Shown piece by piece: positions 1 to 64,000 of a stretch of DNA of 64,000 bases. The position numbers and the translations under genes are program-made. The stretch spans positions 28,336,001 through 28,400,000 of the forward strand of contig OZ076409.1 in NCBI GenBank assembly GCA_964187785.1, written 5' to 3'. Every line of letters starts with the position of its first letter. Position 1 is the stretch's first letter. The notes beneath the pieces were generated by a model. That model had not been told where the DNA came from, did not search any database, and saw only the letters and a list, made by a program, of their open reading frames with translations. The DNA comes from Amphiscolops sp. MND2022. Taxonomy: Eukaryota.

Positions 1-162
1 CGGTTTCCAGTGGAGCTTAGATTTCATATGATAGGCGCTTGGACAGGACTGGCCTAACTTCTTGATGAAACGTGTATCTATGTGAATGATGACGAGGAGA
101 AATTGTTGGCGTGTCAATCAATTAATTTGACATTGACCTTGACCCAGAACCTGTTGTTTTAG

Positions 163-453
163 AACGTGACACCCCACCAAGTGACGGGGTCAAGTGACAT
201 CATCCGCATGAACAGCATGATCCTGTCGACACCTGCCCGCAACCGGATGATAGCAGCCAACACAGCCTCAGTCGGCGGCCCCAACTCTAATGGTAACACG
301 TTCCACCCCTCCGCACAGGGCTCAGGGACCTCCAATACAATAGCGCCTGCTCAGATAGCTTCTGCACGTAACATCTTGCCCAACAGGCCCCAGATTGTGT
401 CTGAAATCATACAAAGTAATCACACTACTACTGCTTCAGTAGAACGGGATTAA
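163..453 (+). CDS. Probable terminal coding exon of a gene that begins upstream of the window (S/T/N/P-rich, disordered C-terminus)
   Basis: Acceptor-like ttgttttag ends at 162 and is followed by an open frame NVTPHQ...SVERD*. The exon is GC-richer than its flanks and is followed by AT-rich UTR-like sequence. No recognisable domain. Confidence 0.45.
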   Translation, partial: NVTPHQVTGSSDIIRMNSMILSTPARNRMIAANTASVGGPNSNGNTFHPSAQGSGTSNTIAPAQIASARNILPNRPQIVSEIIQSNHTTTASVERD

Positions 454-946
454 ATGAATCTGTCTTCGTTTTACAATTCCATTCACACTTAGGATAGCGT
501 TTTCTATTATTGCCTTTCAAATTGCTATTTTTCCATAAAAAATGAAGTATTATATCCAAAATGGCCATTTGTTGAAAAAAATTGGTTTGGTTTTTAATTG
601 TGATGAGATTTCACTGTGACTTCTCGTGATTAGTTAACATAATCGAAGTTCTACTGGCGGCTTTTTGCAACTTCACCATTCTAACTGGTACATATAACAT
701 TCTATAACAACTTCCAATCAGCATGCTTTGCTTTTGCCGGATTAGTCTACGATGTAGTCTTTTTCTGGGATGTTGTATTAACTTCAAAATGCTATGAATA
801 CACGCTGGATGATTGTCATCATATTTACTTGGGTTCTCACAATTCGGTCGGAAAATGGAGAGACTTGTTCATCATATGAGTTTTCGCGGAGTCAAATTCA
901 AAACGAATCAAAGATCATGAAAGAATAATCATGATCATTTTTACTA

Positions 947-1123
947 CAGTCGGACCTCACTATAACGAAATATCGCTACAACGTAATTCTCGTTTTACAG
1001 CAATTTGATTTCTAAACCAATCAGAATCAAGTGCCCAAACAAGTATTCGGAACAACGTAAACTCTTAAACAACGTAATCAATGAGATACTCCCCAAGGGG
1101 TGTGGTAACCTGAGTTCCGACTG
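947..1123. mobile_element. Tc1/mariner-pogo-type MITE (177 bp)
   Basis: TIR CAGTCGGACCTCA / TGAGTTCCGACTG (12/13 match), flanked by TA on both sides (945-946, 1124-1125). Confidence 0.7.
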
Positions 1124-1636
1124 TATGACATTTTTCGTCAAAATCACATGTCTCGATGGGGCAACGTGGAGCGCATGGTATTTCTGCATAAGCATGCGCG
1201 AGCCGATCTGTTGATTTTAATTAACATAATATTTTGGAATGTTTTAGCTTCTGGTCAAAATCAAAATTGGTAATAACGTTGTTCTATCTTGTTATCCGAT
1301 GAAATGTGGGCGCTGCTATTGTTTCGAAATGGGAAATAATTGTATCAGGGCTCTGCTTTGCTATCAATCAGTTGTACATTGTTTTCATTACTCAATACTT
1401 GATGGAGTGAGTTGCTGGTTAAGGGACAGTAATGAAATCATTCAAGCTTAGTTTGTGGCTTTTAATGTTTATCTGGCCTCATATTTGCCATGTTTTTTCC
1501 TACTCACTCAGTATCTTATTGATGATAGTAGACTGCAATGATTACACTTGCGATAAGTAAGTGTTCTGGGAAAGTGCGGGCGCTTTTTTTCCGGGCGACA
1601 ACACTCTCGTTTCACTCGGCAAGTCGCACAGTTCAC

Positions 1637-1708
1637 GCGTTCGTGGTCTAGTGATAAGATGTTTGCTTTTCAACCCAGAGGCTTCGTGTTCGAACCCGTG
1701 CGTATGCG
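1637..1708 (+). ncRNA. tRNA-like Pol III unit (pseudo-tRNA or SINE head)
   Basis: 72 nt; A-box TGGTCTAGTG, B-box GTTCGAACCC, partial acceptor stem GCGTTCG/CGTATGC, T-run just downstream. The anticodon stem does not pair. Confidence 0.55.
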
Positions 1709-2277
1709 CTATTTTTTTTACAAGTATTCCGAAGCAGAAGGTTCTCACTTTTTTTCGGCACTATGAGACTCCCCCACTTTTTTCGGCTTTGTGAGACTTT
1801 TTTTCGAAAATTTTTTAATGTCCCCAAAGTGTCCTCTATTCAATTTGCTTGATATTTTGCAACAGAACGAATGTTAGAAAATCGCAAAGGATCTCTTTCA
1901 GATTTTTCGGCACTATGAAACTGTTAAAATTTCTCATTTTTTTCCGAAAATTTTTCGAAAGACTCCAAACGGTCTCCCTTCTGGTTTTTGAAATTTTACA
2001 ACAGAATGGATGCAACAGAGTGTTAGAAAATCTCAAAGGGCCCCCTTTTACAGTTTTCGGCATTGTTAGATTTTTCAAAAGGAATAATTTTTGTCTTAAA
2101 ATTAGGTTTTCTCAGGCCCAGCAAGCTATATCCGATTTTCGTTTTTTTTAAAGACCGGTGTTTTTTCTATGCAACTTTTTTGCACATGACGAAGTCAATA
2201 TGCATTGCAGTCCAGCTAAGTAAGTTTTTTTCCACTATAGTCAACTTCATAATGAGCGCCTTTTAGAAAAAAGCCAA

Positions 2278-2349
2278 AACCCCAGAGAGATTCGAACCTG
2301 CAGCTTCCCGATTGCACGGCATAAGTGTTGACCACTGTGCCATAGGGAC
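2278..2349 (-). ncRNA. tRNA-like Pol III unit (pseudo-tRNA or SINE head)
   Basis: Minus strand GTCCCTA-TGGCACAGTGG...GGTTCGAATCT...TGGGGTT then T6. A and B boxes are at tRNA spacing; stems are imperfect. Confidence 0.55.
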
Positions 2350-2960
2350 GTTATTGAACAAAGTTGAACTGTTGAATATATACGCAGGCGATTAAAATAA
2401 TATATATACGCATATTAAAATAATCGATGTCTTCGTCATGTGTTGCGAAGCACCGCTTCGCCTCTGTGTTTAAAATTAGTTTTCATCGAAGCCCCTCAAT
2501 TTTTACAAGAAACGAAACGTTTTGCGAGCGTAAAGGACTCCTCGACGTTTTCGGCACTATGCGACTTACCGGATACCTTAATTAAAAAAATTCAAAAAAA
2601 ATCGAAATTTTTTCCTCAATTTTATGTTTTTTAAAGGTTTTCCGTTGAGGAACAGGGTTTTTTGCTATTTCCAGTTGGGGAAGAATGGTTTTCGAGACCT
2701 ATGCCTATCCCTTCGGGTATTTTTTGGGGCTGTAAGCTTGATGAAATTTTAACATTGTCTTTTTACCCTTGGTTGTCGGTATGATACTGCTTATTTGGTT
2801 TTTTTAAAGTTCACAACTTTCTTCGCAAGTGTTTGCGAAACACGGCTTCGCCTCTGTGTTAATGTGATTTTTGAATAATTTGCCAAAGTGTCTCAGAATA
2901 TTATCACTCCGGTTTATGAAATAGCTAATTAGGCTGGTTAAGTCAATGGGAAAAGCTAAT

Positions 2961-3385
2961 TTTTAGTCGGCGCCTTTTCCTTCAAAAGAAAAAAAGCCCG
3001 ACTATTACAGTGACTAGTTTTTTCCGTGAGACAACAGAATGTATGCTTAGTGGACACCTTTTCTACAGAACTACTAAACTACTTGACCGGCAAGCGGAAA
3101 CGCATCTGAGTTAGTGCAAAGGTCCCCTTTCGTGTACTCAATTTTTAACGTAAGATACAAAACCGGACGGGACTATAGGGTCCCCCCTTTGAATTTTTTT
3201 GGCACTGTGCGACTTTTTTTTAGAAATTTTTAAGTCTCCAAAGGGTCCCCTTCAATTTATTTTGATATTTTGCAACAAACTGGACTTTCAAAAAGCCAAA
3301 AGGGTCCCCCTTTTACAATTTTAAAAACTGCGCTTTTTGAGCCAGCTTTAGATATAGCGCCGACTTCAGACGTTTCCGTCTTGTT
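2961..3385. mobile_element. DINE-1/Helentron-like non-autonomous element (HINE)
   Basis: Subterminal inverted repeat AGTCGGCGC (about 2966) / GCGCCGACT (about 3357), stem-loop agtcgg...ccgact at one end, terminus ccgtcttgtt in a T-rich context. Body is near-identical to 25617-25933. Confidence 0.65.
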
Positions 3386-4782
3386 TTTATAAACAAAGTT
3401 TGATTTCCCAATTAGGAGTCATTTCTTACCCTAAAATTACTGTATCAAGTTTGGGACGAGCTTTTGATAACTTTTGAATGAAATGCGACTGAGAACTTAT
3501 ATTTTGCTTTAGTTTAATAAGTGAGTATGCTGTCACATTGAGAACCATTTCAGTTGCAGAATCATTCTAGATAAAAAAATTAACACTGAACTTTTTCTTG
3601 CTTCTTCCCGCTTTCATATATGTGCTTGGGGTCAAGTCGCCGTCTTCTTTGTCACAAGGAGCTTCCTCTTGTGGAATCTGTGAATGAAGGATGGACTTCA
3701 TTGATAGATATAGAGGGCTTTCTTTAGCTTTCTTTAGAGGTCTTCATAAGCTCCAATTTTGACGCCAAGCCACTAGTCTTCATTTCAAACTGTTTCTGAT
3801 TAGTAACGGGTTCTCTTCTGATCTCATCATCCCGGAATATTGGAGATGACTACAGTTAAACTATATAATGCGAGAATGAAAAATATCAAACTGTAAACTA
3901 ATCTTGTTTTAGAAAGAACAAGAATCGTTTAGATTGAGAACATTTTTTCCATGGTTCATTAATTCATCGTAGCAGCGCCTTCTAAATGATCTATCCTGAT
4001 TATGATTCTCAAACCAAGCATTAGATAGTTGCCCCCTCCCCAGTAGAAATTCATCCCCATCATTGTGAGTCCCCATCTCATTCGAAGTAACAGTTAGTTC
4101 CTCCAGAATACTTCTGTAGCTTGAATGTTTCATTTGCCCCCAATGGAACTCATTTTTTGGGCCGTTTTGATAGTTTGTTGATGGCGAGTCGTGTGTTTCA
4201 GATCCAGTTCCAATTACAGAAGGCGAAGACGATAGCGAATTCTATAGACCTCACTGTTAGCACTTCTTTACGAATCAATTGATCAGTTCTTGTTTTGAAA
4301 AATGTTCATACTTACCTTTCACTATACGAATTTTTGTCGAAATTTCTTTTTCGTTTCTTATCTCTCTTGGAAGCTACACTCATTTAGAAGCTAGGGAGAG
4401 TTTTGTAGTAACATAAAGCGAACAAGTGTTCATTAATTAATCGTTTACTTATTCTAATAATAATGGAATGCAGTATGTCATTACCGCTTTACAGTCCAAA
4501 ATTTGAATGCTGTGTGGAAATGCTTAAAAATTGTTTCGAAAAGTTCGTTCGGGATTAGAAGATTGGCTTCCGGAATTTTTTAATGATGATTTTATCTCGA
4601 AAATTGATGTAGAAAAACTACAAAAAACTTTTTGGAACTAGTAAAATTTGTTGAGTAATAGTGAGCCCCGGAAGGGCCAATTTTCGAAATAGGTTTATGA
4701 CACAATTTTGACCGCGCTCTAACTCCAATTGGTTTTGACCAACTCTCGTCAAGACCCCTCCGTGTTTTCAGATATCTGCAAT

Positions 4783-5873
4783 CAGGGTGGCCACTTTGCC
4801 CCCAAATTTGGGGGCACCCCCAAATGCCCCAAATTGCCCCCAGCATAATTTTAACCCCCAAATAAATGTATCGCTTAATTTTTTAATGTTTTCAGGTAGT
4901 GATGGGTGGAGATTGCAAGTTTACGAACAACTTAAGCGAGAAGTTTGCTTGGGGACTGCGCATTCCGGGACTTGACCATTCAGTGCGCTGCAAATATTGC
5001 AATACAGTGGTCAAAATTGCACGAGGATTATTTGCATTGAAACAACATGAACAATCGGCGATGCACAAGAAGAACATGCCATCAACCTCGAGCCGTACTC
5101 CAAACATTGCCGCGGCGCTTTATACGAGTTGCAGTAAGGAGACCGGCGTGCTGCGTGCAACTATTTATCATTGCTTGAAGATCATCGTGGATGACGCAAG
5201 CTTTAGATCCAGCGAATGCTTTAGTTGCAATCGGTCACTTTACAAGGTGATGTTCCCAGATAGCTCCTTTGCTGCGATTAATTGTGGGAAAACGAAAACG
5301 GGATACATCATAACGAGAGCGATAGCCCCATTTGTAAGAGACCAAGTCACCGATAAAATCACTTCCTGTGACCGTGTGGGTATTCATATGGATGAAGAAT
5401 GCGAAGTTCTGAAAGCAAGAAATCAACGTGTGGAGTCTCAAGCTACAGTTTTTCGTGACGAATTCGATATATACAAACGGCGCACACCATGTGAACTAAA
5501 AAGAGAATTAAAATCTGTCGATTCTGAAATTGAAAGAACACAAGCTTTGTTAGAGGAGCTGCATTCGAAGAAGAGCCGATTATCCTCGGAGACAGCATCT
5601 GCCAACTTTCTTGCGGATTCACAGTCGAGTGACGTGATCGCTAAAATGTTCAAAAACTGAAAAAAGGGATGAATTTTATATGCTTCATAAGTTATTTGAA
5701 TAACTTAATGTTATGCTTTTATAAGATATCATTCCTCTAACCTGTTGTTTTCAAGTACTTTCAACATGCCACGGCATAATGATATTTATTAACCATGATT
5801 TCCGTTAATTTTGTAACATTTCAGATAGATTTGCATCTGCCCCCAAATTTGAAATTTTGAAGTGGCCACCCTG
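4783..5873 (+). mobile_element. Internally deleted hAT DNA transposon (1091 bp)
   Basis: TIR CAGGGTGGCCACTT / AAGTGGCCACCCTG; perfect 8-bp TSD TCTGCAAT (4775-4782, 5874-5881); subterminal GCCCCAAAT repeats. Confidence 0.92.
4899..5660 (+). CDS. Truncated hAT transposase: BED zinc finger and N-terminal part fused to a C-terminal coiled coil
   Basis: W...RCKYC...LKQHEQSAMH BED-type finger, MFPDS...CGKTKTGY motif and first catalytic strand GIHMDE, then an abrupt switch to a coiled-coil tail. Lies inside the hAT TIRs. Confidence 0.75.
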   Translation: MMGGDCKFTNNLSEKFAWGLRIPGLDHSVRCKYCNTVVKIARGLFALKQHEQSAMHKKNMPSTSSRTPNIAAALYTSCSKETGVLRATIYHCLKIIVDDASFRSSECFSCNRSLYKVMFPDSSFAAINCGKTKTGYIITRAIAPFVRDQVTDKITSCDRVGIHMDEECEVLKARNQRVESQATVFRDEFDIYKRRTPCELKRELKSVDSEIERTQALLEELHSKKSRLSSETASANFLADSQSSDVIAKMFKN

Positions 5874-7682
5874 TCTGCAATTGATACCCCATGTAAATTG
5901 AGACACAAACTCTAAATACTGAAACCTGTGCAAAGTGAGCGCCCTTATAATGGGGAGGGCGTTACATTCGACTCGTAAAAAACGGTCGAGAGTAGCACAA
6001 TATATTTTCTAGGAAGTACACTAGAGTTATTCAATCTTCCTGTTTGTTTCAGCGCATTCAGTTTCCACAAAACGACAATTCTCTGATTCCTGTCTTTGAC
6101 ACCTGATACTTTGCAATGAATTGCAATTCCTCCATCAGATTTTTCGGCCAATTGTGTGTGATATTGGGTTCTCGTTGATTCGTTCTGTAGACTTTTGTAC
6201 AAATTACAAATGCAAAGAATAGTGCAATAGAATTTATAATACATGCTTCATGCACGTACATTGATCCTCCTTCTCCTGGTCCTTATTTTCCTCATCTGGG
6301 CTGATGCAACTTGTACATTCATTTGGAACCGAACAATTTAGTGTTACTTTTGATAATAACCCCAAATTCAACAGATTGTTAGTGTGAATTGTTTTATCCT
6401 CAACAAAGAAGGAAACGTTTGCTCTCACTTTGTTTGTTATTACACTTTTGCATTTTTTATTTCATTAATTAGCTGCTAGAATTTGCGAATGATATTTTTT
6501 ATTTATTGCAGCAGTTTTTTGTAGTCATCACTATTTTGTTTCATTCGCTACTATTACAATCAAGAACTAAATTTGTAATCATATTTATAATATATTTTGT
6601 CGATCAATACATTTTTTTTTCAAAAGGCAATACCGCATCTTTGTCGTATAAAAGACACGTGATGAAATTTTGCTTTCAAAATGTGAAGCTTGTGACAAAG
6701 CATGCTGTTCATGCGTGACCAAGGTTTTCATGTATCCAAAAATATCAGCCGCCGCTAGTTGTATCATTTCCTCTATCTACATGCCCTAATTAATTTGTGA
6801 TTGCTCCATGCAAAAGTTCAAACTTTGACGAGTTTAGTTTGAAGCATCCCGTACGATTAAGCATCCCGTTGATCTGGAACAGGGCAAAGCATCTCGAAGA
6901 AAAGCTGGAATCATAAAACTAGTATTGGCAGTTCAATATTCGAGAACCGCATTGTTACATTTTTGAATTCAAACGATCTGGTATTTACTCCAGAAATGTA
7001 ATAATATTGAACGCATAGCTTTTACTGTATGAGCACTTTTGAAATTGAGCACCAAGTCAGTGCCCTGCATAAGGATTTTAATACGCAAACGTCTGTTTTG
7101 GGGGAAATTTCACAAGGCCCAAGGCTTTTTGCGCTCTTTCAGGTTCCACATGATTGCAAAGTATTGAAGTAGTCATGGGGCGAACCAGCGAGTTTGCGCC
7201 AGTTTGCGAAGTCGTTGAAAAGGACAAAGATTCTTTCAAATATGTTTATTCACCTCAAAATGCAACATAGCAACCGAACTATCATTTTCCATGGGTCTAT
7301 CATTTAGTGGAAACTTTTACAAGTATATAACTTAGTTGCGTGCAATATCTGAGGAAGAGGCTTTTGTTTCACACAGTCATTCTTTTCTGACGACTAATCA
7401 AAGTTTAAGCACTTAACGTTAATTTCTAATCAAATGATGTGTGAAAAAGTGAAATACCACTTCGGCATGTATGCATTGTCGACATTTTTTCGGATTACCA
7501 CATTTCGAACTGTAAGCGGAAATTTTGAGGTTTTTTCCAAAAAACCGCAGCTGATACGTTTGTTTTTATAAAAAACGTAATATATCAATGACGAATTGAT
7601 GCTACGAACTAGAACATGATGGTCGCTAGAATTTATTGGCTGGGCTTGTCCGATGGAAATTGCCAAAATGTATATCAGTAGT

Positions 7683-8330
7683 TGTGATAATCCTCTTCTG
7701 ATACTAATGTTTCGCCTAAGTTCGTTTCATGTTTATACAATGGTTTGGCTGGATGTCTCAGTTTTCATTTTACAGGCCTGGAGAGGATAATAAGATGCGT
7801 GCACTCCTATAGGCCTGTCAATTTTGGACCCTGAAGATTGCATGTTTTGGGTATCATCTATTTCGGACCTTGGGTTCGTTACTGTCGATGCACTTTTGTT
7901 GGATTTTATCTCTTGCTCTCCAGCATCTAGTTTGTTCTCCATTTTTTCTCTCATCTTCATAATCCTATCGTTGTTCTTTTGTTCGAAGTTTTCAGTCCAT
8001 GCTTGAATCTCATTGCTTATTTGAATAGGTTCTATCAGTTGGCGCCTTGAGATATCAGCACCTGAAATTTCTTGAACATCGGAATTAACATTTGTCAAAG
8101 TATCATTACCTTGATTTAAAGTCTATTTGTGTTTCATCTAGACTTCTGTCAGTGGATGGTGTTTCCAATCTCCTGGACCTCCTGTTCCTCTTATATTTCC
8201 CATCTTGCTCAAGTGAAAATCGTACTTCGATTGTTGGGGAAGAATTTGAATTTATTCGAAGGAATTCTTCAAAAACAATTTAAGAATGTGATAAATGATT
8301 AGTTAAAGACTGCTTTCGCAAAAGTTGAGT
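7683..8330 (-). mobile_element. Probable LTR 3' end of a retrotransposon, containing the decayed start of a gag-like frame
   Basis: Minus-strand broken frame (NRRSRRLETPS...LIEPIQISNEIQAW...coiled coil...EEDYH) stops at ...TATCACA (plus-strand TGTGAT at 7683), an LTR-like terminus. Same layout as 62432-62768. Confidence 0.45.
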
Positions 8331-9199
8331 TTAGGTTCGGAACAACTGTTCACAGTGAAAGTTATATCACGATTGAATGATCCTTACAATTATATCCTTT
8401 CCCAAAAGCATAAATGATAAGCACTTTTTCTGGGATCATTTTTTAGAGAAACTAAAATTAGCTGAACATCAAAATCACATCATTCTCTTTATATCCTTCA
8501 AATTATACTATCATGACATCCTAAATTTTATCATTGGGCCCTAGAAATCCTGGAAACGCGAAGTAATTTGACAAATGAAGTGTTTCAAACAATATTTAAC
8601 AACATATAGACGCATGGATACAAAACGCTGGAAAATACGGCTCAAAATGTATAGTGCCGCATACACTGTATCCCTCGCACCGTAAGGTGCCGTATGCAAC
8701 ACACTGACGTTGGTATTAAAAGCGAACAGTATTGTATATACATTACAGCTCACACATGGTTATATGTAATTTTATTATGAAAACCGCATAATGACGTATA
8801 AGTGGTGTTGCACAATCTGCCTAATAACGTATAATGAGATTAGGGAAAACCCAAGTTACCGCATCTGCGGTTTACCTAAAAACGTATGTTGACGCATAGT
8901 CAAAGACGTACAATGCCGCATATGCACAAAACTTATTTACGCATAATGACATGAACAAGATATTTTTGAAAAGAGCTTTGACGTTTATTTGCCATACCAT
9001 TTACAGTATCATGACGCATGATGAGATCCAGAATCTGCAAACTGAGTACTTCTATGTTATTATTTCCGATGAGTCACATCTATGAATCACTCGCGAATGA
9101 AGGGAATTTCATTAACTGGTTTAGAAATAGCCCAAAGTAAATCAATCACAAAATATAGCTATAAAATATACAAGACTTGATTAAAAATGAATACAAAAT

Positions 9200-10270
9200 C
9201 AAGTTTACCAAAACTCAAAAGGTTTGCTGAGAGGTTTCGATTGGTTTCTTTTTCGTCACAGTTGCAAAACGGACCCATCGCATCGCTGGGGTTGCCACAG
9301 TCCCGCATTTTTGAGAAGGAAAAGAGTAGCATCTAAACCGTCTATGAATGCCCTTGATCGTATTCCGATATCTCGAACTGTTTCTATCTCGTACTCTGTA
9401 GCCATCAGGTGATCGCCAAGGGTTTCAATGCGATTTGATCGTAGCACTTCCCGCAGAGGTCGCAATAAACCGCTACATTGGGCATTACTGTGAGCAAGAG
9501 ACGAATACTCTGTCTTTCGATTACTTGAATGAGTAAGAAGTTTGTACTATGCGAGATATCCAAGGGAAATCCCACTTGCACTGTTGGTTGTAATGTACTT
9601 ATTGGTTGTTGGCCCCCGGAACTGTTCCTCTCAGTGGTATTAGGAACATCATGGGGGTCAGATTGTCTCCTGGAATTACATTGGGAACCATCTCACCAAG
9701 TTGCATGCCGCTTGTTTTTCATTTGCTGTTCCTTCTGATCGTTCATCTGCAAGGGCTGTAAGTTTGTGGTTTCACGTCTGAAATTTGGTGTGTTTACAGG
9801 CTCAGATTTTGGCAATATCCCTCTCAGCCCATTTTCAGCTCTTGGGGTAGGGTAGGTAGAACAGCTGTCGTTGGGCCCCCATAATTGTTGAAGTGACCTG
9901 TTGGGTTTTCACAGACTCTCCAAGGGAACAAATTCGTTTCCTCGAATCGCTATCTATGAATGAATTCGGCAAAAGCGATTGCTCCGCTTGGGTTTCCTCT
10001 ACCAAATACATTAGGTCCCTTTCTAACTGGTTCCCTGCTGTATCAACCTCGGTTCTTGGGATCACATTTTCCTCGTTGGATGACCCCACGAAGGCTGACA
10101 TCAAGTTGGATCCAGTTGTATTTAACCTGAATCTCTCCTACAATTGTGGAACTTTACCAGGCTCGACAGTGAATATATCTGTCGCAGCCCCCACCACACT
10201 GCGAGACTCAGAACTTAGAGGGAACGCCCAGGGAAGAAAGTGGAGAAGACGACCGAGAAGAAATTAACAA
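9200..10270 (-). pseudogene. Decayed ORF of unknown function, probably transposon cargo
   Basis: About 1 kb of coding-like sequence with stops and frameshifts; ends in CDLCGKCYDQIA / ETLGDHLMATEY...RAFIDGLDATLFLLKNAGL. Confidence 0.4.
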
Positions 10271-11630
10271 AACACCAAAAAACGTGGAAAAAACACCCAG
10301 CAAACAAGTATAAATATGATCAATTAACTATGAGAATGTACAATTATTGAAAATAACACCATTGTGCAGTATCTGAAAGACATACATATGTGAATAATTA
10401 TATACTAATAAGTGCAGTAGTTTGTTTACAGTCAAACAACCAGCGCGTTGACTGAATTTGTCACAGCTAGCGCGCTGACTGGAGTACTGCCCCAGCGCCA
10501 GCGGCTAACAGCAACTAGTCTTCTTCAATTTTGTGTTTTACCCAATAACCGTTGAGCGCAACAATGCTAACCAATCTGAATCAACCTTCCAGGCAGCATA
10601 CCAGTGGACTAATGCTGGGACGCACACTCAGTCGCTCAACTGAATTGTCCTAAAAATGAAAGTGATTAAATGATGCTAAATGTAAATTCAATAGCATTTC
10701 AGAGTGTAAAAGAAACTACCCGTATAGGAAATGTCGAAGATAAACCGAAAGAACGTAATTAGCAATTATTTGATGCTATCACATTATATTCTATAATTTT
10801 GAAATTGGGTCGTCCGCCGGGGCAGCCCACCAAATTATCCAAGCTAGCTAGGTCGACAACCGGGGCTAACCGTCGATTGGATTGATAACTCGGAGGAGTC
10901 GCAGTGTAAGGTAACTGTATTCTATCCCACTCTTTATGTTTTGTTGTGCTAAACAGTATGTGTTCATGATAATCCATTATGATTTGTCTATGCCAATTGA
11001 TGCTATTCAGGATTTACTTCGGGTCAGCCACCAGGGCGACCAACATACAATCATCAAACAATTTACCCCTCACTCGAGTTTTAGCGGAACTATTCATGTA
11101 ATCAGTCTAATCATTAACCTCGAGAAGAGATTTAGCCAGTATCTGTTGCTTATTATTGTTTATTGTAGTTATTCAATAAAACCACCCTTCAATAATTTGA
11201 GTCAACTGTTCAAACTTAGCCGATCGTGTGTGAACGCCCTGCCTACGACCGGAATCGATTTTGCTACTTTCGCAGAAACCATTCATTGTTTGAGATAATG
11301 TCTATGATTGAAATTTATTTAATTATCGATTATTTTTTTGAGTGTAGTCTTGTGGTTTAATTCCCTGTGAATTTTCATTTTCTATCAAGGAAATTTTCAT
11401 TTCCTTTTCCCGCTTTAGGTGCTAGGTTCATGTATTTCAGTTCCAACTTTGACTTCGGCGTCTTGAAAAGGGAATGAAGAAGAAAGGGACGCGGAATTGG
11501 GAAGCTGCAGTAAGTTGATTCCCACATTTTCTTAAAAGTGAGATTAAGCCGAATGCCGAGTCCCAAGGAAGCTTACTTTATTTGGACTTCCCGTTTTGTA
11601 ACTTACGCCGAGTCGGACGAGGTGAGAATT

Positions 11631-11659
11631 CACGCGCGGGGTTTTCCCCGCGTGTCTAG
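11631..11659 (+). mobile_element. Helitron-like 3' terminus
   Basis: GC-rich hairpin ACGCGCGGGG-TTTT-CCCCGCGTGT immediately followed by CTAG. Confidence 0.45.
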
Positions 11660-11689
11660 CGTAAAGTATATATATATATATAAAATAGA

Positions 11690-12044
11690 TTGAGTTTTAA
11701 ACAAATCGAAGGTAACTGAGTAAATCAAGTTCATTCGAGGATTGGGGAAGAATTGTGTACTTTCCTAATNNNNNNNNNNNNNNNNNNNNNNNNNNNNNNN
11801 NNNNNNNNNNNNNNNNNNNNNNNNNNNNNNNNNNNNNNNNNNNNNNNNNNNNNNNNNNNNNNNNNNNNNNNNNNNNNNNNNNNNNNNNNNNNNNNNNNNN
11901 NNNNNNNNNNNNNNNNNNNNNNNNNNNNNNNNNNNNNNNNNNNNNNNNNNNNNNNNNNNNNNNNNNNNNGAAAGTACACAATTCTTCCCCAATCCTCGAA
12001 TGAACTTGATTTACTCAGTTACCTTCGATTTGTTTAAAACTCAA
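11690..12044. repeat. 75-bp perfect inverted repeat flanking a 200-N assembly gap
   Basis: 11690-11764 is the reverse complement of 11970-12044; Ns at 11770-11969. Confidence 0.9.
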
Positions 12045-13184
12045 CTTTTGTTCTGAATTTTTTGCGTTGATCGTTTTTCCATTTCATTTGTATTACTACT
12101 GGTGCAACTAGTGTTTTGTTGGTTGATAGACTGAATTTTTCTCAGACCCTTTAAGATCACCAGTAAAATTAAACTATAAGCTGGTATTTGTTTTACCCGA
12201 ATTATGCCGGAAAAATATCACAAGCGTAAGCTAAGGAGCGACCCTCCAAATAGTCATTCAGATGTAGAAGTAGCGAGTTTGTCTAACGTTGAAACAAGAC
12301 ATCTCGCGACAAGATTGAAAACAAGATGTCCAAACGCTGGCCGAATTTGGTCAAAGAGAGATCTCAAGGCTACTCCCATATATATCCTCCAAGGTAGATA
12401 ACCTGTCTAATACTTCGTCTGAACAGGGAGGTTCTGCTGTTAGGGCAGAACATATCGAAAATGTACAGGAAGAAGTTACTGAAACTCATTTTTTGAGTAA
12501 TTTAAACTCCAACAATATCTCCTGAATATCTTGAGATGTCTAAAACGTCAGGCGATAGAGGGGAGTACAGACAGTCCTCATCAATGTCGAGTTGGAGTTT
12601 ACTCATTTTCAAACAAAATTGAGAGATTATTCTTCTTTTTAGGCTTTTAAATTTCAAGGCACGACTGAATTGTGAGATTATAAAGACCATATGGTGATAT
12701 TCATTTCATTTCCTTTAGCTTTTGACAAAAATCCGCAAAAAAATTTCAGGCTCGGGGAGAACCTTATATGGATTTAGGACCATGATCGGTCTCGCATCTA
12801 AGGTGTGAGGCTTGGGTTTCCCTCCATGATAGTAAATAAACAAAATGTGCCTTCACACTTTTCCATTCGGCGATTCCCTTTTGATCATCCCATTCGCGTT
12901 TCGAACATTATTTTAATAGGACATCAACAAATGACAGTGACTAATGATGATAAAGAAAAAGAATTGAAACATACTTTACATGTAATTATCTTACTCAACT
13001 GATTTTCATGCAAAGTTTCGTATACGAAGCACAATTAGTATGTCACAAGATCATTGTTTCAACAAGACACAGGTATAATTTGATCGTCCCACCATCCATC
13101 ATTTTTCTCATTTGAAAAAACATTTGTGGAGTATTTCAAGTCTTTAGGGGTGTCAAAACGTACATAGACAGCAAATGTTTTGAC

Positions 13185-13612
13185 CAGGGATGTTAAAAGT
13201 TTAATCTATTAGCTATCTCGGGTTCTCGGTTGATTATCTATATCTTGATCATGGAAAAAATAGATTATCGGAATGATATTTATTTTATCTTCGGCTCATT
13301 TAAGGATTTTATTTACTAGCTTAATGTTCCCAAATGGACGATTGAAAAACAGAAACATTTGAACTTCAAGCATAAATGGCGACAGTTTTTTGCGACGCTC
13401 GTCAAAAGTTGACTCCGGCCGTATCTCCATAATTTTCGCAATGAAAAATTCAAAAATCTTCGAAATGAATATATCATGCAGTTTTCATTTGGTAAACATG
13501 ATAATCTTAACGATATAAGATATTATCTTTTTTCTTTAAACCTCGAAAATAGATTATTGTATCTTATTTATGGAAGATATTTTTTCGATATATTATCTTT
13601 TTAACATCCCTG
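13185..13612. mobile_element. hAT-type MITE (428 bp)
   Basis: TIR CAGGGATGTTAAAA / TTTTAACATCCCTG; degenerate 8-bp TSD GTTTTGAC / GTTGTGAG; internal ATTATC/GATA repeats. Confidence 0.8.
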
Positions 13613-13897
13613 GTTGTGAGAGTTAATAGAATCCTCTACATTTCTTTACAACATTTCATCATGTATACACACTCTCGTCTTCAAATTCGTCCCACGGAAA
13701 TAACTGTGGCCTCGTGTTTGTTTATATTAGTTTTGTCTTCTGTCATGCACTCGCCGTCGTTTTAGGCTGCTAAATACTGCGTGTGTGCTTGTATTGAAAA
13801 TCCGCATGTTACCGCGTGATCGCTGGCACTCAATGTGTATGTTACCGCATACTCTTTTGTATTGTATCCCGCATGTTGCCGCATACTCGTTCTCACT

Positions 13898-14110
13898 GGA
13901 GGCGGTGCAGCAGACAGACACGCCATCAAATCGACGCGTCAACAATCCGACAGTAGGTATAATAGCTAGTGAAAACAACTGCGCAATTCTTTCAAATTTG
14001 ACTTCAAACTTGGAATGAACAATTTTGAACCAATCAGATCATTCGTGTCGGCTTCTTGACTCAGTTTTGCATTGTCGGTTTGATGGCGTGTCGGCTTGCT
14101 GCGCGCGTCC
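13898..14110. mobile_element. MULE-like MITE (213 bp)
   Basis: About 40-bp imperfect TIRs (GGA.GCG..GCAGCA...GACACGCCATCAAA.CGAC); perfect 10-bp TSD CGTTCTCACT (13888-13897, 14111-14120). Confidence 0.85.
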
Positions 14111-14173
14111 CGTTCTCACTCACTACGTACGCTACCGCTTGTTCTCTCATATTAAATCTGCATGATGCCGCAT

Positions 14174-14916
14174 GGTGACTATTCATAGCTCCGAATTTGA
14201 AATTCAGTGCCATAGCTCCGAATTTAAAACAGTGCCATAGCTCCGAATTTAAAACAGTGCCATAGCTCCGAAATTAAAACTGAATTTACTTCATTTATTT
14301 GGATTCAATCACATTGATTTACAAACAAATGAAACAGCTTTCCAATAATTCTTCACAGACCGGTTACCTGCAATTAAGGAAAATTTTAAGGCATCAATTT
14401 GCGAGTTCAAGCTTCGCCATTTTTGAGTTGCCGCGGTGGCATTGCCCCGGCCTCCATGCTTTCAATTGTGTTCCTGATAATTCTCTTCACTCTTTTCAAG
14501 AAACGTATTGTCAGCCAAAATTTCGGACTTTTTCGGCCATTTCTTCTTTTCCAGGCACTGTTCCAGCCCTCACATTTATTTGTCGTGGGTATTCTAGAGG
14601 GGCGCTCAAAAACGCACCACATTTCTTGTGGATACGTCGATACTGGTGTTTTTTTATTGATGGTATACCGAAAATTATCGAAAATGACGATTATGCCTCG
14701 CTTAGAATTAACAACTTTCAAAGTTTGCATTTTGACTTAATAATCAGTGGCGGTTTTATGATTTTCAAAAGGTAGGGCGCACCGGAACGAGAGCACCAGT
14801 TGAATTTTCATTCTCTGCTTGAGTTGCTTATTTTATGTAACAAAATTAATTTTCTGAGTTGAGGCACTCGATTTTGTTTTCGGAGCTATGAATGTTCGGA
14901 GCTATGGGAAGTCACC
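14174..14916 (-). mobile_element. Internally deleted Mutator (MULE) element (743 bp)
   Basis: Termini GGTGACT / AGTCACC with subterminal CATAGCTCCGAA repeats; perfect 10-bp TSD GATGCCGCAT. ORF 14407-14730 joins a FLYWCH-like start (SKRG...FDNFRY) to the MULE C-terminal motif TTNKCEGWN. Confidence 0.88.
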
Positions 14917-15799
14917 GATGCCGCATACTCGTTTTCATACCAAGCGTGTTATACCGCATGATCCTTTGCCTTAGGATTACATGACTCAAAGATAATCAGT
15001 GGTTACATATCCACGTGCTCTCTAATGTTGGTTCACAGGCTGCCATTCAATTTGTCAATCACTCTGGCAGAAGAGATCAACAATTAATTGACCAATTAGC
15101 GTTCAGCTCAAATGTCAGAATACAGCTGACGTGAAGTTCATTTGCTTTTTGCCTGGTATCTGTACGCCACGCCTTGTTCACTGTTTTCATTGTCATAGTT
15201 ATCAGTATTGTAATACTTTATTTGTCAAACATCTTAAGTTTACATAAGCTTTTCCGGAAAGTTTCTTTCTTCTGTTGCCCTTTAACTTCCTCAGCTCACT
15301 TTATCTCTCCCTAAATATTCGTAATACATTCCAATTGTTTTCCCCTTCGTTTGCTTCTTCTTCTCCACGGACACTTTCAATATTCGATTTGTTCTTCCAT
15401 TCGATTATCGACTCTCAGAGAACAAGGAAATCCCGGAAAGATCAAATATCAAGGAAGCAGGAGTCGTCGTGAGACTAAAAGTCACCTACATCAATGTCCC
15501 CTCGTGAGTTCCAACTTTAGTTCCAAATAGTTTTTGTTTTGTTCATCCATATTTCCCGATAGGTAATTTTTGAATGCTTAGCTGGCCAGGCCTTCATTTT
15601 GAGTAAGACAACTATATCAGCAGACTTCAGATTCAAATCTTCTTTTGGAAATCTTTAGTTTCCGGTAAATTTCCTCATCTACTTCCGTCCGATTTGAAAA
15701 TGTTCTTCACCGCGTCCGGTTTAGAAAATTCTTCAACGTGAATGTCGCTGAATCTGACTAAGTTCTCTTCTACTAGAAGTAAAAAAACTCGTTTGTTTT

Positions 15800-17060
15800 A
15801 GTCGAATTCGAGGCTACTGAGAATCTCCTGCTCGATCGCCCACTAAAATTTATACTCCGCTAGAGGTCATTCCCCCAGCACAACTACCCGCTGTAGACTC
15901 CAGTCTTAATCCGGAACCTGTGGTCGTTAGCACCATCGACAGTTTCACCAGAGAAACGGATAGCGAAGCCAATAATTTCGCTGCTCCCTCGGAGGAATTA
16001 GCTGTTGAGCCACCCACAACTCCCGAGAGTTTGGTTACCCCCATTCTATCTGGAATCACCATGATGAACATGGGCACTTCCCCTGACGCGACAACTGAGG
16101 AGAATTTTGAAAGTACTACTCTTTCTCCAATATTGCAGGTTCCGTCACCACGATTTTCACAATTTTAATACCTGTTTGCTCAAGAAACAGGGCCTGGTCG
16201 GTTGTTGCCTGACATTCCTGAATACAATTCTCCCTCGGGGAGGATAAATGAATCTACTACTAATGTAGTTCCATTGCCACTTAATGAAGAGGTTGAACCT
16301 GGGACATCTACTGTCCCGAGTATCAACATCACCCGGAATGAACTTCTCGCGCTTACTAATTTCCTCGAAAGGTCCCACACTCTTTCGTCACTGAAAATGA
16401 GGCTGTGCACAACCCCGAACTATCGATGACTGTTGTTGAAGGTCCACCTGGGTTCTCATTTCAGTTCCCAATTACACTCATGCCCAATATTTTGGTCGTC
16501 CTAACCAAACTCAATTTGAACAAGAAGTTGGTGAACTACTTGTCGTCCGGAATAAACGCCGAAGGCCCCGTTACTCACTCAAAAGCAGCATCTTACGAAA
16601 GCATCCTGTCTTGAATTTCTCGGCTACTTGCCTCCTTGATCGCGATAAAACTCCCTATTAGTGGTGGTGTAGGGTATGTAAAATCGAGCTCTTTCTCATG
16701 TGTCGTGGGGTCTTAGAACTACTGGCGCATTACAAAACCGACTCCCATCTGATTAAAGAGCGTTGAATAAGGATGGAAACTCCTGGGATGGCACTGTATG
16801 ACAAGAACGAGCGTGAGCTTCAGGGATGAGCCCTGTCGAGTGCCAAAAAGGTTGCAAAAGAGACCTACCCCATTGCTCTACATCATCACCACTGTTGGCT
16901 TTGGTTTCATTGGTAGGTGGTCAGTAACAACGTCCTCCCCAAAATGCAGCTTCTCTCTGGCTTTACTGAAAAGAAAACTACGTTTGACTGACCCATGCGC
17001 TGCGAGAGAGTTAGTAAACACTCTTTTGCGTTTTCGAAACAAAACATTCGAAAAATAAAT
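15800..17060 (+). pseudogene. Decayed ORF of unknown function (S/T/P/E-rich N-terminus, then a globular-looking part)
   Basis: Consecutive plus-strand ORF pieces at 15920, 16202, 16405 and 16798, linked by frameshifts. No recognised domain. Confidence 0.35.
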
Positions 17061-17555
17061 TTGAGAGCCTCTACGACGCTGACCATGGTTGACTACTCCA
17101 TGTTGTAAAATGAAGATGCGTCAGATGAAAATACGTTCTCATTCAAGTAGATTTCTACACTGCGAGTACCATCAGAGTCAAATCGAATATATATTTACAG
17201 TCTGGTACATAAACAAAAAAGCATCTGTTAAGAGTAAGTGGTTAATTTTTCTATTTGGCAGCTGAGTGTTTGTCAATGATCTATCTCTATTTCCGATTTT
17301 TAGAATGAACAGAAAAAATTAGTCGTAGCTGGCCAATCGAAAGACCTTTGACTTTGTCAAAGCCTCCCTAGCAATATCATGGAAGCATCCCACCGCGAAT
17401 GGCAATGATATTTCTCAAGTTCCCCTAATCCAGTCGACAAAAAAATTTCTCAGTCAAAACTATTGAAGCTTAAGAAATTTGTTTATCTTCTGGTGTGAGC
17501 TGGTTCTAATCTAAAGGGAAAAGGAAGAATACATTCTATAAAATGGTATAAAGAG

Positions 17556-20500
17556 TTACCGTAGCCTCATTAGCGATCTCAAATTTTCTCTGAAAGTTTT
17601 CACAAACAAAAAGATGGACAAGGGGTTACCAGAGCAGTTCAAAAAGAGTGGTAGCGAGTGGAAATGTTGTCTCAAACTGAGCAGTAGAATCTCCCAGGTT
17701 GTTTTAGGTGTATCTGGTTCGAACGACAAAGCCACTGTGCGGTTATAGAACTCAAGACAAACTGCACACATAGCCACACAACCTACGCAGAGAAGCATTC
17801 GAAAGGCATTGCTTTTCTCAGGTGAGAATTTCCTGAAACGAAAAGAATTGAAAATCTGTGTAGTTTTCATATTTTTCAGGGGGAAATGGTTTTTCCAAAG
17901 AGCAAACGTTGAGCTTGAGTAAAGTTCTGCGTTAATTAAGGTTGGCAAACACTCCTAAAATCACACTAGAATTGGTTTTCTGGAGTTAGTGTTTTATCGG
18001 AGTTAGCTTACTGCCTATTCGATGCAAAGTAAGGTATTATCTAAAAATTAGCATCAATTTTGAAGTTCGACTGACAGTTCTTAGGTTAGGTCGTTAAGCT
18101 AACACGGATCCAAATTCATGAAGTATCTATGCAATTTCATGCATGGAATTTTTAAAAAATGGCTCAATACCATGCGATTCCATGTTTAGAAAAGCATGAA
18201 ATTCAAAACTTTCTTAACGTTTTCATGCATATAACCATTAAAAAAGTGACAATTATATGTAATTGAAACTTCACATTCTCAATTTGAGCGGTGAATCTCA
18301 AAACACTAGAAATATGAATAGCATCTAAAGGAAAAATGTTTACAGTCGATTCAGACTGGTGGAAATTGGTTCAGATATCGTTCAAGAACATGCTGTTCCT
18401 GGTCTTCCGCAAGCTGTTTGGACATAGAAAACAAACAGAAAAGCTGAAAAGTAACGCCGTGAGTCCTGTTAGATGAAATTTTTAGGTTAAGAGAGCCTCC
18501 ACACACTCAGCATAAACTTTAAACATGGGAACCATATATTATTAATATTGTGAAGAATCCACAAAACCTTTTCCTCATTTCTTGAAAATTTCACTTTTGC
18601 ACTACTAATATTAATGTCTGAATTCTTTCGTCAAATTGGCGGCACTTTGAAGTTCACTTTTTCCTCATTTCTAGAAAACACATTTTGGTAGTCGCAAAAG
18701 CCAATTTTCCTCAATTCTTGAAAAATACAAAGTTCCCTGTTTGGCGTCGTAATGAAGACTTTCAAATATCTACTAACACTGTTTGTTGTTTCAGACCACG
18801 TCCTACACTGAAGCGAATTGAATTTCATGCTCCATTGGATCAGAGAAAAATTAAAACACTTTGATACATAGTGCAAAAATTAGGATTTAGAGAAAATGGT
18901 TCCAGTTATATAGTAGAATCACTGAGAACGTCCATACTTGTACTTCTAAGTTTTTTGTTCGTGATCGAACACTATTCGCTTATTTTCACAATGTCCAGTA
19001 GTCAAATTCTTAAATTGGTCAAACATACGTATATACAGACCTCTTGGCTGGCGATTGAAGCAATAGACGGAGTATCACTAAGAAATTCAGAGCAAGCGCG
19101 ATTAAAGCCGGACAGAAGACCATAAAAAGTCTCTGAAGGAACACTGTCAAGACTAGACTTTCCACAGTAACGTAGCTTGCTACCCCGAAGCAACTATGGT
19201 TCTCCAAAGTGTGGATAGCCGTGAATGGAGAACCCATTATAACTGCCACTATCATAGCGCCACAGGCTACTTTATTTGTGTTTCTGATTGAAGCATGTTC
19301 TTTATACTTGTAGGGAAAATATGTCGCATAGAACCTGTCAGCTGACAAAACCACAACCAAATTGAGGGATGCTGATAGAAAGATGTAAAAAAGGGCGACC
19401 TGCACTTTGCACACTAATTGGAAGAACTTGTTCTGCTTAGTCAAGTCGAACTCCACTGACAGCAACTCGGAAACGTTCACAAGCAACGTGACCATGTCAA
19501 CAATTGAAAGCCAGCAGATAATAACATATCCTAAAAAGAAGAAAATTTCTAGGAAACTTGCAGACCACCACGAGAAATTAAGAAATATTTGTAGTCGAAA
19601 TTTTAAATTCAAGTCGATCACAGACAGGGCTGGCTGAAAAAAAAACATGCTGAATAAAAACGGTTTTTTAAACAGTGTTTTCAATCAGTTGCGAAAAATT
19701 TTGACGTAGAATGATCAAAAATTTTTGATGATATACCTTGAAAGTATGCTTATTGTATCTGTCTACATGGCCCGGATCGGCATTTCGCATACTACTTGTG
19801 GTCTACATTAGCGGTCACAAAGATATGCAGAGATCATTTTAGAGGGCTCCCAATGTAACAGAATATTTTGGGAGCAAATCCAGCACTTCTCATGGAGTTG
19901 GCGCTAGATCTACTGGCCATGGCGCCCAGTAGCGGCCTAGAGCGAGTATATCCAACCATGGGTTTTGTTCATTCTGATCTTGAAAACAGACTCGGGATTG
20001 AAAAAGTTTCGAAACTGGCTTTTTATCTCCGTGCTTTGAGAAAATTTCTGAAAAAACTGTTTTGAAATGGTTTTAGACGTATAAGATGTATTTTTTGATT
20101 TTTTCTGTATTTATAAAAAATCTTTTCTCCAACCCTGATAACTTATATCAGATAGAAAGTTTTGTTGACTTTTGAGAACTATGATTAAAAAAGTCCTGAA
20201 GTGTCACAAAATTACTTGTTTAGTGTTCTATATCAATGTTCTTGACAGAAATCTGTAATTTTTATCAAAGATTGAATCACGACTCAGGTATTTGTTTTGT
20301 CTTAGATAGCTTCATTTTTGATCTTCAATCATAAAGTTTCAGATTTTTTTGATATTTCCATGCAAATCAAAAAGCATACCCGTTTACATTGACCATAGAC
20401 GGAAGGATACAAGCTGCCGAAGCCAATTTCACATACATCTGCCTCTAAGATTTTGATCCTATAAGTTACCCTAGTTCAATATACAAACAACTTTTTTTTA

Positions 20501-23500
20501 CCGGAATTTTGTTTTTTATTTTCCGCCCATATTTCATATGGGAAAGGAAAATATTTAAATCAAACGGTTTTTTATAACAAAATTTTCCAAGCACCAAATT
20601 TGAATTTACCTTTAAGGGTGTTACCCATAGAATTCAACTCGCATAAACTTAGCTCCGTGCTCTTTGAATTTGTGGAGATTTCTGGAATTTTTAGTTGACG
20701 CCAAGGACCCCAGAATGACCCCAAAAATAGAATAAACTACAAAAATTTTCACCTTTTCACATTTTATTGCAATTTTTGTAAATTTCTCGATAAATGCCGT
20801 GGATTAGAAGTTGAAAAGGTTCAACAACGCACGAAGTTGTTGTTCAGTAGTCGTTTATGAAGAGATAAATGCGGGTTTTTGGAAAGAAAAAGACCCAAAA
20901 ATGACGAAAAATCAAAAACTCCCGATTTTTAAAGATTTAATGCAATTTTTGTAAAATTTACGATAGACTTCGTGGATTAAATTGTTGAAAATGCTCAACA
21001 TGGCCCTAATTCGTTGTCCAGTAGGCTTTTCGAAGAGGTAATTGCTGTTTTCCATATGAAAAAATCCCAAATTGACACCGAAAATGACAAAAATCCCAAA
21101 ATTTTCCTATTGTCTAAGGTTTTATGCATTTTCCCCAAATTTCCCACAGACTTCGTCAACTGGAACGTTGAAAAAGGTCAACAAGGAAAAAATGTGTTGT
21201 CCAGTACGTTTAGAAAAGAGATGAACGCAGTTTTTCAAACGAAAACTGTCCGGATTTGACATCGAAAAAGACTAAAATTTGAAAATTTTTGAAATTTCCA
21301 TTTTTCACTATTTTTGTTCAATTGTTGTCCATAAACTTCGTGGACTAGAACGCTAAAACGCCTAAAGCATGGGCAAACTTGTTGTATTGGTGAGCTTTCG
21401 TCACGAGATAAGTTCCATTTGTAAAAAAATGCCTCAAACGGACCCTGAACTGTAAAAAAAATTGAAGATTTTGTCGTTTTTGATGCAATCATCGTACATT
21501 TCCTGAGAGATTTCGTTCTAAGTTCCAACACAAGCAACTCAACAACGAAAGAACGAGCTTTGCTTTACATTTTTGAAGAGAACGTTGCAGGAAAAGTGAC
21601 CCCGAAAAGTCGAATGTGTCAAAATTTTTATCGATTTCCGACATTTTCAGGGAATTTTTTTAGATTGGAAAGTTTCGGTAAAATAAAAGCTTCGAAAAAC
21701 TCCAGATGATAAAACTAGGTCCGAAGCACGTTTCAAGCGGAAAGCCTATTTTATGGTCGCATATTTCCTCAGAATGACCCAAATATTGAAAAGACTGAGA
21801 ATTTTCAGGATTTATACAAATTTTTATGCAGTTTCTGTACAAGTTTTGAGCTACTTCCTTGCAATAAATGTTTTAAAAAAACTCAGCAATGACTAATCTG
21901 GGTCTTTTCAGAAGGCCTTTTCGAATAGACGACTGCATTTTGTTTGGAATTGGCTTAAAACAACGAAAAATCAATGAAACAACAAAAAAATCACGTTGTT
22001 TGACATCTATTCTCAATAGGGTTTTCTAAACGCAATTGGGAAACAAATGGGATGAAGTTCATCTGGTTTACAACAAAGGTGTCAAAGTTCCCGAATTTTC
22101 TTTATTTTCAACAACATAGTACCATTTTTGGGCCTTTCCGAAAGTTTACTTCAATCAGAAATACCAAAAGCTCATGATTGTTACGTGTAACTACGGGTAG
22201 TGTTTCGGAAACATATCAGACAAATTTCTTCGCCCAACTTCCAAAAACTTTACTTGAAAACGTAAATTTCGACCTCATTTACCCTATATTTTATATTCAA
22301 AAACCTTCCAACAAATTCAGTAGATATTCCAAAGGAAGATGTTTCGAGCTACTTGGTGGGTTAGAATGGTGTAAGCATTCAACAACAGTTAAACTCGGTG
22401 CCCAGTAGGCCTAATTTTGAAAAGACATCTGGAGATTCAAGTTAGAAAAATTCCTGAAATTGACCCCGAGCTTGTCAAATCTATTTCCAACTTTTGACAC
22501 TTCTGGTGAAACCATGTGCAATGATATAACAAACCGGGATCGCTCAACTTTCCTGAATTTGCAAAGGACCTAGTTTCAAGCTTTTACCATTTCCTCTGTG
22601 CCAATACTTACCTCAAGGCATACGCCTGAGACTAGAAAAAAAACACTTTTTGCCCAACAGGTATAATAAAAAACCGAATTCGATTTTTTTACGGTAAATT
22701 TAGTTCTATGGTGGCGAAACGAGTTTCAGCTCGCAAAACTACTTTTCTCAAGCCGAAATCAACTATCAAAGCACGGGGGTACTCTTTGCCCAAATGAATC
22801 AAAGCTTTCCTTGCTTCGAACTTCTTTGCGATTTATTATTGCATTGGCTATTATTGAGCCTCAAGTTTATTTAGTTGTAGAACAGTTTGCGGCGGAAAAA
22901 ATCTCGCTGCTGAGCGGGCGTCTTGTATGAATAAACTTTCTATACAAATTATTTTCGGTGAAACTCTGAAATCTGATTTTCCGCAATTTACTCGATTTCA
23001 CGCCACCTTAAATCCACTGCACCTAGACGCTAGTTCGAAACCTATGGTGAGCGGTAATAACGTCTCAGGACTAACGTCTTCGGAATAACGTCTAAAGCCA
23101 TGTCATGCTCATTCCCAATTTTAATGTTGAATTTTGGTTGTTATTCCTTTAGACATTGTTCCCGAAACACTCTTAGACGTTATTATGTATTCCTTAGACG
23201 TTATTCACGCCTCTAGAAATCTATAAAGTGACTGAAGTTAGCATTCAATAAAATGGCGCCCAAAAAGGTCCCAGCAACACTTAAAACAGACTTGATGTAT
23301 GGTAGACTTTGTGAAATTTCCGAGTTGCCATCAATTTTAAAAAGTTTCTAACTATCAATTTTATAACTTACTATCAAGTTCCAGTAGTTTCTACTAATGT
23401 AATATTTTCTTCGCCGCGGTTGAACTTACCTGACTTCTTTTTCTTTTTGACTATAGTTAATGAAACTGCAAACAGAAGAATGTTTCCCAGACCTCCGAGC

Positions 23501-23631
23501 ATCTCCAAAACAATCATCGAAGGGATTGCATAGGGAAGCAAGTTAAAAACTATAGGGAAATTTTGGCGTAAAGTATCTTCCCAGCCACTTGAAAAAGTTT
23601 CATTTGAATTTTCAACCTCAGTTGTATTCAT
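17556..23631 (-). CDS. Rhodopsin-like (class A) GPCR, paralog 1; exons 23631-23430, 19530-19041, 17832-17556; 322 aa
   Basis: GT-AG introns in phases 1 and 2 give 969 nt in frame. N-glycosylation sequons in the N-terminus, TM1 GN, TM2 LSIVD, TM3 Cys and DRF, ECL2 Cys, TM5 Pro, TM7 NCSGNP, helix-8 FRENL. An alternative in-phase donor exists at 19028. Confidence 0.88.
19625..20137 (+). mobile_element. Deleted hAT element in GPCR1 intron 1
   Basis: TIR CAGGGCTGG / CCAACCCTG; ORF 19868-20065 resembles the hAT C-terminal dimerisation domain (ELALDLLAMAPSSGLERVY...NRLG.EKVSKL). TSD is degenerate. Confidence 0.75.
20750..21700. repeat. Degenerate tandem array of about 175-185-bp units
   Basis: Unit tgcaattttt..aaatt....ata.acttcgtgga.taga..gttgaaaa..ctcaaca recurs at about 20770, 20941, 21125, 21311 and 21484. 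Related sequence lies near 28.9 kb. Confidence 0.6.
23050..23212. mobile_element. Small palindromic MITE-like element
   Basis: TAACGTCT repeats on the left and AGACGTTA repeats on the right; ends GAGCGGTAATAACGTCT / AGACGTTATTCACGCCTC. TSD not clear. Confidence 0.55.
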
Positions 23632-25616
23632 TGCTGCGAATTACTGATCGGTTATCTTGCTGTGTTTATATTAAAAGGCAAGCTACTAACAATAGCTTAT
23701 CAAACATTTTCGTAATTAGCTGTTCCCTAAAATGTAGGGGTAAATCAAAGTTGAATGGCAAAAACTAGGTTATGATTAATCAAGCTGGCGTGAATGCGTT
23801 GAAAGCATTCAAGAATGTATACCAGAGGCTAATCATACGGAAAAGATTTTTAATCTCTACTTCGTAGCTTTGAAATCTCCCAAACGTTCATTTGGGCACC
23901 ACACCAAAAATAAAGACCTAGAATGATTGCTTGATTTTCATGTTTCACGAAACCTGAAGCAGGGGAGCTTGACGAACTTCCAATAAACTTTCGAACTCGG
24001 GATCTGTTAGTCATTCAGGCATTTTTGAAATGGCAATACTTTGATTGAGTTATATTGAGTTCGATGAATAAATGCAATCGAAGACATTTTTGTCACTATT
24101 CTCAATTGTTTGATTGCTAATCTTTGAAACTAGATCTAAATTGGAGATGGCTTTAGATTTTATCTGTAGTTGAAAACTTCTTTGTAGTTCTAACGTCATT
24201 GAGCTCAGAATGAAAAGGATGCGTGAATTTTGAAATAAAGCCATTCAGTGAAACTTCAAGAAAACAATGCCAAATAAATTGGAAAAGACTCATCAAAATG
24301 GTTTTCCTGAATTTAGATTGCAACAGGCTGCGCACTGATCAAAATAGAACTGGTTCAAACACAAATCGCAAAAAATTAGGTTCAAAATTACAGAGCGTAT
24401 CAAGCTGAACAAAGGCTTCGGCATTTCATAAAGAAGGTTCAGTTGAAGAGATAAGTAATTATTGGCCAATTGTTTTACTTCTCTGTATAAAGCCTTCTTT
24501 TTACGGTGATTTACAATCAATTGATGGATTTCCTTGGAACATTTTAAATATCATGAATGGATCGAATGGGCTTCAATCGAGGAGATATCAAAGTTGGGGC
24601 ATGAAAACTCTAGTCATTATTTCTGAAACATCTTTATTAAATAACACAAACGTACAGTTGTTTCCATGATACGAAGAAGACCATAAATACTGTCGACTAT
24701 TCGATTTTGTTGAACAGACTCTATAAAAATTGCATTCGAGGTCCTACCGTAGCTCGCATCGAAAACTGTTTGCATACAAAACAGCAGCTTGTGCAGCTAT
24801 GAGTCTTCAAGCGTTCTGTTAAAAAGCAGTTAAACAGCGTTACTCAGTTTTCTGTACTAGAACCATTGTTTTTGTCGACGCATTTCAGAAGAAAATGTGC
24901 CCGACTATTACAGTGGCCAGTTTTTTTGTCAGATGACAATATCACATTGAATGGTCCTCTTTTACAATCTTCGCCACATTCGTATGGCCACTGTGGCCCA
25001 GCACTCAATATCCGAAAGTTTCGACCAAAACATTGCGCTATATCCGAATTTTTGACGCTGAATCCGAACTATATGGCGTTTTACAGAAGAGGACGGAAAG
25101 ATTTGAAAAAAGCGCTCCAATTTGTTTCAGCTCCTATGTATATTTTTAACAGCGCATTTTTTGTTGGCGCTTTATTGAAAATAAAACGTGACTATTACAA
25201 TGGCTTTTCATTAAAAAAATTCCAATCCACACGATCTGAAGAAGTTCTACAAATATTCTACAAAATCCTAGAATCTTCAAATGTGCCATTTGGCACAGCA
25301 CGCTATATCCGAATTTTTGATGTTATATCCGAAATAAAATGCGTTCTACAAAGGTGAATGTGCAGGTTCGAAGATAGTGCGCTATATCCGAATTTTGGTT
25401 TAATGACCAGCAAACTGACACATTCTGTTAAGGTTACTTAGTACCATCTAAGTGCCACTTGATTGGTACCCCTATGATTGATAGATTCTACACAAAACGT
25501 CCAAAAACGGGTAAATATTAAAACTTTGCGATTTTTGAGCCTTAAGCGGCGGCTGACTTGAGGCGTTCCCGTCTTGTTAATTGTATATATCAACAATCTC
25601 ATCTTGCAAGCTGTCA

Positions 25617-25933
25617 CAACACTTTTTCTACAGAACTACTAAACTACTGGAACGGCAAGCGGAAACGCATCTAAGTTAGGGCAAAGGGTCCCCCTTTCGT
25701 GTACTTAATTTTTAACGTAAGATACAAAACCGGACGACACTATAGGGTTCCCCTTGGATTTTTTTCGGCACTGTGCGACTTTCTTGCGAACTATTTTTGT
25801 CGACAAAGGGTCCCCCTTCAAGTTTTTTGATATATTGAATCAAACTGAATTTTCAAAAAGCCGAAAGGGTCCCCCTTTTACAATTTTAAAAACGCAGTTT
25901 GAGCCTTAGATATAGCGCCGACTTTAGACGTTA
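25617..25933. mobile_element. HINE-like element copy
   Basis: Near-identical to 3055-3372; preceded by another family terminus (gcgttcccgtcttgtt) ending at 25578. Confidence 0.7.
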
Positions 25934-26235
25934 TCTCTAGTTCTATTTGCTGTATACCCTAATTTTGCTGTAAATGACTATCCAATCATATTTTCTGAAT
26001 TTTCCAGAATAAATAATTATATCTTCTAGAAAATTGTTTTGCGTTGTCTTTTGATAAGTTTTCGAAACGTACAACCTTGACGGCTCTCATTTACAAACGG
26101 CAGTTATTTAAATAACAAATAAAAGGTTGACTCCATTATCAAGGGTTCTTCAAGCACTATGTGACGTTTTCCGATTATTTTTCTCAGTTTGAGACCCCTT
26201 TTTTGTCGGCGTTTTTAACAATAAAAGAGCCCGAC

Positions 26236-28180
26236 TGTCACAGCCCCAGCAGCTGAGCTGTGAGAATTGCTACGAAACAAGCGCAGTCTACAGAGAAGGA
26301 AAATGGGAGTAAAATGAAAGAAACAAGTGAAACAATTGCCATATAACTGTTATGTGCTACTATAATAATAATAATAATATAAAATATCGGAGCTAAAATA
26401 ATATATATTAATATTTACATAATTACATACAAGAACATGTATACATATAGTGTACCAACCAATTTGAAGCTTTTGTGCAGTTAATATTACTAATACGGTG
26501 CTACGTAATTAAAAATAACCGAATCACACGCTTAGCAAGCGGCCTGAGAAATTAATGGCAGAACTGCGGCCTGGCAGCTGGCCTCAAATTCGAACAGCGA
26601 GGCGTGCGGCCTGGCGTGTGGCCTGACATTGGAATACACTGTACACAAATAATCAGCAGTAAACGCGGTACCATTGAATGCATATAAACTTGCTGAAGTG
26701 TTTTACATACTATTTAAACGATGCTATACATGTAAATGTGCTAATGATTAAATAGTAATAATGATTGTTTGAAGATCACATACCGCGACCTGGGACACGG
26801 CCTGGGATCAAAATACATAAAAATCATTTGAATAAATGGAAAATGCTGATGCTAACGATGATTTCCTTTTCCGCATGATTTCTAAATCTGTCACCTATGA
26901 TCATGAATGATAACAGTTTGATTGGATGTAATTTATACTATTATTTTCCATGTAAATCGAGTTAAAAATTAAGACAGCCCAGACCATGGCCAGGGACTAG
27001 GTTTTGTTGCTTTAATAGAAACTTGATGATTATCAATACCACATGAAAGGTATTTCGAACCAATCACTATTTAATCAAACTATGCCAACCTAGACAATGT
27101 TTTCCTGTGCAAGTTCATTTCATGTAAACCTCAATTGCAGTTACGATGATACTATTGTTGTGCTAATCTACATGACTTCTCCAAACATACTGAACCATGG
27201 CCTGGGACGAAGGTTTCCCTAGGTTTTTCATTTTATCAACGTCATTAACAATCCATAGGCGAGATTATGAGCTCGCTTGCTAGTTTGCTGTTTTTAACAC
27301 TAGGTTGCGCAATTTATTTGAAGTTGCTGAATTAAACTAAATTACTTTGTAAATATTGAGTGTCATTGTTAATTTTTGTGATTGTTTCCATCAACTATAA
27401 TTGATGAGTCAACCAAACTTTCATTGCCAAGTTCAGCTTCGGCGTCACGAAAAGGGGGAAATTGGAGGCGAAGGGAAGCGGAGTCGCAACTCAGACACTA
27501 AGTGGACGCTTGCTTTCCCCGGAAGGCATGAACAAACTGAAGGTCTGAGTTCGACAAAGCGGAACGGAACTTCCGGTTAACTTGCCTGGGAAGGACGCCG
27601 GGCTGAATGAAGCGTGAAAGGTGTGCCCATTTTTTCCCCGCTTTTGAGGGCGGAAAGTCTTTTTAGTTGAGAAATTCAAACTAATTTCAGTTTATGTTGC
27701 TAAAATTCATATTTTGTGGAACTTTTGTCAATTTGCCTTTGATATTCAATAAAGATTAAAAATCTCCAATTTCTTCCTGCTTAGCGAAAATCTTGAGGTT
27801 AGAATCCTTCAAACTCTGCAACACTCTAATAGTTGTAAATGCCTGAAAGATCTTCTAAGAGAAAAACCAGGAGAGATTCCTTGACCAGTTCACTGGGTGA
27901 ACCAGAAGCCTCGAGTCCGAGAACGGAAATTATCCCTAGCATTTCTGATAGGGATTTCTCTGATATATCTGAGAAAATCGAAAAATCTATCGGCAGGAGA
28001 AAAAAAAGATACTGAGACACGACAGAGAGAAAATCTCAAAATGATTGAAATTCTGTCCTCGAAGATAGATCCTCTATCAGGACAAACGTCAAGTACCGTA
28101 GACTAGAATACGAACGAAAATTTCCTGAAAGCCTGATATCCCCTTCCAGACCGAGTGGATCAGAAGAGAAGGTCAACACA
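26236..28180. mobile_element. Solo LTR-like insertion (1945 bp)
   Basis: TGT...ACA termini; perfect 5-bp TSD CCGAC (26231-26235, 28181-28185); AATAAA near 27748; no long ORF; internal GGCCTGG repeats. Confidence 0.8.
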
Positions 28181-28634
28181 CCGACCATTACAGTCACTCG
28201 TTTTTTTTTCTTTTTTTAAGATAGACTCGAAGCGACGAAATTTTTGTTCAGTTTGTTCAACTAAACGAATAAGAAACGAATTTAAGTTATAGCATAGAAT
28301 CCCTCTTTCATTTTTAACTTTTTACACGTAACACCAAAACCGAATGAGACTAAAGGGTCACCTTTTAATTTTTTGGCCCTAAGAGGCTTTTTTCGACTTT
28401 TTTTCTCTTCAAAGCCTCCCCCCTCCGACTTTTTTGAAATCCGCGCTCGTAATATTCGGAATAAAGCGCTATATCCGACCTTTTGACGTTATATCCGAAT
28501 TGTTTTGCGTCTTTGTAAGGTGGAGGCTGAGGGCAGAAAGCAGGAGTTTTTCATGAAAACGTCCTACGCATATTTCAAATCTGTTCTTTTTGAGCCTTAT
28601 ATATGGCGCCCACTTCAGACGTTCTCGTCTTGTT
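28181..28634. mobile_element. Remainder of a HINE-like copy split by the solo LTR (left part about 26200-26235)
   Basis: Rejoined flanks restore aaaagagcccgac-cattacagtcact, matching 2993-3015. Ends with the family terminus gacgttctcgtcttgtt. Confidence 0.7.
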
Positions 28635-30059
28635 GCTTTCATAAAACTAAGATCAAATCCAAAAATCAGACTTCAGTTAGTTTCGATGCACGTTTTGTCA
28701 GAATTTCGGTAGATTTTCTGGATTAGAACAATATGAACGTTCAATACCAATCCAATTCGGTGTCTAATAAGTTTTTTGGCAATAGTAATAAAATGTGTGA
28801 TGAAAAATGCCACAAAATGACCAAATGCCAAAAAATACATAACTTTAGACTTTTCAACTTTTTCATTGCAAGTTTCGTGACATTTTCCAGAAAACTTCGG
28901 GAACAGAATTTCGAAACCGTTGACCTTGCTGTCTAGTAAGAAGAGCAAATTGCAGTTTTTCGTTAGAAACGTGCCTTTTATTGACCACAAAATAATTTTA
29001 TTGTTTTTGTCCTTTCTTATCTAAATTGTGTACAATTGCTGAATTTTTTTCTGGGTCAGAAGGTTCAAAGTATCTATGTGGTATGCTTTTTTGAAGAGGA
29101 AAGTGCCGTGTTGCTTCCAAAACAGTTTCGAATTACTCCAAATGAGAAGGAATTTCGGAGAATTTTTTCTTTCTCGTTTTAATGTAATTTTTGTGAGTTT
29201 TTTTTAAACTTGTTGTAGTTAGAAGGTTGCAAACGTTCAAACATGATTACAGTTGTTTTCAATTAGGCTTTTTGAATAAATATCCGCATGCATCTGTCAA
29301 AAAGTCCTTCAAATTCGCTTTATTAAATTCCGTCTCACAATTTATTCAAGGGGGAGGAAAATCAAGATGTGTGTTGCGTTTATTTTTCCAATATTTACCA
29401 AACCACCACTTTTTACCCCATTTGAAATTTGAATTTGCGGTTTACTAAGAGGCAGAAGTTTGAAGACAAGTGTTCCTATTTGTCCCAGCACGCTATATTC
29501 GAATTTAGACGTTATATCCGAAGTAAATTGCGTTTCACCAAGGAAGAGGTAGCTTTTGGATTACCACTTTCAATTGATGTCTGAAACGTAAGCCGGTGCA
29601 TAGCGATCGTCTTGTTAGCGAATCAATTGTTACACCTTTATACGAAATGTAAACAGAAATTCTTAAAATTTGAACATTTTTGGACAAAATATTTTCATTA
29701 GAGGTTGTAACTTTAAACGAAATAGATCTCCCGACAATTTTTGCAGGCAATTTGCTTTCTAAAAAGAACAATTCCCTAGACTGACCAAACCAGTGGAAAA
29801 TCCACAACTTGTTTTATTTCGACGTTTTTATTCTGAAAATTTCGTAAAATTGAGTACGATGAGTTTCGCTAAATAAATTTGTCCTGGCATTCATTACGAT
29901 ACATATGCCGCAACGAACTAGCAAGATCTTGCTAGTTCGATTAACAGCTAATAGAAACGCGTTATTATTTCTGATACGCGTTACGAGTTTTGCTCGTTAC
30001 ACTGTGCGATTTGGCGTTACGCGTAGTGATCAAACTACAGTAAATGACTACTTTACACA

Positions 30060-30860
30060 CTCTACAATTACGTACTTTGACTGGTTTCCACTTCACACAC
30101 GAAGACGGAAATTGATTGTTTTACACCATAACTTGGTACACATTTTGACTGGAATTCACTTTCAAAGTCAAAAACAATCAAAGTGTGTAAGTTTATGATA
30201 CCTTTGACTGTTTTCCACTCTGAAGCATTCGTTGTTTTCTTTCAAACCTGGTACACATTTTGACTGGAATTCACTTTCGCAAAGTGTGTAAGTTAGTGAC
30301 ACCTGAATTTGTATTACAAAAAGGACGCTTACCATTCGGTTGAATCTGGGACAACAGCCCAGTCACTCGACTAAAATACTCAAATATGTGAAAGTATTTT
30401 AACACATAGAAGACTCGTTCCAGTCGATTTCACGCATGTAATTATATAAATTAGTCAAATTAGTGTACATGTACACTAGTCAAAGTGAATAGTGTGAAAC
30501 AGTCAACCTAATTACCGACTGCAATTACAATGTGAAGCGTTTTTGTTTAATAAAAAAGCAATACGATGTATCGTTTCTTTGGTGTATAGTAGTCAAACTT
30601 TGATCACTTTCCCCGTTATCAATGAATGATATTTCTAAATTATCGAAAAGTGAATTCTTGTCAAACATTGACTAATTTACGTGGTAGATATCTCTAACTA
30701 CCCGAAAAGTGAATTCCAGTCAAACATTGACTAATTTACGTGGTAGATAGCTCTAAAGACTCGAAAAGTGAATTCTAGCCAAACATTGACTAATTTACGC
30801 TTTATACACGTTACGGAAGTGAGCCAATTGTAGGTCGAAATTCCTGACTGGTTTCCACTT
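30060..30860. repeat. Foldback-like element with internal repeats
   Basis: TTGACTGGAATTCACTTT at about 30145 and 30260 is inverted relative to three 59-bp tandem units starting at 30644, 30703 and 30762. Confidence 0.65.
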
Positions 30861-30864
30861 TTCT

Positions 30865-33800
30865 CTAATAACGCTCAATGACCACAATCCGCAGTTTCTG
30901 ATTACACTGTGAATCAAAATCCAAGATGAACACATTGCACTGTTTGACTAGAATACGGTTCGTTCTCGTTTTACGGAAAATACACTTTACACTTGATGAT
31001 AATTTCCACTTTTGCGGCATATGTATCGTAATGGTATGAATGGTAATCTTGTTTCTTGAGCAAGACAACCAGCTGCTAATAACCTTCCACCAACCTTTAG
31101 AAGTTTGTTTTTGTTTAAGAAACGATTTAATTGAACACATTTTGATTCCTTTGCATACGTATTTTGAAGTGTTTGATTTCATGGCTATAATAACTGTGTT
31201 GCACTCGGTTCATCAGGTGATTCAAAGCCAATTTACGATCTTTAACTTCCCCTATTACTGGTTTGCGATTCTTGTTGAAGAACGTTTATAGGAATTCTGT
31301 AATTCTGATACCTCGAAGTTACCCTATTATCTTTGTATGGGGAGCATGTGGTCAACTTTGACAGATACTTTTTCAATACTAGTGTCAGTGAACGTGACAG
31401 GGTCCTGCAGGTCTGACGAGGAGGTGTGCTGGAACAATCTAGGGCTAAAACTTCTTTCATACTGATCTCGCTTTGAAACTTCGTATTATATAAAATTTGA
31501 GGTTGTTTTGGTAATTTGACTGGTTCTTCATGGGTCCTATTGGGACCATGCCACGAAATATCCAATGACAAAAGAACACTTAGACTTTTCGGACGAGTAC
31601 AATAGTCTACTGGGTTTCGGGAAGTGGGTACATATTTACAATTCTCAGTTGCAAAAGCACTTGGAACCTTTCAGAACAGTTGCACAAAATTCTAATCTGG
31701 GGAGACTGACTGAGCTTTTTGGAGCCAGAGTACATTTTCTATGAGCAATCCAATACCCATGGTGGAGTCCTTATTTTATGAGGCCTATATGAAGGATCCG
31801 TAGACTTTTTCAGAAGCGTGTACGAAAAAATGAAGTTTTGTCTTGAATGAAGCTTTGAAGCTTTTTGGCTTGAATGTGACCACAGAGGTAACTAAACAAA
31901 AAATGTGGAGTTGGCTCAAATCTTTCAATTTTACCACCCAGCACAGAAACTGGCTCATAATAGTTGCCCCAACCTCGTCACACTAATTCAAAGTGCCATC
32001 CCATGGTTTTTGAATTTAAATCGTTGGAAGTAACGTCACTAGTGTGACCAAAGTGAGAGGATTAAAGACTTCTACAAGAGAACTGGAAACGATTCTGCGT
32101 GTTATTTTTGAAGTTTTACATTGACAACAAGTGTAGAAGCGGATTATGGTGTTATTTGCAACGATAACTTTCGGATTTGTGTGAGAAAAACTAGTGCGAA
32201 GATGACCATCCGAGGGATTTTTTAATGCGTCATAAGTTGTGTGAAGTTATTATATAATGCTTGCTGGTCTCAAATCAATGGGGCAACCTTTTTCGTGAGG
32301 TTTACCGAATGTTTGAGTTGGTATTTCTACTTTTTTGACAAACGTGATAGGAATGTTGACCATATGTCCATTTTTTGTGATTGGTGAAAATTGACATTTT
32401 TCGTACGTTTCCTTTTTCTGCTTTTCAATTTGCTAGGGTCAAGCGTGGGGATGCAAATGGGACCGGTATCACCGTCAGCGCCGATTTTATTTTTGTGATT
32501 CTTATCCTGAAAGTTTACCGTTGGATCAACTTGCGCTAAAATACTAAAATTGTGAATCTTGTTTTTCATAGAAATAAGAAGACTTTTTTGTTTGACAGCG
32601 TGGGGCAAGGATGTGGAGTGCTCTGTGACTATTATTTTTTCGAATGAACGAAATAAGAAAGTGTCTGTTTGATGTCTCCAGTTAAGACCAAGAATCTTGA
32701 TGTTATGGTCTTCGTTGAGAGGTAAAAACTCTTTGTTTCCGAGAAATTCAACTGGAATTCCTTTCAAAACTTGTTTTGAAATACTTGTCCATTTGCGAAT
32801 ACGCATTCCACGACTAACTATTGTGGTGGTTATATCCTTATAAAAAGCTACTGCTTCATCAGGGAATGTTACGTCACCAAGAAAATCATCGGAATAAAAT
32901 GAATTCAAGAACGCGTCTCTGCAAGTTTTATTTGGTGCTTTATCAACTGATTCACGCAAAGCACTTATTGCAAGATATGAACTTGATGCTATACCGTAAA
33001 TTACTCTTGTTCACCGCCATTTTGTTATTGGTTAGCTAGGATCTGATCTCCAAAATAACTGATGCAACTTTTTGTGCATTTCATTGAAATTCAATTGTCT
33101 GTACATTTCCGTTAAATCTCCTGCTAAAACAACTGGATAAAAACGTAAGCTAGTCAAATCAGAATTTCAATCAAATTGAGTTGTTGCTTTGCTCTTATCA
33201 TCTTATAAGATGATTTTAGTCAATGCATTTAACACTGTCCGACACTTTGTGGTTATGGATTCCTTCTAAACAGCGTAATGTGGCTTCACGAAGCATTTAC
33301 TTGGTTCCAGATGCTGTTGATCCGGAGGAACTCATCTGGAGGAAACATATCATGGTACTGCTGTTTTGCAATAAGATTGTTTTTGAGCTTGTTTTTCCTT
33401 GCGAATGAATTGTCCAGAGTTTTTTTGATGAATTTCCAATATCGGGCTTTAAATCTGCCCCATTGGATGCAATTGCTAGATGCGATTCCTTGAGAGGAAG
33501 TCGAACCATGACTCTCCCATGGTAACAAAATGTAGTGGTTTGCTCATAGTGTTGTGAACAAAAAACTACCTCTGAAATTAACTTCGACTCCGGGAAAGTT
33601 GGAACATCTTCTTTTTTCTAAATGTTCTCTAACTTACTGTCATCGTTTTCCACAAAACTAAATCTGTTGGAGTTCTGATTGAAACTTGGGGATTCTTGAG
33701 TAGCTATTCCTGAAACTTATGTTGTTTTGGTTAAGGCAAGCGTGTCAATTTTGATATCTTTGTTTTGAAGAATGTGTGTATATACAGTGATTCCGAGTGA

Positions 33801-35500
33801 CAGATCAACGTGACCTGGACAATCAAAAGCCAGATCAATAATGTCAGGAATGCTCAACACCTTCATTGGCACTTTTGCTTTTTAGACTGTCACTTCTTTC
33901 ATGATTAAATACAACGCATTTTGTGTTGAACATTTTTCCATGTTCGGGTTGAACGAAACTTTTGACGTTTCCTTCCACCGGTTGCAAACATGTATCGTTT
34001 GCTCCGATAATTCGTTCGTCAGAATTCGCAACCTGTAGGCCTCACTTTCTACAATGAGCTGGTGTATTGGCGCTTATCAGAGCACAAATTCTAGGAGAGA
34101 TCTAAGTGCTATCTTATCATAATGAACTTCTTTCTTTCATCTAGATTTTCGGCTTGAGCTGTTGGTAATAGTGAAGTCTTATCTGACTTTTCGTTACCTG
34201 ATTCAATAGCTAACATACTAATATTTTTGACAGATCTGTTGACTAGTTTGGTGCTACTCTCATGCAAAAAGAACTGATGCTTGGACTGACAGGTCTTGCG
34301 TTTTAACTGTGAAGTACCTTTTGCTAGGACATGGCTTGATATGAAACAACTTAAGCAAAATTACCCTTGTATAACTTTTTCGCTCCCTTCTATAGGTGTT
34401 TGTGCTTGAAATGCGGGGCATGTCAAAATAGCATGACTAGCTTTGCAAGTTGAAACGGGACATTGCTATGATGAATCCCTCTCTGTTTCGGTTGTGAAAA
34501 ATTGCTTGGTTTCTTTCATCTTCTTTTATTTCTCTTTTGGTTGACACGTCTCCATGGAGCGGGTCCTCAAGTCCTTGATTTTCATCAAGTTTGTGTTTTC
34601 CAAACACTTCGCTCCAAGCTTTGATTGTTCCCATGCTTTCTGTCATTCAGGATCCATTTTCGATTGTACCAACCGATACAATCCCACATGATATTGACAA
34701 CCAGTTGATTCATTGACTGTAATGCAAGAGCTGCTTCATGGAAAATGTTATGAAGTATTAGTAATTGGAATGAAATATCATGACCTCTATGTTCGTAGAG
34801 GTCGAAATTCAGTAATTCGAGTCACAAACTCGAGTTACGAACGATAATTCTTTTATTATGGTATCGGTCAGTCAAAATTTTCACTGCGTTGTTATAAATA
34901 GCTTCAGTTGTTTCAAGACTTTTTAATAATCGCTCAGCTGGTCCAGTTAAGCAAGGTTTAAGACAAATCATTTTTTGAACCTTCGATATCTTGGTTTTTA
35001 ATAACAGAAGTGCTAGATTGATCGAATAAGACAAGCCAACCTGATTAATTGCCATTGAATTTTTGTAATTCAATTTGTGGTATTTTGGCAGAAATCTCTG
35101 TGTTGTTAGTTAAAAAGGATGAGTGCTGCTTGTCAGCACATTCGATTGGGTTGTTGAACATAATTGATTATATTCCCATTTGATTTCTGTTGTTACGCGC
35201 TGTTCGTCACAATCCAATGTGAACATTTCAATGCCAACGGTATCGTAGTTTTCTTCAGTAGTTTCTTACAATTTTTTTTCATTTAGTTCTTCCGTTCCTT
35301 TTGCATGCGAGTTAACCAGTCTGAAAGAACATGCAGTGCTTTGAATGAATGCACTGTAGTTGATTCTGCCTTCGTGTCGTTCCATTTTTTCAATTGCTGT
35401 TGCAAATGACGTATGTGAAGTTGACGAGCATTGTCTGTTATCTTTGTAAGTTAGAGCATTGCATGGCTCTCAATGGCCACCACAAAGGTGCTGCGATTCT
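30865..35500 (-). mobile_element. Decayed BEL/Pao LTR retrotransposon (gag-pol remnant)
   Basis: DUF1759-like gag piece (CLTGPAERLL...YNNAVKILTDRY); Pao-type RT motifs FYSDD, IRKWTS, KILGLNW; TRRIVSS..VFNPL downstream. Many stops, and an insertion near 32.1-32.6 kb. LTRs not identified. Confidence 0.8.
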
Positions 35501-37091
35501 CGAATGTACTTGAGATTTTTTTTATTTTCTGAACAAACAAAGCTGGCTGAGCTGATAAAGCTGACTGTCTTTCAACTTTCTCAACAAAAGAAGGATACGA
35601 TGAATAAATGTAAAGAAGTTTGAATAAATTATACAAATTCAACAAACTTTCTTATGCGCGGCAAGCAGAAATATGAGAAGATTATGAAATCAAATTAGTC
35701 AAATCATGCATGTTTTTCTTTCAGATTGTACATATTGGAAATGGTACTTGTAAAAAACGAGATAGGTTTTCTCGAGTTTGAATACAAAGGAGTTGTATTT
35801 TCCGAGGTTTCTCATTAGTTGACCGCATATTGCCATCTTTGAATTTGCTCGAATGTTTTTTAGAATCAATATATATATATATATATTTAGGCTCAAGGTT
35901 GATATGTGATATGTAGCTATTAGGACGGTTTTCGAAAAGAAATTGCATAAAGCAGAGAAGAAATTGCAAAGGTAAAAAACCATTACTGTAAATCGTAAAC
36001 ATCCTTGTCCGACTTTTTAGACTATTATCTATTATTTAGTATCCTCCAAATACCTGCCGAATAGCCCGAAGACCTACTTTCGCGATGTTGCGTGTGTTAG
36101 AATAATTTAAATTATTACCATCGTTTGTATCCGGTTTCCATTAGGCACCTAGGAAGAGATATGCAAAATTTCGTGTTTGAAAAGCGCGTCAAAAAGACCG
36201 AAAGAAGTCGGAGACATCAATTTTTTCCAATATCGAAAATTTTAGTGACTTTTTGTCTCTATAATCAAAGGAATGTTTGATAGGTTAGGTACTGGTATTC
36301 TCTTAGATCAAACAATTCGGTGCTGAGCGTATCCTCAAATCAGGTGTTTTTTTGAAAATGGGATGAAATCAATCGAAAATTGTCAAAACTTCCATTCTTT
36401 CGATTTTCTATGCAATTTCATAGTGCCATGGCTACTTTGGAGCCTCAAACTTATGTCGTAGTAGAACAGTTTGGAGCGGAAAATATCTCGCTGGTCAGCA
36501 GGTGTCGTGTTTTTAGTTTCATTGAGAAGCAAAGACGAAGTTTTAGGGTTTCTTGCTTGGTACTGTGCGTTTTCCTCGAAAGGTCTCTTATCCAGCTAAA
36601 ATGCCCCCACTTAGGGATTTTTGGCACTCGGAGAAATGTTTTGAATAAAAAATGATTTCACATCATCTGGTCTCATCTGAAGCCCCTTCTTTGCTTCCTA
36701 CTACTTTGTTTGACCTTGTTTTTACCAAATAAGCACCACTAGGGCAGGCATTCCAATCTAACCAGTGTCGGATTTTCTTAACTTTTCAAGTTGAACTATA
36801 ATTACTGATTTCTGATATAATGTATTCAACAGTAAAAGACGAGTTATTGCCGGAGTATTGGCGTTTTTTATTTTATGTCGATTGGAATTGAACTGTATTC
36901 GAACTTTTGTATTTGTGCAGTTTGATCTGATTTGGACTGTTTTTTGATGAAACTAGCGTATAAAACGAGAGAAATTGAGCAATAACCGATTTATTGACTT
37001 TTTCTCCGAAGTGATTTGGGTGTTTTCAGGACGAAGGCAAGGAGAACACTTTTTCCGGATTGTCATTTTGGAGTTCTTTCCAGAACTGGTT

Positions 37092-38249
37092 TTCAGATCT
37101 GTAGAACGTTTGTAACGGCGAGCGCTAAGCGATTGTATCGTGACAATAGAATGGAGGAACTGGCCACCATGATATCAGCTCACTGTGTCCTCCTAAGGAT
37201 AGCCGGTCCCGAGGAGGGGGAACCGTCTCTAAGGATGCTCTCTGGCCTGTTACCAGTCTGTAATTGCTAGGAATCACGGGCATTGTGCATTTTCTCCTCA
37301 CTACCACCGGGTAGATAGCTTGTAAAAGCGGTAAGGTCGTAAATACCTGAATTTCTCCAGTGGGAAACTGGGTAAATGCAAGAAACAAGAAAATAGCCCT
37401 CGAGCATAATATTAATAACACACAGAAAGTAAACAAATTATAATAACGGAGCCCAGTCCGGCGAAAGCTGTGGATATTGGGGCGGCATGGCACCAGCGCT
37501 CGAGCTGGGCACAACCCCCGGGCACGGGTACAGTCCTCAGGTTGTCATCATGTTTCTGGGTTCAGCACTGCAAAACCTAGATTTCTGCGGGCAAACACCG
37601 TGGTTTTTGTTTGCTTTCCTGGTTTCACTGTCTACACTTGCGATCGTCTCGCTCGCTTTCCCGGGGCGGCTTCAGATCTGTAGAACGTTTGTAACGGCAA
37701 GCGCTAAGCGATTGTATCGTGACAATAGAATGGAGGAACTGGCCACCATGATATCAGCTCACTTTGTCCTCCCAAGGATAGCCGGTATCGAGGAGGGGGA
37801 ACCGTCTCTAAGGATGCTCTCTGACCTGTTACCAGTCTGTAATTGCTAGGAATCACGGGCATTGTGCATTTTCTCCTCACTACCACCGCGGAGATAGCTT
37901 GTAAAAGCGGCAAGAAAAATAACTGAATTTCTCCAGTGGGAAACTGGATAAATACAAAAAACAAGAAAATAGCCCTCGAGCATATTATTAATTACACACA
38001 GAAAGTAAATAAATTATAATAACGGAGTCCAGTCCGGCGAAAGCTGTGGATATTGGGGCGGCATGGCACCAGCGCTCGAGCTGGGCTCAACCCCCGGGCA
38101 TGTGTACAGTCCTCAGGCTGTCATGATGTTTCTGGGTTCAGCACTGCAAAACCTAGATTTCTGCAGGCAAACACCGTGGTTTTTGTTTGCTTTGCTGGTT
38201 TCACTGTCTACACTTGCGATCGTCTCGCTCTCTTTCGCGGGGCGGCTTC
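37092..38249. repeat. Head-to-tail duplication of a GC-richer unit of about 579 bp
   Basis: Units start TTCAGATCTGTAGAACG at 37092 and 37671; highly similar, with scattered substitutions and small indels. Confidence 0.92.
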
Positions 38250-39634
38250 TTTTACCGTCTTTCAACACTTTCTGCAGACAGGTACTTGCCAAAATCATGC
38301 TTGGGTGCCACGTCAGCTTCGAACGAATTTTTCAAAAATTGTGTCAAAATTTCGTTTACAATAGGATGCCGTTACAGTTATTGTGACATAAAATATTGAG
38401 ATTATTTTTCTTTGTTCAACAATTGAGGCTGGAAGGTGCCTGAATATCTTTATAGCTAGGTCAGCAGAATATACGAAAAATCGCGGTGTCGCTGCGTCTC
38501 TTGTTACTTTTAATTGATTACGTAATGAAAACCACTGCCATTATTTTCCATTTCTCTAAAACATCTACTTACTTCAATATTGTCGAAATAATTTTTTCTC
38601 TTCACAAGCGTATAATTCTCTATAAGCGTATTGCTTGAAAACATAGCGTAAGTGGTATAAATTAGTAGCTAGTTGTATGATTTCATGCGACGCCATCAAA
38701 ACAGAGTAAACTAGAATGCTTTAGGAACTTTTAGAGAGCATTTTTTGTTCAATTCCTTAGGTAAAAGTCTGTTTTGAAAACGTATTGGGGGAAGAGTCGT
38801 TAATTTAATTCGCAAATAAATATGAAGTTTGTATCGTGAAACGATGGGTCGAATGGCGCCCATTCCTTTTTATCCGAAACAAATTTGTGACCCTGCCGCA
38901 GTTAAATAATGAAACGTTTACAGGCAGCAACCATCTTTTACATTCATTTACTCTCGGAAACATCCAGCTCTAATAGACTTGAAGATTGTCGCAACCTGAA
39001 AGTTTTCCTTCGCATCTGATGACTGTAATAACAATTTCTGGGGAAGTTCAAAATCTCAGGCTGATAGTTGTTGTGGGTGAAGCTAGGGCTATCATTTTGC
39101 TCGATTATTTCGTATACTTGCACTCTTCATGAAAAGTTAAGTCTCACAAAGTCGTTGCAGTATAGTACTTGTAGAATGTTTTGAGCATGTATAAAAACTA
39201 CGAATCAAATTAGTATGTTTTTCAGTTTTATTCACAATAACAAAAATTTTATGCAGTGTTCGACTGTATGATGTATTATACCTGTATAAACATGCCTGTA
39301 TAAAAAGCCTCAGATTGTTTTCGTCCGTGGAACGTATCGTTCAAACACTGACAATTTTGCAAAGGCGGTTAATTTAACTGGAAACGAAATCTTCATGTAC
39401 TTTTTCTTATAGTGAGAATTGAAAAAAAACTCTGAGCACGCAAACTTCAATCAGTTCAGCTGCAATGAAGAATTTATTCACGGGGTAATCGATGAAATTG
39501 AATAAAAAAGGGATGAAAGAATGAAACTAGGTTAAAATTGAGGAAATCTAAAGTAACATATATTCAAGCTAAATAATAAATCAATTCCCTAATATATCGA
39601 TAGAGGATGCCTTCAGATATTTTATTGCATTGAT

Positions 39635-42600
39635 CTATTTTAGCGATAATGTTACTTTCAAATTATCTCTGAAAGTTTTCACAAACAAGAAAATGAATAG
39701 AGGGTTTCCGGAGGAGTTCAAAATTAAAGGAAGAGTTCCAAAGCTTTGTCTCAGTCGGAGCTCCAACACGTTCCACTTCGTTCTCATATCTCGCTCCAGC
39801 TCAAACAGTTGGGCTAGTCGGTTATAAAGCTCCAGACAAATGGCAAACAGAGCGACGAATGATACACAAAGAAGCATGCGCAAAGCATTTCTTTTCTCTT
39901 CTGAGAGGTTTCTGAAAAACAATCTTGATGTATTTTTAGTCGGCGCTTTTCTAGAGAAAAGAGTCGACTATAGTCATGGCTTTTCGTCAGTGTTTTTTAA
40001 AAAAAGTTTTTCGATACACCTGAAGTGACCAAAATAGTTCTACCGAAAGTTCTACAAAATTTTGAATTGCCCCTGTTGGCCCAGGGAACTGAGCCAAAAA
40101 GGTTTCCCGCGTAATATACAATACCGGACGAGACCAAAGGGTCCCTCCTTTCAGTTGTTTCGGCATTGCGAGACTTTTTTTCGGAAAGAAAATTTTTACC
40201 CAAAAAGTCCCCCCTTCATTTTTTCGGCATTGTGAGATTTTTTTCAAAAAAAAAAATCGGGTGCTGTAGAAGAGAATGCTTTGACACTTTGAAGTCCTTT
40301 TGCTATTTTTGAGCTTTAGATATGGCGCCGACTTGGGCCGGTCCCGGCTTGTTTCCTTAGTAACTTGTCATGTCATTTAACTTTACCTAAATTTTGATGA
40401 TTGCGAGTGATCGCCTAAATGAAGATGCTTTCATTTACATACTTAGATACCCATAGGAAACCAACTACACGCGAAACTCGTTTCCCGATTTTTGGTTAAC
40501 GTTTGTCTACAATTCACCGAGTTTGCGGTCAAGTTTGAAATCTTAATATTGGCCTGTCAGCTAGAAAATCATAAAGCAATTTTCAGACTCTACAAGAAAC
40601 TGACAGCTAATTGCAAGTTGAAACATAGAGTTTCTTCGAAGATGGCGTTTTAGCTGTGAATTTAAAACGGAAAGTTGGACATTTTGCGGTGATACTGGGC
40701 AAACACTAACGAGGGGAACACGCTCAAATTCATTTGCCAAAATTGCAACACACCGTTTCTAGTTTAGATGAACAAAGTTTCAAGTTAAATGAAGTCACCA
40801 ATAAGATGTAATCATTCCATTTACCTGTCCCCACTGATCTATGTCAATTTAATGAATAAAATTTCCTTTTTAGAGGAACCTGCAAGTGACAATGGAACTA
40901 AATACGCAACAAAATTTCAATCTAAATTCCATTTTAGATGAACTAATCAACCATTTGCAGTAACTCCTTCTTTCAACGAGACTGAGAACTTGCTGTGTTT
41001 ATCTTAGGCAACTGCTGCTTGATTCTATGCTTTCATTTTCTCAACTAAATTGTAATTTTATTCGATCAAATGACAATTTCGAATGATTCTGTTCTAATCA
41101 TGGATACCGATAATAAGCGGTGCATGTTTTGGCATATTTGGTGGTGGTATGGATTATGGCCGAACGAGATTAAAGACGAATGGTATTGTAGCCGAATAGA
41201 ATTGAATTCTCAATTTCAATTGGTTAAACCACTTGAGAAAGAAGCTTCAATTTCGTAACTATTATGTTACAATTACATGTAGTCCGAAAAACGAAATGAA
41301 CCATCAAAGATTGCATATTATGACATATGCAGACGCATATTTTACATCGCTGGTAGCGGCGAGCATTATGTCATGCTGCATGAGCGAATGAAATTAGGAA
41401 CAAGCAAAGTTGCACACTGAATTACCATTAGCCAGAATTCAAAACAGAGACACAGACGGTTCAGTTTCATTTTCTCATATTTTGTAAACTTGTAAAACAT
41501 GTGAAACTGAACACGATTCACCATGCACCGGTCAAAATCAGGTTTTTATTCACAATCAAACTTAATTTCTCAGAAATATGCCGGGATGCAAGGGGACATT
41601 ACACAAAAATTACCGCTAAGCTTCGTGCAAATACGCAACATAATAAAGAACATTTAAATGAACGCTGTAAATTTAGATATGTCCAGTTTTTGAAGGCCCA
41701 AAATGCTAAAACCCGGATGGCACCTACCCCTTGTGATGTTCGATAGGTCTCTTACCTTAGCAGTATTAAGTACCACGCGGAATTTTTGGATTTGGAATTG
41801 CAATTCTTAGCGAGCGAAAAGTCTGTTCTTGGGTCCAGATTACCGTCTACATTTTCTAATTTATGTGAAATTCTGGACCAATCGGCTCTGGATAGGCTCA
41901 TCAAGTACATTGGTCCCATTGGACTGCATCCTGGTCTACAGTTTTTGCGAGATGTTCAGTATTTCAACCCTGAAACCAGCTTGCAATTTACTGAAAAATG
42001 CAACCTTAGTATTCCCGGGTTTGACTCCGTCCCATTTGGCGAGAAAGTCCTTTCCCGCGATTTGGCGAGAAAATTCCACTTTTCTCCCGTGCCTTATAAT
42101 GTGAACTGAGTTGAACACTTGCAAAGAAAAATCCGTCAAATTGGAGATTTCAGGCAAGGCAATGCGGGAACGTTGCCGAAGCTTTATAGCCTGGCCCGAA
42201 TTTATGGATTTGCAATTAATACTTCTGCAACGGTAGAACGAAGTTTCAGTCTGTACGGCAAAATTTTGCTTACCGAACGACGACGTCCAACTGAAGAGAC
42301 ACTTAGTCAGCTTATGTTTCACTAATTTAATCTGAATTGACAAAAAATGGTATTTTCGATTTATCCAATTACCATTTTTCAAACAAATGTTGTTTTTCAT
42401 TCCGCATAGATCCGTGTTGCATGTTTCGCCAGAAAGCTTGCATATTGTCGTGCATATTTTTTGCATGTTCGATCACAGTTTTCCGCATTGTTTAGGTATC
42501 TCTGGTTCTAATTGGCTGCTGAGTTTGGTTAGCTTTCTTGTTTATTCAAATAAAATTGGCTTTCGTTCATCTATATAGGAATTGTGATAGCATTGATTTA

Positions 42601-45600
42601 TTTTAATTGTCATTGGTGGAACTAAGAAGCACGACGTTTGATTAAGTTTAAATTTTGTTTTTCTAAATTAGAAACGGCGTATTTGTGGATAAAGTACCAA
42701 ACATCTATCCACTTTTGTATTATTCATTCAAGGTGGATCTATCAATACGTAATCACATCTTCAATTGATGTTGTTCAAATATCGGAAACAATTCCACTAA
42801 AATGCTCGAAATGCTCTAAAAATGCGTGACAAATACCTCAAAATGCATAAAAAGTTGCGTGAAAATCTCAGAAAAAACACGCCGCTGAAGAGGGAAAATT
42901 AAATATTCCGATGATTTATTCAATCAAATGTTTCTCCCATTTGATAACCAAATGATGTTTGAAGTTTTCAACTGCACGATTTCTTCTTTTGAGGCTGAGG
43001 GGATCATCCATAGATGTAACACGGTTTTCAGAAATAACGATAGTGTTTCAATTGAAATGCGGGAAAGTTGTTCGAAAAATCAAAACGTTGCGTGAAACGA
43101 TAATTGGCCAAAATTGCGTAAAAAGTTGCGTTATATCTTTACGCAACTTTTTCTTGTCCTTGATGTTGTTACAAATTTTCAGAAAAAGTCGACATCTTCA
43201 CAAATTCTTTCAATCTCAGTTTCTGTTTATGGCAGGTACTTCTTTGAACTTGTTTTGAACTTTTTGGATTACGCAATGCGAATCAGTTAGACTTTTCAAT
43301 AAGTGAAAGAGTCGATATTATAGAAAATCTGAAATGCAGGATACCCTTTTTGGAAAAAGTACTGACAAAATTGAGCCATCTTGATATGCCAATTCAGTTT
43401 TAATAATTCAGATATGCCAATTCAGCATTAAGAATTTTGTTGGGATAACCACCATCTTTGTATATATATCAGCTTTAGATATCAACAGGTTGAACATGGT
43501 GTAAATTGGGGGTTTTGTTGAAAGTCGCAGCGTAGATACTCCTGAAGAATTGTGGCATCTCGAAAAGCCAAGGGTTCAGGCTTCTCGGGCAGATTTTGCA
43601 GAAAAAAAATCGTTTTCAGGAGCACTAATATTCATTTCAGACCGTAATTTCAAAGTGAAACCAGCTTCAACCAGTTTCTTGGAACTATAGTACAACTATT
43701 CGAATTCACTGGAATAAAACCTGGAACCCATAAAACATCTCGGTCTTATTCTAAGCCGTTTTCAAGATTTTGAGTGGTTTTAAACCATATTTCTTAAATT
43801 TTTACATTTTATTTCGGTAATATTAGATCTTTTCATTTAGTTCCAATAATTTTGAATGTTATTCCAATGATTTTGAGATCTTATCCTAGTGGGCTCAAAA
43901 CCGTGGTACAAGGTACTTCAGGATATCATTCAAGCATCTTCGAATCTTATTCCAGTGATTTAAGATGTTGTTCCAGTGTTTTTAAAAATTATGTTTCTGT
44001 GGTTTTAGATCATAGGGCATCAGTTTTTGGATTCCATGTATTCCAGTGAATTTAGACTTCAGTTTGTCTGAAGATTGAGTGATTTTCAAGTTTCGATGTT
44101 TTGATATTGTTTTAGATCTTTGAGAATCTTCTGTGTGTATTTGAACCTTTCTGTGTTTTCAGGTACTGCGAGATTTTTAAAGCTTACTGAATTGTTAATC
44201 GTGATCATGTTTGAATTTTTTCAGCTTTAAGCGGGACACCGACTTGCGTCTTTCTTCGCCTGTTCAATTTTTGTGTAAGAAGTACTTGATGAATTTTAAT
44301 TACTTTAAAAAGATCTTTACTCACCTTTTAGTGCGAGAGTTGACCACTAGTCGAAAAATCATTAGGCAGTTTAAAACAATCATTACTAGTCCAGGAATGA
44401 ACGTCATGAATATTCTTCGTACCAAAATGATTAGTAGCAGACCCCGAGAAGTGAGCCAGTTGGCTGGGCCGAAACAATTTGGATTTTGGCCCATTTCGTG
44501 GAGAAGAATGAAGGGAGACGCCGTGATGACAGCAAGCGCTACACCTCCGCTTGACACCTTGTTGGCATTGGAAATGGTCGCGTGTACTTTGTACTTGAAA
44601 GGAAAGTAGGTGGCATAAAATCTGTCAATTGACAAGATGACAACCAGGTTCAAAGATGCTGACGTTAAAACGTAGAACACTGACAGTTGGATTTTGCAGA
44701 CCACATTTGAAATGTTTTGGTGCTGCAGCCATGCAAACGTTCCAGAAGACAGCTCGAAGGAGTTCCCCAGCAACGCTGACATATCGACAATTGACAGCCA
44801 ACAGATCACTACATACCCTGAAAGGTTGAAGTCCGTCCACTGAGAAACTTCAAACAAAATGTTGACACTAATTCTCACAAAAAAATCACAAAAATACAAA
44901 ACATGCCCAAAAATACAATCCTCTCATCAATTAATTTTTATGAGCAACCTTTTTTCAGTCAATTCAGTAATACTTGTTTTGGTTCGAACTACAGCTCTCT
45001 TTCTAGTAACAGATGAATGCAGTACATTGCGCAACTCAACACTGCAGCTTTCCCAATTCCAGTGTTGGAAGATTGGGTTAACGTTTGCAAGATTTTGAAG
45101 ACATCCTTGTGGATTCAATTTATCAATTCTTCGGGATTCTCCTGAAGAAACAAATTTCTCTCAGTTGGCATTTTCCCACAATTTTCCATAGTTTAATTCT
45201 ATATTGACGTACGGCGACAACTCATATCAAGCGACAACTCAAATCAAGCGATAACTCATATCAATCAAAACTCATATTAGAAAATTGAAATCAACGTAGT
45301 TGAAATTGATTTCAAATATTTCATTAGATCATAAAGGGAAATTATTAGTTAGTTAATTGATAAGTAGCTATAAGAAATTATGAAATAGTTACAAGATTTT
45401 ATCGTGAACATCAATGTAATGGGTAATCACTTTCTTATCACACCTTCATCCATAAGGGTTCCAGAGAAAATTGTCAGCAGAGTGCATGAAATGCGAAAAA
45501 TTTCCGAAAAAACTTTGGAAGTTCTAATTGCAGCTAATTATGGAATGCTGTTGAAGTATAATTTGGGTATTTCTTACATATTGGCATACCTGATATGACA

Positions 45601-47595
45601 TATGTCATATCAAGTTTGAAAAACTCTCAGGTTTCTATATATCAGGTTTCTTAATATCAGGTTTCTATTACCATTGAAAAATTCTCCAAGAAACGGTATA
45701 TCCAATATGCATTATATCCGGTATTCGTTATATCCGGTTTATTTCAAATCCGGTATGGGTTGCTAGCTGTCGAACCCAATGTAAGTTACTCCTTTAAAGC
45801 TCAAAAGAGACTTTGCCAAAATTGCAGAATTTTTGGTATAACTACTTCGAACAGTTCAGGTGTATCGAAGAAAAACTGACAAAAAGTCATGACTATAGTC
45901 GATTTTTTTCTAAAGAAAAGCGCCGATTAGAAAGCGACAGCCGAGCTTTCTCAATTAATATGAGTTATCGCTCGCTTGAGTTGTCGCATTTTCAAATTGA
46001 TATGACTTGTCGCCTAATATGAGCTGTCGCTTTCTAATCGAAGAATAATCGAATCGTTAGAAAAAAGCGACTATAGTCATGACTTTCTGTCAGTTTTTCT
46101 TCGATACACCTGAACTGTTCGAAGTAGTTATACCAAAAGTTCTGCAATTTTGGCAAAGTCTCTTTTGAGCTTTAAAGGAGTAACTTACATTGGGTTCGAC
46201 AGCTAGCAACCCATACCGGATTTGAAGGAAACCGGATATAACGAATACCGGATATAATGCATATTGGATATACCGTTTCTTGGAGAATTTTTCAATGTAA
46301 ATAAAAAGGTCGTTCCGAATTTTAGGACATTGAGAATTGATACAAAATGATTTCAAGAAAAGGGTCCCCTTTTTTTGGTAGCGAGACCTTATTTTTTCAA
46401 CTTAACCAATCGTTTCCAGAAAAAAATGATGTGAAAAAATTTCAAGTTTCAAGTTATGGAAAATGCGGTTTTCGAGTCTTTTGGGTATGCCTTCGGGTAT
46501 TTTCGGTACTGTAAGTTTGAAACAATTTTTTTTAAAGCTCCATTTTTGGCACATCTTCAGATGAAAAATTGTCGAAAAATATGAGTTTTGTTGTTTGCAG
46601 TGTGCGAGAAGTTGTTTTCGAGCTCCTTCGGGTATTTTTCGGGACTTGGAAAATGATTGGCAGCATTTGTATTTATAAATATATCCAAACTGAAATGAGC
46701 GCAATATTGTCAAAAACTTTGCGCTATTTGAGCAGGTGTTGAGGGTTTTCCTTGGCATAGTTTGATGGCTTTCTTGCCTTAAAATTATGTTGATGTCAAG
46801 AAAATTCGTTGTTAAAAATACTCCGTACTCAGCGGGCGTTTTGGTGCTATTTTGACTGATAAACGAAAAACTCGTCAAAAGCAAGTAATCCAAATTAACG
46901 GGCGGAAACCCGTCGAAAATTGACTCCCTGAATTTTAATTAATTACAAACTCGTCGAATAATTGCCAATTAATCACTAGCTGTCAGTAACCCACCAGAAA
47001 AGCATTTCTCATGAACTTTTCATGGCAAAGTGATACTTATGGAATAATTTTCCCTAATTGAAGCGTGCTTTATTTACGCACGATATATTTTTTGTATGTA
47101 CGCACAATATGTGTATAATTGCATGAAATGACTTACTTTTACAATTTCAAGTCTAATATTAGTGTTTATAATGCAGTTTCATCACGAAGTTGGCACTATA
47201 CTTAACGGAGAAATTTACTATAGTTTGCGAGGAGTTTTCCGATGTAGTATTTCTGGCGAGTTGCTTTTCGACGAGTTTTCTGCCTTGTATTTTCGAGCAG
47301 TTGTTTTTGGCGAGTTGTTTCCGACGAGTTTTCTTAGATTCATTTTTGACAAATTGGTAATTGGAACTGTTAACAAGAATATTGGTGAAAAGTAACCTGC
47401 TTTCTTTTTCTTCTTTACAACTGTGAAAGAAACTATAAACTGAAGTATATTGCCAATTATTCCAAGCATTTCCAGCACCAACATGAAAGGGGTCGCGTAG
47501 GGCAATAAACGATGAACTATTGGGAAGTTTTCCCGCAAAATATCGTCGATTTCAGTGAAACTTGCAGTTGAATTTCCTATGGCATCCATATTCAT
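39635..47595 (-). CDS. Rhodopsin-like (class A) GPCR, paralog 2; exons 47595-47397, 44817-44325, 39911-39635; 322 aa
   Basis: GT-AG introns in phases 1 and 2 give 969 nt in frame. TM1 GN, TM2 LSIVD, TM3 Cys and DRF, ECL2 Cys, TM7 NSSGNP, helix-8 FRDNL. Collinear with paralog 1. Confidence 0.88.
39932..40353. mobile_element. HINE-like element copy in GPCR2 intron 2
   Basis: SubTIR AGTCGGCGC (39938) / GCGCCGACT (40325), stem-loop agtcg...cgact, terminus cccggcttgtt. Confidence 0.7.
41445..42504 (+). mobile_element. Deleted hAT element with a C-terminal transposase remnant
   Basis: 41786-42325 encodes LPKLYSLAR...TSATVERSFSLYGKILLTERR...EETLSQL, a hAT dimerisation-domain motif. Candidate short TIR CAGAGA(C/T)AC; TSD degenerate, so the ends are uncertain. 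Confidence 0.65.
43820..44170. repeat. Degenerate minisatellite-like TTAGATCTT.TTCCAGTG array
   Basis: Repeated short motif; the same family occurs at about 48780-49330. Confidence 0.5.
45672..46297. repeat. Near-perfect inverted repeat with arms of about 241 bp (45672-45913, 46057-46297)
   Basis: Arms are reverse complements with few mismatches. The inner ends carry the HINE-like gtcatgactatagtcg motif also present at 39965-39980. Confidence 0.9.
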
Positions 47596-48547
47596 TCACA
47601 ATCAGGGTTCTGATGCACAATCTGAGGCCTATTTCGGAACAAGCTGTTGAAAGTAGCGGTGCGGTTAAAATATTTTGAATAACGACTAGTAATAACGACA
47701 ATTTCCTAGAAAACTGTTTGGAGGAAGACAAAATGCAAAACAAATGAAAGTTTTTATATCAAAAAGAGATAGCAAAATTCCAACTTTCAGGGAAGAAATG
47801 ATCAGATACAGTTGTATTCGAAGCGTCAATTTGTTTTCACATCATTTGTGGTAGAATTCTGTGACAGGGCATGTCTCGTCGGAAACTCAATCCCTTGTGA
47901 CTTCTGAGGTAAACCGGAAGCGATGCTGAGCTGTTAGACACGATGCTGCAAGCACTTATTAAAGAATGATTTAAGTCCTAATTGGAGTCCATTTTGAGCT
48001 AAGCTCCAATCAAACCTTGATAAAGACAATAAATGAGAATTTGTTTTTGTTAAAACTGTTAATTGGCTTGAAAATTTTCAATACCTTGCAGTCATATGAT
48101 AATTCAAATTGTTTGTTCATCCACATCTAAAGTCAAAACCCAGCGGTGAATCAACTGAGACTATTTGAACTGCTTTGTAATCTTTCATTCGGGTTGATAA
48201 CATCGAAATGCACTTCGAGCTGTTTTCATTGATCTTTTTGAAGCCAAAGGTGTCTAGAGTATAATCAAATCAAATGATCATGTTTCATCAGTTAGCTTTT
48301 GATTACCATTTGATTTTGATGGAATTTTCGATGGAATTAATGGAACGTCTGAAAGTGGAATTATTCAGTTCGCAACTTCAAACTTCCGAATCCGCACATC
48401 AGTTTCATATGCACCCTCCTAGTTACATAAAGTTTTGAAAATTTCAAAGAAAAGTATCGAACCTATAGCGTAAGAGCAATCAGAAGTTCCAGTAGGTTTC
48501 AACTTCAAAAACCTGCTACCCTGACGTGAGACTCTTAGACATTGGTA

Positions 48548-49676
48548 CCCGGGTTGACCCTCTTACTAGCATCTTGGATGCCGTGGTAAGATCTTGCCAA
48601 ATTCTTACTTCATCTTGGCAACCATGGATCCCATGACAACATTCTTACTAAGATCTTACCAAGATGTATCATTATCGCAAAGATAGTTACATTCGAAAAA
48701 CAATTCTACTGCCGGGTCTTTACGCTCTTTTTCAGTGTAGACCTTGATTTCGGGAGGGGGGAATATGGTGTAAATAATTTGATCTAAAGAAATAAGATCT
48801 TAAAAAATTGACATGCTTTCAAAGGGAATAAGCTCTAAAATTTTTGAATCTGATTCTTAAAGGGGAATAAGATCTAAAGGGAATAAGATCTAAAATCACA
48901 AAATTTTCCGTCGTTCTGGGGTTTAAATTTTCCCGGGGTTTTTAGTGCTTATTCCAGTGGCTTTAGATCTTGTTCCGTGAAATGAAATCCTACGTACAAG
49001 GTTTTTTCAGGGGGTTTCATTATGAAATTGAGAAATTATCGTCGTTCTGGGGAGTTTTAGACCTTGTTCCAGTGGTTTTAGATCTTACTACGGTGAAATG
49101 AGAACCGGCGTACATCGTTTTTTGGGTTTTTTCCAGGGGGTTTCAGGATGAAATTGGCGAACTATTGTCGTTTTGGTGAACTTTATATCTTATTTCAGAG
49201 AATTTAGTCCTTATTCTAGTGTTTTCAGTTCTTTATAAGTAGTTTTAGAAGTTACTCCAGTGCTTTTGGATCTCATTTCGGTAATTTTTAGGTAATTTCA
49301 GTGACTTTGAGATGTTATTCTGATGGATTTAGATACTGTCATTGAGTCATTGATACGTGCCCTTTTAATGCTGCCAGTTATTGTCGCTTTTGCATATTTT
49401 GTGAAAAAGCATTGTAAGCTTGTGAAATGTTGTTTGAGCAGCAAAATACCATGTTAGTCATTGATGGAGATATTTCAGATAGCTTGTAGCGGAAACTGTC
49501 CTCCACTATTTATAGAATGATTTTTGTTGCCATATTGATCTCCTTAGTAAGGTTTTTCTTGGAAACATGACTGTCTTGATAAGATCTTACCATGACATCT
49601 TGGCTAAGAATTTTCCAAGATCTTGGCAAGATCTTGCCAAGATCTTACTAAGATATCCATGAAGGGTCGACCCGGG
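48548..49676. mobile_element. Non-autonomous DNA transposon with CCCGGG termini (CACTA/EnSpm-like, superfamily tentative)
   Basis: TIR CCCGGGTTGACCCT / AGGGTCGACCCGGG; TA on both sides; many subterminal AAGATCTT(G/A)C repeats; nested repeat at about 48750-49330. Confidence 0.8.
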
Positions 49677-49789
49677 TAGTGACGAGATCATGATTTAGTG
49701 CTCAATTTTTGGGCTATTGTTACTCAACAGGCAGGGAAACACTTGGTGTTGCACGGTAGAAACCGCTGAAACTTCATTGTGAAAACTAC

Positions 49790-50438
49790 ATGAAAACATC
49801 CAGTGCATATGCAGAATGAGCTGGCAATGGCGGGAAAACATGATGCCACTATGGAAGAAATCAGGAAATTCGTGCAACGCAGATGTCAGTATGCACAACT
49901 CCTCCCGAAAACAACTAATGCACAACCGTTCAACCAAATGAGTGCACCCCATCCGAATGCAGCCACACCTCAGGCATCAACGGCCTAATCCCAGCAAAAC
50001 AGGGAGACGAAAAGAAAGTTCGACGGGCAATGCCGTCACTGCGGCATACATAGACATAAATGGGTGGAATGCAGGAAACGGCTGCGAGAAGAAGCACAAT
50101 CTAAACCCGCCAGCCAGAAGCAAAAACAACCACCCCAAGCCACCCAGAACCCAGACAATAGACCCAAATATAACTCAAAGCTCGTGTATCAAATTTGCGG
50201 AAAGGTGGGACACTCTGCCCGAAACTGTTACCACAGGAACACGACCACGTCAGTTTACAAAAGTGTTCCGTATACTAAATAGTCAACGGAAGAAAACAAA
50301 CAATTCAGAAGGGACTTTAGACAAAACAACTACAGAGTCTACACAACCAGTGAGCTGTCCCACACTGCTGACAACGAAATTAACGACAATGAAAAAATGG
50401 AACAACACGATGACGCGGAGGACCCAAAAAACTTCTAA
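49790..50438 (+). pseudogene. gag: Ty3/Gypsy gag, 3' part (5' truncated), with two zinc knuckles
   Basis: CRHCGIHRHKWVEC and (Y)QICGKVGHSARNC CCHC motifs; in-frame stops; ends DPKNF* at 50436-50438. Confidence 0.85.
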
Positions 50439-53400
50439 AGCCACGTCATCCAAATCCACCAAACAAAAGTGCGCACCAAAATCAACGACTACCGACTACT
50501 ACTCAAAAACGAATAACAACTCAAATTTACACTGGTTGGCAGTCCCATCCTTCAACCTATACTAAAGAGACTACAAACTTTGTCATCACAAGACATTCCA
50601 CTGACAACTATACAATCAAACCAAAAGAAATGAAACGAAGACCCGAAGCCAGCAACGTAGAACCAGTGCGTTAAGACGACACACTACCCAACCAAACTAC
50701 CAAACGATGACAAACAACCCACATCTCCTAAACCTCACAACCCGCCGAAGAAACCAAAATACGGAATCCGACAATTGAGCGCCACATTGCAACACAACAG
50801 AAAGGACAAGATAATATATGTGCCTCTTCAAATTCGTGAGTACGAAAATTTTGGTCTTCTTGACACTGGCGCAATCCAGAGTGCACTGTCGGAAGCAGAA
50901 CTCCGGCGAATTCTCTCAGCACATCCAGCCGCCCTTCTCCAAGAACTCCCTGCCCCAGAGTTCAAGGTCCAGATCGCCAATGGCAGCATCGTACCCGTCA
51001 GAAAGCAGGTGTTACTACGATTCTTCATCGGCGGCAAAGTCTTCGAATAAACATTCATGGGTCTCCTCACTCTGGGAACTGTTTTCATCGGAATGTCATT
51101 CTTCAAGAAGTATTCAGTAACCCTGGACTTAACCAACAACATAGTAAACTCTCCAGACATCACCCGCCAACTACGCTCAGTCAACGGAAAATTCAAAAAT
51201 AAACTAGTTGAACTGAAAACGACTCAGAAGATGGTGATCCAACCCAACCAACAAGTGTTCGTCCCAGTGGTAATTGAACGCGACCTTGGAGACATCACTG
51301 GCACCGTCGAAGGTATACCCACCTTCGAGAGACGTACGCACCTACTGGTATCTCCGGCTCTCAGCGAGACCCGGGAAGATCGAGCCCATGTGCAGATCAC
51401 CAAACCACTGGATTACCAGATTATTATCAATGTGGGAACAGCAGTGGCGTTTTTCAAGGTATTGACTCCAAAACAAGCAAACAATCTACAACCGATTACA
51501 AATCACCAACTCAACCTGATCACGCATTACCCAGACGAGGCCACAGCAGTTTTGAACCACTTCTTCCAGGACCCAAATGAAAAAACAGACAAAAGATGGT
51601 ACCCCACCCCTGAGACATGCGACGACCCGTCAAAGCTCAACATGATTGAAAGACGCATCTACGACAAGATCGTCAAACTCAGGGCGGAAAAAAATTTGGA
51701 CCCAACATCAAGTGAAGAACAACGACAAGAATTCTTGGCGAACTTCCAGTGGAAGCAATCAATACTGAACCTTCATGAGAAGCAAGAGATTGAAGCACTA
51801 TCGGTCAAGTACCACGACATCTTCGCAAGACACAGACTGGACATCGGGATCAACACCGAATTCAAATTAAAACTGACTCCCAAACACGACGAACCAGTTT
51901 ATGCCCAAAACTTTCCCACACCAACAAATTTGAAGGACGATTTATTGGTAGAATTGGCGCTGATGCAAGAGTACGGTATAATCACCACATTACCATATAG
52001 CAAATACTCTTCGCCTATCTTCGCCAAACGCAAGCCAAACGGAAAACTTCGAATCCTTGTCGATCTCAGAAGAATTCATCATTTACTGAAGAATGATCAC
52101 AACCAACACAACCACCCTGTGACAACGATGGCCCATGCGGCACAACACATCGCTGGCAAGCGTTACTTTTGCAAGTTGGACTGTTCACAGGCGTACCATT
52201 GCCTTCAGATAGCAGATGAACAGTCAGTCCAGTTACTTGCGTTCAACTTTGGAAGTAGAACCTTCGCCTTCCTCAGATTAGCCCAAGGATTGAATCGGTC
52301 TCTGTCAGCCTTCAACAGTACAGTTCGCGAGCACTTGGACCCCTTGGTCAAGGCGGACAAATGCGCCCAATACTTTGACGGTATCGGCATTGCCGCCAAC
52401 ACTGTCGAAGAGCTACTCAACAACATTGAAGCAGTATTTACCAAAATCAGACAGGCCGGTCTGAAGCTGTCATTGGCGAAGTGTGCGTTCGGTCACCCCG
52501 AGATCGAATTCCTTGGAAGAAGCCTCACTACCATAGGCATCGCGCCCATCGAAGAGAAAATCGACAATTTTCTGAAGAACATCAAACTGTCGACGTCCGT
52601 GAAGTCACTACAACAGTATATTGGATTCGTACAGTTTTACCGCCAGTACATCCCGAGATTAGCTGAGAAACTGGTTCCTCTATAAAAGTTGTTACAGAAA
52701 GACGCCAAGTACGAACTCACCCAGATCCACAAGGATGCAATATTAGATATCAACGAGATCTTAGCAAATGCTGTCAAGATGTCACTGAGATTACCCCTTC
52801 CAGACAAACAGCTAGTGATAATGTGCGACGCTAGCGAACACGCAGCCGGCTACGTTCTTCTGATAGAAGATTACACCGTACCAATGATGGACCAAGGAAG
52901 TCATATGCACCAGTAGCCTTTGGATCTCAAAGGTTCACCGAGGGCCAAATGTCACTCACGATGTACGCGAAGGAGTTCCTGGCCATGCACTTCGCATTTG
53001 ACGAGTTCGCCCATATTTTGTGGGGAGTGAAGAAACCAACAATTGTCATGACTGATAACAAGGCACTCACCAGATTCTTCCAGTTCAAACGCATACCACC
53101 AAAACTGTGGAATTACTGTGACCAGGCCCTCCAATTCGATTTTGTCCTGGCCCATGTACCTGGTGTCGAAAACCTAGCAGCCGACTACCTGTCCAGAATC
53201 GACATCCACCCGAAGGACAGAATTCACCTCAAACTACATGATGAAATACCAGTCTTCACAGTCGAAATGGATCTGGCTTCGAGAACGCCCAAACAGGATG
53301 ATGAGGAAGAAGAATACATACCAGACAAGACGGATGTGCCCGACACAACAACATCACCAAACCCAACAATGCAGTCACTCGTGGCGATGTTCCCTCAATG

Positions 53401-55280
53401 GTGTCACGAAGACGACGACCAGTACCGTAGACGCATTGACGACATCAAGACCCAGGTGCAATCGTTTGTGACGCCCTCTGACCCAACACTGTTCTCCACC
53501 CGATTCTACCAACGGAACCAGATTCACACGTTAAATCAGGTATGCCCTTCGGGGAATTCAGAAATTGTTATGTCTCAAGGCGAAAATAGTGATGTCCAAC
53601 GGGTAATTAGGATCAGTACTGTGCAAGAAACCCCTCCAAACCAAGTTAACTTTGCAAGTAGCTTTTTCCAAAAACTCTTCAAAAACCGTAACTTGAAGTC
53701 GTGAACAACTTGCTGTACAGGCAGTTTTGTGACAATGTAGGAAACTTAGCTTACCGACAAATTGTAGTTCCTCCAGAAACTACGGAAGCCATAATCAGTA
53801 CGATGCATGGCGACCCCACGCAGGGACACCCTGATCTTCAAAAAAGTTAGGTGAACTCAAGAAAAGGTACCACATCCCGAACCTAGCCGACAAAGTTCAA
53901 AGGTTTGTTAACAACTTCCAAGACTGTATTAAAGCAAAACCTGTAAAACCCAGCTCGGTAACACCACCACTCGAACCAATCTATGACCCCTGCAACGGTC
54001 CAGAAGATGTCCTTGAAATCGATTTAGTTGGTGAGCTACCACGATCTAATGGGTACTAAAACATCCTGACTGCATGCAATTACTTTTCGCGATATCTGTT
54101 TGCCAGTCCGATCCGTAAGCTTGATACCAAATCTGTAGTAGAAGCACTGATTGACATGTTCGCGAAACGCGCCTATGTGCCGAAACACATTATAACAGAC
54201 AAAGGGTCGGCATTCACATCGAAAGTCATAACAGAACAGATGGACAAAGCCGGAATCAAAATCTCACCCGCGATAATCAAACTTGCCCAAACTATTGAAA
54301 TGATTGAAAGGTCGCATCAACGTTTGAAACAGATTTCGAAAATAAACGTCTCCGCAGACCGACCACAGTGGGACCGATTCGTCAACCGCGCTGTGATGGC
54401 GCACAATACGACCTATCACCAAACTATAAAATGTGGAACCACCAAACTCAGATCACCGAGGAACGTCACGGATACACAGACGTTAGTGGACAAAATGAAC
54501 GCCAAATTCAAAGAAACTCACACCAATATAATCCGAGCCTTCCATAAGTACAAAGCGTACTATGACCGAAAAGCGCAACCATCACCACTAAAAGTAAACG
54601 ACATTGTCTTTTTAGTGAACCATAAAATTGGCACGTATTCCTAAAAAATCCCTTTCAACTCTTGCAAATGGGAAGGGCCTTACAACGTTGTTAAAGTTTT
54701 GACACAATTGAACTATATCATCAGAAAAGTCGGTACCTTCAAGACGCAGTGTGTACATAGAATGCGACTGCGCCCATTCGTGCCACACACAAGATCGAAG
54801 ACGTAAGTGACGACGTGAACCGACATTATAGTGACCCCGACGCAATTGGCGATCAGTCAATATTCAACAATAATCTGCCTGCATCCGAACAATCATCGCC
54901 GGCTGAAAACACATTCGAACTCGGCACAAACGAAACTGAAACAATCGATTCTGAGCACGGATCATTTTATGATGAACACAAACGGGTTCATGAGGTACCA
55001 CCTCTGTCTAACCCGCTGCCTGAGGCCATCCACACCGACCGTACGTACCGAACTGAAACTGAAATTCAATCCGACGAACCAGACATACCACTGCCATATC
55101 ACGAATCTGAGCAACAAATTCAATCAAATTATGTACGGCATCGACCACATCATCCGTCGAAACGTCTGCACCGATCACACGCAACAATATTACCAGATAT
55201 AGCCTTCGGGGGGCACCTGTGCCTAAAACGTTTGATAACTTCCTTGTTCATGAACTGCAAGCAAAGCCCGCATTTTTAAA
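50429..55280 (+). pseudogene. pol: Ty3/Gypsy pol (PR-RT-RNase H-IN), disrupted
   Basis: Protease LLDTGA; RT SSPIF..RKPNGKLRILVDLR, KLDCSQAY, YFDG (degraded YxDD); RNase H CDAS, KEFLA, TDNKAL, ADYLSR; integrase IDLVG, TDKGSAF, IERSH, WEGPY. Domain order is Gypsy-type; several stops and frameshifts. Confidence 0.95.
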
Positions 55281-56545
55281 ATTCATGCAACGCAAATCTG
55301 CAAGCCAATAGAAATTTTATGCATCCAATCAAATGTAACCTACACAACTACATGTAACTACCAACATGAAAAAACTTTTCAGTGACGACTGACACTCACT
55401 GTCATAGACACTAGAGAGTACCGGCAGAATAACATATTACTCTCTACCGAGACAACTGAGCAAAAGGTAAACATATGCAATGTAGCTGCACTCCCCACAT
55501 CACTACATGTAACTTGCTGTTCCACTCTCTTCCGAAGCTGAAGGAATTAAAATCTACATGTAATGCTGCAACGCACACCACATTATCGTGACCGAAAATT
55601 AGAAATTCATGTATTCAACAAGAAACTCAGACACTAATTTATTCAGTTCACGGGAAAATCAACGCAAGCAAATAAAAGGGATCGCTCAGCAATCCCGATC
55701 GAAACAAACAGAATCAGAAGCTTCCTGCAAGCAAAACAACAACAAACACTCAACAGTAAGACGCAGAGAAAACTGAGCTGCCTCACGAACGTTACACCGT
55801 CTGAACTTAACTTGTTGTCACCGGAAAAAAGAAACTCATGTGGTGTGGTTAGCTACGTTCAAAATCAGATGAAGCTGTGCTTCCCGGGGAATCCGATGAC
55901 ACAGTGGAATATAAGTTAGTTTTGAATAGGTTTTGTGACGACAAAACCTTGTCCCGAAAACTTGAACTTTTAACAGTAAAGCAACGACAGTAAAAAGCAG
56001 TCGTCACACCTCTTCCGACTTAAAAGTCGTGAACGCCTTGTTCTTCCTGGTGATTCGTAGGCTTCGCCTCGCGTCAGAAAGTGCTAGGTACAAGCATATC
56101 AACCACCAATGGACATGGGTTACCCATTTCCCATTTATTGACCTTTAAAAGAGGACACACGTCACGAGTGATGACGTCACATGACACACATTAGCGACGA
56201 CGATGTCAAGAATGACATTTATTTCACGAAGTATACATGCATTATACACAAAAAAAGGGTGTATAACAGATGTAAAACATGTAAATTCACCCACGAAAGT
56301 GAACAAAACTCAAAAACAGTTCAGTAAGGTCACATGTAACAAACCGGCATGGCAATCAACAACTAGTATCAAATAAACAAAAAGTACTTCCAAACTAAGA
56401 GCACAGTAACACCAACCAGTATACATCATTCAAAAGAAAAAAAAGAGTCCAAAACTTTCCAACAAACAAAAAATGTATGCATCAGGACCACATGTAATGA
56501 TAACAAGCCAATAAGTTCCAACACGGTGCAGTTTTCATCTATAGT

Positions 56546-59500
56546 TTAATCCCCTTCTCCAGACGAATCGACCTGGCTGTAACTAGACCGTTTCTTCCCC
56601 CCAGTCACAATATCTTCACTAAATGAGCCATCATCAGAATCCGTAACGTTAGCAAGCTTTAGAATTTTTTTCCTCTGGGTACCCCTCCGGTTCGTTGCCC
56701 TCTTGATTGACGATCACGTCCACTACCACGACTCGTTGAAGGAGTACTGAGGGACTGTTTTTCTTCGGAGTCGACTTGCGACCCCCTCGAACAGACCGAA
56801 CAGCAGCGGAAAGACTAGCCGCGAGAGCAACATCACTTTGAGGCCGCCAACCTTTCTAAGCAGACTTACCACGTGCGACGACGGGACTACTGCGAATTCC
56901 GGGGCAAGGTGGGCTCATCACTTCAACCAAGTCAAGTTGTGCTAATACATGCGAACGATAATCATCTACACGAATAGTCGGTGGAGCAACCAAGTCACTC
57001 GTCAGTATCGCATCTCCCAATGACAGCGCCTCGCCTAGCCCAGATTTGAGGAGTTGGTTCCACGATTTAGACCTTGTTTCGTTCATTAAGCGCGACACTT
57101 GCGTATCGCTTGTCTCACACACACGTAGCAGTCCAGTGAGGGTCCAAAGAATACGCCCCGCGAAAGACTTAGTGAGCCAGCTCCGAACGAAGTGCAAACT
57201 GGACCGTAGGGTATCGGCTGGCATAGAAACGTCCATGTCATCCACAAAGTCAGGTTCATAGACTCCAGTAACAACTCTTGACATTGTGACCAGTAACGAT
57301 AGGTAAGCCATAGTGACATCACATCGTCTATCACAGGGGCACTCTCGCTCAAGGTCCACTTCTTTTTGTAGAATTTTGCCACTTCTCGGTATTGCCTCAA
57401 CACAACTATGGAATTATCATCGTCTAACGGAGTAAGCGAATTATCATCATCAGCTGGAACGGAGTAAGGGTAGCGCACGTTTCGACCAGCGCTTCGATGC
57501 CGCGATCATCGGATCCTTTATATTTTAGTTCAGGGTCCAAATGAATCATACTCAATTGACCGACGACTCCTCGTTGCCACGTCTCATCAATCTCTCGACA
57601 AATAACTCCAAGTAGCTTCTGAACAGATGTGTAAAAGAAACGCAATTGAGCCTGCACATCTGCACATCGTATCGGAAGTATTGACCGAAGTGCAGCTTAT
57701 ATAAACTCTCATCAACTGCCGCATAGTCGGGAATGGCGGGTGGCGTATAAACAAAACAAAGCAACTTGGGGACAAATTGCGACAGCTTACGCTCTGCTAG
57801 TTTGTTGCTGTCCCTACTACATATGGACATCCGTTGACAAGTTTCAGTCACTGTAAACACAACACAGAACCAGTAGAGGAACACAAGTACAAATCCCCCT
57901 TAGATCAGACATCCAAAAAGGTGTCGTTAAATCTTATTAAACAATTTTCGCCCAAGCCCACCTACAAAAAAGGAGCGATAAATTTCCGACGCAAGCAACT
58001 TGTAATACTAACACAAATCTAAAATCAGACCCAAGACAGCAAATCGGGGGCGCATCATGACATCATCGAAGATTTGTCCTTCAATAGGAGTCACTAGGCG
58101 TAGTTCTGACGTCACATTTGGCCGATGAGTGCCGAAGTACACGGCAAAGTCGTTCCAGTACTCAACAACTTCCACACACAAAGCATAACCACATCGCTGC
58201 CTCCAGAACGAATGAACTGAAACAACGTAAATATCAATCTAGCAAGACCAGAAGCACACTGTAGCTCCTAAATACTAGGCTTAAAAGAAGTTTCGGAAAA
58301 AGAAAAAAAATTCCCGATTAATCCATGTCCTATGATGATCCACATCTCAAACATCATAAAAACTACTTACTCGTCTTAATTGAGGCAATCGGTTCATGAA
58401 GCCTTCTTGCACAACCGAAGACAATCGCACACGCCAATACTCTAAGACACTCAGTGGGTCCAAACCACCAAACTCAGCCAAGAAAAGTTTCCGCACCAAG
58501 TCCAATAGCCACATTTGTGTCACACGGCCAATCACTTGCGGATCACGGACCCCAATCGCTGCAGCTAGAGCGTATCCGATACGCGTGTCACACTCCGTAC
58601 TGTATTGCCTGATATTTGCTGAATGTCGTAGTAAAACAGGCATGACATTAGACAGCATCCGTGATTCCCAGCCAGTCCCTACTGATACCACAGCGAGTAC
58701 AACTGATTTCAAGGTCAGGTCTCCAATCACTTGGCACTCACAAAACCATTCAACATTGTGCCGTCTGATACTGATCCCAATGCTTTTGCCTTGAGCTAAA
58801 AGACTGTCTAATTGCTCCACAACGAATCGGTACAGCCCGTATAGAACAAGACTCTGGTAACACAAAAGCAGATTTGATTAGACTTACACGCCCACGTCAA
58901 CACCCCAAATTCCGCAAACTCAAACATCGAACGTTACACTTAATTTTCCCCCCCTCATTTACGTCCTACTGAGTCATTGCCCGGACACCTAAAATTAGAA
59001 GTAAAGCGAAGCATATACCTGACATTTAGCATAGTTAAGGGTACGGCATTCAACGCGTAGTTCCGAATTGAAACCGTCTCGCCAAGACTCCACCATGCAC
59101 ATGACGTCACCGAATGAATTGGGCCTGCAGAAACTGGTTATAAACCGACCTATCCACAAAAACGACACACTTTCTGCTGACAAGGAAGGCCTCTCACCAA
59201 CAGACGCTTCGGCTTCCTCTATGGCGACTCGCTCGTCGATGGTTAAACTCAACTCGGACACGAGGAAGGCTGGCGGCTCTGTCATTATCGCTTGTCGAAT
59301 TCGTCGATATTCTTGTGCAGTGACCGGACGACAGGCTTTGTCCAGAAGTGGCATCCGCATCATTATACGGTACTTTTGTTCGAGGCGCGTTTGCTCCACA
59401 CCCCGCTAATGCTCCCAAAGTGAAGAAAGGCCTCGTCCAGCGATACTCAAATCTGCCTTGCAGTGCAGACACCTCGCGTAGCCGTCCACAACGCGCTTAT

Positions 59501-60936
59501 GACGCGGAAAGCAAACGAAAGTGCCGACCACGCCGGACACAAAGTAGGAAGGCTTCAATGTCTTTTNNNNNNNNNNNNNNNNNNNNNNNNNNNNNNNNNN
59601 NNNNNNNNNNNNNNNNNNNNNNNNNNNNNNNNNNNNNNNNNNNNNNNNNNNNNNNNNNNNNNNNNNNNNNNNNNNNNNNNNNNNNNNNNNNNNNNNNNNN
59701 NNNNNNNNNNNNNNNNNNNNNNNNNNNNNNNNNNNNNNNNNNNNNNNNNNNNNNNNNNNNNNNNNNCACCACGTGGTGTTATTTGACGATTTGTTTGAAA
59801 CCACGGACCGCGAGCAATCGAAAGCACTCGGCACATCTGACAATCGACTCACACTGGCAGCTGCAGAACCATGAACGGAAACAGGACTGCCGGGGACTTC
59901 AAGCTGTACAGAAGGCGCTGCCACAATGATTTGATCAGCCCCACTTTCAGAAGGCAACGTGGGAACCGTGAGCTGCTCCATTGCTGTCTTCAGTTTCTGA
60001 ATGAAGTCCTCAATAGACAACGCTCCTACAGGACCCAATTCAACTAACTTAGCATCGACGACCGCCTTTACCGTCTCCGACAACTCTTTGGTCACACGCT
60101 GGACTAGAGCTTGTAACTCTGTCTTAGTCACAGGCAAACCAGCAGAAGTACCTACAGCACCCAATTTTGCCTACCTAATGTTATGTACTACCTTACATCC
60201 AAGATTCAACAGTTTCAACAACGACCGACGGACTGAGCCCCCTTCCAAGTAGTAACAATATCGACTTACCAAGCTGACCCGGAAAGATACGAACTGATCA
60301 GTTCCTCAACACTTCCGTCTGGCAATCCAATCGACCCAGGAACACGTCTGGAAGCCAGAAGTTTACGGAGCAATTGCAATGTGTCCACCAAAGCTAACTC
60401 TGCTGCAACACAAACGATGGTCTCTTAGCGACTACATCAGTTATCCAGAGCATTAGTTCCCGGGAAGTATAAATGCACTGATGCTGGTACCGCTCCTATA
60501 GCGTGCCGGTATAATAACCAACCAGAATGGTCTGATGGACAACAAAATTTTTAGACGGCTCCTGATCAGAAGTAATAACTGAGGTGTCCAAGAATGGCAA
60601 CACCGGCTCCAACAAATAACCTATCTACCCGAAAAAAAAAACAAAAGTTGTGAGATTAGCAGAAGAAAACGTGTACTCACTGAATTCACTTGATAACGCT
60701 GTCTCCAGCAGAGTATTAGCAGACTCGTCATTAGCAGCAGTAACCTTGCCGGCGAATCGGCAACCCATCTTCGAGACACCTTCTCTCAGAACTTCATCTG
60801 CAGCAGTTGGTAACTCACTGCCAACCGAAGAGAAACTAAACGGTTCGAACTCAGCAAGCACACCTTCCGCAGCTAATACAACCGACGCAACATCTGCATC
60901 AGTCTGAGGAGGTCCCTCTTGTGACGGCGAAGTCAT
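56546..60936 (-). pseudogene. Multi-exon antisense gene encoding a BED-finger, hAT-transposase-like protein (disrupted in this copy)
   Basis: Chain of minus-strand ORFs with GT-AG junctions: donors at 60680, about 60269, 59018 and 58370; intron 59018-58854 joins KCQ|SLV in phase 0; acceptor before 60957. Finger RCLHCKADLSIAGRGLSSLWEH; later CVEVVEYWNDFAVYF and LSLLVTM...DTLRSSL. Contains a 200-N gap. Confidence 0.6.
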
Positions 60937-61488
60937 AAGTAACAATAACAAGCCAGTCTGAAAAGAGAAGAAAAGTTGAGACTATCCAACTAGAAGCATA
61001 TAGTCGTTTGCGATTTACTGAGATTCAAAGTATTTTCTAACCATCTTGTGGACTGATCACCCGCTTTATCCTTGACAAAAAGCTACCTCAACGTTACAAA
61101 GGAACCACCCGGTTCCCGAAAATCTATCACTTTCTATTCCAAACCAAAGGGACAAATGTAACCCAAAAAACCATAGTTAAATCACATCCGACTCCCTAGC
61201 TTAGCCTACTTTTAGCCCACTTGATCATCAGTACCGTTACTCAGTAAGCCGCGGTCGACCGAAACTGTCTGATTTCCAATGACAATTGTAATGAAAAATT
61301 AATCCTGTTCGTATTTGGCAACGACAAAGAAGTGTTTACAAAGGGCACAACACTCCACTACATTCAACTTCCGAACAATTACCGAATAAGCCGAGTAATT
61401 ATATTACGCTGCCACGTTAGATTAATTTCCGGCGAATTCACTCTTACCTTAACTCTCTTTTTGAAAACAATGCGCACGACTGGATGAC

Positions 61489-61782
61489 GTGGCTACCCTC
61501 GCCACATCAACTCTATATTTACTCTTTACCGATGTGGAACACTCAAAGCGCGACTACGATTTCTTCCTCTCGCTTGCCAAATCCGAAAAACAATGTGGTT
61601 GCTATGACAACATCACTGCTATCTCCAATCACCGAATACAGCCGAATTCAACTTTGCGAATCGGAATGCAGCGTCCAATCTCTCCCACAACGAGAAAGAA
61701 AAGCTATTCGCCATCCCCGTCACATGTTCTCTTCCAAAATAGACCCGGAGTGTCATGTCTGATGCATGAGAACATCGAATAG
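61489..61782 (+). other. Short sense-strand ORF remnant before the putative 3' LTR
   Basis: 97-codon open frame with non-ATG start and no recognised domain; coding status uncertain. Confidence 0.25.
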
Positions 61783-61860
61783 AGATGTGGTTAACTGCAC
61801 AACATCCAAGAAACGAAACAAATCGACAGACAATACGGGAGAGCAAACGAAGGAAAAGAA

Positions 61861-62768
61861 TGTAGTTAACCCAACCACATCATCAAACCTGAAACTCAAA
61901 ACTTGCATTTACACCATTTATATTTAGTTTTCAAATAGCATTGCTCTTTCTCAACCATAATCATACAATTTCTACGTGTACCTTCCAAAAACAATTTCAT
62001 TATACTTTACATGATGTGGATGACACACCATCATCAGATTTCACTTTAATGCAGTTAGCCATGTAAACATTACTTATATAATCATTTAGTCATACGATGA
62101 TAGTAGAATAACCACATTGCAGTGCTCTACGAATATACCAATTAGTGAGTCATGTAACCATATTAACGCAAGTACATTATATTTCAGTGCAGTATCGAAC
62201 TTAAACTCAAATTGCGCAATTACCAGTTGAAGTGTGAATCTACACCACCAAAATGCTGCAATACTATTGGTCGATGTGGTCACGTGACCAACATCGACAT
62301 ACTCAATAGCAGGTACGAAAGTGCCACCAGAAGAATGTGAAAAGATATTACGTAGAGCTGCTAACCACATTAGTATCTAGATATTACCAGTCTCAACATT
62401 CTCGATTTATCCTTGCTATTTTCAACAATCAATGAAACTTTCTAACTCTATGTTTTCCTTTTTGGTTAATACTAGATCTCAAACAGCCAGAAATACTTCA
62501 TCGAATATGAAGGGGACTGATAGATATAGTGATACCGAGAGCGAAGGTAGTGTTCCTGAAGTATTGACAAGAAATCAAATGAGAGAATTTGACGATGGAA
62601 ATTTGCTACACAGTAGAAATGAGACTGAACGTCTGACTGTAAACCAAAGGTTCTCAGAAATGAACAAACAAATAACCGAGTTAACGAATCTAGTTTTGGT
62701 ACTAACGGAGAAGCTTTCCTCTAGCAAAAGAGAAGGGAACGACATTGGACATGATACCCGTTCCGACA
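61861..62768 (+). mobile_element. Putative 3' LTR of the Gypsy element, including a gag-like start
   Basis: Purine tract GAAGGAAAAGAA is followed directly by TGTAG at 61861 (alternative start TGTGG at 61786). Ends CGTTCCGACA at 62768, where the gag-like frame VNTRSQ...HDTRSD loses its coiled-coil character. No 5' LTR in the window for comparison. Confidence 0.45.
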
Positions 62769-64000
62769 AGTACACCGCGCCCTTGTACACCCTTCTGTTG
62801 GCGAAGAAACAATTCCTCATGAGAAGCAATAAAAGTTGAAAAATTTCGCAGTAGTTACTTCGGAGTCTGACAAAACCACTTCGATATTTTTTGTCAAACT
62901 CTTTTACGTCAACAACTTAATCTAAACATTTTAACGCTAGCCATTTAATGCAGTCTAAAGTGCTACATTTAGATGCTATTACCAGGAGCTACGTCCTGGT
63001 AACACTCTTCCGAATAGACACAACCTTTCTGGCGATCTTTTGGATGAAATTGACGAAGAAACAACTGGTATTGGCAAATCCAAACTTCATAGTAGAGAAG
63101 TTATGATTTCCGCTGATGCATGGACAGATGTGAATCAGACACCCATCTTAGCGTCTTCTACTGTTTGTGATGGTAAAATTTGCCTAGTTGATGCTGCAGA
63201 CACAACTGGCGAAGGACAACAGCTGTTCAATTAGCCCGTTACGCATCTGTTTACACTACAGTTTGGAATTTGATGGTTTTTGCGCAGCCATATTATACTA
63301 CAAGCATGCCGCGGTGCGAAAATTGTCTCAAAATTATTAAAATTTTCCTTCAAAGCTAATGTTTTGAATAAACAATCTCACACTGGAAAATTGAACCCTG
63401 AATTGATTGAATTGTTTGCCTTTCCAACGCATGAAATATAAGCAGAGATAAATTAAAAACACATATTTACAATTGAACCGAATTGTCTTCAAAATTTAGA
63501 GAAAGAGCGTGGTTTTGATGGTTCTCCCATCATTCACGGGAAAACTCTGAGTGATTCGTGGTCATTCAGAAATGTTTAAGTGGCATTGATCTGTTGATAG
63601 ACCGGCAGAATTCTTCAAAGCTGTAAGGTAGAATGGAGTAATCCATGCCATACATGACGTTCCCCAGGAACCAGAGCTGATCATCAGTGATGCTGTCGTA
63701 ATGATGCAGGACTCTTTCATCATTTTTGCTAAAAGTCCTCAGGTATGAGAGTTGGTTCTTATAAAATTCAAAATCATTTTGGTTTGTTGGTTTCATAAAG
63801 TCTCTAACTTGTCTGAAATTTAGATTTCGTTTCAAAATGCATGCCGAATGATTATGGATTGAACTTCACGATTAAATTTTGAGAAACTGACTAGATTCCA
63901 AAACTGAGAATACATTTCGCTCTGACATTTTTTTTGCTCTGAATTTACCATAATTAATTTAGTGTTGCTACTCTTTGTCCAAGTTGCAGCGTAATTTTGC

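Follow-up and report, generated by a model that had tools for sequence, protein, structure and literature searches.

We describe a conserved seven-exon gene that lies antisense within a Ty3/Gypsy LTR retrotransposon of Amphiscolops sp. MND2022. A whole hAT transposase was its likely ancestor and, as far as comparison of sequences can tell, there is about an even chance that its product is a non-cutting, DNA-binding activator or de-silencer of the element that carries it.

The antisense gene and its host element

The host element belongs to a very abundant Ty3/Gypsy LTR family of about 14-16 kb; ten full copies measure 14.0-15.5 kb, in keeping with the original prediction of an element larger than 13 kb. 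LTR pairs ending in TG...CA, the two members of a pair being 93-100% identical, were found in all 13 copies with flanks, 12 of which also have a 5-bp target-site duplication (TSD), and a primer-binding site (PBS) and a polypurine tract (PPT) were seen. Gag is followed by a 1651-aa pol ordered PR-RT-RNase H-IN (Pfam), and the antisense gene lies between pol and the 3' LTR. The window analysed here, a stretch of 64,000 nt (assembly GCA_964187785.1, contig OZ076409.1, positions 28,336,001-28,400,000, forward strand), holds one copy of the element, with the following features:

4887..5660, plus strand: hAT copy with an internal deletion, from a separate family outside the element; used for comparison only
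49794..50435, plus strand: 3' remnant of gag with a CCHC knuckle (tblastn with full-copy gag, 71%, 2 stops)
50426..55308, plus strand: Gypsy pol, PR-RT-RNase H-IN (Pfam RVT_1, RT_RNaseH, rve)
55309..56545, no strand: non-coding spacer from pol to the antisense stop, with inverted arms and ACCACAT repeats
56546..57850, minus strand: exon 7, covering the hAT-like insertion domain, the final RNase H helix, the dimerisation region and a basic disordered tail
58013..58216, minus strand: exon 6, holding the RW position (D/E-V/I here) and the helix after it; frameshifted in this copy
58371..58853, minus strand: exon 5, predicted RNase H-like core (AF2 model, Foldseek); frame open in this copy
59019..59566, minus strand: exon 4, encoding a linker and the CCHH BED finger, which a stop codon interrupts; the exon's 5' end falls in an N gap
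59767..60151, minus strand: exon 3, running into the 200-nt N gap
60270..60402, minus strand: exon 2
60681..60936, minus strand: exon 1, with ATG at 60936; ATG and phase-1 donor common to subfamilies
61300..61545, minus strand: conserved non-coding block upstream of the antisense gene (alignment of 9 copies from different subfamilies)
61735..61750, plus strand: polypurine tract
61751..62768, plus strand: 3' LTR (TG...CA), about 65% identical to the LTR of a young subfamily

This copy is dead and decayed. Its pol is broken by stops and frameshifts into seven pieces at 67-90% to full-copy pol, exon 7 is frameshifted with 10 stops within its match, and an N gap of 200 nt occupies 59567-59766. The 5' LTR and the 5' part of gag are absent, and no LTR repeat was seen on looking within the window. 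The original prediction of a minus-strand gene downstream of integrase was borne out; within the span given for it (56546..61450), coding ends with a stop at 56546 but starts at the ATG at 60936 and not near 61450, where a GT that is not kept in all subfamilies falls in the conserved non-coding block. This block carries a TATAAT-like box near 61400 and is likely the antisense promoter.

The gene model comprises seven exons, 3381 nt and 1126 codons, and has no internal stop in one natural copy. Its six predicted GT-AG introns are phase-compatible (phases 1, 1, 1, 0, 0, 1); the junction 59018-58854, already noticed as being in frame, is the 165-nt phase-0 intron. Acceptors lie at the predicted base of exon 4 in 29 of 32 copies, of exon 5 in 33 of 33, of exon 6 in 37 of 39 and of exon 7 in 37 of 37, and the splice sites are fixed across subfamilies while the intron sequences are at the level of their shuffles. 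Between subfamilies, pS was 0.68-0.86 and pN 0.08-0.31 (12 pairs), and dN/dS in the four pairs with finite dS was 0.048-0.085. By this substitution pattern the predicted gene is under purifying selection. A search among 3914 candidates of 778-2220 aa returned no full-length annotated homologue, which is weak evidence.

Gene and element are linked. Every one of 40 gene-selected loci of this clade lies in an element context (35 beside pol, five beside other element parts, none free), and, conversely, 16 of 19 integrase-selected loci hold the gene or its remnant. It is not a single-copy host gene, with 150 scored matches at at least 70% identity, and, as the original prediction had it, no terminal inverted repeats (TIRs) flank it: in four regions, none of the longest inverted arms form a pair around the gene.

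A second Gypsy clade, whose integrase is about 43% identical, holds a homologue of the antisense gene (hhalign 84%, 640 columns), adjoining integrase in 33 of 34 loci. Three of its introns are at the same places as in the first clade, and 208 of 215 scored sites are canonical GT/AG. Judged from these comparisons, the antisense gene is a selected accessory gene of the element. That it is instead a neutral nested hAT insertion, hitch-hiking in the retrotransposon, is consistent with the decay of the window copy, yet it is refuted by the selection, the lack of TIRs and the sharing between two such distant clades, and keeps a negligible probability.

Relationship to hAT transposases

The finger of the window copy (59409-59475) scores 16.4 bits against Pfam zf-BED, under the cut-off of 20.6. 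Its C, C, H, H residues are kept in 18-19 of 19 first-clade and 27 of 27 second-clade sequences, and hhalign aligns it to hAT at 34.8, against up to 19.3 in controls. A likeness had been proposed to the hAT transposase at 4899 in the window; the finger does match it. Comparison with the six-sequence profile of this family (which has longer ORFs elsewhere in the genome and matches Dimer_Tnp_hAT proteins) came out at chance, as did the match beyond the finger (15.8), and we rejected this family as the donor.

Block shuffles of the whole gene scored as high as 34.2 when parts of the finger survived in them, so the controls were redone without the finger exon. A two-clade profile lacking that exon scored 57.1 against a 140-sequence hAT profile (270 columns, 87%, E 3.6e-6), compared with a maximum of 26.0 in 41 shuffled or reversed controls and 18.3 for an integrase decoy. 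It matched 13 of the 140 hATs and none of the 140 reversed sequences (E<0.05), and the 270-column match supports a helical insertion domain after the CxxH/RW region. The first clade alone gave a modest non-finger signal of 39.5, where a 25-column block shuffle reached 37.0. With the finger, the match to hAT is collinear to the C-terminus over 577 columns; for the C-terminal dimerisation domain the collinear alignment has low confidence, and Pfam Dimer_Tnp_hAT found no match. No Pfam hAT domain reached its cut-off in the antisense gene, and sequence searches of the PDB with three antisense queries gave no matches. The C-terminal segments singled out earlier fared unequally: the EYWNDFAVYF helix and DTLRSSL are in the coding frame, and 'LSLLVTM' was read out of frame as the result of a frameshift; in an unbroken copy it stands in a non-coding frame.

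An AF2 model of exon 5 from a 23-row alignment (pLDDT 74) has an RNase H-like order of three strands, helix, strand, helix. Foldseek placed RuvC first, Hermes second (E 2.9e-3) and integrase next, none at E<=0.001, and in VIA-align Hermes reached Z 5.2-5.5 while unrelated RNase H-like folds reached up to 7.0; the fold alone, therefore, does not single out hAT, and the whole-protein domain arrangement rests on the profiles. The best Atlas scores, 0.80 and 0.78, are leads only. A single-sequence fold of exon 7 (pLDDT 37) was set aside, as was a homodimer prediction for exon 4 (score 0.00), which did not use the alignment. A likeness of the TGGK motif at the protein's C-terminus to the histone H3 tail was considered and dropped, the PDB search giving no match.

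Taken with the profiles, the predicted core bears out the expectation of hAT-like sequence and fold beyond the finger, and the gene likely descends from a whole hAT transposase, hAT being the sole donor superfamily profiled. Its product would share a BED finger, an RNase H-like core, a helical insertion domain and a C-terminal region, in that order, with the ZNF862/ZMYM1-like group of hATs (Pfam DUF4371 and Dimer_Tnp_hAT, with Hermes as structural model). It differs from them in a longer N-terminus (by about 260 residues), a basic tail and movement by reverse transcription, and in lacking TIRs, the DDE triad, CxxH and RW.

The loss of catalytic motifs, which had been anticipated, was checked column by column in the first clade, with the columns placed by short anchors and a low-confidence alignment. 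The first Asp column reads R, F, H or S and is acidic in none of 24 sequences, the second is Glu in all 24, and at the Glu position 7 of 22 have E; in 140 reference hATs, D, D and E stand in 135, 136 and 106. The CxxH zone has no conserved C or H. We set the RW position at the start of exon 6, where it reads D/E-V/I in 31 of 31 sequences, because it then lies 60 residues from the CxxH zone, compared with 62 in hAT; an RW helix at the end of exon 5, also paired by hhalign, was discarded on this ground. The protein is likely non-cutting, keeping the DNA-binding finger without most of the DNA-cutting residues.

Two other readings of these data carry little probability. The donor could have been another DDE superfamily, or a hAT-derived host gene with a BED finger, rather than a mobile hAT transposase: the structural ranking for Hermes is weak, RAG1, Plavaka and Transposase_21 are among the Atlas leads scoring under 0.9, and the hAT ORFs examined in the genome are single long frames whereas the antisense gene has introns. 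The collinear match from the finger to the C-terminus speaks against this improbable origin, as does an extra intron in one second-clade sub-lineage, whose presence or absence between copies indicates that introns can change within the element. A rearranged nuclease or metal-binding activity, suggested by the invariant Glu and by further acidic residues that do not vary in exons 6 and 7, seems very improbable, for the retained acidic position differs between the clades (the second Asp in the first clade, the first Asp in the second clade), and CxxH and RW are gone, where hAT chemistry needs CxxH together with DDE according to the available text of PMC4763223.

Proposed role in the element

We propose that an ancestral Gypsy element received a hAT gene in antisense orientation, which then lost its TIRs and catalysis. 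Its introns would have persisted, or been gained or lost, during reverse-transcribed copying, because packaged genomic RNA would carry them as unspliced reverse complements. A promoter adjoining the PPT is predicted to drive a spliced antisense mRNA, whose product may bind motifs repeated in non-coding parts of its own element and raise sense transcription, by analogy with VANC and TnpA in DNA transposons. In the portions available, BED domains are described as binding subterminal repeats (PMC10368747) and transposases as acting as sequence-specific activators (10.64898/2026.08.24.746577). ACCACAT occurs at 1.9 per kb in first-clade non-coding DNA, compared with 0.09 per kb in flanks and 0.04 per kb in the second clade, enriched 7-mers differing between the two clades; these motifs were picked after the fact from related copies, and ACCACAT is absent from one lineage (L103). 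The enriched motifs resemble host RUNX and forkhead sites and may be targets of host factors.

In broader terms, the chances seem evenly balanced that an LTR lineage domesticated a whole DNA-transposon transposase as a spliced, catalytically dead, sequence-specific activator, which diversified over two deep clades, gained introns while being reverse-transcribed and moves between pol lineages as a cassette. The domesticating party would be another class of transposon and not the host.

Other functions would also suit a DNA-binding relic of a transposase. It is possible, but unlikely, that the protein acts at integration, tethering the pre-integration complex to chromatin or aiding nuclear carriage; such a role would suit a protein that combines a transposase scaffold with BED finger and basic tail, and nuclear import has been proposed for plant antisense ORFs (PMC7264820, in the part available). 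No target sequence is shared by 10 first-clade flanks, however, and an apparent target-site preference in two of three second-clade copies was rejected when it vanished in nine further flanks. The free reassortment of gene and integrase (rho 0.09, 325 pairs; FastTree gene tree of 26 of 30 rows, leaving out L039, L046, C9a and L090) likewise fits a fixed protein partner poorly. Retained DNA binding with lost catalysis suits a repressor equally well, whether it limits its own element or serves as a dominant-negative decoy against active hAT transposases; young hAT families are present in this genome. This too we regard as unlikely: beyond the finger the protein is unlike the one hAT family tested, and retention at 16 of 19 loci would be better explained by a self-directed benefit than by one shared in trans among all copies. 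The arginine-rich tail and the long-range inverted arms conserved in the post-pol spacer of three of four regions examined (55382-55403 and 55986-56007 in the window) could point to a Rev/CERV-like factor that binds structured genomic RNA and promotes its export or packaging. Such a factor appears improbable, since the spacer folds no better than its shuffles (z -1.2) and BED fingers are described as DNA binders in the accessible text of PMC10368747.

Relation to known accessory genes

The putative activator has its nearest parallels in the antisense ORFs of Gypsy elements from plants and fungi (Grande gene23, RIRE2, Retand TRP28 and Boty). These also lie between pol and the 3' LTR, occur in most members of a family of long elements and have been proposed as nuclear regulators. 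The available parts of these reports give the origin of such ORFs as unknown and report no similarity to other transposable elements (PMC7264820, PMC11963269). The gene described here differs in its six conserved introns and its traceable homology to a whole transposase, and gave no match to TRP28; in the accessible text of the Retand paper, the word 'intron' was not found. As partly available sources describe them, TnpA of Spm, reported as transposase-derived, and VANC of VANDAL are sequence-specific self-regulators encoded by transposable elements, with targets among repeated motifs in the element's non-coding DNA (10.64898/2026.08.24.746577, PMC5735166). Both serve plant DNA transposons, whereas here a retrotransposon would be using the transposase of another class. 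The plant mobile domain likewise occurs as an accessory in both LTR (Gypsy) and DNA (MULE) transposons, but the portion of PMC5418596 available presents it as a separate domain exchanged with host genes and not the transposase itself. We found no hAT-derived antisense gene in an LTR element in the literature searched, with Repbase, subscription journals and supplements outside the search.

Where the antisense accessory ORFs of LTR elements come from, and what they do, are described as open questions in the available text of PMC7264820. An antisense ORF that can be traced to an enzyme family with solved structures makes function testable, with a finger and candidate motifs in hand. If the proposal holds, the route from transposase to regulator would extend across transposon classes. 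The extra second-clade intron, present in 18 copies and cleanly absent from 15 related ones, moreover lets intron change be followed in nature for a gene copied through RNA.

An antisense gene within a Gypsy family

The stretch 49794-62768 of the window (G000:C1:28336001-28400000 within the 1.07-Gb assembly) is a decayed Gypsy element, comprising a gag remnant, pol in seven pieces, a spacer, an antisense gene, a PPT and a 3' LTR. The 5' LTR is absent from this copy. Two of its features are referred to below:

61751-62768: 3' LTR of the window copy
60936 to 56546, minus strand: antisense coding region of the window copy

Here the antisense gene is damaged, with a stop within the finger, an exon-6 frameshift, ten stops across the region matching exon 7 and an N gap of 200 nt. 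A DNA search returned 63 matches, and protein searches (≥70% identity) gave, as lower bounds, at least 150 scored matches to exon 4, the BED finger exon, and at least 129 to exon 7. Six young copies measure 15.2 kb and have TG...CA ends, 5-bp TSDs, PBS and PPT; their LTRs, ~1030 bp long, show 99.1-100% identity between the two ends of a copy. LTRs are also paired, and 93-98% identical, in four diverged copies. The pol order is PR-RT-RNase H-IN, one pol being unbroken over 1651 aa. Gene and pol are linked: among loci selected by the antisense gene, pol adjoins it in 35 of 40, and the remaining five retain LTR or spacer portions of the element. When loci were selected by integrase, the gene was present in 16/19, once as a 23-residue remnant only, and the three loci lacking it are truncated or internally deleted. 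No TIR pair lies around the gene, as originally noted. The element is a Gypsy retrotransposon and the gene is its antisense accessory gene.

The gag frame opens inside the LTR (window 62381-62768; also locus L024), so the first ~100 gag codons are repeated in every 3' LTR. Inverted arms in the post-pol spacer (55382-55403 and 55986-56007), 520-580 nt apart, are retained in three of four regions examined; overall, the spacer folds no better than shuffles. Three copies are rearranged (L032, L047, L129): exons 4-7 are duplicated in inverted orientation, exon 4 is duplicated in tandem, and the region of integrase and exon 7 is repeated in tandem, respectively.

Gene structure, selection and a second clade

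An intact natural copy of the gene has seven exons (3381 nt, zero internal stops) and six GT-AG introns of 126-274 nt in phases 1,1,1,0,0,1. In the window copy, the junction previously judged in frame (59018-58854) is indeed a 165-nt GT-AG intron in phase 0; the protein segment reported as 'LSLLVTM' proved to be an off-frame reading. Counted only in copies with an end-to-end exon match, acceptors fall on the predicted base for exon 4 in 29/32, exon 5 in 33/33, exon 6 in 37/39 and exon 7 in 37/37, and their positions hold down to ~45% protein identity. Intron identity is 39-57% versus 40-52% in shuffles, and splicing is predicted from this conservation of splice positions around shuffle-level introns. 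Across 12 between-subfamily pairs, pS is 0.68-0.86, with synonymous sites near saturation, and pN 0.08-0.31; in the four pairs where dS is finite, dN/dS lies at 0.048-0.085, and two close pairs give 0.15 and 0.21. In the genomic RNA the introns of an antisense gene are not recognised by the splicing machinery and are therefore copied intact; the conserved splice positions are consistent with this. In the exon-7 tail (window ~56690-56670, minus strand), an RRTGG.P motif, reminiscent of a histone H3 tail, is conserved in 20 of 23 tails within an otherwise variable basic region; it has zero PDB matches.

A decayed Gypsy element 3-13 kb past the window end (L029:2867-10000; L102) has minus-strand ORFs after pol that form a homologous antisense gene, and these led to a second large family, with at least 150 scored matches and an integrase ~43% identical to that of the first clade, the window's family. 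The gene adjoins integrase in 33/34 second-clade loci, LTRs are paired in all three copies examined with flanks, and 208/215 scored sites are canonical GT/AG. The antisense proteins of both clades can be aligned across 640 columns (84%, E 7.8e-6), and their genes share the positions of the last three introns. Eighteen second-clade copies have an extra intron of ~90 nt inside the exon-6 equivalent, and 15 lack it, their coding sequence running on uninterrupted (L122-L141 versus L138 and L148-L161). The intron is missing from the first clade too, which makes its gain within the retroelement the simpler reading.

Probable hAT ancestry and catalytic residues

The hAT copy in the window at 4887 has no Pfam hAT domain match, and its profile retrieves proteins with Dimer_Tnp_hAT, from which a 140-sequence hAT alignment was built. 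Against the hAT profile, the finger exon scores 34.8 (controls reach 19.3), and first-clade exons 5-7 reach 39.5 across 228 columns (up to 22.4 in column shuffles and up to 37.0 in 25-column block shuffles). With the finger exon excluded, both clades together score 57.1 over 270 columns (87%, E 3.6e-6), while none of 41 controls exceeds 26.0 and an integrase decoy reaches 18.3; with it included, the match is collinear across 577 columns. Donor profiling, which covered the hAT superfamily alone, traced the signal to wider ZNF862/ZMYM1-like hATs (52.0); the window's own hAT family scores 15.8 and is not its source. Pfam and PDB sequence searches with the gene gave no significant hAT match. The AF2 model of exon 5 has an RNase H-like topology (pLDDT 74, best of five models, 42-74); in Foldseek, Hermes came second to RuvC (E 2.9e-3 for Hermes), with no match at 0.001, and VIA-align to Hermes (Z 5.2-5.5, rmsd 4.3-4.4, 101 residues) scores lower than unrelated RNase H-like folds. 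Taken together, the gene is very probably hAT-derived. The family at 4887-5660 (L050-L073) is itself young, with ~30 near-identical copies, ORFs highly variable in length through internal deletions, and RF instead of RW, and is undetected by Pfam.

hAT chemistry requires DDE and CxxH (PMC4763223). The 140 rows carry D in 135, D in 136, C in 137, H in 138, R in 139 and E in 106. In the first clade, the catalytic motifs are missing, as originally noted: the first Asp column holds R/F/H/S, the second Glu (24/24), CxxH is gone, RW is replaced by D/E-V/I in 31/31, and E occupies the Glu column in 7/22, an alternative placement giving no E. Second-clade proteins have Glu at the first Asp position (27/27), mostly Gly at the second and A/P in the third column. 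The finger metal ligands are retained in both. The gene is neither a hAT transposon nor an active hAT transposase, though built like one.

Grande, RIRE2, Retand and Boty are known to carry antisense ORFs in the interval from pol to the 3' LTR, and these are described as of unknown origin and without likeness to other TEs (PMC7264820; PMC11963269). PMD is common to Gypsy and MULE elements (PMC5418596), and Arabidopsis Copia has spliced antisense transcripts that are non-coding (10.1101/2024.04.02.587720). For Spm, a preprint reports that TnpA derives from a transposase within the element; none of the words 'retrotransposon', 'LTR' or 'gypsy' occurs in its main text (10.64898/2026.08.24.746577). 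In the freely accessible literature searched, supplements and Repbase aside, we found no report of an LTR element with an antisense gene of hAT origin.

Possible role of the antisense protein

The interval from PPT to ATG includes a conserved block that has a TATAAT-like box. The protein would come from a separate mRNA, without a packaging link to its own RNA, and the strong selection would therefore be best explained by action on the DNA of its own family. In non-coding DNA, ACCACAT occurs 61 times in 32 kb of the first clade, once in 23 kb of the second and 12 times in 132 kb of flanks; TACATGT is also abundant in the first clade, and the second has different 7-mers. These enriched 7-mers presumably resemble RUNX and forkhead sites, and may instead be sites for host factors. 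Repeated motifs in VANDAL elements are bound by VANC (PMC5735166). BED domains are described as binding subterminal repeats (PMC10368747). We regard it as an even prospect that the antisense protein is an activator or anti-silencer.

The protein could, less probably, be a partner of integrase. Integrase and antisense-gene identities are uncorrelated (rho 0.09, 26 copies), and their trees are discordant (L030-L101), one pair being 94% versus 55% identical and another 69% versus 88%. Such comparisons indicate that the gene cassette is swapped between pol lineages and subfamilies. This swapping, and the lack of any target motif in copy flanks, weigh against an integrase partner.

Elsewhere in the window, minus-strand ORFs at 44321-44923 and 47218-47595 resemble, by eye, pieces of G-protein-coupled receptor genes. 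Near-perfect (97%) inverted repeats at 45662-46307 and 11690-12044, the latter spanning an N gap, have arms of 247 and 177 nt and are possibly fold-back elements.
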